Source of the DNA: an uncultured Ignavibacteriales bacterium
GTDB taxonomy: Bacteria > Zixibacteria > MSB-5A5 > GN15 > FEB-12
Assembly (NCBI GenBank): GCA_964464605.1
Contig: CAYXJN010000008.1
Coordinates: forward strand, 62,001 to 126,000
Direction of reading: 5' to 3'
Length of the DNA stretch: 64,000 bases
Below the pieces are notes generated by a model, which made no database searches, was not told the DNA's origin, and saw only the letters and a list, made by a program, of their open reading frames with translations. How positions within the stretch are numbered: the first letter of the stretch is position 1; every line of letters begins with the position of its first letter. This document shows, piece by piece, positions 1 through 64,000 of the stretch. A program made the position numbers and the translations under genes.

Positions 1-305
1 ACCTGTTTCGTTACCTTCTTTTCATGTTCAACCGCGGCTTCGAAAATCTCAACTATATTTTTGTACACCAGTTTCGGTTCCGGAATCGCCTGCAGTTTTA
101 CTTCCGCTCCCTGATCAAGCAGGTAGCGGGAGATTTTCATGGCGTGCCCTTTTTCCTCTTCCGACTGCTTGTAAAACCAGGCGGCGAACACTTTCAGGTT
201 CCAGCTTTCCAGTACAAAGGCCATCTGCAAATAGGTCAGCGAGGCGAACATTTCATTTTTCACCTGCTCATTCAAACGGTTCGCAATTTTCTTTGAAATC
301 TGCAT
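1..305 (-). CDS. ftnA: Non-heme ferritin (partial, 3' end outside window)
   Basis: Not in the ORF track. Hand translation from ATG at 305: MQISKKIANRLNEQVKNEMFASLTYLQMA...FYKQSEEEKGHAMKI...EHEKKVT, with ferroxidase-type E/EExxH/E residues. GGAG RBS upstream. Confidence 0.9.
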   Translation of the reverse strand, partial: MQISKKIANRLNEQVKNEMFASLTYLQMAFVLESWNLKVFAAWFYKQSEEEKGHAMKISRYLLDQGAEVKLQAIPEPKLVYKNIVEIFEAAVEHEKKVTKQ

Positions 306-411
306 ATCAGATACTCCTTAAGTTAGCGTTTCAGTATGCCGTATCATATCGGCGCTCGGTACCCCTAATGTATACCATGACAAAACATCGGCGAAATGAA
401 ATTTGTTCAGG

Positions 412-428
412 ATGAAAGTGAGTTTCAA
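412..428. promoter_or_regulatory. Fur-box-like inverted repeat
   Basis: ATGAAAGTGAGTTTCAA (TGAAA-N5-TTTCA), about 105 bp upstream of the ferritin start. Confidence 0.5.
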
Positions 429-458
429 TTGTTCAAACCGGAATGGAATCGTAGGGAT

Positions 459-1370
459 TTACAGTTTCGCCCAACCGGTACGGCAATGGCCGAAGCGGAA
501 GAGTTCCGGGTGAAGGATTTCCGCGAAAATTTCAAGCGTTTCCACAAGCCGAGGGCCGGGGCGGTTGAAGTACTGGTTGCCGTCGGCTACATAAACGGCA
601 CTGTTTTTGACCGCTTTGAGATTTGGCCAGTCGGGATGGGACATAAGCGGCCTCATTTCCTGGCGGTTTTTTTCGATCTCCCATCCGCAAGCAGCGACGA
701 TAATAACATCCGGATCGGTCGAGCGTAAATCATCAAAGGTCAGCATTGGCGAATGTTTCCCCGTTTCTCCGAAAACAGAAATACCACCCGCCGTTTCTAT
801 CAGTTCCGGTATCCAGTTTCCTGCACCCATTAAAGGATCGATCCATTCTATTTTCGCCACTCTCGGTTTATTCGCGGCCAGTTTTGCCTGTGCGCCGATG
901 GCGCAAATACGGGAGCGGAGTTGAACAATTAGCTCTTCACCTGCCTGAGGTGCGTTTATTTTTTTCGCGACTTGGCGTATATCCGGCCACAAATCAGAAA
1001 GGCGGTTAGTGTTTAATGAAACGATAGTCGGCTTGGATGCGATAATCTGACAAGCTGCCGCTTCCAAATCCTGTGGGCTTACCGCGCAGACTTCGCATTG
1101 CGTTTGGGTGACTATAACATTAGGCCGTAATTTGTTGAGCTGATCGGCAAAAACGCGATAGACCGATAACCCTTCCTGAACAATCGCACGTACCCGCGCA
1201 TCGATTTCATAACTGGTGCCGTCAGTCGGAAACTTCGGCTCGGAACATTGGGGGAGAGATAAAACAGAAGTCGGGAAGTCGCATTCATGCGACCTCCCGA
1301 CCAGAAGATTTTCACATCCGAGCGCACAGACAATTTCCGTGCCGCTGGAGAGAAGCGAAACGACCCGCAC
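459..1370 (-). CDS. BtuF/TroA-like cobalamin or Fe-siderophore binding protein (no signal peptide)
   Basis: RVVSLLSSGTEIVCALG, VGRSHECDFP, FNRPGPRLVETLE motifs. Confidence 0.8.
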   Translation of the reverse strand: MRVVSLLSSGTEIVCALGCENLLVGRSHECDFPTSVLSLPQCSEPKFPTDGTSYEIDARVRAIVQEGLSVYRVFADQLNKLRPNVIVTQTQCEVCAVSPQDLEAAACQIIASKPTIVSLNTNRLSDLWPDIRQVAKKINAPQAGEELIVQLRSRICAIGAQAKLAANKPRVAKIEWIDPLMGAGNWIPELIETAGGISVFGETGKHSPMLTFDDLRSTDPDVIIVAACGWEIEKNRQEMRPLMSHPDWPNLKAVKNSAVYVADGNQYFNRPGPRLVETLEIFAEILHPELFRFGHCRTGWAKL

Positions 1371-1374
1371 GGTA

Positions 1375-3252
1375 TTATCCCTGTTTGAGCAGCCGTTCCA
1401 TTTCGGCGACTAATTCTGCGAACAATGAGATCGTCCGGTTGATCGGTTCCGGAGTGGTCATGTCAACACCGGCATCTTTCAGAATATCAACCGGATACTT
1501 CGATGATCCGGTGGAGATAAACTTGTAGTATGTCGGCAGGAACTTGTCTCCCTTTTCCATGATCTGCTGCGACAACATCTGGGCCGCCGCATAGCAGGTA
1601 GCATACTGGAAGACATAATACTGGCGGTAGAAGTGCGGGATACGCATACCAGTCACATCGGCCGGTTCGATAAGAACCAAGTCTTTGCCCCAGTATTTTT
1701 CATAAATATCGCGATAGGTTTTGCGCAGGAAGTCAGCAGAGATAGCATCCCCTTTTTCGATCCGGTCATGAATCGCCAGTTCGAATTCGGAGAACATTAC
1801 CTGCGTGTAGAACGTGCCGATAATCTGTTCGATATAGAAATTCAACAGCGCCATTTTCTCGCGTTTGTCTTTGGTGTTCTTAAGCAGGTACTTCATGAGT
1901 ACCGCTTCGTTACAGGTGGATGCCACCTCGGCGACAAACAATGAGTGATCCGAATAGACATACGGTTCACTGCGATTGGTGTAATGGGAATGCATTGCAT
2001 GTCCCATTTCGTGGGCAAGGGTGAAAACGGCATCGAGCGTACCGTTATAGTTCAACAGCACGAACGGATGGGTGGCATAGGTTCCCCACTGATACGCGCC
2101 GGAGCCTTTCCCTTCGTTTTCGTACACATCGATCCAGCGATTTTCAAGTCCCTGTCCGAAGGCAGCAAGATATTCTTTACCCATCGGCTTCAAACCGGCG
2201 AGTACCATTTTTTTGGCATCTTCATAAGCGTATTCCTTTTTCTGGTCAGGTAAAAGCGGTACGCTCATGTCGTAGTTATAGAGGGTGTCATACTTGAGCA
2301 TCTGTTTGCGTAACGCAGCCCATTTGTGGAGCGGTTCCAGATTGGCGTTAACGGCATCGATCAGGTTGTGGAACACGCTTGACGGGATATTGTCACCATC
2401 GAGTGACATCTCTAAACAGGTTTTGTATCCGCGTGCCTGTGCGTAAAACCAGTCCTGTTTGACCGATGCACCCAGAGTTGCGGCGATGGAGTTTGCGTGA
2501 TCGACATATCCCTGCGTGAACGCATAGTTGGCATCCTTGCGCAAACGGCGATCAGTCGATTCCAAAAGCGCATAGTAGCGTTCTTTGGTCATCTGAATCG
2601 TGTCGCCGTTTTCATCGACGACTTTTCCGTACACCATATCGGCGTTGTCGATCATCGAAAAAATCTCACTTGGAGCGGAAGTTACCGGTCCGGCCAAAGC
2701 TAATAAGCGTTCCTGTTCGGCAGGAAGTACATGCGCTTTGCGGCGGAGGACATCTTCGAGTTCAAATGCATAGAGTGATAAACCGGTATTACCGGAGATA
2801 AAGCCGCGGAGTTTTGCGTCATCCATCGCCAGAATTTCCGGTTCGATGAATGAGGTTGCTTCGCTGAATTGCGAATTTAAACCTGAAATACGGCCGGCGC
2901 GTTCCTGATTTTCGCTGATACGGTTATCTTCATCGAGCAGCAGGTTCGCATAGACAAAAAGATTATTGCTTATCAGGCCAATGCTGTCGCGCAGTTTCAT
3001 ACAGGCCAGAAGCGTTTCGGCTGATTCACCGAGTTTCCCTTTGTATTGTTCGAAGCCGCCGATCCCATTTTTGAGGCGGTTAAAATCAGCTTCCCAGGCA
3101 TCATTGGAGGCGTAAATATCCGCCAAATTCCATTTGTACTTGGTTTCAACTTCTGAGCGCTGGCGGAGTTTCGTTTCCGCCTGCGCTGTGACAGCGGCAA
3201 TCATCGCGATTGCGACTATCAGGCTTGCGAGTTTTCGCATGACGAGGATCAT
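1375..3252 (-). CDS. pepF: Oligoendopeptidase F (M3B) with N-terminal signal peptide
   Basis: KWNLADIY, GKGSGAY, TLAHEMGHAMHS (HExxH), FVAEVAST, IPHFY. Confidence 0.92.
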   Translation of the reverse strand: MILVMRKLASLIVAIAMIAAVTAQAETKLRQRSEVETKYKWNLADIYASNDAWEADFNRLKNGIGGFEQYKGKLGESAETLLACMKLRDSIGLISNNLFVYANLLLDEDNRISENQERAGRISGLNSQFSEATSFIEPEILAMDDAKLRGFISGNTGLSLYAFELEDVLRRKAHVLPAEQERLLALAGPVTSAPSEIFSMIDNADMVYGKVVDENGDTIQMTKERYYALLESTDRRLRKDANYAFTQGYVDHANSIAATLGASVKQDWFYAQARGYKTCLEMSLDGDNIPSSVFHNLIDAVNANLEPLHKWAALRKQMLKYDTLYNYDMSVPLLPDQKKEYAYEDAKKMVLAGLKPMGKEYLAAFGQGLENRWIDVYENEGKGSGAYQWGTYATHPFVLLNYNGTLDAVFTLAHEMGHAMHSHYTNRSEPYVYSDHSLFVAEVASTCNEAVLMKYLLKNTKDKREKMALLNFYIEQIIGTFYTQVMFSEFELAIHDRIEKGDAISADFLRKTYRDIYEKYWGKDLVLIEPADVTGMRIPHFYRQYYVFQYATCYAAAQMLSQQIMEKGDKFLPTYYKFISTGSSKYPVDILKDAGVDMTTPEPINRTISLFAELVAEMERLLKQG

Positions 3253-3367
3253 TGTTTCTCCCGGATAGGTATAAATTGTTTTCCCGTTAACCCCTGCTTG
3301 TGTTCCGTGCAGGGACGGCGTAATATAGGCAAACGATTAACAATAGGCACCTGTTTAACGAGCGTAT

Positions 3368-3775
3368 ATGCCAGCTTTTACGTACACGACCACCATTCGG
3401 TTACATCTGACAGATGCCGCCGGGATTCTGTTTTTCGGGAATTATTTTACCCTGGCGCATGATGCCTATGAGGCATTCGTGACCGCCAGCGGCTTCAGTT
3501 TTCGGCAAATTTTGGACAGTGAGCCGTTTATGGTGCCGATTGTCCATGCCGAAGGGGACTACAAACAGCCGTTACGGGTGAGTGATACCGTTACTATCAG
3601 TGTGGGGCTGGATAAGTTAGGCGAGTCATCGTACACATTGTACTACCATATACTCAATGACCGGGGGGAACTGATGGCAGCGTTGAAAACAGTACATGTG
3701 GTCGTCGACAAAAGGACATTTGCCAAAATGCCGCTCTTGCCGCATTTGCGCAAAGCGCTCGAGAAACTCGCCTAA
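3368..3775 (+). CDS. Hotdog thioesterase, probable DHNA-CoA hydrolase (cyanobacterial type)
   Basis: TDAAGILFF..HDAYE 4HBT-type motif. Abuts the 3' end of menE. Confidence 0.75.
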   Translation: MPAFTYTTTIRLHLTDAAGILFFGNYFTLAHDAYEAFVTASGFSFRQILDSEPFMVPIVHAEGDYKQPLRVSDTVTISVGLDKLGESSYTLYYHILNDRGELMAALKTVHVVVDKRTFAKMPLLPHLRKALEKLA

Positions 3776-5097
3776 GCTTTTTGCTTCACCAGATCTCCGG
3801 CTATCTCTTTGAACTGCTTCCGGTTTAATTTCATCTGGTCGACAGGAATTTCTTTCGGCCAGTCAAAAAACCGGGTGGGGAATTTGAATTTGGGCAACGA
3901 TGTTTCGTCTAATTTTTTCCTGATACTTACTTCATTGAACGGCGGTACGCCCTCGCATAGGACGAAAGCCACCGGTCGTGATCCGAATTCCGGGTCGGTA
4001 ATCGGAACGACAATCGCTTCTCTGACTCCTTCGATATTCAAAAGGGCAGACTCGATTTCTTCCGGATGAATATTCTCACCACCGGAGATAAACATATTGT
4101 CTTTTCGTCCGGTGACATGGAGCGAGCCGTGCTCATCCATGTAACCAATATCTCCAGTAGCAAACCATCCTTCAGTGTCAACAGGAAGCCGCAGGCTGTT
4201 GTCATCGATATATCCCTGAAAGCGTGTTTCTCCTTTGACCAGTATTTCGCCGGTGTTAGCGATACGAAGCTGGCGATAGTTAAGCGGTGAACCGCATCCG
4301 ACACTATCCTTCACTTTCGTTATTCGCTTTGTGCAAATCTGCGATCCCATTTCGGTAAGGCCGTAACTGGCGTAAAGAATCAACCCGGCATCGATTGCCC
4401 GCTCGGCTAATTGCGGTGATAACGGCGCTCCGCCTAATAATGCTGTAGTCGCAGACGTTGTCTGTTTTAATTTTTGGTGCTGTTCCAGTAGACGATACAA
4501 TTGGGTGGGGACTAAAGAAAGATGGGTCGGTTGAAACTGATTGATCGCATCTGAAAGGTTCATGTCGACAGCTGGAACCGCTATCGTTCCGCCGTTTAGA
4601 AGTGCACGAAACAGGATGCCTAATCCACCGACATGGTAGAGCGGCAAGGATAGCAGCCATCGGTCGCCGGGTTGGAAGGGAAGCCGTTCATTGGAGCCGA
4701 GAGCGTTGTAATACAAATTCTCGCATGATAACAACGCCGCTTTTGGTACCTGCGTGGTGCCGGAGGTAAATATAACAACACCGCTCGGTGCGCCTTGCGG
4801 AGGTTTCGTTGTTTCGATTAATGAGGATACCAGTTCATTTGGAAAACGATGGCTGAAGAGAGTAACGGTTGCACCTAATTGCCAAAGCGCGAGCAGGGTA
4901 ATGATGTATTCAACGGAGTTTGATTCATTTAAGGCAAAGTGGCTATCCGGACCGACCTGTTGACTACTAAAATGTTCAGCCGCGCCGTCGACTTGTTCCG
5001 CCAACGCTAACCAGGTGAGTTCGATGTCGGCGCTCACAATGGCAATAGCATTCGGTTGTGTAGTTGCCTGTCTCGAAATCAAATCGGATATGGTCAT
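3772..5097 (-). CDS. menE: o-succinylbenzoate-CoA ligase
   Basis: FTSGTT..PK, SLPLYHVGG, YGLTEMGSQ, GRKDNMFISGGENIHPEEIE. Confidence 0.92.
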   Translation of the reverse strand: MTISDLISRQATTQPNAIAIVSADIELTWLALAEQVDGAAEHFSSQQVGPDSHFALNESNSVEYIITLLALWQLGATVTLFSHRFPNELVSSLIETTKPPQGAPSGVVIFTSGTTQVPKAALLSCENLYYNALGSNERLPFQPGDRWLLSLPLYHVGGLGILFRALLNGGTIAVPAVDMNLSDAINQFQPTHLSLVPTQLYRLLEQHQKLKQTTSATTALLGGAPLSPQLAERAIDAGLILYASYGLTEMGSQICTKRITKVKDSVGCGSPLNYRQLRIANTGEILVKGETRFQGYIDDNSLRLPVDTEGWFATGDIGYMDEHGSLHVTGRKDNMFISGGENIHPEEIESALLNIEGVREAIVVPITDPEFGSRPVAFVLCEGVPPFNEVSIRKKLDETSLPKFKFPTRFFDWPKEIPVDQMKLNRKQFKEIAGDLVKQKA

Positions 5098-6197
5098 ACG
5101 ATTTTCTCAAGCAGTGACCAGTTGATTCGGTCGTTAGCAATTTGGCAATCAGAAAGCAAAATAGTGCCGTTTGTAATTGCTATGCGCTGCTGTAATAGAT
5201 CATCTGCTAACCATAAATAGGATTCCAGGCCAGCAGGTGTGCTGCCAATACTTGCGGCTAAGGTGGCTGACATCGCCAGTCCGATACCACTTTCAAACGG
5301 TGAACTGATAACCGGTGTCATACCGAGTGATTGTGCACGACGGGCGAACCGCGTCGTAGTTTCCACACCGAAGGCTGACGGCTTGAGAATGATTGCTGTG
5401 ACGACGTCACTTTGTTCGAGTTGCTCCGGCTGCATGTTCATTAATGATTCATCAAACGCAATTCGGGCAAAGGGGACTTGCTTGTATAATTTTGTCAGTT
5501 CATTGCTATTCTGCAATGGCTCTTCGATATATTCGATATCACAATCCTCAATTCCGTGCAGAAACTGAGCAGCATCAGTCAACGACCAGCTTTGGTTGGC
5601 GTCTAGTCGAAGTTTGTGTTTCCCTATTTGCTTTTTAACGGAACGAACGATTTGAATGTCCTCTCCCAAGGGTCGCTTTCCGACTTTCAATTTAAAGGCA
5701 CAGTATCCGGAAGCGAGAGCTGTCTCTATCTTTTTAGATATCTCATCATTTGAGCCGGCTATCAAAGCATTGACCGAAACTGTTTCAGTGGGAAAATCGG
5801 AAATGAGTTTCGCTATAGATTGCTTTTGTGCATTTCCTAATAGATGCAGTGTCGCTGCCTCAAACCCGTAACGAACTGAGGGAGCAATGCTGTTTCGACT
5901 GAGTTGCGCGAACCAATTTTCAAATCCGCCGGAGAGTTCTTCTAAATAATCCGGAATCGCGAATCCTTTGGCTGCCCACAGGAGTTTTTTGATTTGTTCC
6001 TCGCATGCTTCAATTGTTTCAGTATGCCAGCCGGGAAGGGGCATGATTTCCCCGAAGCCATAGTGGCCGGTTTCATTCTCGATTTTCAAAAGGAATCCAG
6101 TGCGTGTGTCGATGCTGATTTTCCCTGCCTGAAATGATTGTTTGAGCGGCAGGCTGAAGCGGAACAATTTGTAATTGCTGATTTTCACCAGAGCCAT
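5094..6197 (-). CDS. menC: o-succinylbenzoate synthase (GTG at 6188 is an alternative start)
   Basis: KLKVG, LRLDANQSW, IEYIEEP, DES, ILKP enolase-superfamily motifs; operon context. Confidence 0.9.
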   Translation of the reverse strand: MALVKISNYKLFRFSLPLKQSFQAGKISIDTRTGFLLKIENETGHYGFGEIMPLPGWHTETIEACEEQIKKLLWAAKGFAIPDYLEELSGGFENWFAQLSRNSIAPSVRYGFEAATLHLLGNAQKQSIAKLISDFPTETVSVNALIAGSNDEISKKIETALASGYCAFKLKVGKRPLGEDIQIVRSVKKQIGKHKLRLDANQSWSLTDAAQFLHGIEDCDIEYIEEPLQNSNELTKLYKQVPFARIAFDESLMNMQPEQLEQSDVVTAIILKPSAFGVETTTRFARRAQSLGMTPVISSPFESGIGLAMSATLAASIGSTPAGLESYLWLADDLLQQRIAITNGTILLSDCQIANDRINWSLLEKIV

Positions 6198-7072
6198 CCG
6201 ATAGCAAACAAAAGCGTGTAGATAAGCAGTAATTTCGCGCTGCCGCCGAGTGCAGCATTTAATGTGGTGCCGTCAGAAGCATGCAGTACCCGTTTTATCA
6301 TCGGCCGGGCAGGAATCAAAAGCAGCGGAGTGAGCACATGCCAAAGCGGGCGGTTCGTTATCGCATGCAACCAGTAGGGAATGATTATCGCGAGCAAAAC
6401 ACAACTTACGTACTCAAACCGAGCGAAGCTCGCTCCGAAGCGGACAGCGAGGGTGCGCTTGTTGGCGGCTTTGTCGGTGACGACATCCCGTAAGTTATTT
6501 ACGACCAACACCGCACTGGAAAGTAAACCGGGAGGAATTCCGGCGAGGATAACGGCGCTGTTTATCGTCAATGCCTGCACCCAATAGGTTCCAGCGACAG
6601 CAATAATGCCGAAGAAAAACAGAACGAACAATTCGCCGAGCCCTAAATATCCAATAGGGAATGGCCCGCCGGTATACAACACGCCGAACAAAATTGAAAA
6701 CAAACCGATCGTGACAATCGGCCATCCGCCGCGATAGACTATATAGATGCCGATACAAAAGGCGATTGTGAACATGATTGTAGTGGCCTTTAGCATCGCT
6801 TTCGGCTTGACCAATCCGGCTTGCGTGGCGCGGGTTGGGCCGATGCGATGATGTGTGTCGGCTCCTTTTTTGAAATCGTAATAATCGTTGGCGAAATTGG
6901 TTCCGATTTGAATGAAAATAGAACCTAATAAGGCGGCGAAGGCCGAAAGAAAATGAAATTGATTATCAGCATAGGCCAGTACGCTTCCGATCAGCACCGG
7001 CGCAATTCCCGCCCATAATGTTTTCGGGCGAGCGGCCAAAAGCCATATCGATAATGTTGATTGGGAAGTCAT
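6185..7072 (-). CDS. menA: 1,4-dihydroxy-2-naphthoate polyprenyltransferase
   Basis: WLLAARPKTL, NFANDYYDFKKGAD, NNLRD..TD...KRTLAVR. Confidence 0.95.
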   Translation of the reverse strand: MTSQSTLSIWLLAARPKTLWAGIAPVLIGSVLAYADNQFHFLSAFAALLGSIFIQIGTNFANDYYDFKKGADTHHRIGPTRATQAGLVKPKAMLKATTIMFTIAFCIGIYIVYRGGWPIVTIGLFSILFGVLYTGGPFPIGYLGLGELFVLFFFGIIAVAGTYWVQALTINSAVILAGIPPGLLSSAVLVVNNLRDVVTDKAANKRTLAVRFGASFARFEYVSCVLLAIIIPYWLHAITNRPLWHVLTPLLLIPARPMIKRVLHASDGTTLNAALGGSAKLLLIYTLLFAIGWLW

Positions 7073-7106
7073 AAAAAATTAGCTGTGGCCTGGCCACCGG
7101 CGCCAC

Positions 7107-7925
7107 TCAGGGGCGGCGGGGGAATTTGTTGAAGTTCGGTTTACGTTTTTCGACAAACGCATTGCGCCCTTCTTGTCCCTCTTCACTCATATAATAGAGC
7201 ATCGTGGCATTACCGGCTAGTTCCTGCAATCCGGCCTGGCCGTCGCAGTCGGCGTTGAGTGCCGCTTTCAAACAACGGATAGCGATAGGTGAATTCTCCA
7301 AAATTTCTTTGCACCACTGCACGGTTTCCTCTTCAAGCTTTGCATACGGCACGACAGTGTTGACCAACCCCATATCAAGCGCCTGCTGTGCGTTGTACTG
7401 ACGGCACAAAAACCAGATTTCACGGGCTTTCTTTTGTCCGACTATCCGCGCCATATAACTCGCGCCGTAGCCGCCATCAAATGAACCGACCCGGGGTCCG
7501 GTTTGACCGAAGATTGCGTTGTCGGCAGCGATTGTCAGATCGCACATCATATGCAGAACATGTCCGCCGCCGATAGCGTAACCGGCGACCATCGCAACGA
7601 TCGGTTTTGGGCAAGTGCGCATCTGACGCTGGAAATCGAGCACGTTCAAGTGATTGACGCCTTTATCATCTTTATATCCGGCCTCACCCCGTATTTTTTG
7701 ATCACCACCGGAACAAAACGCCTTTTCTCCCTGCCCGCATAAAATTACGACACCGATTGATTCATCGTAACGGGCATCGTTGAGCGCATCCGCCATTTCC
7801 TGAACGGTTCCGGGGCGGAAGGCGTTGCGCACTTCGGGGCGGTTAATCGTAATCTTCGCGATTCCTTCCGCTTTATGATACAAAATATCAGTGTATGTTT
7901 TTGCTTCGCGCCATGCTATCGACAT
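7107..7925 (-). CDS. menB: 1,4-dihydroxy-2-naphthoyl-CoA synthase
   Basis: [41 protein letters not shown]. Confidence 0.97.
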
Positions 7926-7926
7926 A

Positions 7927-8727
7927 TCAGATTCCTTTTTCTATTTCGAGTATAAATGCACGGATGCTATCGGCAACAGCGATTGGCTGTTCGAGATGCA
8001 ATGCGTGCCCGGCTTGTGTAATACTGTTGTGCCGGAAATTGTTGTTCTTCGCTTTCATCTGTTTTGCAATCTGTATGAATTTAGAATCCGATTCACCAGT
8101 TAGCAAGAGTGCTGGCACAGAAAGCGCGGGGAGTTGTTCCCACAGCGAAGGCTGTCTGCCTACGCTCATGCCGCGCAAAGCTTTTGCCCATTCTTTCGGG
8201 TTGTGCTGTTTGCGGCGGGTGATAGTCGTTTCCAAGAGTACATTATTTTTCGCAAGTGAGGCAAAGAGCGGCTGATTGTACCAGTCATGCAGAAAAGCCT
8301 CGGTGTTGCCTATCTCCAAACGCTGCGCAACAGCTTCATCCTGCTGTATTCGTTCGGTGCGCTCGGTTTCTGTTATTAGACCGGGTGAAGCCGAAAGCAG
8401 GGTTAGTGACTTTGCTATCTCTGGATAGATTGCAGCAATGTACAGTGCGAGTCGTCCCCCCATTGAGTATCCGATCAGGTGACAAGGCTTTACAGTAAGA
8501 AAGGAATCGACAAGCAAACGCGCCGTTTGCTCGAATTCATATGCGTCATTATGTAGGCCTACACTTGCGCCATGACCGGGCAAATCAACAGTGATGCAAT
8601 AAAAACAATCCTTCAGACTATCTGCTACCGCTTGCCAATCTTCATGGGAGCCGAGAAAACCGTGAAGAAAAAGGAGCGCCGATTTGGTGTGGGCGCCGGT
8701 GTGATGCAATGTAAGTGCGGTTGGCAT
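7927..8727 (-). CDS. menH: SHCHC synthase (alpha/beta hydrolase)
   Basis: [32 protein letters not shown]. Confidence 0.9.
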
Positions 8728-8735
8728 TATTGATT

Positions 8736-10487
8736 TTAAAAAAAACTAAGCAAAGAGATCTGCAGAAGTTTATGGAACCGAACATTTCCTTCCCGATCCG
8801 TGTGAACTTCAATAATTGTTGATCGGTCGGATTCTATTGCCCGGTCGTACGCGGCCGCGAGTGAGTCGACAGTCTTTGCTCTGTCATAGGCCAAGCCGAA
8901 CATTTGCGCGGCATGTTCAAAGGTCATCCCGTGCGGAGTGCCGAACCATTTTTCAAAGTGTGGAGTCGCATTGGCAATCGGCAGGAAATGAAAAATACCA
9001 CCGCCATTATTATTGAGGATAATAATCGTAATCGGGTGCTGAGACTGTTTTGCAAGGGCAAGCGAGTTGAGGTCATGCAGGGCAGCAAGATCGCCGATTA
9101 TCAGCGTCACCGGTTTATTGTGACCGCGCGCGAAACCGCAGGCGGAGGCAATGGTACCATCTATACCGCTCGCACCCCGGTTTGCGCCAACGGGAACCTG
9201 CGCGCCGGTTGTTGATGCGTACATGTCCATATCACGTATAGGCATCGAACTAGCCAGAAAAAGGGCGTGGTTTGCCGAAATTAACTTTGAAATCAACCAG
9301 GCAACGGCGGGCTCTGTCGCGTCTATCGTCGCATTGATGGTACTATTGATTTTCTTTACGTTCATATCATAAAACAATGACAACACGTTCTTTTGATTAG
9401 TATTCGCAGGGGACTGTTTCACGGCAAGCAATTGCCGGCAGGCTATAGCGATATCGCAGCCGATTCGTTCAGTCACTACATGCATCGGGTCTAAAATCAT
9501 CGGATGGTCTGCAAACTGCAAATACGTAGTTGGCCTTGTCCGTTGTAAAAATTGCAGTAAGCGTTTGGAAGTCGGTACACCGCCGAAATGAAAAACGGTG
9601 TCTGGTTGCCACATCTCAGTTTTCGGCGATTGCAGCAGCATATGGTCATAATACGCGATATTATTTGCTCTTTTGTTTCCCAGTCGCAATCCGGATTGAA
9701 TGTCGGCAAACATCGGCCAGCCGAGCTTATCGGCAAGCGCTTGAATAGCGGCAGCATCGCCTGGTTTGTCGAGTCTTCCGACAATAACCAACCCATTTAT
9801 CGTGTTCGTAATTGTTTCAACAATTCCGGCAAAGGTCGTTTCTCCGATCGAAACGGATGGGCTATTGTGCGTACGAAATGGTTTGCGATGCGATTTCCAT
9901 TCGACTGCGATTGGTGACTCAGCGTATATATCCGTGGTATCAACCGGTTCCAGTGGTTCTGCGAACTGACAATTAATATGCACCGGTCCGGCGGGGGAGC
10001 GAAGGGAGCGATAGACAGCAGTATCGATTGTCGAAAGCAGATCGGCCACATCGACTGTTTCATTCGTGTCGGCCAAATCAGTTTCCCAGCGTGGATAGGA
10101 ACTGAAAATTCCGGGCTGCATGATCGTTTGATTCGCGCCGGTGTTGCGTAAATCGGCCGGACGGTCGGCAGTGAGCAAAATTAACGGGAGGCGATCATGT
10201 GATGCTTCCACCACTGCCGGTAAGTAGTTCGCAACCGCTGTTCCGGAAGTGCAAATCAAAACTGCTGGTTTGCCGCTTGCCCGGGTATATCCGAGTGCGC
10301 AAAAGGCGGCTCCGCGTTCATCGTAATGAATAATGCTGTTTGCATCTTTCTGTTCGGCTAAAGCACAAACAAGAGGGGAAGAACGTGAACCGGGGGAGAC
10401 GGCAAAAAAGCCGACGCCGCAGCGGAGTAATTCTTCAATAATCAACTGCGCGCGAAAACTGTTTCGTTCTGCGATTGAAAATGACAT
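8736..10487 (-). CDS. menD: SEPHCHC synthase
   Basis: SPGSRSSPL, DERGAAF, CTSGTAVAN, NRGASGIDG, GDLAALHDLN..NNNGGGIF. Confidence 0.96.
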   Translation of the reverse strand: MSFSIAERNSFRAQLIIEELLRCGVGFFAVSPGSRSSPLVCALAEQKDANSIIHYDERGAAFCALGYTRASGKPAVLICTSGTAVANYLPAVVEASHDRLPLILLTADRPADLRNTGANQTIMQPGIFSSYPRWETDLADTNETVDVADLLSTIDTAVYRSLRSPAGPVHINCQFAEPLEPVDTTDIYAESPIAVEWKSHRKPFRTHNSPSVSIGETTFAGIVETITNTINGLVIVGRLDKPGDAAAIQALADKLGWPMFADIQSGLRLGNKRANNIAYYDHMLLQSPKTEMWQPDTVFHFGGVPTSKRLLQFLQRTRPTTYLQFADHPMILDPMHVVTERIGCDIAIACRQLLAVKQSPANTNQKNVLSLFYDMNVKKINSTINATIDATEPAVAWLISKLISANHALFLASSMPIRDMDMYASTTGAQVPVGANRGASGIDGTIASACGFARGHNKPVTLIIGDLAALHDLNSLALAKQSQHPITIIILNNNGGGIFHFLPIANATPHFEKWFGTPHGMTFEHAAQMFGLAYDRAKTVDSLAAAYDRAIESDRSTIIEVHTDREGNVRFHKLLQISLLSFF

Positions 10488-11879
10488 TTATTGTGAAAAT
10501 AATTTACGGAAACCGCTTAACTTCTGTTCGGTTTCTTCCCATTCGACGGCAGCGACTGACCCTGACACGATTCCGCTTCCGGCAAACAAGCGCGCCATGT
10601 TTCCCTGCACCAAAGCCGATCGTATCGCGACAATAAATTCCGCGCTATCATGGCTAACCCATCCGACCGGCCCGGCGTACCAGCCGCGATCGTATGATTC
10701 ATGATGCGCTAAAAATGTCAGCGCATCAGGCACCGGAAACCCGGCGACGGCAGGGGTGGGGTGCAGAGCGGAAAGAATATCTCCATCGGTTGCGCTCGCT
10801 TGCAATTGTCCGGTGAATGAAGTTACCAAGTGCTGCAATCTTCCTAATTTCAGAATTTGCGGTTTTGACGGTATAGTAACCTGCGAGCAAAGCTGCTGCA
10901 ATTTTTCGGCGATATGTACGCTCACTAACTGTTGCTCCCGCTGTTCTTTTTCAGAGGTCAGCAGTTCCTGCGCCAGTCGATTGTCTTCTGTTTCGGTTGT
11001 TCCGCGCACCCGCGTTCCGGCAACTGCTTCGGTTTGGATCATGCGCCCATCCCGGCGATACAACCGCTCCGGAGAGTGACCGAGAAAATAAGAATGCGCA
11101 TCCGGTGAGAGTAGAAAAGAGACTCCCTGTCCGGATTGCGAAGCAACTCGCGATAAGAGCGTCGTCGGATCAACCGGTGTTACACAATTGATTATCTGCT
11201 GGCGGGACAGCACGACTTTTTTGAGCGAGCTGTTGATGAATCGGGCAAGCGCAAGCTCGACTTGCGATTCCCATTCGGAGCGGATCGGGCGCTCGCTGAT
11301 TTCATCGACAAAAATTGGTTCATTAGTTGCTTCGGTTTCGGCTATTCGCAATTGATTAAGTTGCGTACGTATCTGTTCGGCGGAATCATCGGTTTTGACC
11401 GTTAAAACCAATTCAAGCTGTTTTGCCGTTCGCTGTAATTCAAAACGGGGGATAAAAAAGAAACAGCGGCCGAACTGGTTCCATTCGGTTGAGCCGGGAG
11501 TTGCATTGTCAAAGCGGAAGCCGCCGTAAAAACGAAGCTGTGGTTCGGACGCGCTTAGTTTTCCACAGAGTTCATTCATGACCTGCTGAATATCAGCGTT
11601 GTCATGGTGCGCGATATGTTCCACAGCGCCAACACCGGCGGTCAAGAATTGTTTGTCGCGTGATTCCCAGAACAACGAGGGGGTAATGGTCTGTGCCGCC
11701 AACCAGGCTAAGGGATTGATAGTGGTAAGCGGAATACGAAGCTGATGAAACTTTCCTGCTATACCGGAAACCGCGGCAAGGTAATCTTCGATATTTTCAT
11801 TAATCAGCGAAACGGCACCGGCAAGCGAAATCGGTTCCTGAACAGATATGGTATGATCAAGAACGGTTTTAGAATTCAT
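10488..11879 (-). CDS. menF: Isochorismate synthase
   Basis: KVVLSR, SPERLY, TEAVAGT, LHPTPAVAG, RGWYAG, FAGSGIV. Start reset to ATG 11879, which overlaps the upstream stop (TAATG). Confidence 0.92.
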   Translation of the reverse strand: MNSKTVLDHTISVQEPISLAGAVSLINENIEDYLAAVSGIAGKFHQLRIPLTTINPLAWLAAQTITPSLFWESRDKQFLTAGVGAVEHIAHHDNADIQQVMNELCGKLSASEPQLRFYGGFRFDNATPGSTEWNQFGRCFFFIPRFELQRTAKQLELVLTVKTDDSAEQIRTQLNQLRIAETEATNEPIFVDEISERPIRSEWESQVELALARFINSSLKKVVLSRQQIINCVTPVDPTTLLSRVASQSGQGVSFLLSPDAHSYFLGHSPERLYRRDGRMIQTEAVAGTRVRGTTETEDNRLAQELLTSEKEQREQQLVSVHIAEKLQQLCSQVTIPSKPQILKLGRLQHLVTSFTGQLQASATDGDILSALHPTPAVAGFPVPDALTFLAHHESYDRGWYAGPVGWVSHDSAEFIVAIRSALVQGNMARLFAGSGIVSGSVAAVEWEETEQKLSGFRKLFSQ

Positions 11880-12634
11880 TACGCTTTCGTTGCCTCGTAA
11901 ATAGTCGCAATGCCGAAGGTCATCGGGTGTGGGGTAACAGTCGTAAATCCGGCTTTCCGCATCAACTGGCAAAACGACTCTCCATACGGAAAACTTTCAA
12001 CTGTTCTGTTCAAATAGCTATAAGCAGCTTTATCACCAGAAATAATGCCGCCGATGAGTGGAAGTATATTACGAAAATAAAACAGATATCCCGCGCGGAT
12101 CAGTGCGTTTGACGGTAAAGAAAACTCGAGTATCAGGCATTTTCCATTTGGTTTTGTTACACGATACATCTCGCTGAGCGCAACAGAAACATTCTGCACG
12201 TTGCGGATTCCGAAAGCGATAGTGACGGCATCGAAGAAGTCATTGCTGAACTGCAGCCGGGTGGCATCTCCGTGCTCAAGTTTGAGTGTCGAATCCATCT
12301 GCTTTTCATGAATTTTATCCCGTCCGATTACTAACATCTGCTCGGCGGTATCGACTCCGATTCCATTTTCTATTTTGTTGGTGCTGTTTGCCAGCGTAAT
12401 GAGCACGTCGCCGGTTCCGGTGGCGACATCCAAAACAGATTGGTTCGGTGTGTCGTTCAAATACCGGCTCAACCGCTTACGCCACACCTGATCCTGTCCG
12501 AAAGAGAGCAGCCGGTTCAGAATGTCATACCGTTTTGCGATCCGGTTGAACATCGCCGCGACGGTGCTGTTTTCTTTGGAAATTTCCACTGGAGCGGTTG
12601 CGGTGTTGGCTTTTGTCATGTCCTCATTTTCCAT
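11879..12634 (-). CDS. menG: Demethylmenaquinone methyltransferase (UbiE/MenG)
   Basis: MFNRIAKRYDILN, LDVATGTGD, AFGIRNV, AYSYLNRTVESFP. Confidence 0.95.
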   Translation of the reverse strand: MENEDMTKANTATAPVEISKENSTVAAMFNRIAKRYDILNRLLSFGQDQVWRKRLSRYLNDTPNQSVLDVATGTGDVLITLANSTNKIENGIGVDTAEQMLVIGRDKIHEKQMDSTLKLEHGDATRLQFSNDFFDAVTIAFGIRNVQNVSVALSEMYRVTKPNGKCLILEFSLPSNALIRAGYLFYFRNILPLIGGIISGDKAAYSYLNRTVESFPYGESFCQLMRKAGFTTVTPHPMTFGIATIYEATKA

Positions 12635-12820
12635 ACGGAGTCAATTTGCGACGTCTCATACTATAATTGATACGATCGCCGCGCTAACATAGAGGAAAAA
12701 TTTCACATCCACAAGCTCTCCCCGCCAAGAAATCGGCGTTAAAAAACCGATGTCCCCCTTGCGCTTACGGCTGTCGGGATGTACTTTGTCACTAACCAAG
12801 GAGGGATGTTAGCTCCGCAT

Positions 12821-13756
12821 ATGAAATACCGAAGAATCGGCCGCTCGGGTCTTAAAATATCTGAGATATCGTTAGGTGGATGGCTGACGTTTGGCCGGAC
12901 GCTCGATAAAAGCACTAGCGATGCAATCACCCGCAAGGCGCTTGAATTGGGAATCAACTTTTTTGATTTCGCGGATGTGTATGCCAAAGGTCAGGCGGAA
13001 CTTGCTTTTGGGGAAGGGATCAAAGGATTGCGCCGTTCTGATTTGGTAATTTCAAGCAAAGTGTTCTGGCCGATGTCGGAAAACCCGAATGATGCCGGTT
13101 TGAGCAGGAAACATATTATGGAATCGGTCGAAGGTTCATTGCGCAGGATGGGCATTGACTATCTCGATATTTATTTCTGCCACCGCCATGACCCGGAAAC
13201 TGAAGTGGACGAAGTCGTGCGGGCGATGGATGATCTGATTCATCAGGGGAAAGTGTTGTACTGGGGAACATCGGTGTGGGAAGCAGATCAGATTGAAAGA
13301 GCGATGAGTGAAGCTATTTACTATCGTGCCTATGGTCCAATCGTTGAACAGCCCCGTTACAACATGCTTGATCGGCATATCGAAGAAAGTATCCTGCCGA
13401 CCTGCGAACGGCATGGTATTGGTTTCACTGTCTGGTCACCGCTTGCTGAAGGGTTATTGACCGGAAAATATTCCAAAGGGATTCCGGAAGGAAGCCGCGG
13501 CGCAAACTCTCCTGATTTCGAGCAGCGGCTCACGAAGGAAAATCTTTCCAAGATTGCCGAATTGCAGCGGCTCGCCGACAAGAACGGATTGAAATTGTCG
13601 CAGATGGCCTTGGCCTGGGTGTTGCGATTATCTGCAATTTCCGCGGCAATTACCGGCGCGACAAGTGTAAAACAATTGGAGGAGAACGTAGCGGCATCAG
13701 AGGTGACCCTTTCATCTGATTTACTTGAAGCCATTGATACGATTGTAAATAAATAG
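12821..13756 (+). CDS. Aldo/keto reductase (Kv-beta-like)
   Basis: YRRIGRSGLKISEISLG, FDFADVY, GLSRKHIMES, WSPLAEGLLTGKY. Start uncertain (12806 or 12821). Confidence 0.9.
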   Translation: MKYRRIGRSGLKISEISLGGWLTFGRTLDKSTSDAITRKALELGINFFDFADVYAKGQAELAFGEGIKGLRRSDLVISSKVFWPMSENPNDAGLSRKHIMESVEGSLRRMGIDYLDIYFCHRHDPETEVDEVVRAMDDLIHQGKVLYWGTSVWEADQIERAMSEAIYYRAYGPIVEQPRYNMLDRHIEESILPTCERHGIGFTVWSPLAEGLLTGKYSKGIPEGSRGANSPDFEQRLTKENLSKIAELQRLADKNGLKLSQMALAWVLRLSAISAAITGATSVKQLEENVAASEVTLSSDLLEAIDTIVNK

Positions 13757-13773
13757 GTCTTAGAGGAGTAAAG

Positions 13774-14280
13774 ATGTATACGACCATTGAAGAATTTGCC
13801 AAGGATTGGGAGCATGAGTCTCAATCAACTCAGAAACTGCTGGACCAATTCACTGATGCCTCATTATCGCAGGCAATCGCACCGAACCATCGCACGCTGG
13901 GAAGAATCGCCTGGCATATCGCTACAACGATTCCGGAAATGATGAATCAGGTAGGCGCCGGTATTACCAAGCTCGACAAAGATGCACCGGTTCCGAGTTC
14001 GGCCGATGCTATCAAGCGCGGGTATGCGGCTGCGTCCAAAGAGCTGCTTGATAATGTAAAAAAGAATTGGAACAATGAAACGCTGAAACAGGTGGATACG
14101 TTGTACGGCAGCGAGAAATGGGAAAAGGGAAGAACACTGCGGATATTGGTAATTCATCAGGTGCATCATCGCGGACAATTGACGGTGCTGATGCGCCAGG
14201 CCGGACTCACAGTTCCCGGTGTGTATGGTCCTTCGTTTGAAGAGTGGACAACCTACGGAATGAATCCGCCTGCTATTTAA
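13774..14280 (+). CDS. DinB family protein
   Basis: RTLGRIAWHI, HQVHHRGQLTVLMRQAG..VPGVYGP. Confidence 0.88.
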   Translation: MYTTIEEFAKDWEHESQSTQKLLDQFTDASLSQAIAPNHRTLGRIAWHIATTIPEMMNQVGAGITKLDKDAPVPSSADAIKRGYAAASKELLDNVKKNWNNETLKQVDTLYGSEKWEKGRTLRILVIHQVHHRGQLTVLMRQAGLTVPGVYGPSFEEWTTYGMNPPAI

Positions 14281-14289
14281 GGATTAGTT

Positions 14290-15369
14290 ATGAAGGCACT
14301 CGATCGCAATTCATTGTCGATGGCGATTTTTTTGGGATTGCTGGCCGGTACGCTGTATCTGTCATACCAGATTGTCATTCCTTTTTTGGTGCCGATCGCC
14401 TGGGCGACTGTTTTGGTCGTTATGTTCTACCCCTTGTATGAGAAGATTCAATCACGCCTGAAACGTCCCTGGTTAAGTTCACTGGTACTTTGTGTCATCG
14501 CTTTTTTCCTGATCATCCTGCCGCTTTTCTTTTTGGGTTTGAGTTTGGTTCAGGAGTCGATCCGCTATTCAGAGATAGCATCCGAATGGTACAGAAGCGG
14601 CGCGATGGATAAGTTCCTTGATCCTTTCAATGATCGGTTGATAGAAACAAAAACAGCGTTGGAACAGACATTCGGTATAACGCTGCCGACGCCGGAAGAA
14701 GCGATCAAGCAGTTTGCGATTAAGGCTTCCACGGTTATCTGGGGACAGACCGCGAGCATTATCGGGGTAGTAGCTATGACAGTTATCAATTTCTTCACTA
14801 TGCTTTTCACCATGTTTTTCTTTTTCACCGATGGACCAAAAATTGTCGATGCTATCAAACGCATAACGCCGCTCACCCGGCCGCTTACCGATAATCTTTT
14901 CAATGAATTGAAGTCGACCATTTATGCCAGTATGTATGGCGGGGTGGTTGTCGCTGCAATTCAGGGTCTGGTTGGCGGTATATTGTTTTTAATCGTCGGG
15001 CTTCCCGGCGCGCTATTGTGGGGTTCGGTGATGGGATTCATGTCGATTATTCCGATTATCGGCGCAGTACCGGTCTACGGCACGGCGGGAATTATTCTGC
15101 TGTTGAGCGGTTCAGTCGGAAAGGGTGTCGCAGTGCTGTTAGTAGGCGGATTGGTTATAAGCCAGATCGATAATTTCCTGCGCCCGGCCTTGATGGCGAA
15201 ACGAACCAGCATGCATTCACTGCTGTTATTCTTTGCCATTGCCGGCGGAGTAGGAGTTTTCGGGTTAATGGGTATCGTAGTCGGACCGCTGGTTGCGGCA
15301 GTGCTTTTGGCGCTTGTGAAAATTATCGAAATGAAGCTGGCTGAGATAAAAGAGGAAAAAGGCGCGTAG
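14290..15369 (+). CDS. AI-2E (PerM) family transporter
   Basis: Multi-TM; FFFFTDG, VAAIQG, IDNFLRP, FGLMGIVVGP. Confidence 0.88.
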   Translation: MKALDRNSLSMAIFLGLLAGTLYLSYQIVIPFLVPIAWATVLVVMFYPLYEKIQSRLKRPWLSSLVLCVIAFFLIILPLFFLGLSLVQESIRYSEIASEWYRSGAMDKFLDPFNDRLIETKTALEQTFGITLPTPEEAIKQFAIKASTVIWGQTASIIGVVAMTVINFFTMLFTMFFFFTDGPKIVDAIKRITPLTRPLTDNLFNELKSTIYASMYGGVVVAAIQGLVGGILFLIVGLPGALLWGSVMGFMSIIPIIGAVPVYGTAGIILLLSGSVGKGVAVLLVGGLVISQIDNFLRPALMAKRTSMHSLLLFFAIAGGVGVFGLMGIVVGPLVAAVLLALVKIIEMKLAEIKEEKGA

Positions 15370-15428
15370 TTGTCTTTTTCAATTATTTCTGTATACTCTC
15401 CTGTACACAAGTTGGTAGAAGGAATTTC

Positions 15429-16487
15429 ATGAACGGAAAACGGATACTTGTCACCGGCGGCGCCGGATATTTAGGCTATCATCTCGCCCAAAATTTGCCG
15501 AAACGGGGAGCAGCCTTTATTGCCCTCAATGATATTGCCCCTTTCTTTGTCGATGAATACCCGAAGGACGCGCTTTTGGTCAAACAGGATGTGCGCGACC
15601 CGGAGGGGATGTACAAATTAATCAAAGATAACCGTATCGATATAGTAATCCACTGCGCGGCGGCGCTTCCATTGTGGGCGAAAGAAGAAATTTACTCGAC
15701 CAATATTCAGGGGGTGCGCAATACGCTGGAACAGGCGCGCAAAGCGAATGTCGACCGGGTGGTGTTTATTTCATCGACGGCTGTGTACGGTGTTCCGGAA
15801 AAACATCCGCTCGTGGAAGCTGATCCGATGGTTGGCGTAGGCGCATACGGTGAAAGCAAAATTAAAGGGGAAGAGATCTGCGCGGAGTTTCGCGCACAGG
15901 GAATGTGCGTTCCGGTTATTCGCCCGAAAACATTTATCGGAACGGCACGTTTGGGCGTATTTCAGATTTTGTATGATTGGGTGGATTCCGGCAAACGAAT
16001 CCCGATTATCGGTAAGGGTGACAACCTGTATCAGTTGCTTGAAGTAACCGATTTGGTGGAAGCGATTGTTTTGGCGGCATCTGCGCCGCGTGAAGTAGCC
16101 AATGACATTTTCAATGTCGGTGCGCAAAGGTTCCAGAAAGTAAAGCAGGATGTCGGTTCTCTTTGTAATTTTGCCGGAACGGGTGCTCGTGTTATGCCGA
16201 CACCGGCGCCGCTAGTTAAGGGTGCGTTGGCTGTTTTTGAGTTTATGAAAATCTCGCCGCTCTATAAATGGATTTACGGTACGGCCGATAAAGATTCATT
16301 TGTTTCGACTGAAAAAATCGAAACCAAACTTGGCTGGAAATCGAAATTCTCAAATGAAGATGCGCTTATTTCATCGCATAAATGGTATCTGGAACACAAA
16401 GATGAACTCCAGCATCTCAAGTCCGGTGTCACCCACCGTGTTGGCTGGAACCAGGGTGTGTTGAAGATATTTAAGAAGTTTATGTAA
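15429..16487 (+). CDS. NAD-dependent epimerase/dehydratase (extended SDR)
   Basis: TGGAGYLG, SSTAVYG, YGESK. Confidence 0.88.
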   Translation: MNGKRILVTGGAGYLGYHLAQNLPKRGAAFIALNDIAPFFVDEYPKDALLVKQDVRDPEGMYKLIKDNRIDIVIHCAAALPLWAKEEIYSTNIQGVRNTLEQARKANVDRVVFISSTAVYGVPEKHPLVEADPMVGVGAYGESKIKGEEICAEFRAQGMCVPVIRPKTFIGTARLGVFQILYDWVDSGKRIPIIGKGDNLYQLLEVTDLVEAIVLAASAPREVANDIFNVGAQRFQKVKQDVGSLCNFAGTGARVMPTPAPLVKGALAVFEFMKISPLYKWIYGTADKDSFVSTEKIETKLGWKSKFSNEDALISSHKWYLEHKDELQHLKSGVTHRVGWNQGVLKIFKKFM

Positions 16488-16516
16488 TTAAGTTTGAATG
16501 AAGTAGGGGAGACAAA

Positions 16517-17008
16517 GTGTATTCGATAGACGAGCATGATAAAGTAATTGAGTTAAAAGAGTTTCCATTTTGGCCTACAGGAAATCCAATGCCTACGGTA
16601 GTCGTTGATGAACGTTCAACCTTTCTTTGTTATGTAGTTAACGAACTTTATAATCCGAATTTTCTTAAGCTTGACACTGAAATTATTTCTACTTCTGAAG
16701 AAAGCGAACGGTTTGCCATTATATACTTTAATGACTGTGCGGATTTCAAGCTGGGCTATCCGAATGATGAGGGGCTTGATGATCATCCTCTCTATGGGCG
16801 TGGTTTGACCTTCTATGCAGCTCACGAGGTAGTTAACTCTTCCTGGATTCGCCAGGTAGGTTTCTCGTTGGCCAACTACCACCATTATATTTTAACTTTT
16901 AAGGACTCAACGTTTGAGTGTATAGCAACTGGGTTCGAAGTTAAGAAGATTGTTCAAGCAAGTCGAAGCGTGGCAATGGAACAACTGGGCAAACTACTTG
17001 GTGAGTAA
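16517..17008 (+). CDS. Conserved hypothetical protein
   Basis: GYPNDE...HPLYGRGL..Y...EV.NSSWI...FKDSTFEC pattern; GGGGAG RBS; AT-richer than neighbours. Confidence 0.65.
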   Translation: MYSIDEHDKVIELKEFPFWPTGNPMPTVVVDERSTFLCYVVNELYNPNFLKLDTEIISTSEESERFAIIYFNDCADFKLGYPNDEGLDDHPLYGRGLTFYAAHEVVNSSWIRQVGFSLANYHHYILTFKDSTFECIATGFEVKKIVQASRSVAMEQLGKLLGE

Positions 17009-17010
17009 TG

Positions 17011-17583
17011 TCACTCCACCACCGACTCGATTCTCCTGTCCGGAATAACCCACATCAGGGCAACAAATATATAAATCCCAAGTGAAACCCAGTGATTGAT
17101 AAAGCCTGAAGAAATTGCAACGACGTAGAGGGCGGTCGATATTTTCCCTTTCCAATCTTTTCCAACTGCCTGATGTAGCTTTGAATGGGGGCCATGATGC
17201 TTTTGTATTGAGCGCGATAATAAAAAGTAGGCGATGGAGGCAAAGAATAATACACATCCATACACAACGGTCGGCAGCGGGTCAAAATGATTTTCCCCCA
17301 TCCAGCCGGTAGTAAACGGTATCAATGACAACCAGAACAGCAGATGCATATTTGCCCATAAAATTTTGCCGTTTACTCGTTCAGTTGCATGCAGCATATG
17401 ATGATGATTGTTCCAATAAATAGCGATATACAGAAAACTTAATACATACGATAGAAAAACAGGAGCCAAGCCGCTCAGGTCACTCCAATTAGGGCCGTGT
17501 GGCACTTTTAACTCAAGTACCATGATCGTGATGATGATCGCGAGAACGCCATCGCTGAATGCTTCAAGTCTCGTTTTGGTCAT
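17011..17583 (-). CDS. TMEM175-family potassium channel (DUF1211)
   Basis: RLEAFSDGVLAIIITIMVLEL, YWNNHHH, SLIPF. Confidence 0.9.
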   Translation of the reverse strand: MTKTRLEAFSDGVLAIIITIMVLELKVPHGPNWSDLSGLAPVFLSYVLSFLYIAIYWNNHHHMLHATERVNGKILWANMHLLFWLSLIPFTTGWMGENHFDPLPTVVYGCVLFFASIAYFLLSRSIQKHHGPHSKLHQAVGKDWKGKISTALYVVAISSGFINHWVSLGIYIFVALMWVIPDRRIESVVE

Positions 17584-17614
17584 GCGGAAAATATACGGCT
17601 GCTGCCGGGTTACT

Positions 17615-19666
17615 TCAAGGTTTTGTTGGTTCGGGAACGTTTGTCACCAGATGGTTCTTAGATTGTGCCGTTACCGGTATCGGTTTTCGCATCTGAAAAT
17701 ATCCGGTTTGATAAACAGCACGCGCTTTATGGGAAAGATTGTCTGCAAGTTCAGGCTCGGTGTCGGCATAGTTGGTGGTGATATCCGGCAAATGGTATAA
17801 TGATCGTTTTTGATCCAGTAATTCTTCTATCAGGTAGTTGTTGTCTTCAACAAATGAGAGTGTGCGCCATTCGGAGCAAAGCGCAAAACGGTTGGTAACG
17901 GTTGAATCCAAAAGATCGCGTCCAAATGTGTAATTGTCCCAATTCAGTCGAAGTTGCCCCATAACTGTCGCTACTATATCCACCTGACTGCCCAATGTGC
18001 TTAGCCGCTGCGGTTCAGGTTTCTCATTTCCGATCCAATACAACAATAGCGGTATTTGATATTGATTCAAATCCATGGCAAGTTTCGGTTTCCATGGCGC
18101 GCCGTTGTCAGCCGTTACGACTACAAGCGTATTATCAAAAGCGGAATCTGCTTCCAAGGCCCGAATAAATCGTCCCAGCGCCCAGTCGGAATATTTGAAT
18201 GCATTCAGCGGTTTCGCATCTTTTACCGAGTCAGGCACATGCTCAAAAGGAGCATCCGGAATAGTCCAGGGGCCATGAAATGAGCAGGTAAGAAGGGTGG
18301 CAAACAGCGGCTTACTTGATGTCTGCGGCCGCATGAGTTCAATTGCCCGGTCGAACATGACATGATCCGGTACACCGAATATCGTAAGCTGCTGTTGCGG
18401 ATCGCAATCGAACAGCGAGCGAACTTCATCGATGCCGTTATCCATCAAAAATCCGTGCATATTATCAAAGTGCGGGTCTTGCGGACACATGAAGAACGTG
18501 TGGTAGCCATTCGCTTTGAGAATCTGGGGTAAGCCTGAATGATGAAAATATCCCGGAACGGAATACAATACCAAATTCCCGAACCCGGGAGAAAACCCAT
18601 ATAATGTAGAAAATAGTCCGGCATATGTGTGCATGCCGGTCGAATAGATGTTGGTAAATAAAGTACCCTGATTCGCCAGTGAATCGAATTGAGGGGAGAT
18701 ATTTTGCCCGGTTTGGTTATTTAAAACACCGATATGACTGCTGCCGAATGATTCCATGATAATCACGATAACATTCGGCGGGTTTTGATTGGGATTATCA
18801 AAACGTATGAGGGTATGCATCCGCTTGATCGTATCGCGTATTTCTTCCGGTCGGCTTAATATCTCTTTCGTAATTTCCTCGGCTTCGGGGAAATGTACTT
18901 TTTGCATCATGTCTTCAACCCGTTTCCGGCTTCCGGCATCATAAAATACATCCCTTAGGAATGTATACACCGGATTCAGCGCGAGCTGGTTGGCGTAATT
19001 GTATTCTGAAAAGTAGGCAACCCCCCATCGCAGAGGAGACATTTTTTCAACCCGGCCGCGGGCACCAAGACCGAAAGTCAGCAACAAGATAGGAATCCAT
19101 AGCAGGTTTACCCACCAGCGGGAAGGCTGCTGGTTAACGAGCACATTTCTACCGAGCAAGCGCAGACAAACGGTGAAGGCAAAGAGTACGATTCCGTACA
19201 GCAGTAAGTAGCGGATGACCGGATATGTTTCCCAGAGCATCGATAACATGGTTCCGGCATTGTTTTGCCACAACAGCGCGGTTCCGTTTAAGCGCGCATT
19301 AAAAAAATTGAAAAATTCAATGTCGGCGAGATGTGCAAAGAAACTAAGCGCGGCAACGATAACAATAAGCAGAATAACGCATGAGCGGATCGTTTTGTTA
19401 CGGACAATATCAATCCCCGGCAACAGGCTGATGGCAACAAACGGAAGCATCAGATAACTCACTACGGCAAAATCGAACCGCAACCCTTCAATAAAGGATT
19501 GTGCCAGAATCGTCATCGGTACATGCGCGGCTAAATCATACGTAACCAGTAAACAGACAATTCGCCAAAATTCAAAAAATCCGGTCAGCAGAAGCGCAAC
19601 GGTAACGAGAAAAAATACTGCAGGCGGAAGCAAACTCAGGCGAATCGGTGTCTGTTTATCGGGCAT
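17615..19666 (-). CDS. LTA synthase / sulfatase-like membrane phosphoglycerol transferase
   Basis: 5 N-terminal TMs with GLRFD; NVIVIIMES, catalytic-type Thr (GMHT), HGP, YSDWALG. Confidence 0.85.
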   Translation of the reverse strand: MPDKQTPIRLSLLPPAVFFLVTVALLLTGFFEFWRIVCLLVTYDLAAHVPMTILAQSFIEGLRFDFAVVSYLMLPFVAISLLPGIDIVRNKTIRSCVILLIVIVAALSFFAHLADIEFFNFFNARLNGTALLWQNNAGTMLSMLWETYPVIRYLLLYGIVLFAFTVCLRLLGRNVLVNQQPSRWWVNLLWIPILLLTFGLGARGRVEKMSPLRWGVAYFSEYNYANQLALNPVYTFLRDVFYDAGSRKRVEDMMQKVHFPEAEEITKEILSRPEEIRDTIKRMHTLIRFDNPNQNPPNVIVIIMESFGSSHIGVLNNQTGQNISPQFDSLANQGTLFTNIYSTGMHTYAGLFSTLYGFSPGFGNLVLYSVPGYFHHSGLPQILKANGYHTFFMCPQDPHFDNMHGFLMDNGIDEVRSLFDCDPQQQLTIFGVPDHVMFDRAIELMRPQTSSKPLFATLLTCSFHGPWTIPDAPFEHVPDSVKDAKPLNAFKYSDWALGRFIRALEADSAFDNTLVVVTADNGAPWKPKLAMDLNQYQIPLLLYWIGNEKPEPQRLSTLGSQVDIVATVMGQLRLNWDNYTFGRDLLDSTVTNRFALCSEWRTLSFVEDNNYLIEELLDQKRSLYHLPDITTNYADTEPELADNLSHKARAVYQTGYFQMRKPIPVTAQSKNHLVTNVPEPTKP

Positions 19667-19790
19667 AGAACGGCCAATCTATGGTAAACAAACCGGGGAA
19701 TAAAGGATATTCTCGCATCCTTCAATCTTGACGAACTCATTGTGACCGTTCATACTTTACCCAAAATGATACTCAGATAAAGGAATCCCC

Positions 19791-20144
19791 ATGCTATTTG
19801 TGGTGATCGGATTATTGGCAGGAGTTTTAGCCGGTATGTTCGGTATCGGCGGCGGAATTATAATTGTACCCGCGCTCACCCTGCTTGCCGGAATGACGTT
19901 TACCAATGCGACCGGCACTTCGCTCGCAGCGCTTTTGCTGCCGGTCGGTATCTTGGGAGTGCTTCAATACTATAAAAACAACCAGGTTAACGTGAACGGA
20001 GCGGCGCTAATAGCACTTGGGTTGATTGGCGGTATCTGGCTCGGGTCTATTTTAGCCACGAAGCTGCCGGCAAAGGATCTGCAGCGTCTTTTTGCGCTCT
20101 TTTTGGTTGTAGTAGCGGTCCGGCTCTGGTTTACCGCCAAATAA
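19791..20144 (+). CDS. Half-size TauE/SafE (sulfite exporter) family protein
   Basis: GVLAGMFGIGGGIIIVP, ATGTSLAALL; about 4 TMs. Confidence 0.85.
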   Translation: MLFVVIGLLAGVLAGMFGIGGGIIIVPALTLLAGMTFTNATGTSLAALLLPVGILGVLQYYKNNQVNVNGAALIALGLIGGIWLGSILATKLPAKDLQRLFALFLVVVAVRLWFTAK

Positions 20145-20149
20145 GGTGC

Positions 20150-20926
20150 TTATTCCAAAGCGGTGTTGGTTGCTTTGCTGCGATGCCATTGCTGAACGGA
20201 GCGGATGGCCTCCAGAACTTTCATGAATTCGTCGTGGCAGTTAACCAGATATTGCGAAAATGAAATTCCGGCCGCATGAAAAACCGGTGCATGGTCGAGC
20301 CAGACAACAAGAATAGCACCATAATATAGTGGGACATGAAAAAGGGTGGCGGCAAGGTCACGAAGCGGCCATCGGTCGCGACGAATAATCGCGAGTCGCT
20401 CGGTTTGAAACCGGATATGGTAATACTCATCTTTGAGAATCTGCTCACACAGAACAGCAAGGACTTTTGACTTTGTCGCTTTCCCTAACGCTTTGTAATA
20501 CACTAATGCAATTGTTTCAGCTACTAAAAGTGTCATAATCATAATTTCGATTGATGCAGCGATACGTCTGACCCGGCGAAACACCCAATCTGAGTATGTC
20601 GAGGCAATTCGCGGAATGTTGTTAATATCCATGAAATGTCCTAAGTCGCGGGAGTGGCGCTGCTCTTCGGCGATAAACAGTTTCACCGCTTCTGCATAAT
20701 CAAGGTCGTTGTAGCGCTCGGCATAGCGCTGGGATGCTAAAATCAGATGCCATCCATCAGACCCTTCGCCAAGCTGAAACTTTTGGATTGAGCTGGTGAT
20801 CGCCTGTTTTTCAACGGGGGTGAGTTCATGCCCCAATTCCCACGGGATAGATAGCAATTGCTGTAAGTTTTTGGAAAAATACTGATTCCACCACTGCGAG
20901 CGCTGGACGGCCCACGTTACCGGCAT
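20150..20926 (-). CDS. Ferritin-like (diiron) domain protein
   Basis: FQLGE, EEQRH, AE...YY, DEYYH (two ExxH). Start reset to ATG 20926 behind an AGGAG RBS. Confidence 0.8.
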   Translation of the reverse strand: MPVTWAVQRSQWWNQYFSKNLQQLLSIPWELGHELTPVEKQAITSSIQKFQLGEGSDGWHLILASQRYAERYNDLDYAEAVKLFIAEEQRHSRDLGHFMDINNIPRIASTYSDWVFRRVRRIAASIEIMIMTLLVAETIALVYYKALGKATKSKVLAVLCEQILKDEYYHIRFQTERLAIIRRDRWPLRDLAATLFHVPLYYGAILVVWLDHAPVFHAAGISFSQYLVNCHDEFMKVLEAIRSVQQWHRSKATNTALE

Positions 20927-21115
20927 ACGGTCTCCTTTGTGTACGGCCGTCGACTCGTATCCTACCATCATTGACTGCAATGACGACCTTGTGACTGTTT
21001 TTTGTTATACGATACCGGGTTCGGGAGTTCCCAAACTTTTTCCAAAATGAAAAAGAAATGCTTTAGGTGTCGAAAGTGTCGTGATCTGAGAAAGGAAACC
21101 GCGGCAATAAGCCGC

Positions 21116-21727
21116 TTATTTTACTTGTACGGTCTGAACGGCTTCGATAGGAACTTGTACTTTTTGCTGTTTTGAATCACGCAGATGCCAATTCCCCTGA
21201 AAGGTCAAGGAAGGCTGTACGAACGTATGATGAACGGTTTTTTTGCTGACGCTGTAGGATGCGTCTATACTTCGCTCCATCATAATCGCTGCTTCGACCA
21301 GCAGTTTGGTAAAAGCAGGGGATTGGTCGCCGGCCGCCGGCTGATTTTCTGCTATTTGTAGTCTGCCGATGATTTCTTCTATCGAGGATGGTAGACTATC
21401 CGTGAGTTTCTGTAACACCTCGTCGATGTGTTCCCGGTACACCTCATTCACCTGGCATTTGGCAAGGTTCATGGCGATAACTACCATTAACGCCTGATGA
21501 ACGCTCAAATCGAATGCCTGTTTTTGCGGAGTTTTCCGGCCAAGCAATACATACCCATGTGCCTGATCGTCAAAATGTACCGGAATGTCGGCATCTTTCA
21601 GGCAAGTGATATATCGAAATGCGGTGCGCTTCGGGATTTCCAGTTCCTGCATGATGGTTTTCATGGGAACAGCTCGATGCGAACCCAAAAGATCCAATAG
21701 TTTGATAATCTTCAGTTGTTTGCTCAT
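21116..21727 (-). CDS. HTH_11 plus degenerate WYL-like transcriptional regulator (PafC/YafY-like, no WCX tail)
   Basis: IMQELEIPKRTAFRYITCLKDADIPV...GYVL; C-terminal AAIMMERSIDASY...P.L.F.GNWHL. Start reset to ATG 21727. Confidence 0.75.
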   Translation of the reverse strand: MSKQLKIIKLLDLLGSHRAVPMKTIMQELEIPKRTAFRYITCLKDADIPVHFDDQAHGYVLLGRKTPQKQAFDLSVHQALMVVIAMNLAKCQVNEVYREHIDEVLQKLTDSLPSSIEEIIGRLQIAENQPAAGDQSPAFTKLLVEAAIMMERSIDASYSVSKKTVHHTFVQPSLTFQGNWHLRDSKQQKVQVPIEAVQTVQVK

Positions 21728-21756
21728 AAGTACTGGCGGTAAAGGGTTTTTATCTG

Positions 21757-21782
21757 GTGGGGGGAACAACTATTCCCCCCAC
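21757..21782. other. Perfect 10-bp stem-loop between the peptide gene and the WYL-like gene
   Basis: GTGGGGGGAA-caacta-TTCCCCCCAC; no U-tract on the minus strand. Confidence 0.7.
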
Positions 21783-21797
21783 ATTCGTGAGAAAATT

Positions 21798-21998
21798 TTA
21801 GAGAACTGCTTGGACGTACATCAGTGAATATGCAACCGATGTGATGTACGGCATTCCGCTCGGTCCCGGCGGCGGCGGCGGTGGTGTTCCGGTTCCATCG
21901 GCATTGGCTAATGATGGAATAGTCAGCGTAACGCTGGCTGCGAACATCACGGCTGCGAGGGTCGTCATCGCGCGACGGGCGAATTGGCGAGTGGTCAT
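21798..21998 (-). CDS. Small secreted proline-rich peptide (66 aa)
   Basis: GGAGG RBS before ATG; Sec signal ending ANA; mature part DGTGTPPPPPPGPSGMPYITSVAYSLMYVQAVL. Confidence 0.78.
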   Translation of the reverse strand: MTTRQFARRAMTTLAAVMFAASVTLTIPSLANADGTGTPPPPPPGPSGMPYITSVAYSLMYVQAVL

Positions 21999-22045
21999 GT
22001 TTCCTCCATGTGTTTGAGGTTGTTGATGTCTTCACATCACATACC

Positions 22046-22060
22046 TCAAACCGCGTGCCA
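22046..22060 (-). promoter_or_regulatory. sigma-54 (-24/-12) promoter
   Basis: Minus strand TGGCAC-GCGGT-TTGA versus consensus TGGCAC-N5-TTGC; 48 bp upstream of the peptide ATG and just downstream of a bEBP gene. Confidence 0.72.
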
Positions 22061-22087
22061 TTCGTTTGGATAGCCGCACAAATGAAG

Positions 22088-22100
22088 GAACTTCTTGATT
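22088..22100. promoter_or_regulatory. IHF-like site
   Basis: Minus strand AATCAAGAAGTTC versus WATCAANNNNTTR (1 mismatch), about 30-40 bp upstream of the -24 box. Confidence 0.45.
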
Positions 22101-22269
22101 TGTTTGTAGTTAGCATGGTCTGCGTAAATGGTAAACTATGGTCGTTTTGCCGCTTCGCTTATCGCATTCCGCAGGGCTGTCGTGCAATGCGATTGTGGTA
22201 CATACTGTTGTATTTGCCGCATGCGAACGGTTAGGAAGCGGCAAATGGCAAGATTGAGGGGTAAAAAAA

Positions 22270-25200
22270 TCACAGGAGACCATACTTCCGTAATTTTCTT
22301 CGCAATGTCGAAAGCGGGATATTGAGCATTCTTGCCATTTCCGACTGATTGTTGCCGCATTTTCTGAGTAAATCAGCCAACATTGCTTTTTCGGCTGCTT
22401 CTGATGATTGCAAATTGTATCGAGATAAGGCCATCGCGACCATCGGTCCTTTTTGTTCTTTCAGCAGATCGATATCGATAATCGTGCCCGGGTGCATGAT
22501 ACAAATGCTTTCCACGAAGTTTTTGAGTTCGCGGACATTGCCCGGCCAGGGGTATGCGTTGAGCAGGTTTTTCACTTCCAGGGTAAAGCGGGGAATAGCG
22601 CTGCCGCCATATACCTCCACAAAATGCTCAAGGAAATGATCAAGCAGTAACGGGATATCACTCTGTCTTTCCCTAAGTGGCGGGATATTAAGGGTGATGG
22701 AAGAAATTCGATAATACAAATCGGGGCTGAATAGTTTTTTTGCGACCATCTCTTCGAGATTCTTATTGGTCGCGCAAATAAAACGTATATCAGTATAGTA
22801 TGTACGGTTCGTTCCCACCGGTTGAAATTCCTGATATTCGATGGCGCGCAAAAGTTTTGCCTGTACGTCCAATGCCATATCACCGATTTCATCTAAGAAT
22901 AATGTCCCGCCATCCGCTGCGGCTAATCTGCCTTCCTGTGCGGCGATCATTGTAGCTGCGCCTTTGACTACACCGAAGAGTGTTGATTCGATTAGTGTTG
23001 GGGGAATGGCCGCACAATTCAGTTTAATCAGCTGACGGTTGCTCCGCTGGCTGCGCCTATGGATATCTTCTGCTATTAGCTCTTTTCCGGTTCCGCTTTC
23101 ACCGCGGAGTACGACAGTAAGATTCGAGGCCGCCGCCCGGGGGAGATGTTCGTATAGTTTCGCGATGGTCGGATCGTTACTGATGAATTTCCATTCGGAT
23201 CGCTGCGAGCGTCCCCGTTCCCGGGATTGCTCACTCTCAATTTTTATTGTGCGGATATCTTGTACGGCGGCGAAGGTCGGAGCGATAAAATTCGCAATCG
23301 CTTTGACGTATTTGACATCATCCTCGCGGAACACACCGGGGATAACGTGATGATCCAAATAGAGCACACCGATCGATTTATTCTGTACGACTAACGGAAT
23401 GACGATAACCGAATGGATGTTGAAGCGCATGATGCTGCTGTACTTATTCGTGCGCACATCTTCCATGGCATTATCGACGACCAGCGGTGTCGGCGTACTC
23501 TCTTTCAATTTTTCGTCGATCAGCGTACGGCTGATATCAGTCGCATCCGCCTGGCTTTGATCGTCACACCCGATTGCGGCAATAACGCGCAGACCGGAGG
23601 CGGTCGACCCGGGGGCCAAAAGAACGCCCCGTTCGGCACCTGATAAATTCACCGCGAAGCGCAATAACGCGTTCAAGGTGCTGGAGTAGTCGGTAATGTT
23701 ATTGAGCAATTCGGATACTGCATGGAACGAGGCTACCAATTCCTCTGTTTGGCCGTTGAGAGTGGAAACGCTCGGTGCTTTTTGGTATGCGATTCCGGAG
23801 AGCAGCGTGTTGCCTAACCCGGCGGAAATCGATTTTGCGAAGCTGGCGTAGCGATATGCTTGCCGGAACCGGTTTTCGCGGTTGAGTAAATCGATCAGTA
23901 CGTTGCAACTGAGAAGCGCAAGAAAACGCTGGTGTCCCTGATTCAGCGTTAAAAATGCCTGCTTCCACGCAAAAATTTCGGCATCGGGCGAAGGGGTGGA
24001 TGCAGCATAGTAATCGCACAGCTTGCTCAACGCAAAAAAAAGCGGGACATTCTCTTCATCGTGAGTTGAAATGAGTGCTTTTGCCTTTTCGGCTGTTTCT
24101 TTGATACGCTGAGCAGGGAACAGGGCTAACAGATAGAAATAGCCGAGGGATGCGTAATACGTGCTTCGATGACGGTGCAAAGTCGAAATGAGCGAGATAA
24201 GTTCGGCTTCGTTTTGCGGCTGGTCATACAATGTTCGGGCTACGAATCGAATAAGCTCCAGTTCGGCGATCGAAGTTTCATCGTTGATTTCCGAAAGCAG
24301 CTCACTTCCTTTTTTAATGTGGGCAAGGCAATTCATCAACTGCCCGCTCATCAATTCCGCTTCAGCGAGGTTGTGATAAAACTTTCCGGTAATGCGACGC
24401 ATTGCCGGCCCATTGCCGAGGGCGAGCCCTTGTGATGCCCAGCGGTGTACGCTGGTAATATCACCTGAGTTTAGTTTCAGGAATGTTTGATACTGCGCGT
24501 GACTGAACAAGTGATAACTGATTGCTTCCGCGTTTGCGATTTCAAGGTATCGCTGCAGCCAATAACCGGCTTTTTTGAATTTCCCCAGACGGACATAGGC
24601 GAACGCCAGTGTATGGTAGGATGACGGGAGCAGCGAATGGTGCTTCTTCGGGTCCATCGAGCGCAGGAATTGCTTGCTGTATGTCAACGCTTTCGAGTAG
24701 CTGCCGACTTCACAGCTTGCCAGTGCGAGTGTGGTGAGTGACGTAACTGCATCGGAAAGCAGGTTCCGCTCGATTCCTTCCTGTACGCTTTGTTCGTAAA
24801 ACGCAATTGCCTGTGGATACTTTCCTTCATGCCACCGCAAGAATCCAAGCACGTACAGTGTTTTGATGACTACTTCGCCGATATTTTGTTTTCGTGATTC
24901 ATCCAGCGTTTCAGTGGCTAACCGTTCCGCTTCCTCGCGGTTCCCCAGTGACATTTCAATCCAGCTGAGCAATTGCTTGAGTCGCAGCGCTTCTGCCTGT
25001 TGATTGGCAGGTACCAGTTCGAGGCCGCGCAACAACGTGCTTTTGGCTTCCTGCCAGCGATTGCCGGAGCGAATTTGTACCAGCGCAAGATCGATTAAAT
25101 GGCTGATTCGTTCGTGTACGGGAAGCGCATTCATGCTGACAAGTGTTCCGAGTATCCGTTCCGCATCGCTATGCATGTAAAGCCGCTGCGAATAATCGGT

Positions 25201-26445
25201 CATGCGGGTAAGCAGTTTCGCGCGGTATTCCGTATCACGCTTTTCGTTACTCTCAAGCTGCGCCAGCGCCGAGGTACAAACGAACAATCCGCTCCAATAA
25301 TGTTCATTCTGCTCATGTTTGTCTGTTTCCGTAATCGCCGTGGCAAGTAGAGCATCCTTGTCGGTAATGGAATCGAGCGGGGTTATCTGTTTGCTGTCTG
25401 TCAGGATTTTGAAGATTTTTTCGCGTGGTATGCCCACATGCCAGTAATCACCCAATTGTTCGATTGAGGAGCGCTGCAATGTTCGCAGCAATGAACGCCA
25501 TGCCGCCGAGCGGTTTCGTTTTGCTTTTTCTTTATGCAGGTCGATAATGTCGGTTGGTATGCCAAAGAGACGGCATTTAACTCTGACAAAATGGTTTGCG
25601 CTGTTTTTCGCCGTCAGCAGATTGGGGGATGAGTTTTTTAAGCATGAATGCAGAAATACCCGCAATACCTGACGGCGTTCTTGTTCGAACGATTTCTTGC
25701 CGCTTTGTTTGTCGACAATCATAAGATCAAGGAGAACGCGAGGACGGCGGTAGCGATCCTCTTCGCTTAGTGTCGCAATCAGCTCCTGCAAATGAATCAG
25801 CGTTTCTTTCGGGATTGGTGACTGTAGCGTTGTCTGTAAAAAATTATCCAGCGACATCTGCAGAGATTTACCGAGCGCATAAACATCGGTTTCGATGTAG
25901 ATGCCTTCATTGCTGATTATCTCCGGTGCAATAAGGCCGAAAGTGCCGATAAGCCGGTTTTCCGGTTTTGAGCCGGTAGGGGTAAGAAAGTCGAGATCTC
26001 CAAGATGCACCCGCAGCTTCGGTCCGGATGTCGTGACGAGAAAATTCTCGATTTTGATATCGCCATGGACGATTTCATGCAGATGCAGGTAGTCGATAAG
26101 CTGGAACATTTGGGGAAGAATCTCTTGGTAGCGGTTCCACAGTATCGCCGGGGTTAGTGCCGTCCAGCTATTTTCCGGATAGAACGGATATTCCAACCCC
26201 TCACGCCCCTCATACGTTACTTTCCGTTTTGCCGTTATTATCTTTTTCCAGTGGAGGGACTTTTGCAGCGACGCAGTTTTTGCCAAGGCTTCCAAACCAA
26301 ATTTGTAGTCTATGTTCTGGCCGAGTAGTTTGAGGAAACAGGGTTTTCCGGAATTTCTCTCTTTGGCGATCCATGAATCGAAGAGATCATTCCTCGTAAT
26401 TTGTCTAACTAACTGGTACAAAACGAGCCTTCCCTTTAGAGCCAC
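22270..26445 (-). CDS. Ser/Thr kinase-like + TPR + GAF + sigma-54 AAA+ + Fis-HTH regulator (1391 aa)
   Basis: [23 protein letters not shown]-like helices; GAERG..SVIVIPL..IGVLYLD (GAF); [47 protein letters not shown]. Confidence 0.9.
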
Positions 26446-26525
26446 CGGCGAAATTAGCAGAAGCTACCAAAAAAAATCACATGTCGACAGATTTCGCTAT
26501 TTTTCTTAATCTATTGTCTTTTAAT

Positions 26526-26554
26526 ATATTAAGTATTTCCCACTTTTTTGGCAA
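26526..26554 (-). promoter_or_regulatory. Putative sigma-70 promoter of the bEBP gene
   Basis: TTGCCA-17 nt-TAATAT on the minus strand. Confidence 0.5.
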
Positions 26555-26573
26555 GTCGCAAATAAAGAAATTG

Positions 26574-26592
26574 AGTGTCAAAAAGTGACACT
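26574..26592. promoter_or_regulatory. Palindromic operator
   Basis: AGTGTCA-AAAAG-TGACACT, perfect 7-5-7. Confidence 0.6.
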
Positions 26593-26743
26593 GTGATAGT
26601 GTATTATAGTATGTCGCATATTGCCTATTTGAGGGGAGATGTGTGACGTGCGCAAGTGGTGGGTTGTTTCGGCCGTGATACGGGGCAGCATCACGCCTTT
26701 ACAACCCGCCGCTTTACTTCGAGCCGGTCGGAAAAATACAAAT

Positions 26744-26900
26744 AAAAAAGGGAGGACTGGAAAGGATGGTAGAGGGGGCAGAAACTACCATTGAGGGGTC
26801 TTTCGCTTGTCCTCCCTGAATTTTCAGGGATTCTTCTTCTGTTATTTTATACCCACTGACCGGGGACTACGCTGGGAAACTTACTTACCCCTTTGTTAGC
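26744..26900 (-). ncRNA. Candidate structured sRNA or leader with C-rich loops
   Basis: Upstream promoter TTGACT-17-TATTAT; nested hairpins; ends in GGGAGGAC...GTCCTCCC-TTTTTT. Confidence 0.5.
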
Positions 26901-26906
26901 CGACAG

Positions 26907-26935
26907 ATAATATACGCTGTTTTCAGAAAAGTCAA
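26907..26935 (-). promoter_or_regulatory. Near-consensus sigma-70 promoter with no ORF directly downstream
   Basis: TTGACT (26935-26930), 17 nt, TATTAT (26912-26907). Confidence 0.62.
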
Positions 26936-26995
26936 ATATTCTTTCCTGACAGTGTTTGTTAATTCTGGTTTGGAGATTGGTTTTTACGCCTCCCG

Positions 26996-29900
26996 TTAGA
27001 TAGTTGATATCTCCTTTTCACCAAAGCGTTTATATAAAACCGGGAGAACAATCAGCGTCAATATCGTCGAAGTAAGAATTCCGCCGACAACCACCGTTGC
27101 CAAGGGTCTTTGCACCTCTGATCCGATTCCGGTTGAAAGCGCCATCGGGATGAATCCGACTGCGGCAACCAAGGCTGTCATAAGCACCGGACGTAACCGA
27201 ACCAATGCGCTTTCACGGATTGCGTCTACCAGTCCATGTCCGCTCTCACGCAGTTGGCGTACATACGAAATCAGCACCATACCATTGAGTACCGCGATAC
27301 CGAATAGCGCAATAAATCCTACTCCGGCTGAGATCGAAAACGGCATTCCTCTCATTTCCAATGCAAGAATCCCGCCTAAAGCTGCAAGTGGAACACCGGT
27401 AAAAATCAGTAAGGCGTCCCGAATGGAATGATATGTCATGTACAAAAGACCGAAGATTAACAGCAACGCTAACGGCACCACAATCGCCAGGCGATCTTTT
27501 GCCCGTTCGAGATTTTCAAACTGACCGCCGTAGCGCACATAGTATCCGGCCGGAAGCGAGATCTCCTTGCTGATACGTTCTTCCAGTTCATCGACAAAAC
27601 TTTCGACATCCCGTCCGCGCACATTTGCCTGAATTACCGTACGCCGTTTCGCCCACTCACGGGTGATAGTCGAATATCCGGTTTCAAGTACCGGATGCAC
27701 CAATTGTGTAAGCGGGAGCTGTTTGTTGTCGGATGCCAACCAGAGCCGGGAGACATCTTCCGGTGAACCGTAATAGGTTGTATCAAGCCGCAGCGTTAAA
27801 TCAAAGCGGCGCTGGTCTTCGTAGACTTCACCGACGGTGATACCGCCCATCGCTTCGATATAGGCAAGGACTTCGTTTGCTTTGATTCCATACCGGGCGA
27901 TCTGCTCACGCTGAATGGTCAGCCGCATTTCCGGTTGCCCGGTAAGCTGCTCGGCAGAAACATCGGCTGCACCCGGAATCGATTCAACCAATCGCGTAAT
28001 CTCTTCTGCTTTCGATTCGAGCAATCCCAAATCATCACCGAACAGTTTAATACCGACATCGGCCCGAATTCCGGCAATCATTTCATTCACGCGCATTTCG
28101 ATTGGCTGCGTGAATACCCGGTTGTTACCCGGTAAATCGGAAAGTTCGGCATCCATTTTTTCGACCAGTTCGCTTTGCGTAGATGCTTTCGTCCATCCTG
28201 AACGAGGTTTCAGCGTGATGAACATATCGGTTAGCTCAAGCCCCATTGGGTCGGTTGCTAATTCGGCCGTTCCGACACGGGACCAGACATCGGCGACTTC
28301 ATCAGGAAATCGCTCGATCAATATCTGCTCCATGCGGGAATTGTTATCTACCGATTGCTCGGCAGAAATTCCTGCGAGACGTATGATATTGACCGCAATT
28401 GTTCCTTCACTTAGCCGCGGAATAAATTCACCACCCAAACGAAGGAAAAGAAACCCGCCAAGCAGTAACGCAGCAACACTACCACCGATAACCCAGCGCT
28501 GATGCAACAGCGCTTTGTCCAAAATCGGTTTATAGAGTCTGCGTGACCAGACGACAACTTTCGGTTCTTTTTCCTTGAATGGTTTGGTAAGAAACGTAGC
28601 GATTGCGGCCGGAATAACGGTGAAAGAAAGTATAAGAGACCCGATTAACACAAACACCACCGTCAGTGCCATCGGTCGGAACATTTTCCCTTCGATACCT
28701 TCAAGCGTTAAGACCGGGAGATAAACCAGAATAATAATCAACTCTCCGAATAAAGTCGGTTTGCGTACTTCGAGGATTGCATCTTTGATAACATCAAACC
28801 GAGAACGGCCGTCAGTGTTATGTGAAAGTCGGCGCATTGCGTTTTCGACCTGAATAACGGAATTATCTACCGCCAATCCGAAATCGATAGCACCCAAGCT
28901 CATCAAGCTGCCGACAATTCCGGCGCGGGACATGGCATCGAAGGCAAAGAGCATCGAAAGCGGAATAGAAGACGCTACAATCAATCCGGCGCGAAAGTTT
29001 CCTAAAAAAATAAAGAGGATAGCGATAACGAGCGCCGCACCGAAGAATAGATTATGCGTAACAGTTTCAAGAACCTGATCGACTAAGTCGGTGCGAACAT
29101 AGACCGGCTTAACATCGACACCCGGCGGCAATGTCTTTTTGATTTCTTCCAATTGCGCAGCGAGGCGGGAAGCGACATCATGCGAGTTTTGTCCGGTGAC
29201 CATGAATCCCAGACCGAGCACCGCTTCACCCTGTCCCTGGTAGCTGGCGGCACCGCGACGGATTTCATGACCGACGACCACATCGCCGATATCTTTGACG
29301 CGAATCGGCACATCATGTCGATTCGCAACGACCAGTTCGGCAATCTGTTTTTGCGCAGTTACAATACCGACCCCTTGAACGAGTGTCTGTTCACCGCCGC
29401 GAACTACTTCACCGCCGGAAACGTTGCGAACGCCGGATTCCAGCGCTTCTGCAATTTCGGCAACTGATAGTTTGTATTGTAAAAGCTTGCCCGGATCAAG
29501 CATGACTTGATACTGCTTTTCATATCCACCCCAACTGTTGATTTCAGCAACACCGGGAACGGATTGCAGCTGCGGACGAACCACCCAATCCTGAATGGTG
29601 CGCACTTCGGTTGGATCTTCAAAACGCCCGATGACGACATAATGAAAAATCTCACCGAGTCCAGTCGATACCGGTCCCAAGCGAGGTGCTTCGATGCCGT
29701 GCGGCAGTTCGACGACGGTGAGTCGTTCGGTTACTTGCTGACGGGCGAGATAGATATCTATGTCATCTTCAAAAATGAGCGTCGTTTGGGAAAGCCCATA
29801 TTTGGAAATAGAGCGAAGTTCAGTTAAACCGGTTAAACCGGCCAGTTCCCGTTCGACCGGAAACGTAATCTGGCGCTCGACCTCATCAGGCGCCCATCCC

Positions 29901-30061
29901 GGTGCGGAAACGTTGACTTGCACCATTACCGGCGTGGTATCGGGGAAGGCGTCGAAGGGGAGGCGCAAGAATGCAAATATGCCTACAACGATAAACAGAC
30001 CGGTAAGGGCCAGCACTAAATACCGACGTTGAATCGTAAAATCGATTAATTTTTCCAGCAT
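26996..30061 (-). CDS. czcA: CzcA/CusA family heavy-metal RND efflux permease
   Basis: DAFPDTTPVMVQV, LGPVSTGLGEIF, MSLGAIDFG, GKMFRPMA, RLRPVLMTA, EVQRPLATVV. Confidence 0.92.
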   Translation of the reverse strand: MLEKLIDFTIQRRYLVLALTGLFIVVGIFAFLRLPFDAFPDTTPVMVQVNVSAPGWAPDEVERQITFPVERELAGLTGLTELRSISKYGLSQTTLIFEDDIDIYLARQQVTERLTVVELPHGIEAPRLGPVSTGLGEIFHYVVIGRFEDPTEVRTIQDWVVRPQLQSVPGVAEINSWGGYEKQYQVMLDPGKLLQYKLSVAEIAEALESGVRNVSGGEVVRGGEQTLVQGVGIVTAQKQIAELVVANRHDVPIRVKDIGDVVVGHEIRRGAASYQGQGEAVLGLGFMVTGQNSHDVASRLAAQLEEIKKTLPPGVDVKPVYVRTDLVDQVLETVTHNLFFGAALVIAILFIFLGNFRAGLIVASSIPLSMLFAFDAMSRAGIVGSLMSLGAIDFGLAVDNSVIQVENAMRRLSHNTDGRSRFDVIKDAILEVRKPTLFGELIIILVYLPVLTLEGIEGKMFRPMALTVVFVLIGSLILSFTVIPAAIATFLTKPFKEKEPKVVVWSRRLYKPILDKALLHQRWVIGGSVAALLLGGFLFLRLGGEFIPRLSEGTIAVNIIRLAGISAEQSVDNNSRMEQILIERFPDEVADVWSRVGTAELATDPMGLELTDMFITLKPRSGWTKASTQSELVEKMDAELSDLPGNNRVFTQPIEMRVNEMIAGIRADVGIKLFGDDLGLLESKAEEITRLVESIPGAADVSAEQLTGQPEMRLTIQREQIARYGIKANEVLAYIEAMGGITVGEVYEDQRRFDLTLRLDTTYYGSPEDVSRLWLASDNKQLPLTQLVHPVLETGYSTITREWAKRRTVIQANVRGRDVESFVDELEERISKEISLPAGYYVRYGGQFENLERAKDRLAIVVPLALLLIFGLLYMTYHSIRDALLIFTGVPLAALGGILALEMRGMPFSISAGVGFIALFGIAVLNGMVLISYVRQLRESGHGLVDAIRESALVRLRPVLMTALVAAVGFIPMALSTGIGSEVQRPLATVVVGGILTSTILTLIVLPVLYKRFGEKEISTI

Positions 30062-30070
30062 GGCTCACCC

Positions 30071-31750
30071 TCATGATTTGTGTTCGATGCCGCAGCATCC
30101 GGCGCCAAGACTGGTTTTCATCAATTCCGTTTTTAAAAGAAAACTCCCGTTTACGACAATCAATTCACCGGGCTTGATACCTGAAGTGATGATGTAATGA
30201 TTACGATCTCCGGTCGCGAGCTGGACTTTGCGCGGGCGGAACCGTCCGGATTGTTCCTGAACGAACACTACATTGCAGCAGCCCTCCCATTGCACGGCAT
30301 CACGGGGAACAGCTAAACCAAGACCGCTGCCCTGTTTGGCCTGCATGAAATGCGCAGTACCGAAGCGGTTTGCCACCATGCCGCCGTTATGCTCAAGCGG
30401 TCGCGCGCGAACCGTAATGGTGCGGGTATCAGGATCGACAAACGGCGCAACCCAGAAGATTTCGGCGGGTAGACGATGTAAGTTGCTCCCATCGACACTG
30501 AATTCGATGCGCTGGCCGGGTGCGGCGTATTCGGCATACTGCTCGTGCAGATGCGCTTCTACCCAGAGCTTATCTGGATCACCGGTAAGAGCGATCATGG
30601 TTCCTTCTTCAAGCCGTGCACCCAGCGCTGCTTTACGCTCTAAAAGCACACCTTTTGATGCGCTGCGAATCAGCCATCGAGAGGAGGCGGAGCGGGAGCG
30701 CTCCAGTTCAAGAATGTCAGCTTCGGAAAGACCCGCTGCTTTTAGTTCACCCGCGATACCGTTTGCCAGACTCAACGCGCTATTGGCTTCCCCTTCAAGA
30801 AGTTCCAGTTCCGCTTTGCTGATAAGCTGGCGTTTGAACATGCTATCCGCACGGGTAAGACGCAACCGCGCCGGTTCCGCCATAGCTAAGGCCTGCAGGT
30901 ATTCACCTTGCAACTTCGCCATATCCTGCGATTCGACCTGTGCGATCGGTGTTTCTATAGAAACGGACGCACCCGGCTCCAACAGCCAGCGAAGCACGGT
31001 GATCGGTACGGAGGATGTAACCGCTGTTGCGTTAGTTTCATCGAAGATCAATTCACCGGGTGCATCGATGGTATATGCGCGAGAAGCTTCCAGCGCCGGG
31101 ATAACGGAGATACCGGTTCGTTCCGCGGTTTCGGCGGAAGCGAACTGGATAATGGCATCATCCGTAGCACAGGCGGGAGCGTTGACACGCAAAAGAACAG
31201 TCGGTGGTTCGACTGTTTCTGTAAAATCACCTAAAACAGATTTCGGTTCTTGCGGAAAACTGATTCCCGGATTGCATAAACGGCAATGCGATTCCGGAAT
31301 ACCGTGCTCAGTACACCAGTCATTATTCGCTTTGAACTCGGCGATTAAAGCCGAATTGCACTGGGTACAGACAGATTCCGGTACCCGATGCTCTGCACAC
31401 CAATCGGCAGTAGCGGTTGAGATGCCGTGACTCGCAATATGTTCTTCTTCCGGAAAGGTTAATCCCGGATTACAGAGTCGGCAGTGAGATTCCGGAATAC
31501 CGTGCTCGGTACACCAGTCATTTTTTTCTTTGAAACCTTCGATCAATGCCGGGTTGCACTGGGTACATACAGACTCAGGTACCCGGTGTTCTGCGCACCA
31601 ATCATGACTATGACCACCGTCAGATACTTGGCTTACTTCCGTATGCGTAGCCGTGTCGGGTGAATCACTGAGCAGCCATTTGCTTCCCAGCGCACCGACC
31701 ACCACGGCAGCGAGTACCAGTATGACAGTTCGTATGGTATGTTTCGACAT
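30071..31750 (-). CDS. CzcB-like RND periplasmic adaptor with N-terminal Cys/His repeats
   Basis: TM anchor, MFP motifs (LWVEA, VDPDTRT..VRA, VPRDAV, GSFLLK). Start reset to ATG 31750. Confidence 0.88.
   Translation of the reverse strand: MSKHTIRTVILVLAAVVVGALGSKWLLSDSPDTATHTEVSQVSDGGHSHDWCAEHRVPESVCTQCNPALIEGFKEKNDWCTEHGIPESHCRLCNPGLTFPEEEHIASHGISTATADWCAEHRVPESVCTQCNSALIAEFKANNDWCTEHGIPESHCRLCNPGISFPQEPKSVLGDFTETVEPPTVLLRVNAPACATDDAIIQFASAETAERTGISVIPALEASRAYTIDAPGELIFDETNATAVTSSVPITVLRWLLEPGASVSIETPIAQVESQDMAKLQGEYLQALAMAEPARLRLTRADSMFKRQLISKAELELLEGEANSALSLANGIAGELKAAGLSEADILELERSRSASSRWLIRSASKGVLLERKAALGARLEEGTMIALTGDPDKLWVEAHLHEQYAEYAAPGQRIEFSVDGSNLHRLPAEIFWVAPFVDPDTRTITVRARPLEHNGGMVANRFGTAHFMQAKQGSGLGLAVPRDAVQWEGCCNVVFVQEQSGRFRPRKVQLATGDRNHYIITSGIKPGELIVVNGSFLLKTELMKTSLGAGCCGIEHKS
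31249..31603 (-). repeat. Tandem duplication (198-nt period) encoding DWCxEHxxPESxCxxCN modules
   Basis: DWCAEHRVPESVCTQCN...DWCTEHGIPESHCRLCNPG occurs twice. Confidence 0.9.
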
Positions 31751-31865
31751 TATTCGTAATCGCCTTTCTTTTTTTACCATGACAAAAGCAATCACCGTGA
31801 ACGCAGTAACGCACGGATAAGAGAGCTTTGCTGTTTACGTGTAAGTGAGAAATTGAGAAACGAAA

Positions 31866-32183
31866 TTAAGAAAGGCGCGGAGGCTGTTCCGGTGGAAGAA
31901 TATCAGAACTATCGAAATCGCAAAGAATCATGTTTTGCTGATCTGACGGGGGAGTTTCTACCTGCACTACGGCATCCTGTTCGGCAACTATCGCCGGCTG
32001 AACAAAACAGCAATTGCCCACCAGACATTCAGTGCATTCGTGATTATCACAGCAATCATCGCAGGCCTCAACGGGGGTTTCCATAGTAGCCACCGAGAAA
32101 CAGACCAAAACCAAAAGCAGCAAAATACGGACAGCTATGCCGAATGTTGATTTCCCGTTGATGTTAAATGGCTTCACGTTCAT
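31866..32183 (-). CDS. Small exported Cys-rich leader protein ending PPEQPPRLS (CruR/CutF/CzcI-like architecture)
   Basis: Hydrophobic signal, CDDCCDNHECTEC..CC, Pro-rich C-terminus; directly upstream of czcBA. Start is ATG 32183 or GTG 32177. Confidence 0.72.
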   Translation of the reverse strand: MNVKPFNINGKSTFGIAVRILLLLVLVCFSVATMETPVEACDDCCDNHECTECLVGNCCFVQPAIVAEQDAVVQVETPPSDQQNMILCDFDSSDILPPEQPPRLS

Positions 32184-32240
32184 AATATATGGGTATCGGC
32201 TTGTCCTGCCAATTCCTAAATTATACACAGAAAATAGGGT

Positions 32241-33377
32241 TTAGCGTTCCTTATAGTTGATGTTTTTCACGGGTGCAAATAAGCTCCGATCAAGGGGGAG
32301 GCCTGTGACATACTCATCATAATACGCTGTACATTCAAAGCCATCACTTCTTACGCTTTTGACAGCATACGGCAAGTTAGTGTCCGTGCGAACATACAGG
32401 CGCAGAATGGTTTGCAGGCGAGGGAGCTCCCATACTTTGCAGTCAATTGCATTCAGTTTTTCATTAGGCAGCGGCCGGGCGCCGTAATAGTCAAAAAATG
32501 ATTGCTCGCTGCCAAATTCGAGTTCCATCACACCACTCTCACCATAAAATTCAATGACAGGACAAATAACGTTGTATGTCGGCCCGGGATCGACCAAATG
32601 TGCTCCAGTACTATCAAACAGATTGATTACCCAGAGATCCGGCGCATTACTAATTGATAACATGTGCAAGTCTTGTGCCGTATCCAAAGATTCCTGATTG
32701 CGGGCATATTTTGTTCCCGATCGCCAAACTTTTCGCGGGGTCGCAATAAAGTCGCCCGGTTTGTATGACGGTGATGAAAACCGGAAGCTTATGTTAATCA
32801 TTTTCATCGTGTCAGAAAGAAATCCGGCTGGATATGCATGGCTGGATCTATTTGGATTAAACACGTTTGCCTTTTTTAGATGTGCAATCCATATCGGCAT
32901 TTGTGCATCAAATACTTTTTTGTCTTTTGCGCTGTAATAGACGATATGAATACCTTTGCGGCCGAGTATGAAATTAGCGAGCGTGTATCCGGTATTGTTC
33001 GAAGTCGTACAGTGGTTTTGATCCCAGGAAGAAATAATCTGTGAATCGGCTTTGTAGAGCGTCGTCCAGTTTTTATTGGCGCAATCTTTGAAAATCGAAT
33101 CGCGAAAGTAATCATGCATACGAACCAGCCCGGATGGGGGCATAGGAGTCCGATAAGATTTCGTACTGACCATTTCGGTCCATGATTGTGCAGATTCGTT
33201 TTTGAGCAAATAAGCAATGGAAACAATAGTGTCCTTGGATGTTGTGATTTGCCTGGCTACCCAATTTCGGTTATCGAACTGCGGAACTACCCATTCATCA
33301 CATACCCGCTCAGCATAGGCAACATTCATGAATGCAAATACGGCACTAATACCAATCCAGACATTTTTCCATTTCAT
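32241..33377 (-). CDS. Secreted hypothetical protein (C-terminus LolA-like)
   Basis: Signal peptide ending AYA; ends LDRSLFAPVKNINY; GAGGA RBS. Confidence 0.7.
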   Translation of the reverse strand: MKWKNVWIGISAVFAFMNVAYAERVCDEWVVPQFDNRNWVARQITTSKDTIVSIAYLLKNESAQSWTEMVSTKSYRTPMPPSGLVRMHDYFRDSIFKDCANKNWTTLYKADSQIISSWDQNHCTTSNNTGYTLANFILGRKGIHIVYYSAKDKKVFDAQMPIWIAHLKKANVFNPNRSSHAYPAGFLSDTMKMINISFRFSSPSYKPGDFIATPRKVWRSGTKYARNQESLDTAQDLHMLSISNAPDLWVINLFDSTGAHLVDPGPTYNVICPVIEFYGESGVMELEFGSEQSFFDYYGARPLPNEKLNAIDCKVWELPRLQTILRLYVRTDTNLPYAVKSVRSDGFECTAYYDEYVTGLPLDRSLFAPVKNINYKER

Positions 33378-33454
33378 ATTGTTTATCCTCTTTATCCTGT
33401 GCGAAGAAGATACTTCCGCTCAAAATCGATAGCAAGTATAGAGACAATGCGATG

Positions 33455-34786
33455 CTATTTCGGGGATTGGCTGGCCCCGTCGATACCGGTGGCGATTTCG
33501 GGGATAATACCCATCCGGCGGTAGATCGGGCGAATCTGCTCACGTAACGCCGGTAGTTTTCTCGCAAACCAGATTGCGCCGATAATACAGGCTATTCCGC
33601 CAATACATACTGTCCATTGCGGGCCGATCCGACTGGCCAATGATCCGGCAATCAGGCTGCCGACAGGAGTCATTCCCATAAGTGCCATCGAATACAAACT
33701 CATTATTCGCCCTCGTTTGTCATCATCGACTAATGTTTGCACGAGCGTATTACTCACCGCCATTTCGAGCATTTGTCCGAACCCGATAATCAGCATGAGT
33801 ATCAGTGAAAGCCAGAAAACGGAGGAAAAAGAGAAAATCACTAACGCGCATCCGAATAACGCGGAAGAAATCGGCACTACTTTGCCAAGTCCGCGTACAC
33901 TTTTACGGGATGCCAGAAACACCGCACCGCCCAACGCACCCATTCCTGTTGCGCCCATCAGAAAACCGAGCGTACTCGGACCACTCTGCAATACATCCTG
34001 TGCAAAAGCAGGCAACAGGGTTGCATAAGGCATTCCCATCATACTGACTAAAGCAAGCAATAGCAGAATATTTCGAATCGGTGCAAAATGCGCGGCGTAG
34101 CTGAATCCGGTTTTCAACTCATGCCATATTTGTTTGTGCTCTTTTCGTTTTGCTGCTTTGCTTATCTTCATCATCAGGAGTGACGCGATCACTGCAATGT
34201 AGCTCAGGGCGTTGATTAGAAAGCAGACTCCCATACCAAAAGCAGCGATAAACAGACCGGCTATCGCCGGGCCGATCATCCGTCCGCCGTTGACCATTGA
34301 TGAGTTCAAAGCGATGGCATTGCTTAAATCTTTTTTGTCGTCGATCATTTCGATCATGAAAGACTGGCGGATCGGCATATCGAAGGCGTTGATAATTCCC
34401 AGCAATGTACTCAGCAGAATGACATGCCAAATTTGAATCGTGTCAGTCCATACCAGAACGGTAAATATGACGGCTTGAATCATGGCCAGTATTTGCGTGA
34501 GCAGCAGCAGGCGGTGCTTGTCCCAACGGTCGGCGATAACTCCGGCAACGGGAGCTAACAGCAACGTGGGGATTTGTCCGGCGAATCCGACTACGCCTAA
34601 CAAAAATGCGGAATGGGTAAGTTGGTATACCAGCCACCCCTGCGTGACACGCTGCATCCAGGTGCCGATAAGGGAAATACTTTGTCCGCTGTAAAAGAGC
34701 CGGAAATTGCGGTGGCGCAGTGCCCGAATGACTGATTGGAATTGTGCTTTGAGTTTTGGAGCAGCTGTTTCAGTTTCTGAAGCCAT
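33455..34786 (-). CDS. MFS transporter (MFS_3/DUF894-like)
   Basis: ALRHRNFRLF.GQ.ISLIGTWMQ, GVIADRWDK, DMPIRQS, NAIALNS. Confidence 0.9.
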   Translation of the reverse strand: MASETETAAPKLKAQFQSVIRALRHRNFRLFYSGQSISLIGTWMQRVTQGWLVYQLTHSAFLLGVVGFAGQIPTLLLAPVAGVIADRWDKHRLLLLTQILAMIQAVIFTVLVWTDTIQIWHVILLSTLLGIINAFDMPIRQSFMIEMIDDKKDLSNAIALNSSMVNGGRMIGPAIAGLFIAAFGMGVCFLINALSYIAVIASLLMMKISKAAKRKEHKQIWHELKTGFSYAAHFAPIRNILLLLALVSMMGMPYATLLPAFAQDVLQSGPSTLGFLMGATGMGALGGAVFLASRKSVRGLGKVVPISSALFGCALVIFSFSSVFWLSLILMLIIGFGQMLEMAVSNTLVQTLVDDDKRGRIMSLYSMALMGMTPVGSLIAGSLASRIGPQWTVCIGGIACIIGAIWFARKLPALREQIRPIYRRMGIIPEIATGIDGASQSPK

Positions 34787-34818
34787 AGGTGACTACAGGA
34801 TAGAACGTGTAATTTCGG

Positions 34819-35205
34819 TTATCGTTCCCATACTAAATAACTAAATAAACCGGTGGCGATTACTTTGTCTTCCTGGTAAACAGTCGACTCACACACGATT
34901 ACCCGTGAACCCTTCTTAATAACTTTTCCTTCGGCTCTTAGCGTTCCTTTACCGGCCATTGCCGGAGCGAGAAAATTGACTTTGAACTCAATGCTTCCGC
35001 AGAGCAGGTTTTCAGGAAGGCTGGGGATAAACGAATAGACAGCTGCAGTGTCTGCAAGGGTGGAAAGAATACCGCCGTGGATTACCCCTTTTTCCTGTGT
35101 GTACGTATCGCTGGCATCCATTTCAATAACCGCTTTTCCGGTTTCTGTGGAAATCAACCGTAATCCGAGCGCTTTGTTAACAGCAGTGTAATCGAATGAT
35201 TGCAT
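34819..35205 (-). CDS. PaaI family thioesterase
   Basis: GVIHGGILSTLAD, IEFKVNFLAP. Start reset to ATG 35205. Confidence 0.85.
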   Translation of the reverse strand: MQSFDYTAVNKALGLRLISTETGKAVIEMDASDTYTQEKGVIHGGILSTLADTAAVYSFIPSLPENLLCGSIEFKVNFLAPAMAGKGTLRAEGKVIKKGSRVIVCESTVYQEDKVIATGLFSYLVWER

Positions 35206-35269
35206 AGAATCTTTGCTCGAAAATACATCTATCTGCCCGGATTGACAAGCAGGAATCCGGTGCTTTTTG

Positions 35270-35300
35270 CAACTCACGAAGTATTGGCGTCGTTCACGAA
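35270..35300 (+). promoter_or_regulatory. Direct repeat, candidate LytTR binding site
   Basis: CAACTCACGAA / TCGTTCACGAA with 20-bp period, upstream of the gene preceding the LytS/LytTR pair. Confidence 0.45.
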
Positions 35301-35452
35301 ATCCGCATTGTTGTTTTCCGATTTCTTTGTATCTCACATCTACAAAGCCGCAGCTATCTGTCTTCAATACGAATGCAAATAGTCGTCTGAGTGCCTCACT
35401 GACATATGAAATTAGCAGATGCACGAGGTAAATCTCGTGGAAGGAGTTACGA

Positions 35453-37393
35453 ATGACTATCGCTCAAAATCGTGTCGGCGTGTGTATCTCAGTCCTTTTG
35501 GGGCTGTTTTGCGTAACGGCGCCAGTGAACGCCCAAACATTCATAAAAGTTGTTAACCCTGCAAACCCGGTGCTGACAGATACGTCTTTAAGTCTGTATA
35601 CCGGTTGTGCCTGGATCGATTATGACAATGACGGCTTGGAAGACCTGTTCATGCCGGATGCCAACACTCAGTTTTTATATCATAACGACGGCGGCGGGAA
35701 TTTTTCAAAAGTTCCCGGGAATGCCTTTTCGCTGGATACGATCTTTTACTACGGTGTTGCCTGGGGTGATTATGACAATGACGGGGACCCGGATTGTTTC
35801 CTGGCCGGGGAGCGCAGTAATCTGTATCGGAACGATAGTGGAACATTTGTCAAAGTTATCGCGCATGCGAATTTTAATACCACTGCTTCAAGCGGGTGGA
35901 GCCCGGCCTGGGGAGATTATGACAATGACGGCAATATCGATTTGTATATTACGCTTCCCAATGGGTTTATGCAAAACGGTGTACATAGACCGAGTCGGCT
36001 TTATCATAACGACGGACCACCGTCGTATACGTTTACCCGTGTGGATACCGGTGATGTAGTCACGCTGTTGGCGCCGTACACGTCGGGCAACTGGTCGGAC
36101 TATGATTTGGACGGTGATCTTGATCTCTTTGTCGGAGCGGGTCCGGCGGGTGCTTCTTCCGGGCAGGATTATCTATACCAAAACATGCTCAAAGAAACAG
36201 GGCAGATCGGGTTGGACCGGATTTTTACCTCGCCGATCGCCACAGACTTTCGTGACGGGCAGGTGTGGAACTGGATTGATTATGACAATGATCAAGATTT
36301 GGATGCATACGTGACCAATTGGGGTGGTGCAAACCCTTCGCAGCGATTCAACGATTTTTACCGAAACGACAGCGGAACGTACACGACGATTACTACCGAG
36401 CCGCTTGTGACCGAAGAATTTGTCTCGTTATCGCAGTGCTGGGGAGATTATGACAACGACGGTGATCTTGATCTCTTTGTCGCCCATGATTTCAACAGTC
36501 GGGATGGGTATTATCTCAATAACGGTGACGGTACATTTACCAGTATTACACTCACGCCGGTAAACGGAGACCCGATTTCAAATGCAGGAGCGGCAAACGG
36601 GGATTATGACAATGACGGTGATCTCGATCTCTTTGTCCATGCAACGGGGGCGAACAGGCGAGCACTGTATGAAAACACGACATCGAACGGGTATAGTTGG
36701 CTCAAGCTGAAATTGACCGGCAGTTGCTCAAACCGATCTGCAGTGGGTGCACGGGTTAGCGCGAAGGCAGTTATCAACGGTGTTCCCACTTGGCAGATGC
36801 GGGAAGTTTCCACGCAGAATAGCTTTTTAGGGCACAACTCGTTGATTCTGCATTTCGGTTTGCGGGATGCAGCTATTGTAGACAGCCTGACAATTTATTG
36901 GCCCTCCGGAAATGTTGAAGTGATGACTGCTGTTTCCGTCAATCAGCTGCTTGGCATAGTTGAGGAGGACGATCAGGATGGTGACGGAGTTACCTGTGCC
37001 GATAATTGCCCATTTACCGCAAACGCACTTCAGGAGGATGCTGACAGCGATCAGGTCGGTGATGCCTGCGACAATTGTTTGGCAATTGCAAATAGTGATC
37101 AACTTGATACCGATGGTGATGGGGTAGGAGATTTATGCGATGACTGTCCAACTATTCCGAATCCCTGTCCGGGCTGCTGTGTACCGCCGACACGGGGGAA
37201 TGTGAATGGACTCGGAGCGATAACAGTGGCTGATTTAACCTATCTGGTCAGTTATTTGTTCAATAGCGGTCCGACTCCGCCATGTCTTGATGAGGCAAAC
37301 GTTAATGGTATAGGAAGTATTACGATAGCAGACCTCACCTATCTGGTCAGCTTCTTATTTAACAGCGGTCCATTGCCTGCCGCCTGCCCGTGA
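35453..37393 (+). CDS. Secreted CRTAC1-like protein: FG-GAP/VCBS repeats + ASPIC/UnbV + TSP3 repeats + dockerin-like domain
   Basis: Seven (W)xDYDxDGDxD repeats; [36 protein letters not shown]; paired NVNG...ADLTYLV..LF. Confidence 0.88.
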
Positions 37394-37414
37394 TACTATA
37401 AGGCTCCACTCATC

Positions 37415-37474
37415 TTGGCACGGACACAATAGACCTGTATATTATATTTATGGAGCATATTTTGTCCGTGCCAA
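37415..37474. repeat. 17-bp inverted repeat (1 mismatch) overlapping a putative promoter
   Basis: TTGGCACGGACACAATA ... TATTTTGTCCGTGCCAA; contains TTGGCA-17-TATATT. Confidence 0.7.
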
Positions 37475-37475
37475 T

Positions 37476-38606
37476 ATGAGTACTATGAATCAACAGAAAA
37501 ATGGGACGAGGGCATTTCTTGAGGAACTGATACCGGCGCAATCGACCCGGTTAGCGCTTGTTATCGGCCTTTGGACCTTGGTTGGTTTTCTTTCATCACT
37601 GCACTGGTGGTATGTTTATGTCTACCCGGACCCGTACGATACTTTTTGGCAGGTACTCAGAGTAAAACTTGTTGTCTGGTGGGTATGGGGGCTTTTAACG
37701 CCACTCATGCTTCATATAGGGTATCGTTTTAGATTAACCCGCAAGAACTGGATTTCTCGAACATCGATTTTGCTCGCTTTGTGTGTGCTGATAGCAACCG
37801 CGTACTCGATTTTTTATGCTGTCGCGCTGCTTGCCAATCTCAACCGTCCCCTATGGGGGAAAGAATTGGATAATATGATCGGGTTCGTGTTTTCCATGCA
37901 CTCGACATTCTTCTTTCTTGCCGCTATTGCGACAATTCTATTAGAACAGGGAATGCTGTTTTTACGGGACTTACGTGAACGGGAGCTTCGTTCGTCGCAG
38001 TTGGAATCGCAACTCGCCCTTGCGCAGTGGCAAAATCTTCGCGCGCAGCTGCACCCGCATTTTCTGTTTAATGTGCTCAATACCAGCGCTTCTCAGGTGT
38101 TAAGCGGTAAGCCGGAAGAAGCGCATGGAACCCTGGTCAAACTTTCAGAGTTGCTCCGTACCAGTTTAGTCAATGCGGAATCGCAGTACACAACCGTTGA
38201 GAGTGAAATTAGATTCGCGAGAACGTATCTTGAGCTTGTACAGTCACGGTTTCCTGATCGGTTGAGAATAGAAATCGATGCCGCTAAGGAAACTATGCAC
38301 GCCGCTGTTCCTACGTTGGTCTTACAACCGCTTGTTGAAAATGCGGTGAAGTATGGAGTCGGCAATTCAACGGAACTGTGCGCTATTAGCATGCAGGTAT
38401 ATCAACAAAATCAACGGCTTATTCTCAAAGTTACCAATGATTGCGTTTCCGGTAATGCCAGATCAACAACGGGAGTCGGACTCAAAAACCTTCGTGAGCG
38501 GTTACGGTATTTATATCAGGATGACGCTACTTTTACTCTCACTATTGCAGAGTCCGGAACAGCTGAGGCGGTTATTTCACTTCCGTTTAGAGCAAGCATG
38601 GCATGA
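37476..38606 (+). CDS. LytS/YehU-type sensor histidine kinase
   Basis: 4 TMs; LRAQLHPHFLFNVLN, LQPLVENAVKYG, TGVGLKNLRERL. Confidence 0.92.
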   Translation: MSTMNQQKNGTRAFLEELIPAQSTRLALVIGLWTLVGFLSSLHWWYVYVYPDPYDTFWQVLRVKLVVWWVWGLLTPLMLHIGYRFRLTRKNWISRTSILLALCVLIATAYSIFYAVALLANLNRPLWGKELDNMIGFVFSMHSTFFFLAAIATILLEQGMLFLRDLRERELRSSQLESQLALAQWQNLRAQLHPHFLFNVLNTSASQVLSGKPEEAHGTLVKLSELLRTSLVNAESQYTTVESEIRFARTYLELVQSRFPDRLRIEIDAAKETMHAAVPTLVLQPLVENAVKYGVGNSTELCAISMQVYQQNQRLILKVTNDCVSGNARSTTGVGLKNLRERLRYLYQDDATFTLTIAESGTAEAVISLPFRASMA

Positions 38607-39421
38607 GCAATAGCATGGAACGGTTAACCGCGGTCATTGTCGATGATGAGCAGCCGGCCAGAGAGTTACTGCGTAATCTGCTCGTGAAAAAGGGATGCCT
38701 GATCGTAGCGGAATGTACGAGCGGAAAAGAGGCAGTGAGCGCTATTGTCGCCCACAAACCGAATATCGTTTTTCTGGATATTCAGATGCCGAATATGACC
38801 GGGTTCGATGTTATCGAAGCGGTCGGTATTGACAATATGCCGCCGGTGATTTTTGTCACGGCGTTTGATCAACACGCGCTCCGCGCTTTCGAAGTCGGCG
38901 CGGTCGATTACTTATTGAAACCGTTCCCGCTCGAGCGATTCAACAAAGCACTCAAACGAATTCAGGATACAAAACAGCGTACAGCTTCTGCCGATCGAAA
39001 CAAGCGGCTGCGAAAAATGATTGAACATTGGAAACGCCCTACCGTTGTTATTCCGGAAACGGAAACCAGTATATGGAAACAGCGTATTACAATCCAAGAA
39101 GGATCAAAAGTTTTTGCATTGCCGGTTGCGGATATAGACTGGATTACTTCATCAGATCATTATGTCACACTTTCGTCACGAAAAAAACAATACCTGGTGT
39201 ATGAAAAGTTATCGACGCTTGAAACACAGCTTGATCCTGAAGAATTTATTCGAATTCATCGCACGACCATTATTCACGTTCAATCGGCAGCACATATCAA
39301 AAAGGGTTTGTACGGCAACCATACGGTTATTATGAAAGACGGCGCCAAGTATCCGGTGAGCAGATCGAAGAAAAAAGAACTGGCTATACTCATGACCATA
39401 CTCTCCGGTGACCGGGGATAG
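38603..39421 (+). CDS. LytTR family response regulator
   Basis: IVDDE, FLDIQMP, FVTAFD, DYLLKP; FIRIHR, PVSRS. Confidence 0.93.
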   Translation: MSNSMERLTAVIVDDEQPARELLRNLLVKKGCLIVAECTSGKEAVSAIVAHKPNIVFLDIQMPNMTGFDVIEAVGIDNMPPVIFVTAFDQHALRAFEVGAVDYLLKPFPLERFNKALKRIQDTKQRTASADRNKRLRKMIEHWKRPTVVIPETETSIWKQRITIQEGSKVFALPVADIDWITSSDHYVTLSSRKKQYLVYEKLSTLETQLDPEEFIRIHRTTIIHVQSAAHIKKGLYGNHTVIMKDGAKYPVSRSKKKELAILMTILSGDRG

Positions 39422-39599
39422 CATCTGTTTTTCTTTGCATAAGAATGACACCGATCCTGCTTAGGCCGGATTTTCGGCTGTCTGTGTAATCTTTTGTATC
39501 ACAATGCATTAGCCGTTTCCGTAGAAATAGTCCGATTCGGCCTCCTGTTTGCAGTCCCTATCCAAAATACTAGTAACCAAAGTCGGATGGAGACACCGA

Positions 39600-40343
39600 A
39601 TGAGAGTAGTCCAAATCACGGCGCTTGCAGTTGCCTTGCTCGCAGTAGCACTGTTTAGCAATAGCTGCGACAAAGAAAAAATTGTCCAATCGACAGAGAA
39701 AGTAACGGAGTACATCCAGCTTCCGCCTGATACCGTTACGGTAACTGTCACGGTCACTGAGAAAGATACTGTGTTCCTGACGGATTCAATATTCGTCGGT
39801 GAAACCGATACGGTGCGGATTCATGATACTATCCGCACAACCGTTACCGTGCATGACACGGTTATAACGGTTCAACATCATTACGACACTACTGTCGTAT
39901 TGGATACGGTTGTTCAAGTTCAGGTGGTCAACCATTACGATACGACTGTCGTTATTGATACCGTTCTGCGCACTCAGTGTAATCCAAGCGCTATCACTGC
40001 TATCGGCGCGATGGCTTCCAAAACAGACCCGATGGTAATCGATTTTATTAACGAAGAGTTCGGTTTTGACGACGGATGGGTGCTGTATTTATCGCCTGAG
40101 ATGATGGAAGTTATTCAGGTGTCGACGAACGTGTATGACATATACGGCTATATCGACTACTGGACACCGGACTGGTCAGGCTTCTATCCATTCGAAATGG
40201 GCTGGCGTTTGACCTATGTCAGCGGTGATCCGGCGAATCCAGCAAGTTGGCAAATGGTTGAACCGCCGGCAGGTACCTCGTCCCACCGGAGCGGTTTGCA
40301 GCGAGTTGACCGCGCAGTACCGATTCAGCAGATTCAACGCTAA
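39600..40343 (+). CDS. Lipoprotein with Asp-Thr-Val beta-rich repeat region
   Basis: Lipobox-like FSNS-C after a hydrophobic stretch; repeated (H)DTV/DTT units. Start reset to ATG 39600. Confidence 0.75.
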   Translation: MRVVQITALAVALLAVALFSNSCDKEKIVQSTEKVTEYIQLPPDTVTVTVTVTEKDTVFLTDSIFVGETDTVRIHDTIRTTVTVHDTVITVQHHYDTTVVLDTVVQVQVVNHYDTTVVIDTVLRTQCNPSAITAIGAMASKTDPMVIDFINEEFGFDDGWVLYLSPEMMEVIQVSTNVYDIYGYIDYWTPDWSGFYPFEMGWRLTYVSGDPANPASWQMVEPPAGTSSHRSGLQRVDRAVPIQQIQR

Positions 40344-40362
40344 AAACAACTATAGAAAAAAT

Positions 40363-40400
40363 AAAACGCGGAGTGGTAATCCACTCCGCGTTTTTTATTT
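40363..40400. terminator. Bidirectional intrinsic terminator
   Basis: AAAACGCGGAGTGG-taat-CCACTCCGCGTTTT with A/T tracts on both sides, between convergent genes. Confidence 0.88.
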
Positions 40401-40416
40401 GTGCGACATGATTATT

Positions 40417-40854
40417 TCAACGTGAACGGGAAAAGAGCGCATCTACTGAATATCGGCCCGGTCCGATCATCATGATGGTAATGAGTGGAGCAAGAAACAT
40501 GAGCGGAAGCTCTTTTTTCGCCCAGGGATCATCAATGTGAATAACCGTAATGACTACAACCATAGTAAACATAATCGGAATGATAACGGCTCGGGTAAAC
40601 AGTCTGAGCATAAGCGCAATCGAGCAAAACAGTTCAGCAAATATGGCAAGGGCCAATGAGGCTGCGCTGCCGACTCCAAGCGGATCAGAAAATGTGGCTG
40701 ATCGTTCTGCGTAGTTCATAAACTTTCCCCACCCATGGCTGAACGCCATCATGCCGCCAACCCATACTCGCAGAAGGAGCATGGCAAATGAGACAGTGGC
40801 GTCTGTGCGGGGGATTCTGCTTTTGCTTAAAAACCAATTAAGAATGCTCGACAT
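40417..40854 (-). CDS. DoxX family membrane protein
   Basis: LLLRV..G.M..HGWGK, FSDPLGVG, AE, GPGRYSVD. Confidence 0.9.
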   Translation of the reverse strand: MSSILNWFLSKSRIPRTDATVSFAMLLLRVWVGGMMAFSHGWGKFMNYAERSATFSDPLGVGSAASLALAIFAELFCSIALMLRLFTRAVIIPIMFTMVVVITVIHIDDPWAKKELPLMFLAPLITIMMIGPGRYSVDALFSRSR

Positions 40855-40942
40855 GGAAATTCTCCTGAGTTGTTACCTATCACAGCTTTACTACTGCTAT
40901 ATACAATTCAGTTGGTAATTGGACGATAACAAACGCAAAAAA

Positions 40943-42355
40943 TCAGGCGACAGAAGCATGTTCCGGCTGGGTGAGTTTGGACATAATTTCCGTAACGACT
41001 TGTTTGGCGTCACCGAAAAGCATATGGGTATTCTCTTTGAAAAAAAGCGGATTATCGACTCCGGCATAGCCGCTGGCCATACTCCGTTTCATTACCACCA
41101 CAGCCTGCGCTTTCCATACTTCCAAAACCGGCATTCCGGCGATAGGGCTGTTCGGGTCTTCAAGCGCATCGGGATTGACCGTGTCATTCGCGCCGATGAC
41201 TAACACGACATCGGTGTCGGGGAAATCTTCGTTGATTTCATCCATCTCTAAAACAATATCGTATGGCACATTTGCTTCGGCTAATAGCACATTCATGTGA
41301 CCGGGCATTCTTCCGGCTACCGGATGGATACCGAATCGTACCGTAATTCCCCGTTCACGAAGATTTTCCGTAATATTCGATACCACATGCTGTGCCTGCG
41401 CGACCGCCATGCCGTAACCGGGTACGATAATCACGCTTTTTGCTGTCAGCAAAAGCTGGGCGGTTTCTTCTGAGGTGATCTTAGTAACTGTTCCGGCCGG
41501 TTGTCCTGCTTTTGCGCTTGCAGTTGCCGTGCCTGCGCCGAATCCGCCGAGGATGACGCTGAAGAATGAGCGATTCATTGCTTTGCACATGATATAACTC
41601 AAAATCGCACCGCTGCTGCCGACCAACGCGCCGGTGATAATCAGCAAATTGTTGGAAAGCATAAACCCGGCCGAGGCCGCCGCCCATCCGGAATAACTGT
41701 TCAGCATCGATACGACAACCGGCATATCACCGCCACCGATCGCCATTACCATGTGAACGCCCAAAAGCAGCGCGATGATGGTCATAATAATCAATGGCTG
41801 GAACCCTGATTCATGTTGAACAAAATCAACACAGAACCAAACACAGGCAGCGATAGCGATGATATTCAGCAGATGACGACCCGGCAGTAAAAACGGTTTG
41901 CTGCCGATAACACCGCGCAGTTTTCCGAAGGCGATAACAGAACCGGTAAATGTTAGAGCGCCGATAAAGACACCGATAAAGATTTCGATTTCATGAATTG
42001 TTTTTTCAGCACCGATTCGTGTTCCGTCTGAATGAGCGAAATCGGCGAAGCCGACTAAAATAGCAGCGAGACCGACGAAACTGTGCAGGATAGCAACCAG
42101 TTCGGGCATCGAGGTCATTGCAACTCGCGCCGCAACCACCGCACCGATAATAGTAGCCGGAACAATAATTGATAGTAATGTACCATAGGCTGTTACATGC
42201 GAACTGAATGCCGTCGCGCCCAGGGCGATAAACATGCCGATGATGCCGAGTTTGTTTCCGCGACGAGCGGTTTCCTGACGGGACAACCCGCTCAGGCTCA
42301 GAATGAACAGTGCGCTAGCGGCGATATAGGCGACGGTTATGATATTATCGTACAT
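40943..42355 (-). CDS. pntB: NAD(P) transhydrogenase subunit beta
   Basis: [48 protein letters not shown]. Confidence 0.97.
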
Positions 42356-42362
42356 CGCTTAC

Positions 42363-43964
42363 TCACTTCCGGAACATCTTCAGCATACGTTGAGTAACTA
42401 AAAATCCGCCGGAGATATTGATCGTGCCGACAAAAATAGCGATCGCACCGAGAATTGTGGTTAAGGAGTCTAGCGGACCGGATATTTGCAGCATACCGCC
42501 GACGATAATGATCCCGCTTATCGCATTCGTTACGCTCATGAGCGGTGTGTGAAGCGCGGGGGTAACATTCCAGATAACCTGCCAGCCGACAAAACAGGCT
42601 AAGACAAAGACAGTAAGATGTGACAGAAATGAATCCGGAGCGGTCAGTCCAAGTCCTAAAAGAAGCATGCCGCTGACAATCAACAGCAACATCGCGCCGA
42701 TGCGTTTGAGTAAAGTCGGCTCTTTCTTGACAGATGTAACAATCGGTGCTACTGAGGCAACATTCGATGTCGGCGCTGCTGCTGGTCGTGCCGGAGGAGG
42801 CCAGGTGACTTGGCCGTCATGCGTTACCAATGTTCCGCGCACGACTTCATTATTGAGATCAATCGTAAATTGTTCCTGTTCACCCATCTCTTTTATCAGA
42901 TGGCAGAGGTTATTGCCGTATAGCTGCGAGGCCTGATTCGCCATCCGGCTCGGCAGATCGGTTAATCCGACAATCGTTACACCGTTATGTTTATATACTT
43001 GTCCGGGTTTAGTCAGTTCACAGTTACCACCTTGCTCAGAGGCAAGATCGACAATAACCGAACCATCTTTCATGCTCTCGACCATTACTTTGGTGATAAG
43101 TTTCGGAGCAGGTTTTCCGGGGATAAGCGCGGTGGTGATGATAACATCTACCTCTTTTGCCTGCTGGGCAAACAGCGCCATTTCCGCTTCGATAAACTCT
43201 TTGCTCATCTCTTTGGCATAACCACCAACACCGCTGCCATCTTCTTTGAGATGAACTTCCAAGAATGATGCGCCCAAACTTTCGACTTGTTCTTTGACTG
43301 CCGGGCGGGTATCGAATGCGCGAACAATTGCGCCAAGTCCGCGTGCAGCGGCGATAGCCGCCAATCCTGCAACACCAGCACCGATAATCAGCACCTGCGC
43401 GGGAGCAACTTTTCCGGCGGCGGTGATTTGTCCATTGAAGAAACGTCCGAAATTGTTGGCAGCTTCGATTACGGCGCGGTATCCGGAGATATTGGACATG
43501 GAGCTTAAAGCATCCAGTTTTTGCGCACGGCTTATTCGTGGGACGGCATCCATCGCAAGGGTGCTGATTCCCCGTTTAGCCAATTCCTGAACAAGCGAAG
43601 AATTCTGCCCCGGCCAAATGAAACTGATTAGGATGGTGCCCGATTTTATCTGGGCAATTTCTGATTGTTCCGGCGGACGGACCTTGAGAATAATATCGCT
43701 GCTGCCTAAAATTTCCTGACTCGACAACCCGGTTTTGCAGCCGACTTTGCTAAATGCGCTGTCGGGGATATTCGCTTTTGCTCCGGCGTTCGCTTCGCAG
43801 CGGACTTCGAAACCGAGTTTGATAAGTTTCGCGGCGACATCGGGCGTGACTGCAACGCGGGATTCTCCGGCAAACGATTCAGCCGGTATGCCGATAGTGC
43901 GCGGGGTTATAGCGGACGTTTTGTTTTCTGTATTCACCGGTTCATTGATCGTCGACTGTGGCAA
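42363..43964 (-). CDS. pntA: NAD(P) transhydrogenase subunit alpha (TTG start)
   Basis: [44 protein letters not shown] before TTG. Confidence 0.97.
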
Positions 43965-44202
43965 ACGCTCTCCTTTGGCAGGTCAGGAAATATCCACATT
44001 ATATATCGGCGTTCTCGCTTTCTTTTCAAGAGCAGGAAAATTGCGCTTTTGCGTACTGTTTTTCTGACGCAAAGTAATGTCGGACAAGGCAGAACGCAAC
44101 GGCTGGATAGGCGAAATTCTGAGTGAAAACCGGGCAACATTTTGCCTACCTTAACCGTACTTAGTGTAGATTAATCGCCGCCGGAAAATAAGAGGTTATC
44201 GC

Positions 44203-45546
44203 ATGTGTAGAGGTAAAATGCTTAAAACAGCTGTATTGCTGTCTTTATTTGCAGCCGGGGTATACGCGCAAAGTCCGACCGGGTCGCAAGGGGGAGAGAA
44301 TCGCACAATCAGTAAACAAGATCGCACAGCTATTGTAGACTCCGTTGGTGCTCTTTTGGAACGGATGTATGTATTCCCCGACAAAGCAAAAGCGACATCA
44401 AAAACGCTTCGCCAAAATCTGAAATCCGGCCAGTATGATTCGCTAACCACCATCGGTGCATTTTCTGAGCGTTTAACTACTGATTTGCGGGCGGCGACTC
44501 ATGACGGACACTTGTGGGTTGAACCGGCCGATCAACCGCCCGTGGGTGCAGATGAATCACTTACTCCGGAAGAATCACGCCGTCAGCGGTTTGAATACGG
44601 TAAATCCGTGAATTTCGGAATCAGGAAAGCTGAGATTTTGCAGGGGAATATCGGCCTGCTTGATTTGGAAGGATTTTTTCAGGCGGATGTTGCCGCGCCG
44701 ACTGCTATTGCGGCGATGAATTTTCTGGCGAATACACGTGCATTGATTGTCGATCTCAGGCAAAACGGCGGTGGGGATCCGTCGATGATTCAGCTCATCA
44801 GCAGTTACTTTTTTGACAGCAGCGTTCATCTGAATAGTTTTTACAGCCGACTCACCGATAGTATTACCCAGTTCTGGACGCAAAGCCAGGTGCAGGGACC
44901 GCGCATGTCTACCACGCCGATCTATGTGTTAACCAGCGGCAATTCTTTTTCCGCGGCCGAGGAGTTCGCAAATAATTTAAAACATCTGCATCGCGCGCAT
45001 CTGGTAGGGGAAACGACCGGCGGCGGCGCGCATCCGAATGAGCTTATTCATTTTCCGTCACTCAAAATCAATGTCTCCGTTGCGTGGGGAAGAGCGATTA
45101 ATCCGATTACCGGAACGAATTGGGAAGGAACCGGAGTTGAGCCGGATGTAAAAGTCCCGGCCGACAAAGCGCTCGCTGTTGCACAGCTGATGATTTTAGA
45201 CAGCATTGTTGCCCATGAACCGGATAGTCTGAATCGTTTACAAATGAACTGGTGGCGTTCGGCACTGCAGTACGATACGCTCGGATTTACGGTCGCTCCC
45301 GATAAACTTGCGGATTATTCCGGCAAATACGGCCCGCGCAAAATTTGGGTGGAAGATGGTGCGCTCTGGTATCAGCGTGAAAACGGCGCGAAAGCAAAGT
45401 TACTTCCGTTAGAGGCTGATCTGTTTCAACATTCCAATAGTCAGTACTTCCGTGTAAAATTCCGCCGGGATGCGAATGGCAAGGTGATTGAATTAATAGG
45501 TATCTACGCGCAAGGGCATCAGGACGTGAATCCGAAAGAAGGGTGA
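44203..45546 (+). CDS. Secreted S41 family peptidase (IRBP-like)
   Basis: DGHL, DLRQNGGG, SFSAAEEF, GETTGGGAHP, NWEGTGVEPD. Confidence 0.9.
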   Translation: MCRGKMLKTAVLLSLFAAGVYAQSPTGSQGGENRTISKQDRTAIVDSVGALLERMYVFPDKAKATSKTLRQNLKSGQYDSLTTIGAFSERLTTDLRAATHDGHLWVEPADQPPVGADESLTPEESRRQRFEYGKSVNFGIRKAEILQGNIGLLDLEGFFQADVAAPTAIAAMNFLANTRALIVDLRQNGGGDPSMIQLISSYFFDSSVHLNSFYSRLTDSITQFWTQSQVQGPRMSTTPIYVLTSGNSFSAAEEFANNLKHLHRAHLVGETTGGGAHPNELIHFPSLKINVSVAWGRAINPITGTNWEGTGVEPDVKVPADKALAVAQLMILDSIVAHEPDSLNRLQMNWWRSALQYDTLGFTVAPDKLADYSGKYGPRKIWVEDGALWYQRENGAKAKLLPLEADLFQHSNSQYFRVKFRRDANGKVIELIGIYAQGHQDVNPKEG

Positions 45547-45562
45547 GAGAAAAAAGCTACCG

Positions 45563-46513
45563 CTACCTATCACCGTTCTTTTTTACAAAATCAACGTAGA
45601 TTTGAAACAGATATCTTTCTGTGTCAGTCCCCTTTTGTAAGTATTGCTGAATTTCCGATTGAAATGCGTTTATGAACAGGGTGCCATTTCCGGGGTCGCT
45701 TAGGGCATCCAACTTTTGATCGTTGAGTCGATTATTCCCTTGTGAGAAGTAAACAGGTCGGTAGATGGAACTATCGGTATCCCAGACATAGTCAACCGAA
45801 TCTTTATCGTCAACCAGTATCATTGATGCATGTGATCCCCATAATGTGTCTAACTCATAAGAAGAGCCAACTATTAATTGATAGGTGTAATGCACTCGTA
45901 TCGCATCCACGCTGTCACTGATAAAATTGAAATACGCTTTCATGCTCTGGTTAAGTTCAGCAAAATGTCCATGTAACTGCTCTGCTGTAATAATCACAGC
46001 GCATTCGTATACTTTACCGTTGATTAGCTTGTAGAACTCATATCCTTCCGTCATAAAGCCTGAGCCCCAGCTATATATCATCCTGATATAAAAAACTTTA
46101 TTTGGTCCGACATTGTTTGCTATATAGACCTCTGATTCGTCGACGTGAGTCCGAACAGGAGTCGTAAAAAGAAGGTTCCACGTTTCGTTGATTTGTTTAA
46201 GGACGCAAAGGGTCGTCCTTCCCTTATACCATCCGAAAGATACCAAGACTTCCGGTGTTGTGTCAGCATCAAGATCAGCTTCTCGATGTTTTAATGAGAT
46301 GTAGTGATCTTGTTCCGGTTCTTCGTCCTCTGGAACAATACCAAATGTTTCGTAGCAAGCTTTAATCAAGGCATGCTTGTTACTCGCTGTATCCGAATGT
46401 ATGATATTTTCAACGAACTCTGTTGGGATGAACAAACGTTCTTGTGATTGCACATTGCTTAGCAAAATGAAGAGTGTAGTTAATGCGTTCAAGGTGAGAA
46501 GTTTAAACGTCAT
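45563..46513 (-). CDS. Secreted hypothetical protein
   Basis: 316-aa ORF with signal peptide; DLDADTTPE Ca-binding-like loop; starts 1 nt after the MATE stop. Confidence 0.65.
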   Translation of the reverse strand: MTFKLLTLNALTTLFILLSNVQSQERLFIPTEFVENIIHSDTASNKHALIKACYETFGIVPEDEEPEQDHYISLKHREADLDADTTPEVLVSFGWYKGRTTLCVLKQINETWNLLFTTPVRTHVDESEVYIANNVGPNKVFYIRMIYSWGSGFMTEGYEFYKLINGKVYECAVIITAEQLHGHFAELNQSMKAYFNFISDSVDAIRVHYTYQLIVGSSYELDTLWGSHASMILVDDKDSVDYVWDTDSSIYRPVYFSQGNNRLNDQKLDALSDPGNGTLFINAFQSEIQQYLQKGTDTERYLFQIYVDFVKKNGDR

Positions 46514-46514
46514 A

Positions 46515-47945
46515 CTACACCTTCTGCTCTTTCCATTTTCCTTTGCGGAAGAGATAAATAGCTACCAAACCGGCGACTGATTCGGCAACAACAAGTGACC
46601 AGTACACCCCGCTTTCACCCCATCCGAGTTTGAGTGCCAACAGATACGCCAGCGGAATTTCCAACACCCAGAAGCAGAAGAAGTTGATTTTCGTCGGTGT
46701 AATCGTGTCACCTGCTCCGTTGAAGGCAGAGATCATTACCAATTCCCATGCGTAAATCAGGTATCCGTATGACACTGTCCGCAAACAGGCTGCGCCTGCT
46801 ACAATTACCGCAGGTTCCGAGGTAAAGATTTTTACCAGCGCTTCGTTGAAAAAAACATAAATGAGGGAAACAAGAGCCATAAATGCCATGGTCACATAGC
46901 CGGTAATCCATACTGATTTTTCTGCCCGTTCCGGCTGTTTCGCGCCCAAGTTTTGCCCTACCAATGTAGCGGCGGCATTCGAAAGTCCCCAGGCGGGAAG
47001 GAACGTGAAAACGAAAATTCGCACCGCTATCGTATACCCGGCTACCGCTTCGCTCCCGAATTCGGACATGATACGGACCAGCCCGATCCATGAAGAGGTG
47101 GCGATAATAAATTGCCCTATCCCGCCCAATGAGGTTTTAATCAAGTTCCAGAGAATTTCGGATCGCAATTTTAATTGGGAATATGCCAGGCGGATATGTT
47201 TAGCACCGTGAAAGAGCACCCAGAGCTGCATCAGCACACCGGTTCCACGGCCGATATTGGTAGCCACAGCTGCGCCCTCAACACCGAGTTGCGGGAATGG
47301 CCCCCATCCGAAAATCAGCGCCGGATCAAGAACGATATTGATACTGTTGGAAACAATCAGTACGCGCATGGCTATTGCGGCATCACCCGCGCCACGGAAA
47401 ATAGCGTTAATGATGAATATGAGCATGATAACTGCATTGCCGCCGAGCATCCAGACGGTGTATCGGTACCCGTGCGTAAGCGCCCATTCATCTGCACCCA
47501 TCAGCATGAGTATATCCTTCGCGAAGAACAGGCCGGCAATTGCAATCGGGATCGACGTCAATAACCCGATAATGACTGCCTGTCCGGCAACATCACCGGC
47601 CGCTTTCCGGTTCTTTTCGCCGATTCGTCTGGCGACTAAGGCCGTCGTCCCCATTGAAAGCCCGATAGCCACTGCGTATACCAGCGTCAGAATCGATTCG
47701 GTCAGTCCAACCGTTGCGACTGCGGAATGACCAAGCGATGAAACGAAGTAGACATCGACAACGGCAAACAGCGATTCCATCCCCATTTCGAGCATCATCG
47801 GGACGGACAAAAGAAAAATCGCCCGGCCGATACTACCCTGCGTGTAGTCCATTTCTGTCCCGCGAAGGGCATCGCTCAGGTTTCGAAAAAGGTTCCGGAT
47901 ACCTGAGGGGGATTTTGGTTGATCGATAGTTGGCGTGGTTGACAT
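46515..47945 (-). CDS. MATE family efflux transporter
   Basis: PMMLEM..ES.FAVVD, FRGAGD, NIVLDP.LIFG, GVEGAAVAT, ATLVGQNLGA. Start reset to ATG 47945. Confidence 0.93.
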   Translation of the reverse strand: MSTTPTIDQPKSPSGIRNLFRNLSDALRGTEMDYTQGSIGRAIFLLSVPMMLEMGMESLFAVVDVYFVSSLGHSAVATVGLTESILTLVYAVAIGLSMGTTALVARRIGEKNRKAAGDVAGQAVIIGLLTSIPIAIAGLFFAKDILMLMGADEWALTHGYRYTVWMLGGNAVIMLIFIINAIFRGAGDAAIAMRVLIVSNSINIVLDPALIFGWGPFPQLGVEGAAVATNIGRGTGVLMQLWVLFHGAKHIRLAYSQLKLRSEILWNLIKTSLGGIGQFIIATSSWIGLVRIMSEFGSEAVAGYTIAVRIFVFTFLPAWGLSNAAATLVGQNLGAKQPERAEKSVWITGYVTMAFMALVSLIYVFFNEALVKIFTSEPAVIVAGAACLRTVSYGYLIYAWELVMISAFNGAGDTITPTKINFFCFWVLEIPLAYLLALKLGWGESGVYWSLVVAESVAGLVAIYLFRKGKWKEQKV

Positions 47946-48026
47946 ACTGTTGTGCTTACGCACGAGAAAGTATATGATACCCGGACAAATGAAACAAGTC
48001 GCCCGATTTCACATATACACAGCTGT

Positions 48027-48725
48027 ATGACCACGCCGCTTTTCAGCACCAAATCCCTCTCCCGGTTTTATGTTCGCGGTCCGCAGACTATCCGGGCGGT
48101 CGATGAAGTCAATTTAGGAATCGAGCGCGGCGCATTCGTGGCGATTGTCGGTTCTTCCGGTTCCGGCAAATCGACGCTTTTGAATCTGCTTTCTTCTTTA
48201 GATACGCCGACTTCAGGAACAATCAATTTCGAAGGCAGCCCATTGTCCTCTTTGTCGCGCCGGGAGGCCTCTGCGTATCGAGCGCAAAAGGTCGGGATGG
48301 TGTTTCAGTCGTTTAATCTGCTTCATCATAGAACGGCGCTTGAAAATGTCGAGTTTGGTTTACAATTCAATAATACGCCGTACCATAAACGTCGAGCGAT
48401 AGCAACTGAAATGCTTGAACGGCTTGGATTGCAAGATCGGTTAACGCACCGCCCGTCCGATCTCTCCGGCGGTGAACAGCAGCGGGTTGCTCTGGCGCGG
48501 GCATTGGCGAAGCGGCCTACAGTGCTCTTTGCTGATGAGCCAACCGGCAGTTTGGATGAAGAAAATTCCAGTCAGATCATTAATCTTTTTTCGCAGCTCA
48601 ATAAAGATGGTTTAACGATTATTATCGTTACGCATAATCTGAGTTTGGCGACTAATCACGCGCAATCAGTTATCCAGATGCGGTATGGCCGGATCGTCAA
48701 TCATGCGGAAGCGGGGAAGGAATAA
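48027..48725 (+). CDS. LolD/MacB-type ABC ATP-binding protein
   Basis: GSSGSGKST, LSGGEQQRVALARAL, ADEPTG. Start reset to ATG 48027. Confidence 0.92.
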   Translation: MTTPLFSTKSLSRFYVRGPQTIRAVDEVNLGIERGAFVAIVGSSGSGKSTLLNLLSSLDTPTSGTINFEGSPLSSLSRREASAYRAQKVGMVFQSFNLLHHRTALENVEFGLQFNNTPYHKRRAIATEMLERLGLQDRLTHRPSDLSGGEQQRVALARALAKRPTVLFADEPTGSLDEENSSQIINLFSQLNKDGLTIIIVTHNLSLATNHAQSVIQMRYGRIVNHAEAGKE

Positions 48726-48727
48726 CC

Positions 48728-50320
48728 ATGACATTCCGTGACCTTGCAACAACATCGGTAGGCAATCTGAAACGGATGCGACTTCGTACATCGTTAACCG
48801 TCGCCGGAGTAGTCATTGCTGTTGGCGCATTTGTGGCGATGCTTTCTTTCGGTTCCGGTAATAAACAATACGTGCAGGAGCAGTTTGAAAGTTTCGGACT
48901 TTTAAATACGATGCAGGCTTTCCCTGTGCGTCAGGAAAAGGCCGCGGATTCCGCAAAACCGCGCTCTATTGATGCCAAAGCGATTGAACGGATGTCCCGC
49001 CTGCCCGGGGTGCGGTTAGTGTTTCCGTATGATGCCTTTTCTGCGACTGCGCATTGTGGAGATTCGGTGGCGATTATACAGATGCGGGCATTACCGATCA
49101 GCGTTTTGCAAACAAAATGGTTCAATCATATAGATGCCGGTTCTGCTTATGAAAATGATACCGCCAAAGAAGTGCTTGTTTCATATGATTTTCTTGACCA
49201 AATGGGCATCAAGAGTCCTGATTCGGCTATTGGGAAAACGGTTATAGTCGCCGTTAAGAAATCAGTTATCGATAGCGGCCTCGCGCAGCTTTTCCCGCCG
49301 GATAGCGCGCATCTTCGGAAACTATGGCAGGAACTCAGATTCGATTCATTGCTTGATACCGCGTATATTAAGGGGCTTATCCGCCAGGAGATGAATGATA
49401 AAAATGGATTGGGGCGCAAGTTTCCTCCTGATCCCGCGTATCTTCGCAAGCGATGGGATGAACTGAAATTAGATTCCTTATATGATAAAGTGTATGCATC
49501 CCGGCTCGTTCAGGGGGAAATGAAATACGGCATGGCGAAGTTCATGGATGGGCTGATTAACCACCGCGCAACTATCAGTGATACGCTGGTCATTTGCGGC
49601 GTAGTGGCAGGGGATGGGCCGAGCCGACGCTCAGGTACTGAGTTAATGGTGCCGGAAGTCCGTGCGCGAAAATTTACGGGTGGTATTCCGATCGATGATC
49701 CGACAGCGCTTATGTCGATGATTACTTCGGGCAATATCTTAGCGCAAGAAGGAGATCCAAACGCCAAATCTTACTCGCGTGTGACACTTGATATCGAACC
49801 GGCTGCCAGCCACAAAGTGATTAAAGATTCACTGGAAGCAATGGGATTCCGCAGTTTTAGCTTTGCCGAAGAGTTTGAAGAAATAAAGCGGGTCTTTTTG
49901 TATTTTCATCTCGGCTTGGCGGTGTTCGGGCTTATCGCACTCGTGACGGCAGCATTGGGAATTATCAATACGCTGGTGATGTCGGTGATGGAGCGCAGAA
50001 AAGAAATCGGGGTGATGAAATCGATAGGGGCCGATGAGCGGGATATTCGCAATCTTTTCCTGACAGAATCCGGTCTTATCGGTTTTGCTGGTTCGGCGCT
50101 CGGTTTGTTGCTGGGTTGGACGGTAAGCCGGATAGCATCCTACATAGCTCAAACTATCATGGCAAACGAAGGTATACCGCCGGTGGAACTGTTCCGGCTT
50201 CCGATCTGGCTTATCCTTGTTGCTTTAGCGCTCGGAACATTGGTCAGTGTGCTGGCGGGGTTGTATCCGGCCAGACGCGCCGCCAGAGTTGATCCGGTGG
50301 AAGCACTGCGCTCGGAGTAG
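48728..50320 (+). CDS. MacB/FtsX-type ABC permease with periplasmic insertion
   Basis: RTSLTVAGVVIAV, GIINTLVMSVMERRKEIGVMKSIGA, YPARRAARVDPVEALR. Confidence 0.92.
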   Translation: MTFRDLATTSVGNLKRMRLRTSLTVAGVVIAVGAFVAMLSFGSGNKQYVQEQFESFGLLNTMQAFPVRQEKAADSAKPRSIDAKAIERMSRLPGVRLVFPYDAFSATAHCGDSVAIIQMRALPISVLQTKWFNHIDAGSAYENDTAKEVLVSYDFLDQMGIKSPDSAIGKTVIVAVKKSVIDSGLAQLFPPDSAHLRKLWQELRFDSLLDTAYIKGLIRQEMNDKNGLGRKFPPDPAYLRKRWDELKLDSLYDKVYASRLVQGEMKYGMAKFMDGLINHRATISDTLVICGVVAGDGPSRRSGTELMVPEVRARKFTGGIPIDDPTALMSMITSGNILAQEGDPNAKSYSRVTLDIEPAASHKVIKDSLEAMGFRSFSFAEEFEEIKRVFLYFHLGLAVFGLIALVTAALGIINTLVMSVMERRKEIGVMKSIGADERDIRNLFLTESGLIGFAGSALGLLLGWTVSRIASYIAQTIMANEGIPPVELFRLPIWLILVALALGTLVSVLAGLYPARRAARVDPVEALRSE

Positions 50321-51529
50321 TTATAGTTTCGTTAATTCAACCCGTCGATTATTTGCTTTACCTTCCGGAGTAGTGTTGGCATCAATCGGTTTCGTTTCAC
50401 CGAAACCTTTCGCTTCTAATCTGGAGGCGTCTATTTTCCCATTTTCTACCAGATATGCCTTCACGGATTCTGCGCGGCGTTTGGAGAGATCCAAATTCGA
50501 ATCATCGCTGCCGTCACTGTCGGTGTGTCCGTCAATCGAGACACGAAGGGCGGGGGATTCGGTGAGCATCTGAATGATATCAGCAAGTGTCTTGTATGAC
50601 TCCCCTTTGATTTTGTCGGAGTTGACATCAAAGTAAATGCCGTGCGTTACGATGTGGCCATCTTCATCAAGCTGTTCTTTCATCGTTTTGCCTCCTTCGG
50701 CAAATCGGAAATTGCGTATGAACATCTTTTCTTTTGCCCAGTCGTTGTCGTCGGCGTGAAACGTAATGGCAAGCGCAACCGGTAAAAACCCGGCTGTTCT
50801 TGGTGCATTCACCAATCGCATGTTGTCGATATAACATTTCACCGAGCTTTTTGTCACCATCATGCGAAAATGGTGAATGCCGGTGGCGTATGATTCGGGG
50901 AGCTGTATATCGGAAATACTTTGATACGCTCCTTTGTCATCGCTCATGTTAAAATAGGCTTTCGTATTACTGAACATCCGAAGGTGGGCAGTAGGATAGT
51001 CGTCCGCCTTCACCCAGCTAAATTCAATGTAATGCGCTCCGTTGTATACTGATGTCCGGTTCAAGAACTCGAATTCGATCGTGTATTTTTCCGGTAATTG
51101 ATTTATGTTGAGTTTGGGTCGAATTTCACCGCGCGATGATGCCATAATCCACATATCGTTGCCGACTTTGGCGTTTTCAAACACGCCGGATTTCAGATTC
51201 CAACGGGAAGGGAATTCTCCCAATTCTTCCTGACTCAGGTCGTCATAGAAGAGTACCTTTTGACCCGGCACGAAATCGAATTTGGTGTAGAGCTGGAAGT
51301 TATCGGCAGCCGGAGCAGCCGAATCGCTTTTTGCTGCTTGTGGTTCAGTTTCAGCGCTGGCAGTACTGTCCTTCTTCGGCTCTTCAGTTTTTTTGGGTTC
51401 GGTCGCTTTCTTTTCGACTTCTTTTTTGACTTTGCTTTTCAGCTTACCGAGCTGCGCAAATCCTGATTCAGTACCCGTAAGCACCAAAGCCAATCCAATT
51501 ACCATTATCCATGTCAAATGAATACGCAT
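50321..51529 (-). CDS. OmpA C-terminal domain protein
   Basis: Signal peptide; GIYFDVNSD, GHTDSDG..N..LS.RRA..V, NRRVE. Confidence 0.9.
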   Translation of the reverse strand: MRIHLTWIMVIGLALVLTGTESGFAQLGKLKSKVKKEVEKKATEPKKTEEPKKDSTASAETEPQAAKSDSAAPAADNFQLYTKFDFVPGQKVLFYDDLSQEELGEFPSRWNLKSGVFENAKVGNDMWIMASSRGEIRPKLNINQLPEKYTIEFEFLNRTSVYNGAHYIEFSWVKADDYPTAHLRMFSNTKAYFNMSDDKGAYQSISDIQLPESYATGIHHFRMMVTKSSVKCYIDNMRLVNAPRTAGFLPVALAITFHADDNDWAKEKMFIRNFRFAEGGKTMKEQLDEDGHIVTHGIYFDVNSDKIKGESYKTLADIIQMLTESPALRVSIDGHTDSDGSDDSNLDLSKRRAESVKAYLVENGKIDASRLEAKGFGETKPIDANTTPEGKANNRRVELTKL

Positions 51530-51544
51530 ATTCTCAAACTCCTG

Positions 51545-53878
51545 TTATTGGGCGGCTGTTGCATCCGGTCCAAATGATGCCGGAATATCATCCCATTTTA
51601 TCTTATGTATTACATCGTTCGTAAGGCCGTCATTGTCAGGATCAACCGAACAACAGGTAGTGAAGGTACGTTCACCACCTATAATATTCCAATTAGCATT
51701 GTCGAAGCCAATGTATAGGGTATAGGGAATTTCATCGTAAAGGTCTAACGGCGTTACAAAAAGTAAATCACTTGTTCCCATTGAGCCATTCAATGAGGAA
51801 GTAACTTCTTCGCCGTTTGTCAGAATGGCGCTGCCATTTATAAACAGGTCCAGGCTGAAAGAATGGGCCGTTATCTGTCCTTGGATGAGTATTCCCTGTG
51901 GGTCGGGCTGGTTCACCCAACCAAGATGCGTTGATCCGCTCCAGGCCCAGGTATATTCCTCATATGGATCAGAATCAGGAACAGGATAGACAAATATTCC
52001 TGCTGCGTTAGCGTCAGCGTCTGAGTCCAACACACCGCCGAATACAATGAACGCGTTCGGTGCAGGTGTAGTGTGTGGGGCCTCACGAAAGGCATGAACA
52101 TCCGCTCGAAAATGGGCATGAATATTGATTCTACCTTCTAATGTACCGGCGTTCTGTTCAGAATACGTGAAAGTTCCATACCAATCGGTCAGATTAACCG
52201 GGTTGCTTTTTCGCTGAGTCAAGGGCGCAAGTTGGGCATCTCCATCCCGTACCACAGTAACTGGGCCGGACGAGCCAACCCCGCTTTTGGGAATACTCGT
52301 CCATATATAGAGCGGTTCCCATTTATAAATAGTCTGCTCGACGCCATCAATATATACATGTCCCTTTGAACCGGGATCGCTCCCAAAATAGCCGGTAAGA
52401 AACAGCGTATCCGTATAGTTTATTACTTCCACAAAGCGAATACTCGGCGCTAACAGTTCAAAACTGTTCTGCAATTTCGTAATAATGAGTTCTGCGCCGT
52501 TGGATGGGCGAACATCAAAACCGCGGTTGTGCATATCAGTTTTAAGTTGTGTAATATCGAACGGACGTTGTTTCGGGTTTTCGATTGGGGTAAGGGTCGA
52601 CGCGTTTGCCCCTAACATACGATCAATAAGAAACTCACCGGCTTTATCTGAAATAGCGGCCGTAATCTTTTCAGACCATCCGGCATACACCGATGCTCCC
52701 GCTGTCTGGAAAGCATTTGCCATTTCAAATCCGGCGTTGTTTAAACCGCCTGCCAAAAGGCAGGTATTCATGAATACCAAACTGTTCTCTGAAAAGGTCA
52801 TATAGTTTTCAACGAACTTGCTGGTGAACGCGTAGCGTGTGTGCTCCCGGCATACGCCGTTGGAATCAAGATCGTATGCGCTCAGATAAATGAGCTCTTC
52901 GGTTGCAATTAAATCAGCGAAAATTGAATCGCTTGCAGAGGAAGGAATTGTGCTTGTCCATACGGCGCCGTCGTGAAAGCCGACAGTATCAAGAAACCCG
53001 GTGCCGTGTGCATCGATATAAAAGACTCCGACATCCTGAATCTCCGTGAGCAAATCGGGCACAGTGCCATCGGTAGCTGCAACAGCATAGCCGTTGGCAT
53101 CAAGCAGATTCTTGACTTTCGCGACCGCTGACGTAAAACAGGGAGAGCCCAACGTGCTAATGACAACTGCTTCTACTGATTCAGGCATTTCATATGTTGA
53201 CACCTGCGGCGTAGAGTTGCTTTTGGCTTTATGATCGCTTTTGTCCAATCGATTGACCCGTTTAGGTACGACAAATCCCTTCGGAATAGCAGAAGTAGGG
53301 AGTACTATTTCCGATCCGTCAGAAACATTAACCGTGTCATCGGGAAAGCGGTTGTTGGCGACGGCGAAAATCGGACCGTCGATAAAGCGTCCCCATACCG
53401 AGGTTTCTTCCCGTCCAACCTCGGCAAATTCACTTCGACCGTTCATGAACGTAAACAGGGCAGATGCTATCGAATCAGGATCACCGCCGTGAAGCACTGC
53501 TTGCAGTGAGTCCACAGCATTGAACACAATGACACGTTCAGCAAAATTCAATTCGGTTGCCGGGCAGATCGGCGCGGCGCCGCCGCCGATGACGTAGCGA
53601 ATAAGCCGTACAACGTCATGTACCGTTACTTTGCCGGAGCCGTCGGCGTCCCATCTTTGCAGACAGGACGGTGTAGCGACATTCGCAAACAGATACTGCG
53701 AAACAAGCAGAGGATCGGCAAGCGTGATAGTGCCGCTGCTGTCGGCATCTCCGGCGACATCGCAGCATCCGGCGGCAAGCGTTTTGTCCGGTATTATAAG
53801 GTTGATCAGAAATGCAATGAGAAGTATCGATGCTGCAGTGCACGGATGAATAACCGTGTGTCCGAATTTTCCGTTCAT
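51545..53878 (-). CDS. Secreted protein: N-terminal dockerin-like domain + putative clan CD (caspase-fold) domain + IPT/TIG-like domain
   Basis: GCC..GDADSSG..WDADGSG; VFYIDAHG and LVFMNTC; G.FGS.PG..V. Start reset to ATG 53878 behind GGAG. Confidence 0.7.
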   Translation of the reverse strand: MNGKFGHTVIHPCTAASILLIAFLINLIIPDKTLAAGCCDVAGDADSSGTITLADPLLVSQYLFANVATPSCLQRWDADGSGKVTVHDVVRLIRYVIGGGAAPICPATELNFAERVIVFNAVDSLQAVLHGGDPDSIASALFTFMNGRSEFAEVGREETSVWGRFIDGPIFAVANNRFPDDTVNVSDGSEIVLPTSAIPKGFVVPKRVNRLDKSDHKAKSNSTPQVSTYEMPESVEAVVISTLGSPCFTSAVAKVKNLLDANGYAVAATDGTVPDLLTEIQDVGVFYIDAHGTGFLDTVGFHDGAVWTSTIPSSASDSIFADLIATEELIYLSAYDLDSNGVCREHTRYAFTSKFVENYMTFSENSLVFMNTCLLAGGLNNAGFEMANAFQTAGASVYAGWSEKITAAISDKAGEFLIDRMLGANASTLTPIENPKQRPFDITQLKTDMHNRGFDVRPSNGAELIITKLQNSFELLAPSIRFVEVINYTDTLFLTGYFGSDPGSKGHVYIDGVEQTIYKWEPLYIWTSIPKSGVGSSGPVTVVRDGDAQLAPLTQRKSNPVNLTDWYGTFTYSEQNAGTLEGRINIHAHFRADVHAFREAPHTTPAPNAFIVFGGVLDSDADANAAGIFVYPVPDSDPYEEYTWAWSGSTHLGWVNQPDPQGILIQGQITAHSFSLDLFINGSAILTNGEEVTSSLNGSMGTSDLLFVTPLDLYDEIPYTLYIGFDNANWNIIGGERTFTTCCSVDPDNDGLTNDVIHKIKWDDIPASFGPDATAAQ

Positions 53879-54050
53879 CAGTAACTCCTTGCTGAGAATG
53901 TTTTGAACCACATTAGCGGATAGTAAAGCAGAACGGAAATGCGATGGCAATCGATTTTTAGATACCGGCTGGTTTGGACAGTTTGTTTGAGCCTCGGTTT
54001 GTCAGGGCAAACCCCACAAGTTGGTATGTATAGGGGTCAGTTCGAAAGTC

Positions 54051-57000
54051 TTACCTGTTTTCGGTCAGCTGCCTGCTTTTTGCCATAAAGTACAACACCG
54101 GAACGGCCATGCGGCTTATCAGCAATGATGCAACCTCGCCAGCCATCAAGGCGATGGCAAGTCCCTGAAAGATCGGATCGAAAAGAATAACCGAGGCGCC
54201 GACGATAACCGCAGCAGCCGTGAGCAGCATCGGACGGAACCGAACCGCTCCGGCATCGATCACTGCCTGATCAAGAGGGGTTCCCTGTGCCAGCCGAAGT
54301 TCGATAAAATCAACCAGGATAATTGAATTGCGAATAACGATTCCCGCTCCTGCCATGAATCCGATCATAGATGTTGCGGTAAAAAACGCATCCATCGCTC
54401 CATGTGCGGGCATGATTCCGATTAGAGAAAAAGGAATTGCCGCCATTACGATAATCGGTGTGAGCAGCGACTTGAACCAGCCGACCATCAAAATGTAGAT
54501 GAGTACGAGAACCACGAGGAATGCGAATCCCAGATCGCGGAATACTTCAATCGTGATATGCCATTCTCCATCCCATTTGATAGCAGGATCAAGCGTTATG
54601 GGGGGCTGCGTTGCGTTGTATATGTCAACCTGGGGTTTACTGCCACCGAATTGTCGCATATCAAGTTGTAGCAAGTTTTCATTCATGTCAAAAATCGCAT
54701 ACCCGGGACTTTCAACCGCCCCGGCCACATCACCGATGATATACGTCACCGGCATCAGATTTTTTCGGTACATTGCTTTGTCAGCAATTCGTTCTTCAGT
54801 GCGTACCAGTTCTGAAATCGGGATCAACAACGGCATCTCTGACTTGTTGGTTATTGTCGTTTTTGATGTCCGTATCGAGAGTCCGAGCAGTTCATGGCGG
54901 CTGGTTTTTTCGGCACGGGGAACCTCGAGAATCAGCGCGATATCCTCCCGCTCGCCCGGTAAGTGGACAATATCAACACGGGTACCTTTGACTGCTACTT
55001 GCAAAGTTTGGGCAATAGCATCCGCCGTCACACCAAACAGTGCTGCCCGTTGATGGTCGATAACGAACGCAATCTCCCGCTGATCATCCTCCTGATACGT
55101 ATCAATGTCGACAACACCGGGGGTCGAAGCAAAAATTGAGCGAACGGATGAAGCAAGCTGGCCGCGTGAACTATCTGACGGGCCGTAAATTTCGGCGACG
55201 AGCGTTTGCAATACAGGCGGGCCGGGTGGTACTTCCGCAACGGCGACGCGGGCGGAGAATTTTTTTGCAATTTCCTGTACCTTCGGGCGAACCCGTTTCG
55301 CAATATCATGGCTTTGTGCATCACGCTGGTCTTTTTTTAGCAGATTGATCTGAATGTCGGCGATATGCGGTCCCTCGCGCAAAAAATAGTGTCGAACCAA
55401 TCCGTTAAAATTGTATGGGGCGGAGATACCGGCGTAAATCTGATAGGTTGTGACCTCCGGTTCCGTGCTGATTGCGTTTGCAATTTCCCGCGCCGCCTCT
55501 ACTGTTCGCTCAAGCGAGGATCCTTCAGGCATGTTGATAATGACCTGAAATTCATTCTTGTTGTCGAATGGGAGCATCTTAACCTGTACCCATCCAATCC
55601 CGACTAACCCAAGGGCAATGAAAAGAGCAATGACCGTCGATCCGAGAAACAACCAGCGAAATTTCGGTTTGTGAATAAGTGATGCCATTACCCGGCGGTA
55701 AATGCGGGTGGCGAGACCCTCCGATATCGGCTCTCCTTCACCTGTCACGTGAGATTTTCCCTGCCCCCATTTCAGTACCCGAACAGCCGCCCACGGGGTT
55801 ACGATAAAGGCAATCATAAGTGAGAAGAGCATAGCAGCGGTCGAGCCAATAGGAATCGGTCGCATATACGGACCCATCAACCCGCCGACAAAGGCCATCG
55901 GCAGTACGGCAGCGATAACCGCCCACGTAGCAAGTACAGTCGGATTGCCGACTTCCGATACCGCTTCAATGGCCACATCTGCCCAGGCACGTCCTTTGTT
56001 TATGGCAAGGTGGAGGTGGCGGGTGATGTTTTCAACGACGACAATCGCGTCATCGACTAAAATACCGATAGAGAAAATCAACGCGAACAGCGTGATGCGA
56101 TTCAACGTGAAACCGGCTAAGTAAAATACGAGCAATGTGAGCGCCAAAGTAGACGGAATCGCCAGAGCGACAATTATCGATTCCCGCCAGCCCAGACTTA
56201 GCAGAATGAGCAGCGCAACGCTCAGGACGGCAAGCAGCATATGAAAAAGGAGTTCATTTGATTTTTCTGCTGCGGTTTCTCCATAGTGACGTGTTACGCT
56301 CATCTCGACATTTGCAGGGATGTATTTTCCTTTGATCACATCAATTTTGTGCAGAACACGTTCGGCAACCGAAATGGCATTTGTTCCCGGGCGTTTGGCA
56401 ATGGTGAGTGTAACCGCCGCCTGATCTTCATGCGATGCTGAATGCGCCACACCGGTACCGAAAACAACAACCTGATTCAATTCTTCCGGACCGTCGATGA
56501 CCACGGCTACATCCCGCAGATATACCGGGCTGCCGCCGCTTATGCCGACGATAATATCCTGCACATCCTGCACACTGTGCAGAAAACCGTCGGTTTCGAT
56601 GATGATATCCTGATTGTTTTGTATCAGGCTCCCTGACCGGGACTGACGATTCGCCCGCTGCAAAATCGGAATGATCGCAAGCGGGTCCAGCTGTCTGGCC
56701 GCGAGTGCATCGGGATTCAATTGAATGCGAAACTGGCGACGTACGCCCCCGATAATGTTCGTTTCGGATACGTCCGGGATTTGTTTGATCTGTTCTTCTA
56801 TTTCCGCAACAATGCGTCTGAGTACATAATGATCTTCGTTCGCACTGTGAAAAGTGAGAGCGAGTATGGGGACGTCATCAATTGAGCGCGGTTTGAGAAT
56901 GGGGGAGGAGACACCGGGTGGAATCCGATCGAAATTCGATTCGAGTTTTTGATTTAGCTTAACCAGACTCCGTTCGACATCTTCACCAACCACAAAACGG

Positions 57001-57317
57001 GCTATAACAAGCGCTTCCTCGGCACGGGAAATCGAATACACATACTCAATGCCCGGAATTTCCCAGATGAGCTTTTCCATTGGAGCAGTAACACGACGCT
57101 CCACTTCTTCTGCGCTCAATCCGGAAGCCGATACCATCACGTCGATCATCGGTACTTTTATCTGCGGCTCTTCCTCGCGAGGGAGCAGGGTGACCGCAAG
57201 AACGCCCAGAAGAATTGAGGCGATAATCAGTAGCGGGGTCAGTTTGGAATCGATAAACGATTTGGCGAGCGATCCGGACAGCCCCGATGATTTCGGCTTT
57301 TGTCCAGATTCGGTCAT
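54051..57317 (-). CDS. RND efflux permease subunit
   Basis: [54 protein letters not shown]. Confidence 0.93.
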
Positions 57318-58342
57318 GGCGCTTCCTCAACCATGTCACCGTCGAAAAGGAGTGCCTGTCCATCGACTACAATCCGCTCCCCCTCCTGAAGTCCTGCCAA
57401 AATTTCGATTTGTTCCGGTGTTTCACGGCCGATTCGAATCAGGCGAAGAACAGCCGACTGTTTGTCGCTTACCGCATAAACAAGATCAAGCTGGCCGCGT
57501 TTGATAAGTGCGCTGCGGGGAATCCAGAGCGAATATTCCTGCGGATCGGCAATTTGAAGACGGCCTATTATGCCGCTGTTGATATTCCTCTGTAAAGGCA
57601 TACGCAATCGTATTTCAAAGGTATGGTTTGTCGGATCGGCGCCGGACGGCAGTTCGGCTATTGGAGCGGTAATAGTCGTATCGAGCGTGTGCAAGTACAC
57701 CGAAACAGAGTCACCGGGCTTCAATTGTCTCAGCATTGATTCGGGCAGCATGGCAGAAAATAGCAGAGGAGCATCTTGCTCGATAGTCAACAACGCAATT
57801 CCGGGTTGCGCCATGTCACCGGTATCGATTGATCGCTGAGTAATGGTACCATCGAACGGAGCTTCAATTTTTGCGTAACTCAACGCCGTTTGTGCTGCTG
57901 TTAGTGCGGCATTTGCCGCATCGACCTCGGTTTTGACGCCATCATATTCCCTTTGCGAAACCATCTGCTTGGCAAGCAAGTCATCGTATCGCTTCAATTC
58001 AGTCGATACCAGTTTATATGAGGTTTGCGCCTGTAGAACCTGGGCTTCCAGATCGCGATTGTCCAGCTCAATCAACAGTTCACCTTTCTTCACTCTGCTT
58101 CCGAGTCCAACCGGAATCTGAGTTACCCATGCCTGTATTCTGCTTTGGATAACGGCACGGTTTCGAGAGATAACCGTGCCAACGTATTCGGTGCTGGCCG
58201 CCGATGGACGCGAAAGAACAACAGCCGTTTGTACCGGTTTCGGCGCAACTGCAGCTTGTTCGGTTTTCTCGCTATGTTGATTGTCACAGCCGGCGACAAA
58301 CAGTAGAGATGCGAAGACGACTGCCTTGAAGCTGCTTTGCAT
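57314..58342 (-). CDS. RND periplasmic adaptor (lipoprotein)
   Basis: VAGC lipobox; [26 protein letters not shown]. Confidence 0.9.
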
Positions 58343-58533
58343 TACTTACCCTGCACACCGCATTTTCGCAGAATCATCTCTGCCGGGCAAAAGCCGGTGA
58401 ATGCCGACTGTATCAAATTAACCCCGACAAAGGCAGTCAGGATAAGCCAGTACTGGCTTACCAAAAATGCCAGCGCGAGACTCAGAAGCACCATGGAGCC
58501 GGCTACCACACGGACGGCATTGTTCATAGTCAT
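58342..58533 (-). CDS. DUF2892 (YgaP-like) small membrane protein
   Basis: FVGVNLIQSAFTGFCP; GGAGG RBS. Start reset to ATG 58533. Confidence 0.88.
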   Translation of the reverse strand: MTMNNAVRVVAGSMVLLSLALAFLVSQYWLILTAFVGVNLIQSAFTGFCPAEMILRKCGVQGK

Positions 58534-58561
58534 AAATTTCCTCCAAAAAACGTGTTGACAA

Positions 58562-58583
58562 TATATAAACATATATTTATATA
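58562..58583. promoter_or_regulatory. AT-rich palindromic operator within divergent promoters
   Basis: TATATAAACATATATTTATATA (20/22 self-complementary), directly after TTGACA. Confidence 0.65.
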
Positions 58584-58589
58584 ATAGCA

Positions 58590-58952
58590 ATGAAAAAAAC
58601 AGCGGCTGGCGATTTTTCGAAGGCAACGGATACCATGCTGGAGCAGGCAGCGGTCACCTTTCAGGCGTTGAGCGATCCGACCCGGTTGCGTATCCTGCAG
58701 GCGCTCAAGGAGAAAGAACGGACGGTTCAGGAATTGGTGAGTTTGTTTGACTGGACTCAGCCGAATATTTCCCGTCACCTGTCAATTCTGGCGCGGGCTG
58801 GATTTGTCGGCAAATCTAAGCGGGGTGCGTTTGTGTTTTATGGAATCAAGGGTTTGGGCGCGTTGCGGATGTGTGATCTGATTTGCGGGCATCTGCAATC
58901 GACGGTCGAGCAGTTGACAGCGGCAAAAAGCAAATCCCGCATTTATTTCTGA
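58590..58952 (+). CDS. ArsR/SmtB family regulator
   Basis: FQALSDPTRLRIL, QPNISRHLSIL, CDLIC in the last helix. Confidence 0.9.
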   Translation: MKKTAAGDFSKATDTMLEQAAVTFQALSDPTRLRILQALKEKERTVQELVSLFDWTQPNISRHLSILARAGFVGKSKRGAFVFYGIKGLGALRMCDLICGHLQSTVEQLTAAKSKSRIYF

Positions 58953-60031
58953 TTCAGGAATTGTGCTAAGAGCGAATGAAACTGGTGTACCCCGATTTCA
59001 CGGGTTGGGGAAAACCGACCTGCTTTGTAATAGCGTGACTGCAAGCCGCTATGCACCCCCTCAACGACGAATTCATCTTCACGCTCAACTTTATCCAGCA
59101 TCGCACCGGCACCGCTGTTGAGTTTAGTGTCATCATACACATAAGAAATAAACGATACTTTCGTGCGATTCAGCCCCAAGGGCCTGATAAGATTGACAGA
59201 TAAACCCCACGGGTAGAAATTGAACATCATGTTCGGAAAGAGCCAGTAATAATAAGCTGCGACATGTTTGCCGTGATCTACATGTCCTTTCGGTAAGTCG
59301 AATACTTCTTCGCTCTCATCAGCATATCCGATTTGCAAATTAAGGTGGTCGTATGTCATTGTTTTGTACGTACCGTAATCGATGACCTGGTTAAGACCCT
59401 CATGAACAAACGGAATGTGAAACCCCTCGAGATAATTGTCGCAATACAACGCCCAATGGCAATTGACGAGATAGTCTTTGCTTAAACTGTCGCTTCGTTT
59501 GAATTGGTGGAGCGGCAAGAAACCAACCCGTTCATTCATAATCTCAAAAACTTTGGAAATGTCGAAAACCGGTTCAAGACCGACGAACAAATGCTGTCCC
59601 CATTGCGCTAACTGAAATTGATGCAGGCTGTCGCATGGGCGCGGGAAATTTTCGGTTTCTTTGAATTCAGGCATTCTTCGGAATGTGCCGTCCAGCTCGA
59701 ACGACCGGCCATGATACCCGCAGGTCAACACTTTCTGCTTTCCGGGGTTGTTCACAACGATATTACCGCGATGGGTGCAGACATTCGTCATACAGCGAAT
59801 TGCACCTTCTTTGTCGCGGGTGAGTAGCATCGGTTCGGATAAGAATTTATCCAAAAGTGTTACTGGGTAGACGGTATTTCCCGGGGGGATAACGCTGTCG
59901 TCGCCGATCCATTGCCATGTTTTGGTAAAAACACGCTCTTTGAGCGCCTCGAATACATCCGGGTCGCGATAGAAAGAGGCGGGAAGCGTTTCTGCTTTTT
60001 TGATATCGGGGTCGATGTTGTATTTTTGCAT
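58943..60031 (-). CDS. Rieske non-heme iron oxygenase alpha subunit (choline monooxygenase-like)
   Basis: CTH...CGYH Rieske motif; DNYLEGFHIPFVH; ED. Confidence 0.88.
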   Translation of the reverse strand: MQKYNIDPDIKKAETLPASFYRDPDVFEALKERVFTKTWQWIGDDSVIPPGNTVYPVTLLDKFLSEPMLLTRDKEGAIRCMTNVCTHRGNIVVNNPGKQKVLTCGYHGRSFELDGTFRRMPEFKETENFPRPCDSLHQFQLAQWGQHLFVGLEPVFDISKVFEIMNERVGFLPLHQFKRSDSLSKDYLVNCHWALYCDNYLEGFHIPFVHEGLNQVIDYGTYKTMTYDHLNLQIGYADESEEVFDLPKGHVDHGKHVAAYYYWLFPNMMFNFYPWGLSVNLIRPLGLNRTKVSFISYVYDDTKLNSGAGAMLDKVEREDEFVVEGVHSGLQSRYYKAGRFSPTREIGVHQFHSLLAQFLNQK

Positions 60032-60032
60032 C

Positions 60033-61367
60033 TTATCGCACCTTTTTCATATCAGCGAGTCTCATCCACACATAAAACGGAATACCGGCCATTAACAGAA
60101 TAAAGCCCCAGAAGACAACTTCCTGACCGCTGCCTATCATAATCCAGAGTGAAAAAATAAAAGCGAGAATGGCGAGCAAAAGTTTCGCCATCTGATTGTG
60201 CTCTTTTAACGCTCTTGTTTGAAGTACATAGCTTGCAGTTGAAAATAGGTAGGGAGTTAGTACGGCAAGGGTGGAGAGTGTTATCATAAATGAGAACGCA
60301 TCCACCAGCGACTTTGCATAGTTCAATGCCATCAAAACGGAAGCAAGCACACTTGAGATAACGATACCGATTATCGGTGAATCATTCTTGTTGAGTTTGT
60401 TAAATATGCTCGGAAACAATTTATCCTGGGCAGCCGACATAGGAATTTGACCTTGAATAAGTATCCATCCGTTTAACGCGCCAAAAGTTGAAATTATCGC
60501 ACCGATTGCTACAATATATTTGGCGTATGACCCCCAGAAAACAGCGGCAGCATCTGCATACGGCGCATTCGATGTTGCCAGTGTATCGGCGGGGAGAATA
60601 CCCATTATTGCAACCGAACTGAGCAAATATACCACGACCGTAACCAATGTGCCAGCGATTGTTGAACTGCGGATAGTAGCGCCGGCATTCTTAATTTGTG
60701 AGCCAGTGATCGAGGCACTTTCCATGCCGAGAAAGGCAAAGAAAGTCAGCATCGTGACGGTTGTCATAGTAACCATATTCGATTCACCGGTAAGATTGAA
60801 GGCAGGAAAGTGATCGAGCTGTATGTAAAAAATTCCTATGAACCCAATCAGTATGAGTGGAATGAGTTTTAGGATTGTCGTAACTAACTGAACTACTCCA
60901 ACCGTTTTAATTCGTTTTGCATTTACCCAGGTCAGAAACCAGATAACAGAGAGGCCGGTCAGAACAGCTGCTATCGGGCTTTCTGAGAGAATAGGGAAGA
61001 AGACACTTAAGTAACTAACCAAAGCAACCGCGATTGCGGCGTTAGTGCACCAGATAGAAATCCAATAACTCCATGCGACTAAATACGCCGCAAAATCCCC
61101 TAACCCGATTCGCGTGTATGCATACGGCCCACCGATTGTTTCCGGCGCTAAACGGCCAAGTTCTCCGAACAAAAGCGCCATTAAGATTGCGCCTATCGCG
61201 GAACAAAGCCACCCGATCAGACTGATGCTGCCGTAGACAGCCAGGGCTGCCGGTAACAGAAATATGCCGGAACCAACCATATTCCCGACTACCAAGGCGG
61301 TACTTGACCAGAATCCGAGCTTTGACTCCTGATTTTGGTCTGTTATATGGCCGGTGTTTGAAACCAC
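60033..61367 (-). CDS. APC family amino acid permease
   Basis: GNMVGSGIFLLP, GGPYAY, FAFLGMES, GALNGW. Confidence 0.9.
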   Translation of the reverse strand: MVSNTGHITDQNQESKLGFWSSTALVVGNMVGSGIFLLPAALAVYGSISLIGWLCSAIGAILMALLFGELGRLAPETIGGPYAYTRIGLGDFAAYLVAWSYWISIWCTNAAIAVALVSYLSVFFPILSESPIAAVLTGLSVIWFLTWVNAKRIKTVGVVQLVTTILKLIPLILIGFIGIFYIQLDHFPAFNLTGESNMVTMTTVTMLTFFAFLGMESASITGSQIKNAGATIRSSTIAGTLVTVVVYLLSSVAIMGILPADTLATSNAPYADAAAVFWGSYAKYIVAIGAIISTFGALNGWILIQGQIPMSAAQDKLFPSIFNKLNKNDSPIIGIVISSVLASVLMALNYAKSLVDAFSFMITLSTLAVLTPYLFSTASYVLQTRALKEHNQMAKLLLAILAFIFSLWIMIGSGQEVVFWGFILLMAGIPFYVWMRLADMKKVR

Positions 61368-61443
61368 GATGGGGTAAAATACGAAATTCTGTTACAAACC
61401 GGGGAAATGATTTAGGTAGTGTCGTAAAGCGACAGAGGCAGAT

Positions 61444-62751
61444 TTAGCTCTGCTCGCTTGCTTTACGATACTTTAAGATAGAAAACCAGTCGATTTTTCG
61501 TGTCAAATACATTGTCAAGGCTAATGCTACGAAGAGGATGAGGCTCCCCATCAATAGCGCATAGTCCTGCAGTTGCAAGACGATGTACAGGTATCCATAT
61601 AGTATAGACAATACAAGTGCAATAATCGCTGATCCGAGTTTATCGGCGAGAAAACTAATCGAATACAGGGTGACAAGCGCGACTACACCTGCGCTTGCTA
61701 TCAGATAGGCTAGCCCAAAAGCGACATACTCTGAAAACGACAAAAGCAGGGTATAAAACACTAATAAAGCAAGTCCGATGAGTAAATATTGAATTGGATG
61801 CATCGGCTTACTGCTAAGAATTTCTATTACGAAAAAGGTGAGAAAGGTAAGTGAAATAAACATGATCGCGTATTTTACGGTACGCATCGTTTGCTGATAT
61901 TGATCAACCGATAACAACAGGCTCACACCGAATAGTGATTTGTCTGCTTCGTAGCGAGCACCCACCCACTTCTGAGGAAAATCACGGCTCATATGAAGCA
62001 CGCGCCAATCCGACGAAAATCCATTTTGATTCACCTCGCGCTGTGTTGGTAGATAATCTCCGGTAAAGCTCGGATTTTGCCACGTTGAAGAGAGGTGCAG
62101 CGATGTTTCTTTGCCAATAGGTGAAAAGAACAACCCAAAACTGCCGTTCAAATCCAGTTTAGTCTGGAATGAATACTCCTGCATTGCTCCGGTAAGTGCA
62201 ACCGGTACGCTTATTCCTGATGAAACGATATCTTGGCTTACGACGCCGGGGTTGGCGGCAAGCGCTTCATTATTCCAGAAAATGGTTATGGAATCCTTTA
62301 TTCCTTTCATATCGGTAATGCCGAATGATACAAAAGCATCTTTCCATACAATGTTTTCCGGTAAAACGTTCAACTCATCGAATTGTGGCGTAGTAAATGT
62401 TGCTGAAACATCTAATTTGGTATTGTAAACGACAATATCGTAAATACCTCTGTTTCTCATTTCCGGGTCAACCACTCCATTAATAGCCAGCTTTTCAGGC
62501 AGGAAATGGGCGTATTGAATACTGTTAAATACATTCTGTTGATCGATTATAGCTTGAGTCTTGACCGGGACAGTCAGGAATGGTCCGATAAGAATCTGTT
62601 TTGCCGCCCAATTTTGGCTAATTTCACCAGCGACCGCGTCCCGCCGCTCTTTTCTTTCGGTCACTAACGACTCAATCATCATTGCCGGAATGAATAAAAG
62701 AAGGCTCAAAAGCCCGACTATTATTAATCTTATGCCGACTGAGTTTCTCAT
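61444..62751 (-). CDS. creD: Inner membrane protein CreD
   Basis: RGIYD..VY, PSFTGDYLP, R.VKYAIMFI, HPIQYLLIG, LLLSFSE, ALLMGS, MYLTRKIDW. Confidence 0.92.
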   Translation of the reverse strand: MRNSVGIRLIIVGLLSLLLFIPAMMIESLVTERKERRDAVAGEISQNWAAKQILIGPFLTVPVKTQAIIDQQNVFNSIQYAHFLPEKLAINGVVDPEMRNRGIYDIVVYNTKLDVSATFTTPQFDELNVLPENIVWKDAFVSFGITDMKGIKDSITIFWNNEALAANPGVVSQDIVSSGISVPVALTGAMQEYSFQTKLDLNGSFGLFFSPIGKETSLHLSSTWQNPSFTGDYLPTQREVNQNGFSSDWRVLHMSRDFPQKWVGARYEADKSLFGVSLLLSVDQYQQTMRTVKYAIMFISLTFLTFFVIEILSSKPMHPIQYLLIGLALLVFYTLLLSFSEYVAFGLAYLIASAGVVALVTLYSISFLADKLGSAIIALVLSILYGYLYIVLQLQDYALLMGSLILFVALALTMYLTRKIDWFSILKYRKASEQS

Positions 62752-62994
62752 TACCCGACTTAAATCCTCCTATCTCCAGATGCTGGTATGAAAATATATA
62801 CCTGTTGTTTCATTTAAATTACACTTTTTTTGAATTTTTGCGATTTTAGCGGCAGGTCGACACTTTGAACCTGAGAGCATTTTGTTTACTGTCTCTGACA
62901 TACAGGTATGCATTCATCTTGACGACCGACCGAATTCATTCTACCTTTGCGTTAGGTTGACGAACCCTATGGCCGTTGATTAGCAGGGAATACG

Positions 62995-63708
62995 GTGAGC
63001 AGCAAAACATGTAAGATTCTGCTTTTTTCAATTGTGGTACTCAGCTGCCTATTACTAAGCGGGCAATCTAAGACTAAGCACACTTCAGTTTCCTATTGGC
63101 TCTGGGCCGGGATAACCGCCAACGAAGCACCCGCCAACTCGGAATTATATGTATTTCAGGGACGCCTGTATGTTGAGGAAGGGAAGACGGCGTATGAGCG
63201 ACTTGGTTTGTACCCACATCCGATAAAAAGCAGCAAACTTGTTTTAGTCTATCGACTGGAAGGGCAATTGCCCGATGCCAAAACTGTTATTGAGGTATTC
63301 AAACGCGGTGTCGCGCAGTGGCAGCGCCATCCGATTGTGATTTCAGGCATTCAGTTGGATTTCGATTCACCAACCGCAAAACTTTTAGAGTACAGCAATT
63401 TTCTGGAAGATATCAGAAGACAATTGCCGCAGAATTTCGAACTCAGCATTACCGGGTTGGGAGATTGGGCGATTGGGGGTAACAAAGATGCGCTTCGCTC
63501 AATTTCATCTTCAACAAACGAAATAGTTTTTCAACTGTATCAAGGTCGCCAACCGCTGCCGGATATAGAAACATACATCAATGCGCTGGTAGATTATCCG
63601 TTACCGTTTCGCATCGGACTGTTGAGCGGATCAACAATGCCGGTTTCTGTGAACAAATTGCAATCCAATCCCCAGTATCGCGGAGTTATTTACTTTATCC
63701 AGAAATAG
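62995..63708 (+). CDS. DUF3142-like protein
   Basis: YWLWAG, LYVFQG, GIQLDFDSPT, LSITGLGDW, QLYQGR, PFRIGL. Confidence 0.75.
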   Translation: MSSKTCKILLFSIVVLSCLLLSGQSKTKHTSVSYWLWAGITANEAPANSELYVFQGRLYVEEGKTAYERLGLYPHPIKSSKLVLVYRLEGQLPDAKTVIEVFKRGVAQWQRHPIVISGIQLDFDSPTAKLLEYSNFLEDIRRQLPQNFELSITGLGDWAIGGNKDALRSISSSTNEIVFQLYQGRQPLPDIETYINALVDYPLPFRIGLLSGSTMPVSVNKLQSNPQYRGVIYFIQK

Positions 63709-63709
63709 T

Positions 63710-64000
63710 ATGAAACTCAAAAACTGCATTTTGTTGCTTTTGCTCACTGTTATCATTTTGCATGAGGATGCTTTGAGAGCGTGTGGTGGCCATGATTACG
63801 GTCCTTTTTATAATCCTCAATCATATATAGACCCTGGCGAAAAAAGTACTCGCTTTGACTGGTCTAAATATGGACGCAGCAGAAATTTTAAGCTCTTGGT
63901 TCGCCAGTACGCAGTGTTACAAGCCAATCAAGAAGACACCATTGATATAACTGCTCGCAAAGTTAGTGAACAAAAAGAAGCTGAATCCTACGCTATGTAT
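63710..64000 (+). CDS. Secreted hypothetical protein (partial, runs off window)
   Basis: Hand translation MKLKNCILLLLLTVIILHEDALRACGGHDYGP..., open to the window end; starts 1 nt after the DUF3142 stop. Confidence 0.65.
   Translation, partial: MKLKNCILLLLLTVIILHEDALRACGGHDYGPFYNPQSYIDPGEKSTRFDWSKYGRSRNFKLLVRQYAVLQANQEDTIDITARKVSEQKEAESYAMY

Follow-up and report, generated by a model that had tools for sequence, protein, structure and literature searches.

Organization and conservation of the three-gene cassette

The question raised by this locus is whether a large sigma-54-type activator, a small gene for a predicted exported protein and a short regulator gene belong together, and in which direction a signal would pass between them. 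In the window (the whole 64,000-nt stretch of DNA that was analysed), the three co-oriented genes of the preliminary description were found on the minus strand, with open reading frames at 22270-26445, 21798-21998 and 21116-21769. The cassette reads, in minus-strand order, activator, spacer (described as 270 bp, measured as 271 nt between activator and small ORF), 66-aa ORF with signal peptide, and HTH-WYL gene. An RND efflux pump, a sulfatase and transporters neighbour the cassette.

22270-26445, minus strand: enhancer-binding protein gene, 1391 aa, GTG start (ORF, translation, Pfam and NCBIfam domains)
21798-21998, minus strand: small ORF, 66 aa (translation, family alignment)
21116-21727, minus strand: short HTH-WYL regulator gene, 203 aa from the ATG at 21727 (family alignment, fold, profiles)

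Judged by sequence comparison, this arrangement is more than chance and is a real module conserved in Zixibacteria, because it is kept in the loci of relatives (small ORF downstream of the activator in 20/20, HTH gene in 19/20) and in all 33 loci with a short-form HTH gene, and because a promoter box is present in 37 of 42 spacers. Among 40 relatives, 22 have long-form homologues of the activator. The preliminary description had named the lack of a small secreted ORF or a sigma-54 box next to such homologues as evidence against itself, and the comparison did not refute it in this way. Short-form HTH-WYL genes numbered 33 among the 80 loci from species genomes, and each lay within the cassette. 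The small-ORF profile matched 32 of these loci, and the 33rd (L036) was recognized from its reading frame; the activator was present in all 33, cut by the contig end in L029. No other neighbouring gene family was common to more than 5 of the 33 loci. In total, 92 of 285 Zixibacteria genomes, about a third, carry the cassette. Its parts, order, conservation, and promoter and enhancer motifs are known from sequence and comparison. The cassette links a sigma-54 activator of unusual build with a small protein predicted to be exported and with a short regulator of the WYL type, a combination without a described counterpart; literature searches agree with the preliminary description on this point.

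Regulatory elements of the spacer

Spacer length is nearly constant in the loci of relatives (224-282 nt), with conserved blocks. The following elements were recognized in the window:

22212-22251, minus strand: putative upstream activator site 1, a TTGCC direct repeat (22239-22251) within a palindrome with 17-nt arms (22212-22246; arms TTTGCCGC ... GCGGCAAA)
22146-22156, minus strand: putative upstream activator site 2, GAAGCGGCAAA, 11 nt, a perfect inverted copy of one site-1 arm
22088-22100, minus strand: IHF-like AATCAAGAAGTTC, one mismatch to WATCAANNNNTTR
22046-22060, minus strand: sigma-54-type -24/-12 box TGGCAC-N5-TTTGA (sequence)
22002-22021, minus strand: 5' untranslated region with a conserved AACCTCAAAC block (22012-22021) and a GGAGGA ribosome-binding site (22002-22007), based on the alignment consensus and the folding of 37 leaders

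The inverted repeats reported earlier for this spacer correspond to the palindrome and the inverted copy of its arm. Across loci, a TTGCC pair is conserved 10-25 nt past the activator stop codon and is followed by GGCAA, and many loci show a GGCAA cluster about 95-115 nt into the spacer; these repeats likely constitute the enhancer. The window's genome contains 24 TTGCC-N2-3-TTGCC repeats, among which only that of the cassette has a -24/-12-type box within 330 nt downstream. The IHF consensus is WATCAANNNNTTR, and the IHF-like site of the preliminary description is present one base away from it, but the window copy fails the strict CAM-N4-TTR pattern, which 14 of 41 loci show at the corresponding place, versus 3.3% of control windows. 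A single gene of the HU/IHF family was found in the genome.

The -24/-12 box said to be aimed at the small gene is in place. Of 42 distinct spacers, 37 contain GG-N8-TTG at a distance of 43-66 nt from the start codon of the small ORF, versus 426 of 8400 control windows (5.1%). The -12 element of the window box is TTGA, not TTGC, and most Zixibacteria copies likewise have TTGA or TTGT; the other intergenic TGGCAY-N5-TTG sites of the genome comprise 4 TTGC, 5 TTGT and 1 TTGA. One rpoN gene is present in the genome, and no sigma-70-like match was found on the coding strand of the spacer.

Domain architecture of the activator and its variant L1 loop

The ORF and its Pfam domains bear out the kinase-like/TPR/GAF/AAA+/HTH_8 activator described for this gene. 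The public gene call is 1383 aa, starting 8 codons later, and a database protein (P0004) is 100% identical. Pfam placed Pkinase at aa 104-285, TPR at about 470-700, GAF at 921-1055, Sigma54_activat at 1088-1252, then AAA_lid_14, and HTH_8 at 1349-1388. No membrane segment was found in the protein.

25576-26445, minus strand: kinase-like domain, aa 1-290 (Pfam Pkinase, E 1.1e-13; family alignments)
23731-25575, minus strand: small alpha/beta unit and about 26 TPR-like solenoid helices, aa 291-905 (Pfam, AlphaFold2)
23281-23691, minus strand: GAF domain, aa 919-1055 (Pfam GAF/GAF_2/GAF_3)
22456-23184, minus strand: sigma-54 interaction AAA+ domain with lid, aa 1088-1330 (Pfam PF00158, 193.8 bits; AAA_lid_14)
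22945-22962, minus strand: L1 loop, aa 1162-1167, G-A-A-T-M-I (alignments)
22282-22401, minus strand: C-terminal Fis-type HTH_8 DNA-binding domain, aa 1349-1388 (Pfam HTH_8, E 4.9e-12)

In family alignments, the kinase-like domain retains the catalytic Lys39, His-x-Asp129, Lys131, Asn134, Asp150/152 and Ala-Pro-Glu, with DLDF replacing DFG at Asp150/152, Gln61 at the expected alpha-C Glu position and no glycine-rich loop. The TPR region, matched by TPR_12, TPR_2 and TPR_MalT, was modelled by AlphaFold2 with a pLDDT of 89.8 and a pTM of 0.88, and is presumed to act as a sensor or scaffold. The GAF domain has invariant columns at Cys960, Asp961, Asp1031 and His1032. Walker A, Walker B and the sensor motifs of the AAA+ domain are intact in the alignment.

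An unexpected feature, overlooked in the preliminary description, is the missing GAFTGA phenylalanine of the L1 loop. The family consensus is x-x-A-T-G-V, compared with GAFTGA elsewhere, and Ala stands in place of Phe in the whole activator clade (x-A-A-T-G-V). In PspF, the GAFTGA phenylalanine and threonine contact sigma-54 region I (PMC3467059). Canonical activation is not assured, because the L1 loop is without this contacting phenylalanine. The protein might then not activate at all, acting instead as a repressor on the repeats or as a sigma-54 anti-activator, with the operon driven by another activator or sigma factor. The clade-wide replacement fits such a role, as all 13 other activators of the same genome keep Phe-Thr, and no open complex formed when any one of the five final loop positions of PspF held a cross-linker residue (PMC3467059, Table 1). 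However, Walker A and B, the arginine fingers and sensor II are conserved, which a mere DNA-binding repressor would not need, and the L1 threonine is invariant. With about 100-200 nt between them and the box downstream, the repeats are placed like an enhancer and not like an operator. Moreover, the 1675-aa relatives share the variant loop yet carry a canonical GGCAY-N5-TTGCA box. We therefore regard a non-activating role as very improbable. The larger, four-gene form of the cassette, found in unassigned metagenome contigs, has this canonical box; the 1675-aa relatives have Pkinase, AAA_16 and TPR_MalT ahead of the GAF-AAA+-HTH part, and are accompanied by a similar small ORF and by an HTH_11+WYL gene that Pfam recognizes.

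The small, predicted exported protein and possible peptide feedback

The gene for a secreted polyproline peptide claimed earlier was recovered as the ORF at 21798-21998, whose product has no Pfam or NCBIfam family. Its predicted signal peptide has Pro at -6 and Ala-x-Ala, with predicted cleavage before Asp-Gly, and the predicted mature form of 33 aa contains a hexaproline run and a 16-residue hydrophobic C-terminus. A predicted signal-peptidase-type site is present in 46/46 family members and Pro-Pro in 40/46, while 38/46 terminate in an Asp/Glu and then 8-15 mostly hydrophobic residues. Conservation within the mature protein is highest towards its N-terminus (Asp-Gly, Pro-Pro, Asp-Ser/Thr-Thr-Gly). 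The window's protein is atypical, being the shortest of the 46 members and having no acidic residue before the tail. RNA-library evidence consists of one identical 154-nt contig, covering 21737-21890.

The preliminary description had proposed that the peptide feeds back onto the TPR array. The processed C-terminal tail would re-enter the cell and bind the TPR solenoid, switching the AAA+ ring on or off, in a sigma-54 quorum-sensing loop like those of RRNPP and Rgg-SHP. A receptor-like TPR protein does strictly adjoin a small signal-peptide ORF under the activator's own putative promoter, and the acidic-hydrophobic tail is widespread in the family. In genomes with two cassettes, the sensors, peptides, HTH_8 domains and enhancer repeats have diverged, as expected of orthogonal channels (identity between paired cassettes 43% for the kinase-like domain, 44% for TPR and 44% for HTH_8, versus 70% for the AAA+ core). 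Distances between peptide tails agree a little more closely with those of the linker and the TPR than with those of the AAA+ core (partial Mantel r of 0.23 and 0.17). This co-variation, which had been put forward as a check, is weak and lacks specificity, and shared ancestry inflates tests of this kind.

Since the activator has no membrane segment, the peptide would need re-import; the organism is presumably diderm, so that two membranes would have to be crossed twice. The 100%-complete genome has one OPT-family oligopeptide transporter, but no OppA/DppA-family binding protein, PTR2 or SbmA was found in it, and SHP signalling requires the Ami oligopeptide permease (PMC3679016). The Foldseek matches of the TPR model were long TPR solenoids of a generic kind, and the best 49 matches listed include no RRNPP receptor. 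The N-terminal conservation of the mature protein is unusual for a mere pro-region, and the acidic residue is missing from the window's own copy. Peptide feedback onto the TPR array is thus weakly placed and not supported so far, and we consider it unlikely.

The short HTH-WYL regulator and a possible defence role

The third ORF could alternatively start at the TTG at 21769 (217 aa); the family alignment favours the ATG at 21727. Pfam recognised no HTH-WYL in this protein, but its HTH-WYL identity is supported by the fold, the PADLOC WYL model (E 1.3e-8) and an hhalign match of 99.3% to an HTH_11+WYL relative that passes Pfam's WYL cut-off. In the AlphaFold2 model (pLDDT 86.8), four linker helices join a winged helix to a six-strand WYL-like barrel; the WCX domain is absent from this short protein. 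Across loci, the gene lies 1-70 nt behind the small ORF and is, from this arrangement, likely the second cistron. Two hairpins flank it:

21757-21782, minus strand: G/C-rich stem-loop, 11 bp, no U tract, between the small ORF and the HTH-WYL gene
21091-21115, minus strand: terminator-like hairpin GCGGC-TTATT-GCCGC with a T-rich tail, directly after the HTH-WYL stop

A comparable G-run/C-run inter-cistronic stem was read by eye in 11 of 19 folds and could equally end most transcripts; within the cassette, a terminator-like hairpin is found behind the HTH-WYL gene only.

The top Foldseek matches of the model were DriD, PafBC, BrxR and CapW (probability 1.00), and these nearest solved relatives are damage- or defence-linked regulators. 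This raises the alternative of a stress or defence switch, in which the kinase/STAND-like/TPR sensor would respond to an intracellular insult (phage, envelope damage) by inducing a membrane-active small effector and a WYL regulator like those governing defence islands. Consistent with it are the patchy distribution even within genera (92/285 genomes; for example, 1/5 and 2/5 in two genera), the varied genomic context with two copies in some genomes, an AAA_16 STAND-type NTPase before the TPR in the larger relatives, the two hydrophobic segments of the small protein and a SNF2/ResIII helicase gene downstream in L104. However, PADLOC returned domain-level matches and no system, and the efflux pump, sulfatase and transporters around the window's cassette are not a defence island. 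With about 10-16 residues, the hydrophobic C-tail is on the short side for crossing a membrane, a canonical cleavage site is present in the N-terminal segment, and a sigma-54 transcription-only response would be slow for abortive infection. Altogether, a defence role appears improbable.

Proposed mechanism

We favour, with a little less than even confidence, a self-contained sigma-54 cascade that has two outputs, one outside the cytoplasm and one within it, and that needs no peptide re-import. We infer that this activator turns the promoter on, that the small protein is exported and cleaved, that the two genes are co-transcribed, and what each output does. The cytoplasmic activator would combine signals from within the cell, received by its kinase-like, TPR and GAF domains; its HTH_8 domain would bind the TTGCC/GGCAA repeats where its own gene ends (3' end), and the AAA+ ring would open the sigma-54 promoter (GGCA-N7-TTG) about 190 nt downstream. 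The resulting transcript would have a structured leader and encode two outputs. The first, a small pre-protein, would leave the cytoplasm through Sec, and signal peptidase I would cleave it before Asp-Gly; the mature protein, acidic, proline-rich and disordered with a hydrophobic C-terminal tail, may act in the envelope or outside the cell. The second, the short HTH-WYL regulator, would be reached via read-through of the stem-loop and may pass the signal on, either to other genes or to the cassette itself. The earlier proposal that the activator drives its downstream peptide, with the WYL protein as a second output, agrees with the gene order, repeats, box and likely second cistron, while the variant L1 loop speaks against it.

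Comparison with known systems

Like the NifA/NorR/FhlA type, the activator has GAF directly before the sigma-54 interaction AAA+ domain and a Fis-type HTH, and upstream repeats and a -24/-12 box precede the putative target; NifA and NorR were also its best NCBIfam rows, both far below cut-offs. It differs in about 900 extra N-terminal residues (kinase-like domain and TPR solenoid), in the x-A-A-T-G-V loop instead of GAFTGA, and in its putative target, which is no metabolic operon but encodes a WYL regulator and a small protein predicted to be exported.

With the RRNPP and Rgg-SHP systems of Bacillota it shares a cytoplasmic TPR protein beside a small ORF with a predicted exported product, a regulator that presumably drives the peptide gene, and a C-terminal acidic residue and hydrophobic tail that resemble mature SHPs (PMC3679016). 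In contrast, the putative receptor is a sigma-54 activator rather than an HTH-TPR or phosphatase-TPR protein and belongs to another phylum; the genome has no Opp/Ami-type binding protein and the TPR fold is not specifically RRNPP-like.

The third protein resembles DriD, PafBC, CapW and BrxR in its winged HTH, helical linker and WYL barrel, and its relatives pass Pfam's WYL cut-off. Unlike these, it is about 204 aa long, without the C-terminal WCX of the 311-317-aa paralogues scanned from related loci, and is encoded behind a sigma-54-type promoter and a small secreted-protein gene.

MgrB-type proteins are small membrane or periplasmic feedback proteins of signalling systems. By analogy, the cassette has a very small exported or membrane protein encoded under a regulator that it may modulate; the likeness is one of logic only, as the cassette has no membrane sensor and there is no sequence or structural relation.

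STAND-type kinase regulators of the PknK/MalT/AfsR class combine a Ser/Thr kinase, an AAA_16 NTPase and a MalT-like TPR, as do the 1675-aa relatives with Pkinase, AAA_16 and TPR_MalT. The window's activator looks like a reduced form of these relatives, having lost the NTPase and the glycine-rich kinase loop, and it has a sigma-54 AAA+ motor as output where the class has a DNA-binding domain of the LuxR/SARP type.

Organization and conservation of the cassette

The three co-oriented genes of the preliminary description were located in the window by ORF listing and translation, and its spacer elements in the intervening sequence.

Features of the cassette in the window, in the direction of transcription (genes from ORF listing and translation, activator domains from Pfam, other elements from the spacer sequence)
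22270-26445, minus strand: activator gene, 1391 aa
aa 104-285 of the activator: Pkinase
about 470-700 of the activator: TPR repeats, including a weak MalT-like TPR match
aa 921-1055 of the activator: GAF
aa 1088-1252 of the activator, followed by the lid: sigma-54 interaction domain (PF00158, 193.8 bits, cut-off 20.2)
aa 1349-1388 of the activator: HTH_8
22212-22246, minus strand: palindrome with 17-nt arms
22146-22156, minus strand: perfect 11-nt inverted copy of one palindrome arm, 78 nt further on
22088-22100, minus strand: IHF-like site with one mismatch
22046-22060, minus strand: TGGCAC-N5-TTTGA
five bases upstream of the small-ORF ATG, minus strand: ribosome-binding site GGAGGA
21798-21998, minus strand: small ORF, 66 aa
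21116-21769, minus strand: HTH-WYL gene, 217 aa when read from TTG

For the HTH-WYL gene, the family alignment favours a start at ATG 21727, giving 203 aa. The best NCBIfam rows for the activator, NifA and NorR, both fall far below their cut-offs.

The genome carrying the window (G000; 2.8 Mb in 18 contigs) is 100% complete by marker genes. Long-form homologues of the activator were identified in 22 of 40 relatives (E 1.9e-131 or better, 29-38% identity), two of them in one genome. Throughout the 20 loci fetched from relatives, which include the window's own, a small ORF of the same build follows the activator by 224-282 nt, and in 19 an HTH gene of about 204 aa stands 1-70 nt past this ORF. 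The exception, L020 (G013:C1:1-7090), is the sole locus with activator and small ORF lacking the HTH-WYL gene; a 119-aa ORF past its small ORF may hold a remnant of the HTH-WYL C-terminal part.

A profile of the HTH protein, scanned against one genome per species for 185,579 species, returned 80 loci. All 33 loci with a short HTH protein (profile score at least 146 bits) carry the cassette and, with a small signal-peptide ORF after the activator in 20/20 fetched loci, bear out the conserved synteny anticipated in the preliminary description. The remaining 47 loci encode mostly longer, lower-scoring paralogues of about 311-340 aa, and the four that were scanned contain HTH_11, WYL and WCX. The small-ORF profile matched 32 of the 33 cassette loci, the small ORF of the other (L036) being found by reading the frame; in L029, a contig end truncates the activator. 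Clustering of the flanking ORFs gave no further gene family in more than five of the 33 loci, which, at the level of gene order, marks the cassette as a self-contained module in changing neighbourhoods. The profile-scan loci are mostly labelled Candidatus Zixiibacteriota, with some MAGs labelled otherwise, such as Ignavibacteriales. One of them, L033 from a complete Zixibacteria chromosome, is apparently the same record as L011 from the same-family relative G012, and their small proteins are identical.

Within the phylum, a match (E 1e-30 or better) was obtained in 92 of 285 genomes; the counts for the three main families are 48/107, 20/33 and 12/21. Genera are patchily populated, and a second copy occurs in two genomes. 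Three of the weakest matches correspond to open frames of 318-335 aa that are probably long paralogues. When a profile of the sensor region (residues 290-905) was searched exhaustively against representatives taken at 50% identity, about 125 of the best 150 gave a single-stretch match over the full length; nearly all of those listed fall in proteins of 1320-1460 aa, at residues of about 285-915, and the others among the best 150 are multi-stretch TPR proteins. The preliminary observation is confirmed and strengthened: the three genes form a conserved module of Zixibacteria that is self-contained and has a four-gene cousin elsewhere. To our knowledge, this phylum has no cultured, genetically tractable members; the cassette defines a conserved, compact regulatory module in it, small enough to be rebuilt in the test tube or in E. 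coli.

Supplements and subscription journals aside, full-text literature searches yielded no paper on Zixibacteria with sigma-54, nothing relevant on an enhancer-binding protein with TPR and kinase domains, and just unrelated work for RRNPP with sigma-54. The retrieved portions of the literature on WYL domains with sigma-54 concerned mostly RtcR, CARF/WYL and related topics, with none on the cassette. Within that scope, and in agreement with the earlier claim that no described system combines these parts, we know of no description of the cassette or of its variant L1 loop.

Promoter region

Alignment of the spacers with MAFFT (271 nt between activator and small ORF in the window) revealed a series of blocks. 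In 5'-3' order, these are a TTGCC pair 7-8 nt apart just past the activator stop codon, copies of GGCAA at spacer positions of about 30-45 and about 95-115, two CAA-N4-TTA blocks, and the -24/-12-type box yGGCAy-N5-TTGa/t, followed by a pyrimidine-rich CCTCC-like stretch, AAcCTCAAAc and GGAGG. Pooling both locus sets gave 51 spacers, 42 of them distinct. GG-N8-TTG ending 43-66 nt 5' of the start codon was present in 37 of the 42, against 426 of 8400 equal-length activator-coding windows and 16 of 297 upstream-spacer windows, and the sigma-54 box expected beside homologous activators is thereby placed in most of them. Taking the best TGGCAC-N5-TTGC match over the whole spacer gave noisy results owing to competition from the TTGCC repeats, and was dropped for this positional test.

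The -12 element of the cassette is mainly TTGA or TTGT, with TTGC in few spacers. Ten other intergenic TGGCAY-N5-TTG sites in G000 split likewise (4 TTGC, 5 TTGT, 1 TTGA), so this variation seems not to be peculiar to the cassette. A simple scan gave no sigma-70-like promoter on the coding strand of the spacer and found a terminator-like hairpin immediately 3' of the HTH-WYL gene. The IHF-like site of the preliminary description is weakly supported: sites of the form CAM-N4-TTR favour two distances, each seen in 14 of 41 loci (3.3% of controls), and the window has a copy with one mismatch, but that copy fails the strict pattern. G000 encodes a single HU/IHF-family gene (C6:305616-305882).

The same genome has one rpoN and 14 sigma-54 activators in 2.8 Mb. 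Among its 24 TTGCC-N2-3-TTGCC repeats, just the cassette's own has GGYA-N6-TTG within 330 nt downstream, and this sole pairing suggests that the cassette operon may be the activator's only direct target. In the proposed mechanism, the activator would act on the sigma-54 promoter, from which the small exported protein and the HTH-WYL protein would be made; by sequence comparison, this step is well supported.

RNAalifold returned no consensus structure for the leaders because their alignment is poor. Single-sequence folds were more stable than shuffled ones (mean z -0.97 over 37), and at least three of the four Shine-Dalgarno bases were paired in 17 of 37 leaders, often with the very 5' end. In the window, positions 22012-22051 form an inverted repeat whose 18-nt arms are 83% complementary and lie 4 nt apart; the pairing joins the -12 region (GTTTGAGG...) to the leader's conserved block AACCTCAAAC. 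Because the expected transcription start falls inside this repeat, it may be an element of the DNA and not a hairpin of the RNA; judged visually, other loci do not generally share it.

Activator with a variant L1 loop

In the alignment of 37 family members, the Walker A and B motifs, arginine fingers and sensor II of the AAA+ domain are kept. The L1 loop, which is GAFTGA in other activators, reads x-x-A-T-G-V in all 37 aligned members and G-A-A-T-M-I in the window activator; across the family its Thr is invariant and Ala stands in place of the Phe. Each of the 13 further sigma-54 activators encoded in G000 retains Phe-Thr at this position. Among the features that define sigma-54 activators, the window protein therefore has the AAA+ domain and lacks the GAFTGA motif, and HTH_8, upstream repeats, a -24/-12 box and rpoN are all present at the sequence level. 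According to PMC3467059, Phe85 and Thr86 of the PspF GAFTGA motif touch sigma-54 region I, and the motif is called highly conserved. The missing Phe is the one difficulty for the proposed step from activator to sigma-54 promoter.

It is also the argument for a variant activator in a non-activating role, a reading that we regard as very unlikely. The family is a whole clade of sigma-54 activators without a residue held central for sigma-54 contact, and nonetheless stands before well-formed -24/-12 boxes. If these proteins do activate, the accepted rule for sigma-54 contact needs widening; if they do not, they represent a new class of AAA+ repressors or partners.

The kinase-like domain retains the catalytic Lys, the His-x-Asp/Lys/Asn loop and the Ala-Pro-Glu segment, with Asp-Leu-Asp-Phe replacing DFG. 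Across 37 sequences, K39, D129, N134, D150/D152 and P174-E175 show little or no variation, and the catalytic Lys, HRD-Asp, Asn, DFG-Asp and APE of Hanks-type kinases all have predicted counterparts. Family alignments showed no glycine-rich ATP loop, L-S-E-N-x-L-x-Q-S-W standing instead, and no alpha-C Glu, Gln61 being in that position. In the GAF domain (aa 919-1055; window 23281-23691), Cys960, Asp961, Asp1031 and His1032 are invariant in 37 members and His1033 nearly so. Such a Cys/Asp/His cluster in a GAF N-terminal to an AAA+ core is reminiscent of the NorR metal centre and by this analogy hints at a metal or gas ligand.

HTH-WYL protein

The window protein gave just weak HTH_11 Pfam matches (E 3.3e-3; stronger in relatives) and no match to Pfam WYL. 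Its AlphaFold2 model (19 sequences, pLDDT 86.8) consists of a winged helix, four helices and a six-strand barrel, with three helices and a two-strand wing in the HTH and the barrel at residues 154-202. The best solved Foldseek matches were DriD, PafBC, BrxR and CapW (probability 1.00, E 1e-5 to 1e-3). An end-to-end hhalign comparison of the Zixibacteria HTH profile with the protein of L109, a metagenome contig whose HTH-WYL protein scores 37.9 bits for Pfam WYL, gave 99.3% (E 2e-20, 196 columns). Both the winged HTH and the WYL barrel of WYL regulators are thus found in the window protein. The WCX dimerisation domain is absent, the protein ending with the barrel at residue 203; WCX is present in the four 311-317-aa paralogues scanned from related loci. 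The cassette thereby contributes a short type of WYL regulator that has no WCX and lies under putative sigma-54 control.

The PADLOC WYL model also matched the window protein (E 1.3e-8). The matches returned by PADLOC are all just at the domain level (RtcR-type AAA+, PD-T4-6/mad6 kinases, WYL), which speaks against a stress or defence switch, an explanation that we consider distinctly improbable.

A PafB/PafC-like tandem, consisting of a 315-340-aa HTH_11-WYL-WCX gene and a 207-248-aa HTH_11/HTH_PafC gene without WYL, was observed in many Zixibacteria loci (L057, L063, L064, L075, L081, L085, L086, L091, L097, L100 and L101). It is unrelated to the cassette.

Small protein predicted to be exported

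The 66-aa product has a basic N-terminus, a hydrophobic core, Pro at -6 and Ala-x-Ala preceding Asp-Gly; the predicted cleavage site is followed by a run of six prolines and a hydrophobic C-terminus. It has no Pfam or NCBIfam family. The nearest ESM Atlas cluster is unnamed, with 87 members and commonest in Zixibacteria, and may be the protein's own. No paralogue was found in G000 beyond a chance-level match (E 0.3).

A set of 46 small proteins was compiled (43 from Zixibacteria, 3 from the larger form). By pattern, a signal-peptidase-I-type site occurs in all 46, that of L051 being late and doubtful, and the basic n-region, h-region, small residue at -3 and Ala/Gly/Ser at -1 predict Sec export and signal peptidase I cleavage. 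The predicted mature length has a median of 48.5 residues. In 40 of 46, Pro-Pro occurs among the first 25 residues of the predicted mature protein, and Asp or Glu followed by a mostly hydrophobic stretch to the C-terminus is present in 38 of 46. The window's protein is the shortest and has neither an acidic residue nor the Asp-Ser/Thr-Thr-Gly motif.

Two other functions were considered and rejected. A ribosome-arrest leader was dropped because Pro-Pro, just about 10 residues past the signal peptide, is too near it for a pulling-force sensor. The PEP-CTERM, GlyGly-CTERM and T9SS sorting signals do not fit a tail that is too short and has no basic cluster and no C-terminal domain.

Past the small-ORF stop codon, a G/C-rich stem-loop without a U tract was read in 11 of 19 folds, which fits either an attenuator or an mRNA stabiliser setting the ratio of the two products. 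A metatranscriptome contig of 154 nt is identical to 21737-21890, covering the 3' half of the small ORF and the stem-loop. As the library may contain DNA, the contig is a weak hint of expression; the reading is confined to the covered stretch.

Larger four-gene form

A word-based protein search with residues 1-905 returned three proteins of 1659-1675 aa with a canonical kinase, AAA_16 NTPase, TPR, GAF, sigma-54 domain and HTH_8, and the L1 loop K-A-A-T-G-V. The 1675-aa relatives retain the glycine-rich loop G-S-G-G-I-G. Four metagenome contigs encoding the larger activators (L104, L108, L109 and L110) share a common gene order. The spacer after the activator contains a canonical GGCAY-N5-TTGCA box, so the variant L1 loop co-occurs with a textbook sigma-54 promoter. 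In the product of the small ORF (67-70 aa), the signal peptide ends in Ala and is followed by Asp-Gly, with a proline run and a hydrophobic tail further on; the frame of this ORF is broken near the end in L109. Between this ORF and the HTH-WYL gene lies an extra gene for a degenerate AAA+ protein of 246-256 aa, which the Zixibacteria form lacks.

Degenerate AAA+ genes of the larger form
L104:8601-9371
L109:8622-9362
L110:8583-9323
L108:6695-7444

The degenerate protein has a Walker A motif (G-E-S-G-V-G-K), a lid domain and a weak Walker B, lacks an L1 loop, and may be a partner subunit of the big activator. An HTH_11 + WYL protein of 203-205 aa follows in L104, L109 and L110, the L108 contig ending inside the AAA+-like gene; Pfam WYL scores were 34.6-37.9 bits in the L104 and L109 proteins scanned (cut-off 21.8). 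The recurrence of this gene set indicates, from sequence comparison, that the link between activator clade, sigma-54 box, small exported protein and short HTH-WYL protein predates the Zixibacteria form.

A secreted subtilase (Peptidase_S8) is encoded about 760-840 nt past the HTH-WYL gene in the closely related contigs L109 (10745-12277) and L110 (10780-11898), with a fervidolysin-like prodomain in L110; L104 has an SNF2/ResIII helicase in its place. The position of the subtilase may be a coincidence, or the enzyme may be a processing protease.

Candidate outputs and peptide feedback

For the circuit as a whole, we tentatively favour, at somewhat under an even chance, a sigma-54 cascade with two outputs, one in the envelope or outside the cell and the other in the cytoplasm. 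The preliminary description had proposed peptide autoinduction, in which the exported peptide feeds back on the TPR array; we retain this as a minority reading and think it unlikely. Some features may fit it. RRNPP and Rgg-SHP regulators neighbour a small gene for an exported pro-peptide that carries the signal in its C-terminal part; beside the activator a small signal-peptide ORF is always present, and 38 of 46 family members have an acidic residue and a hydrophobic C-tail. According to PMC3679016, mature streptococcal SHP is the C-terminal part of its precursor, starts with Asp or Glu and needs the Ami permease; on that account, SHP pheromones and the tail of the cassette's small protein are alike in form.

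The route back into the cell weighs against it. No membrane segment was seen in the activator, and an exported peptide would therefore have to re-enter. The 100%-complete G000 gave no OppA/DppA family (PF00496, a search that was positive in 11 of 14 control genomes), PTR2 or SbmA, and one OPT-family transporter (C4:253219-254964); the Opp/Ami re-import of RRNPP and Rgg-SHP systems has no counterpart there. RRNPP receptors combine an N-terminal HTH (or phosphatase) with a TPR peptide-binding domain, unlike the kinase-like/TPR/GAF/AAA+/HTH_8 architecture of the window activator. For the TPR model (pLDDT 89.8), the listed Foldseek matches are generic solenoids (IFT-A, APC/C, Ski3, OGT, LGN, DdvA), with no RRNPP protein in ranks 1-49, and they give no lead to a ligand.

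Other comparisons bear on both sides. In a genome that carries the cassette twice, identity between the copies is 43-44% for the kinase-like, TPR and HTH_8 parts and 70% for the AAA+ core, with unlike upstream repeats; this would be expected of insulated channels and equally of ordinary paralogue drift. The co-variation between TPR region and peptide foreseen in the preliminary description was positive but weak and confounded by ancestry: partial Mantel tests on tail distance, with AAA+ distance removed, gave r of 0.17 for the TPR, 0.23 for the linker, 0.15 for the kinase-like domain, 0.11 for the GAF and 0.01 for HTH_8. A modelled complex between activator residues 1-905 and the small protein in its predicted mature form (score 0.01; mark 0.32, without controls) argues neither for nor against binding.

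A fuller sigma-54 peptide-pheromone circuit in a candidate phylum, in which the hydrophobic C-terminal peptide would return to the cytoplasm, the TPR solenoid would read it, the HTH-WYL protein would spread the signal and the variant L1 loop would mark a separate activator clade, appears quite unlikely. If true, it would be the first RRNPP-like cell-cell signalling that is sigma-54-dependent and outside Bacillota. The strict pairing of TPR activator and small exported protein makes testable the long-open question of cytoplasm-read peptide signals outside Bacillota.

Neighbouring genes and environmental occurrence

Upstream of the activator in the window, 26996-31795 on the minus strand encodes an RND efflux pump (AcrB-type, 1021 aa) and a membrane-fusion protein (574 aa), separated from the activator by 550 nt; the pump genes are not kept beside the cassette elsewhere. 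Directly downstream, a 276-aa ORF without Pfam family (20150-20980, minus strand) is likewise not conserved with it. Further along, the plus strand encodes a 163-aa ORF without Pfam family (16517-17008) and a 117-aa ORF (19791-20144) matching just the C-terminal half (129-237 of 237) of the TauE/SafE sulfite-exporter profile, which is either a truncated gene or one whose start is called too late.

DNA near-identical to window 21050-22350 (at least half of the sampled words) was detected in 19 coded public runs, from bioreactor, activated-sludge, sludge, aquaculture and rhizosphere metagenomes. Eleven of the 19 may be the source of the assembly, and 20 holders from 9 studies were found in all.
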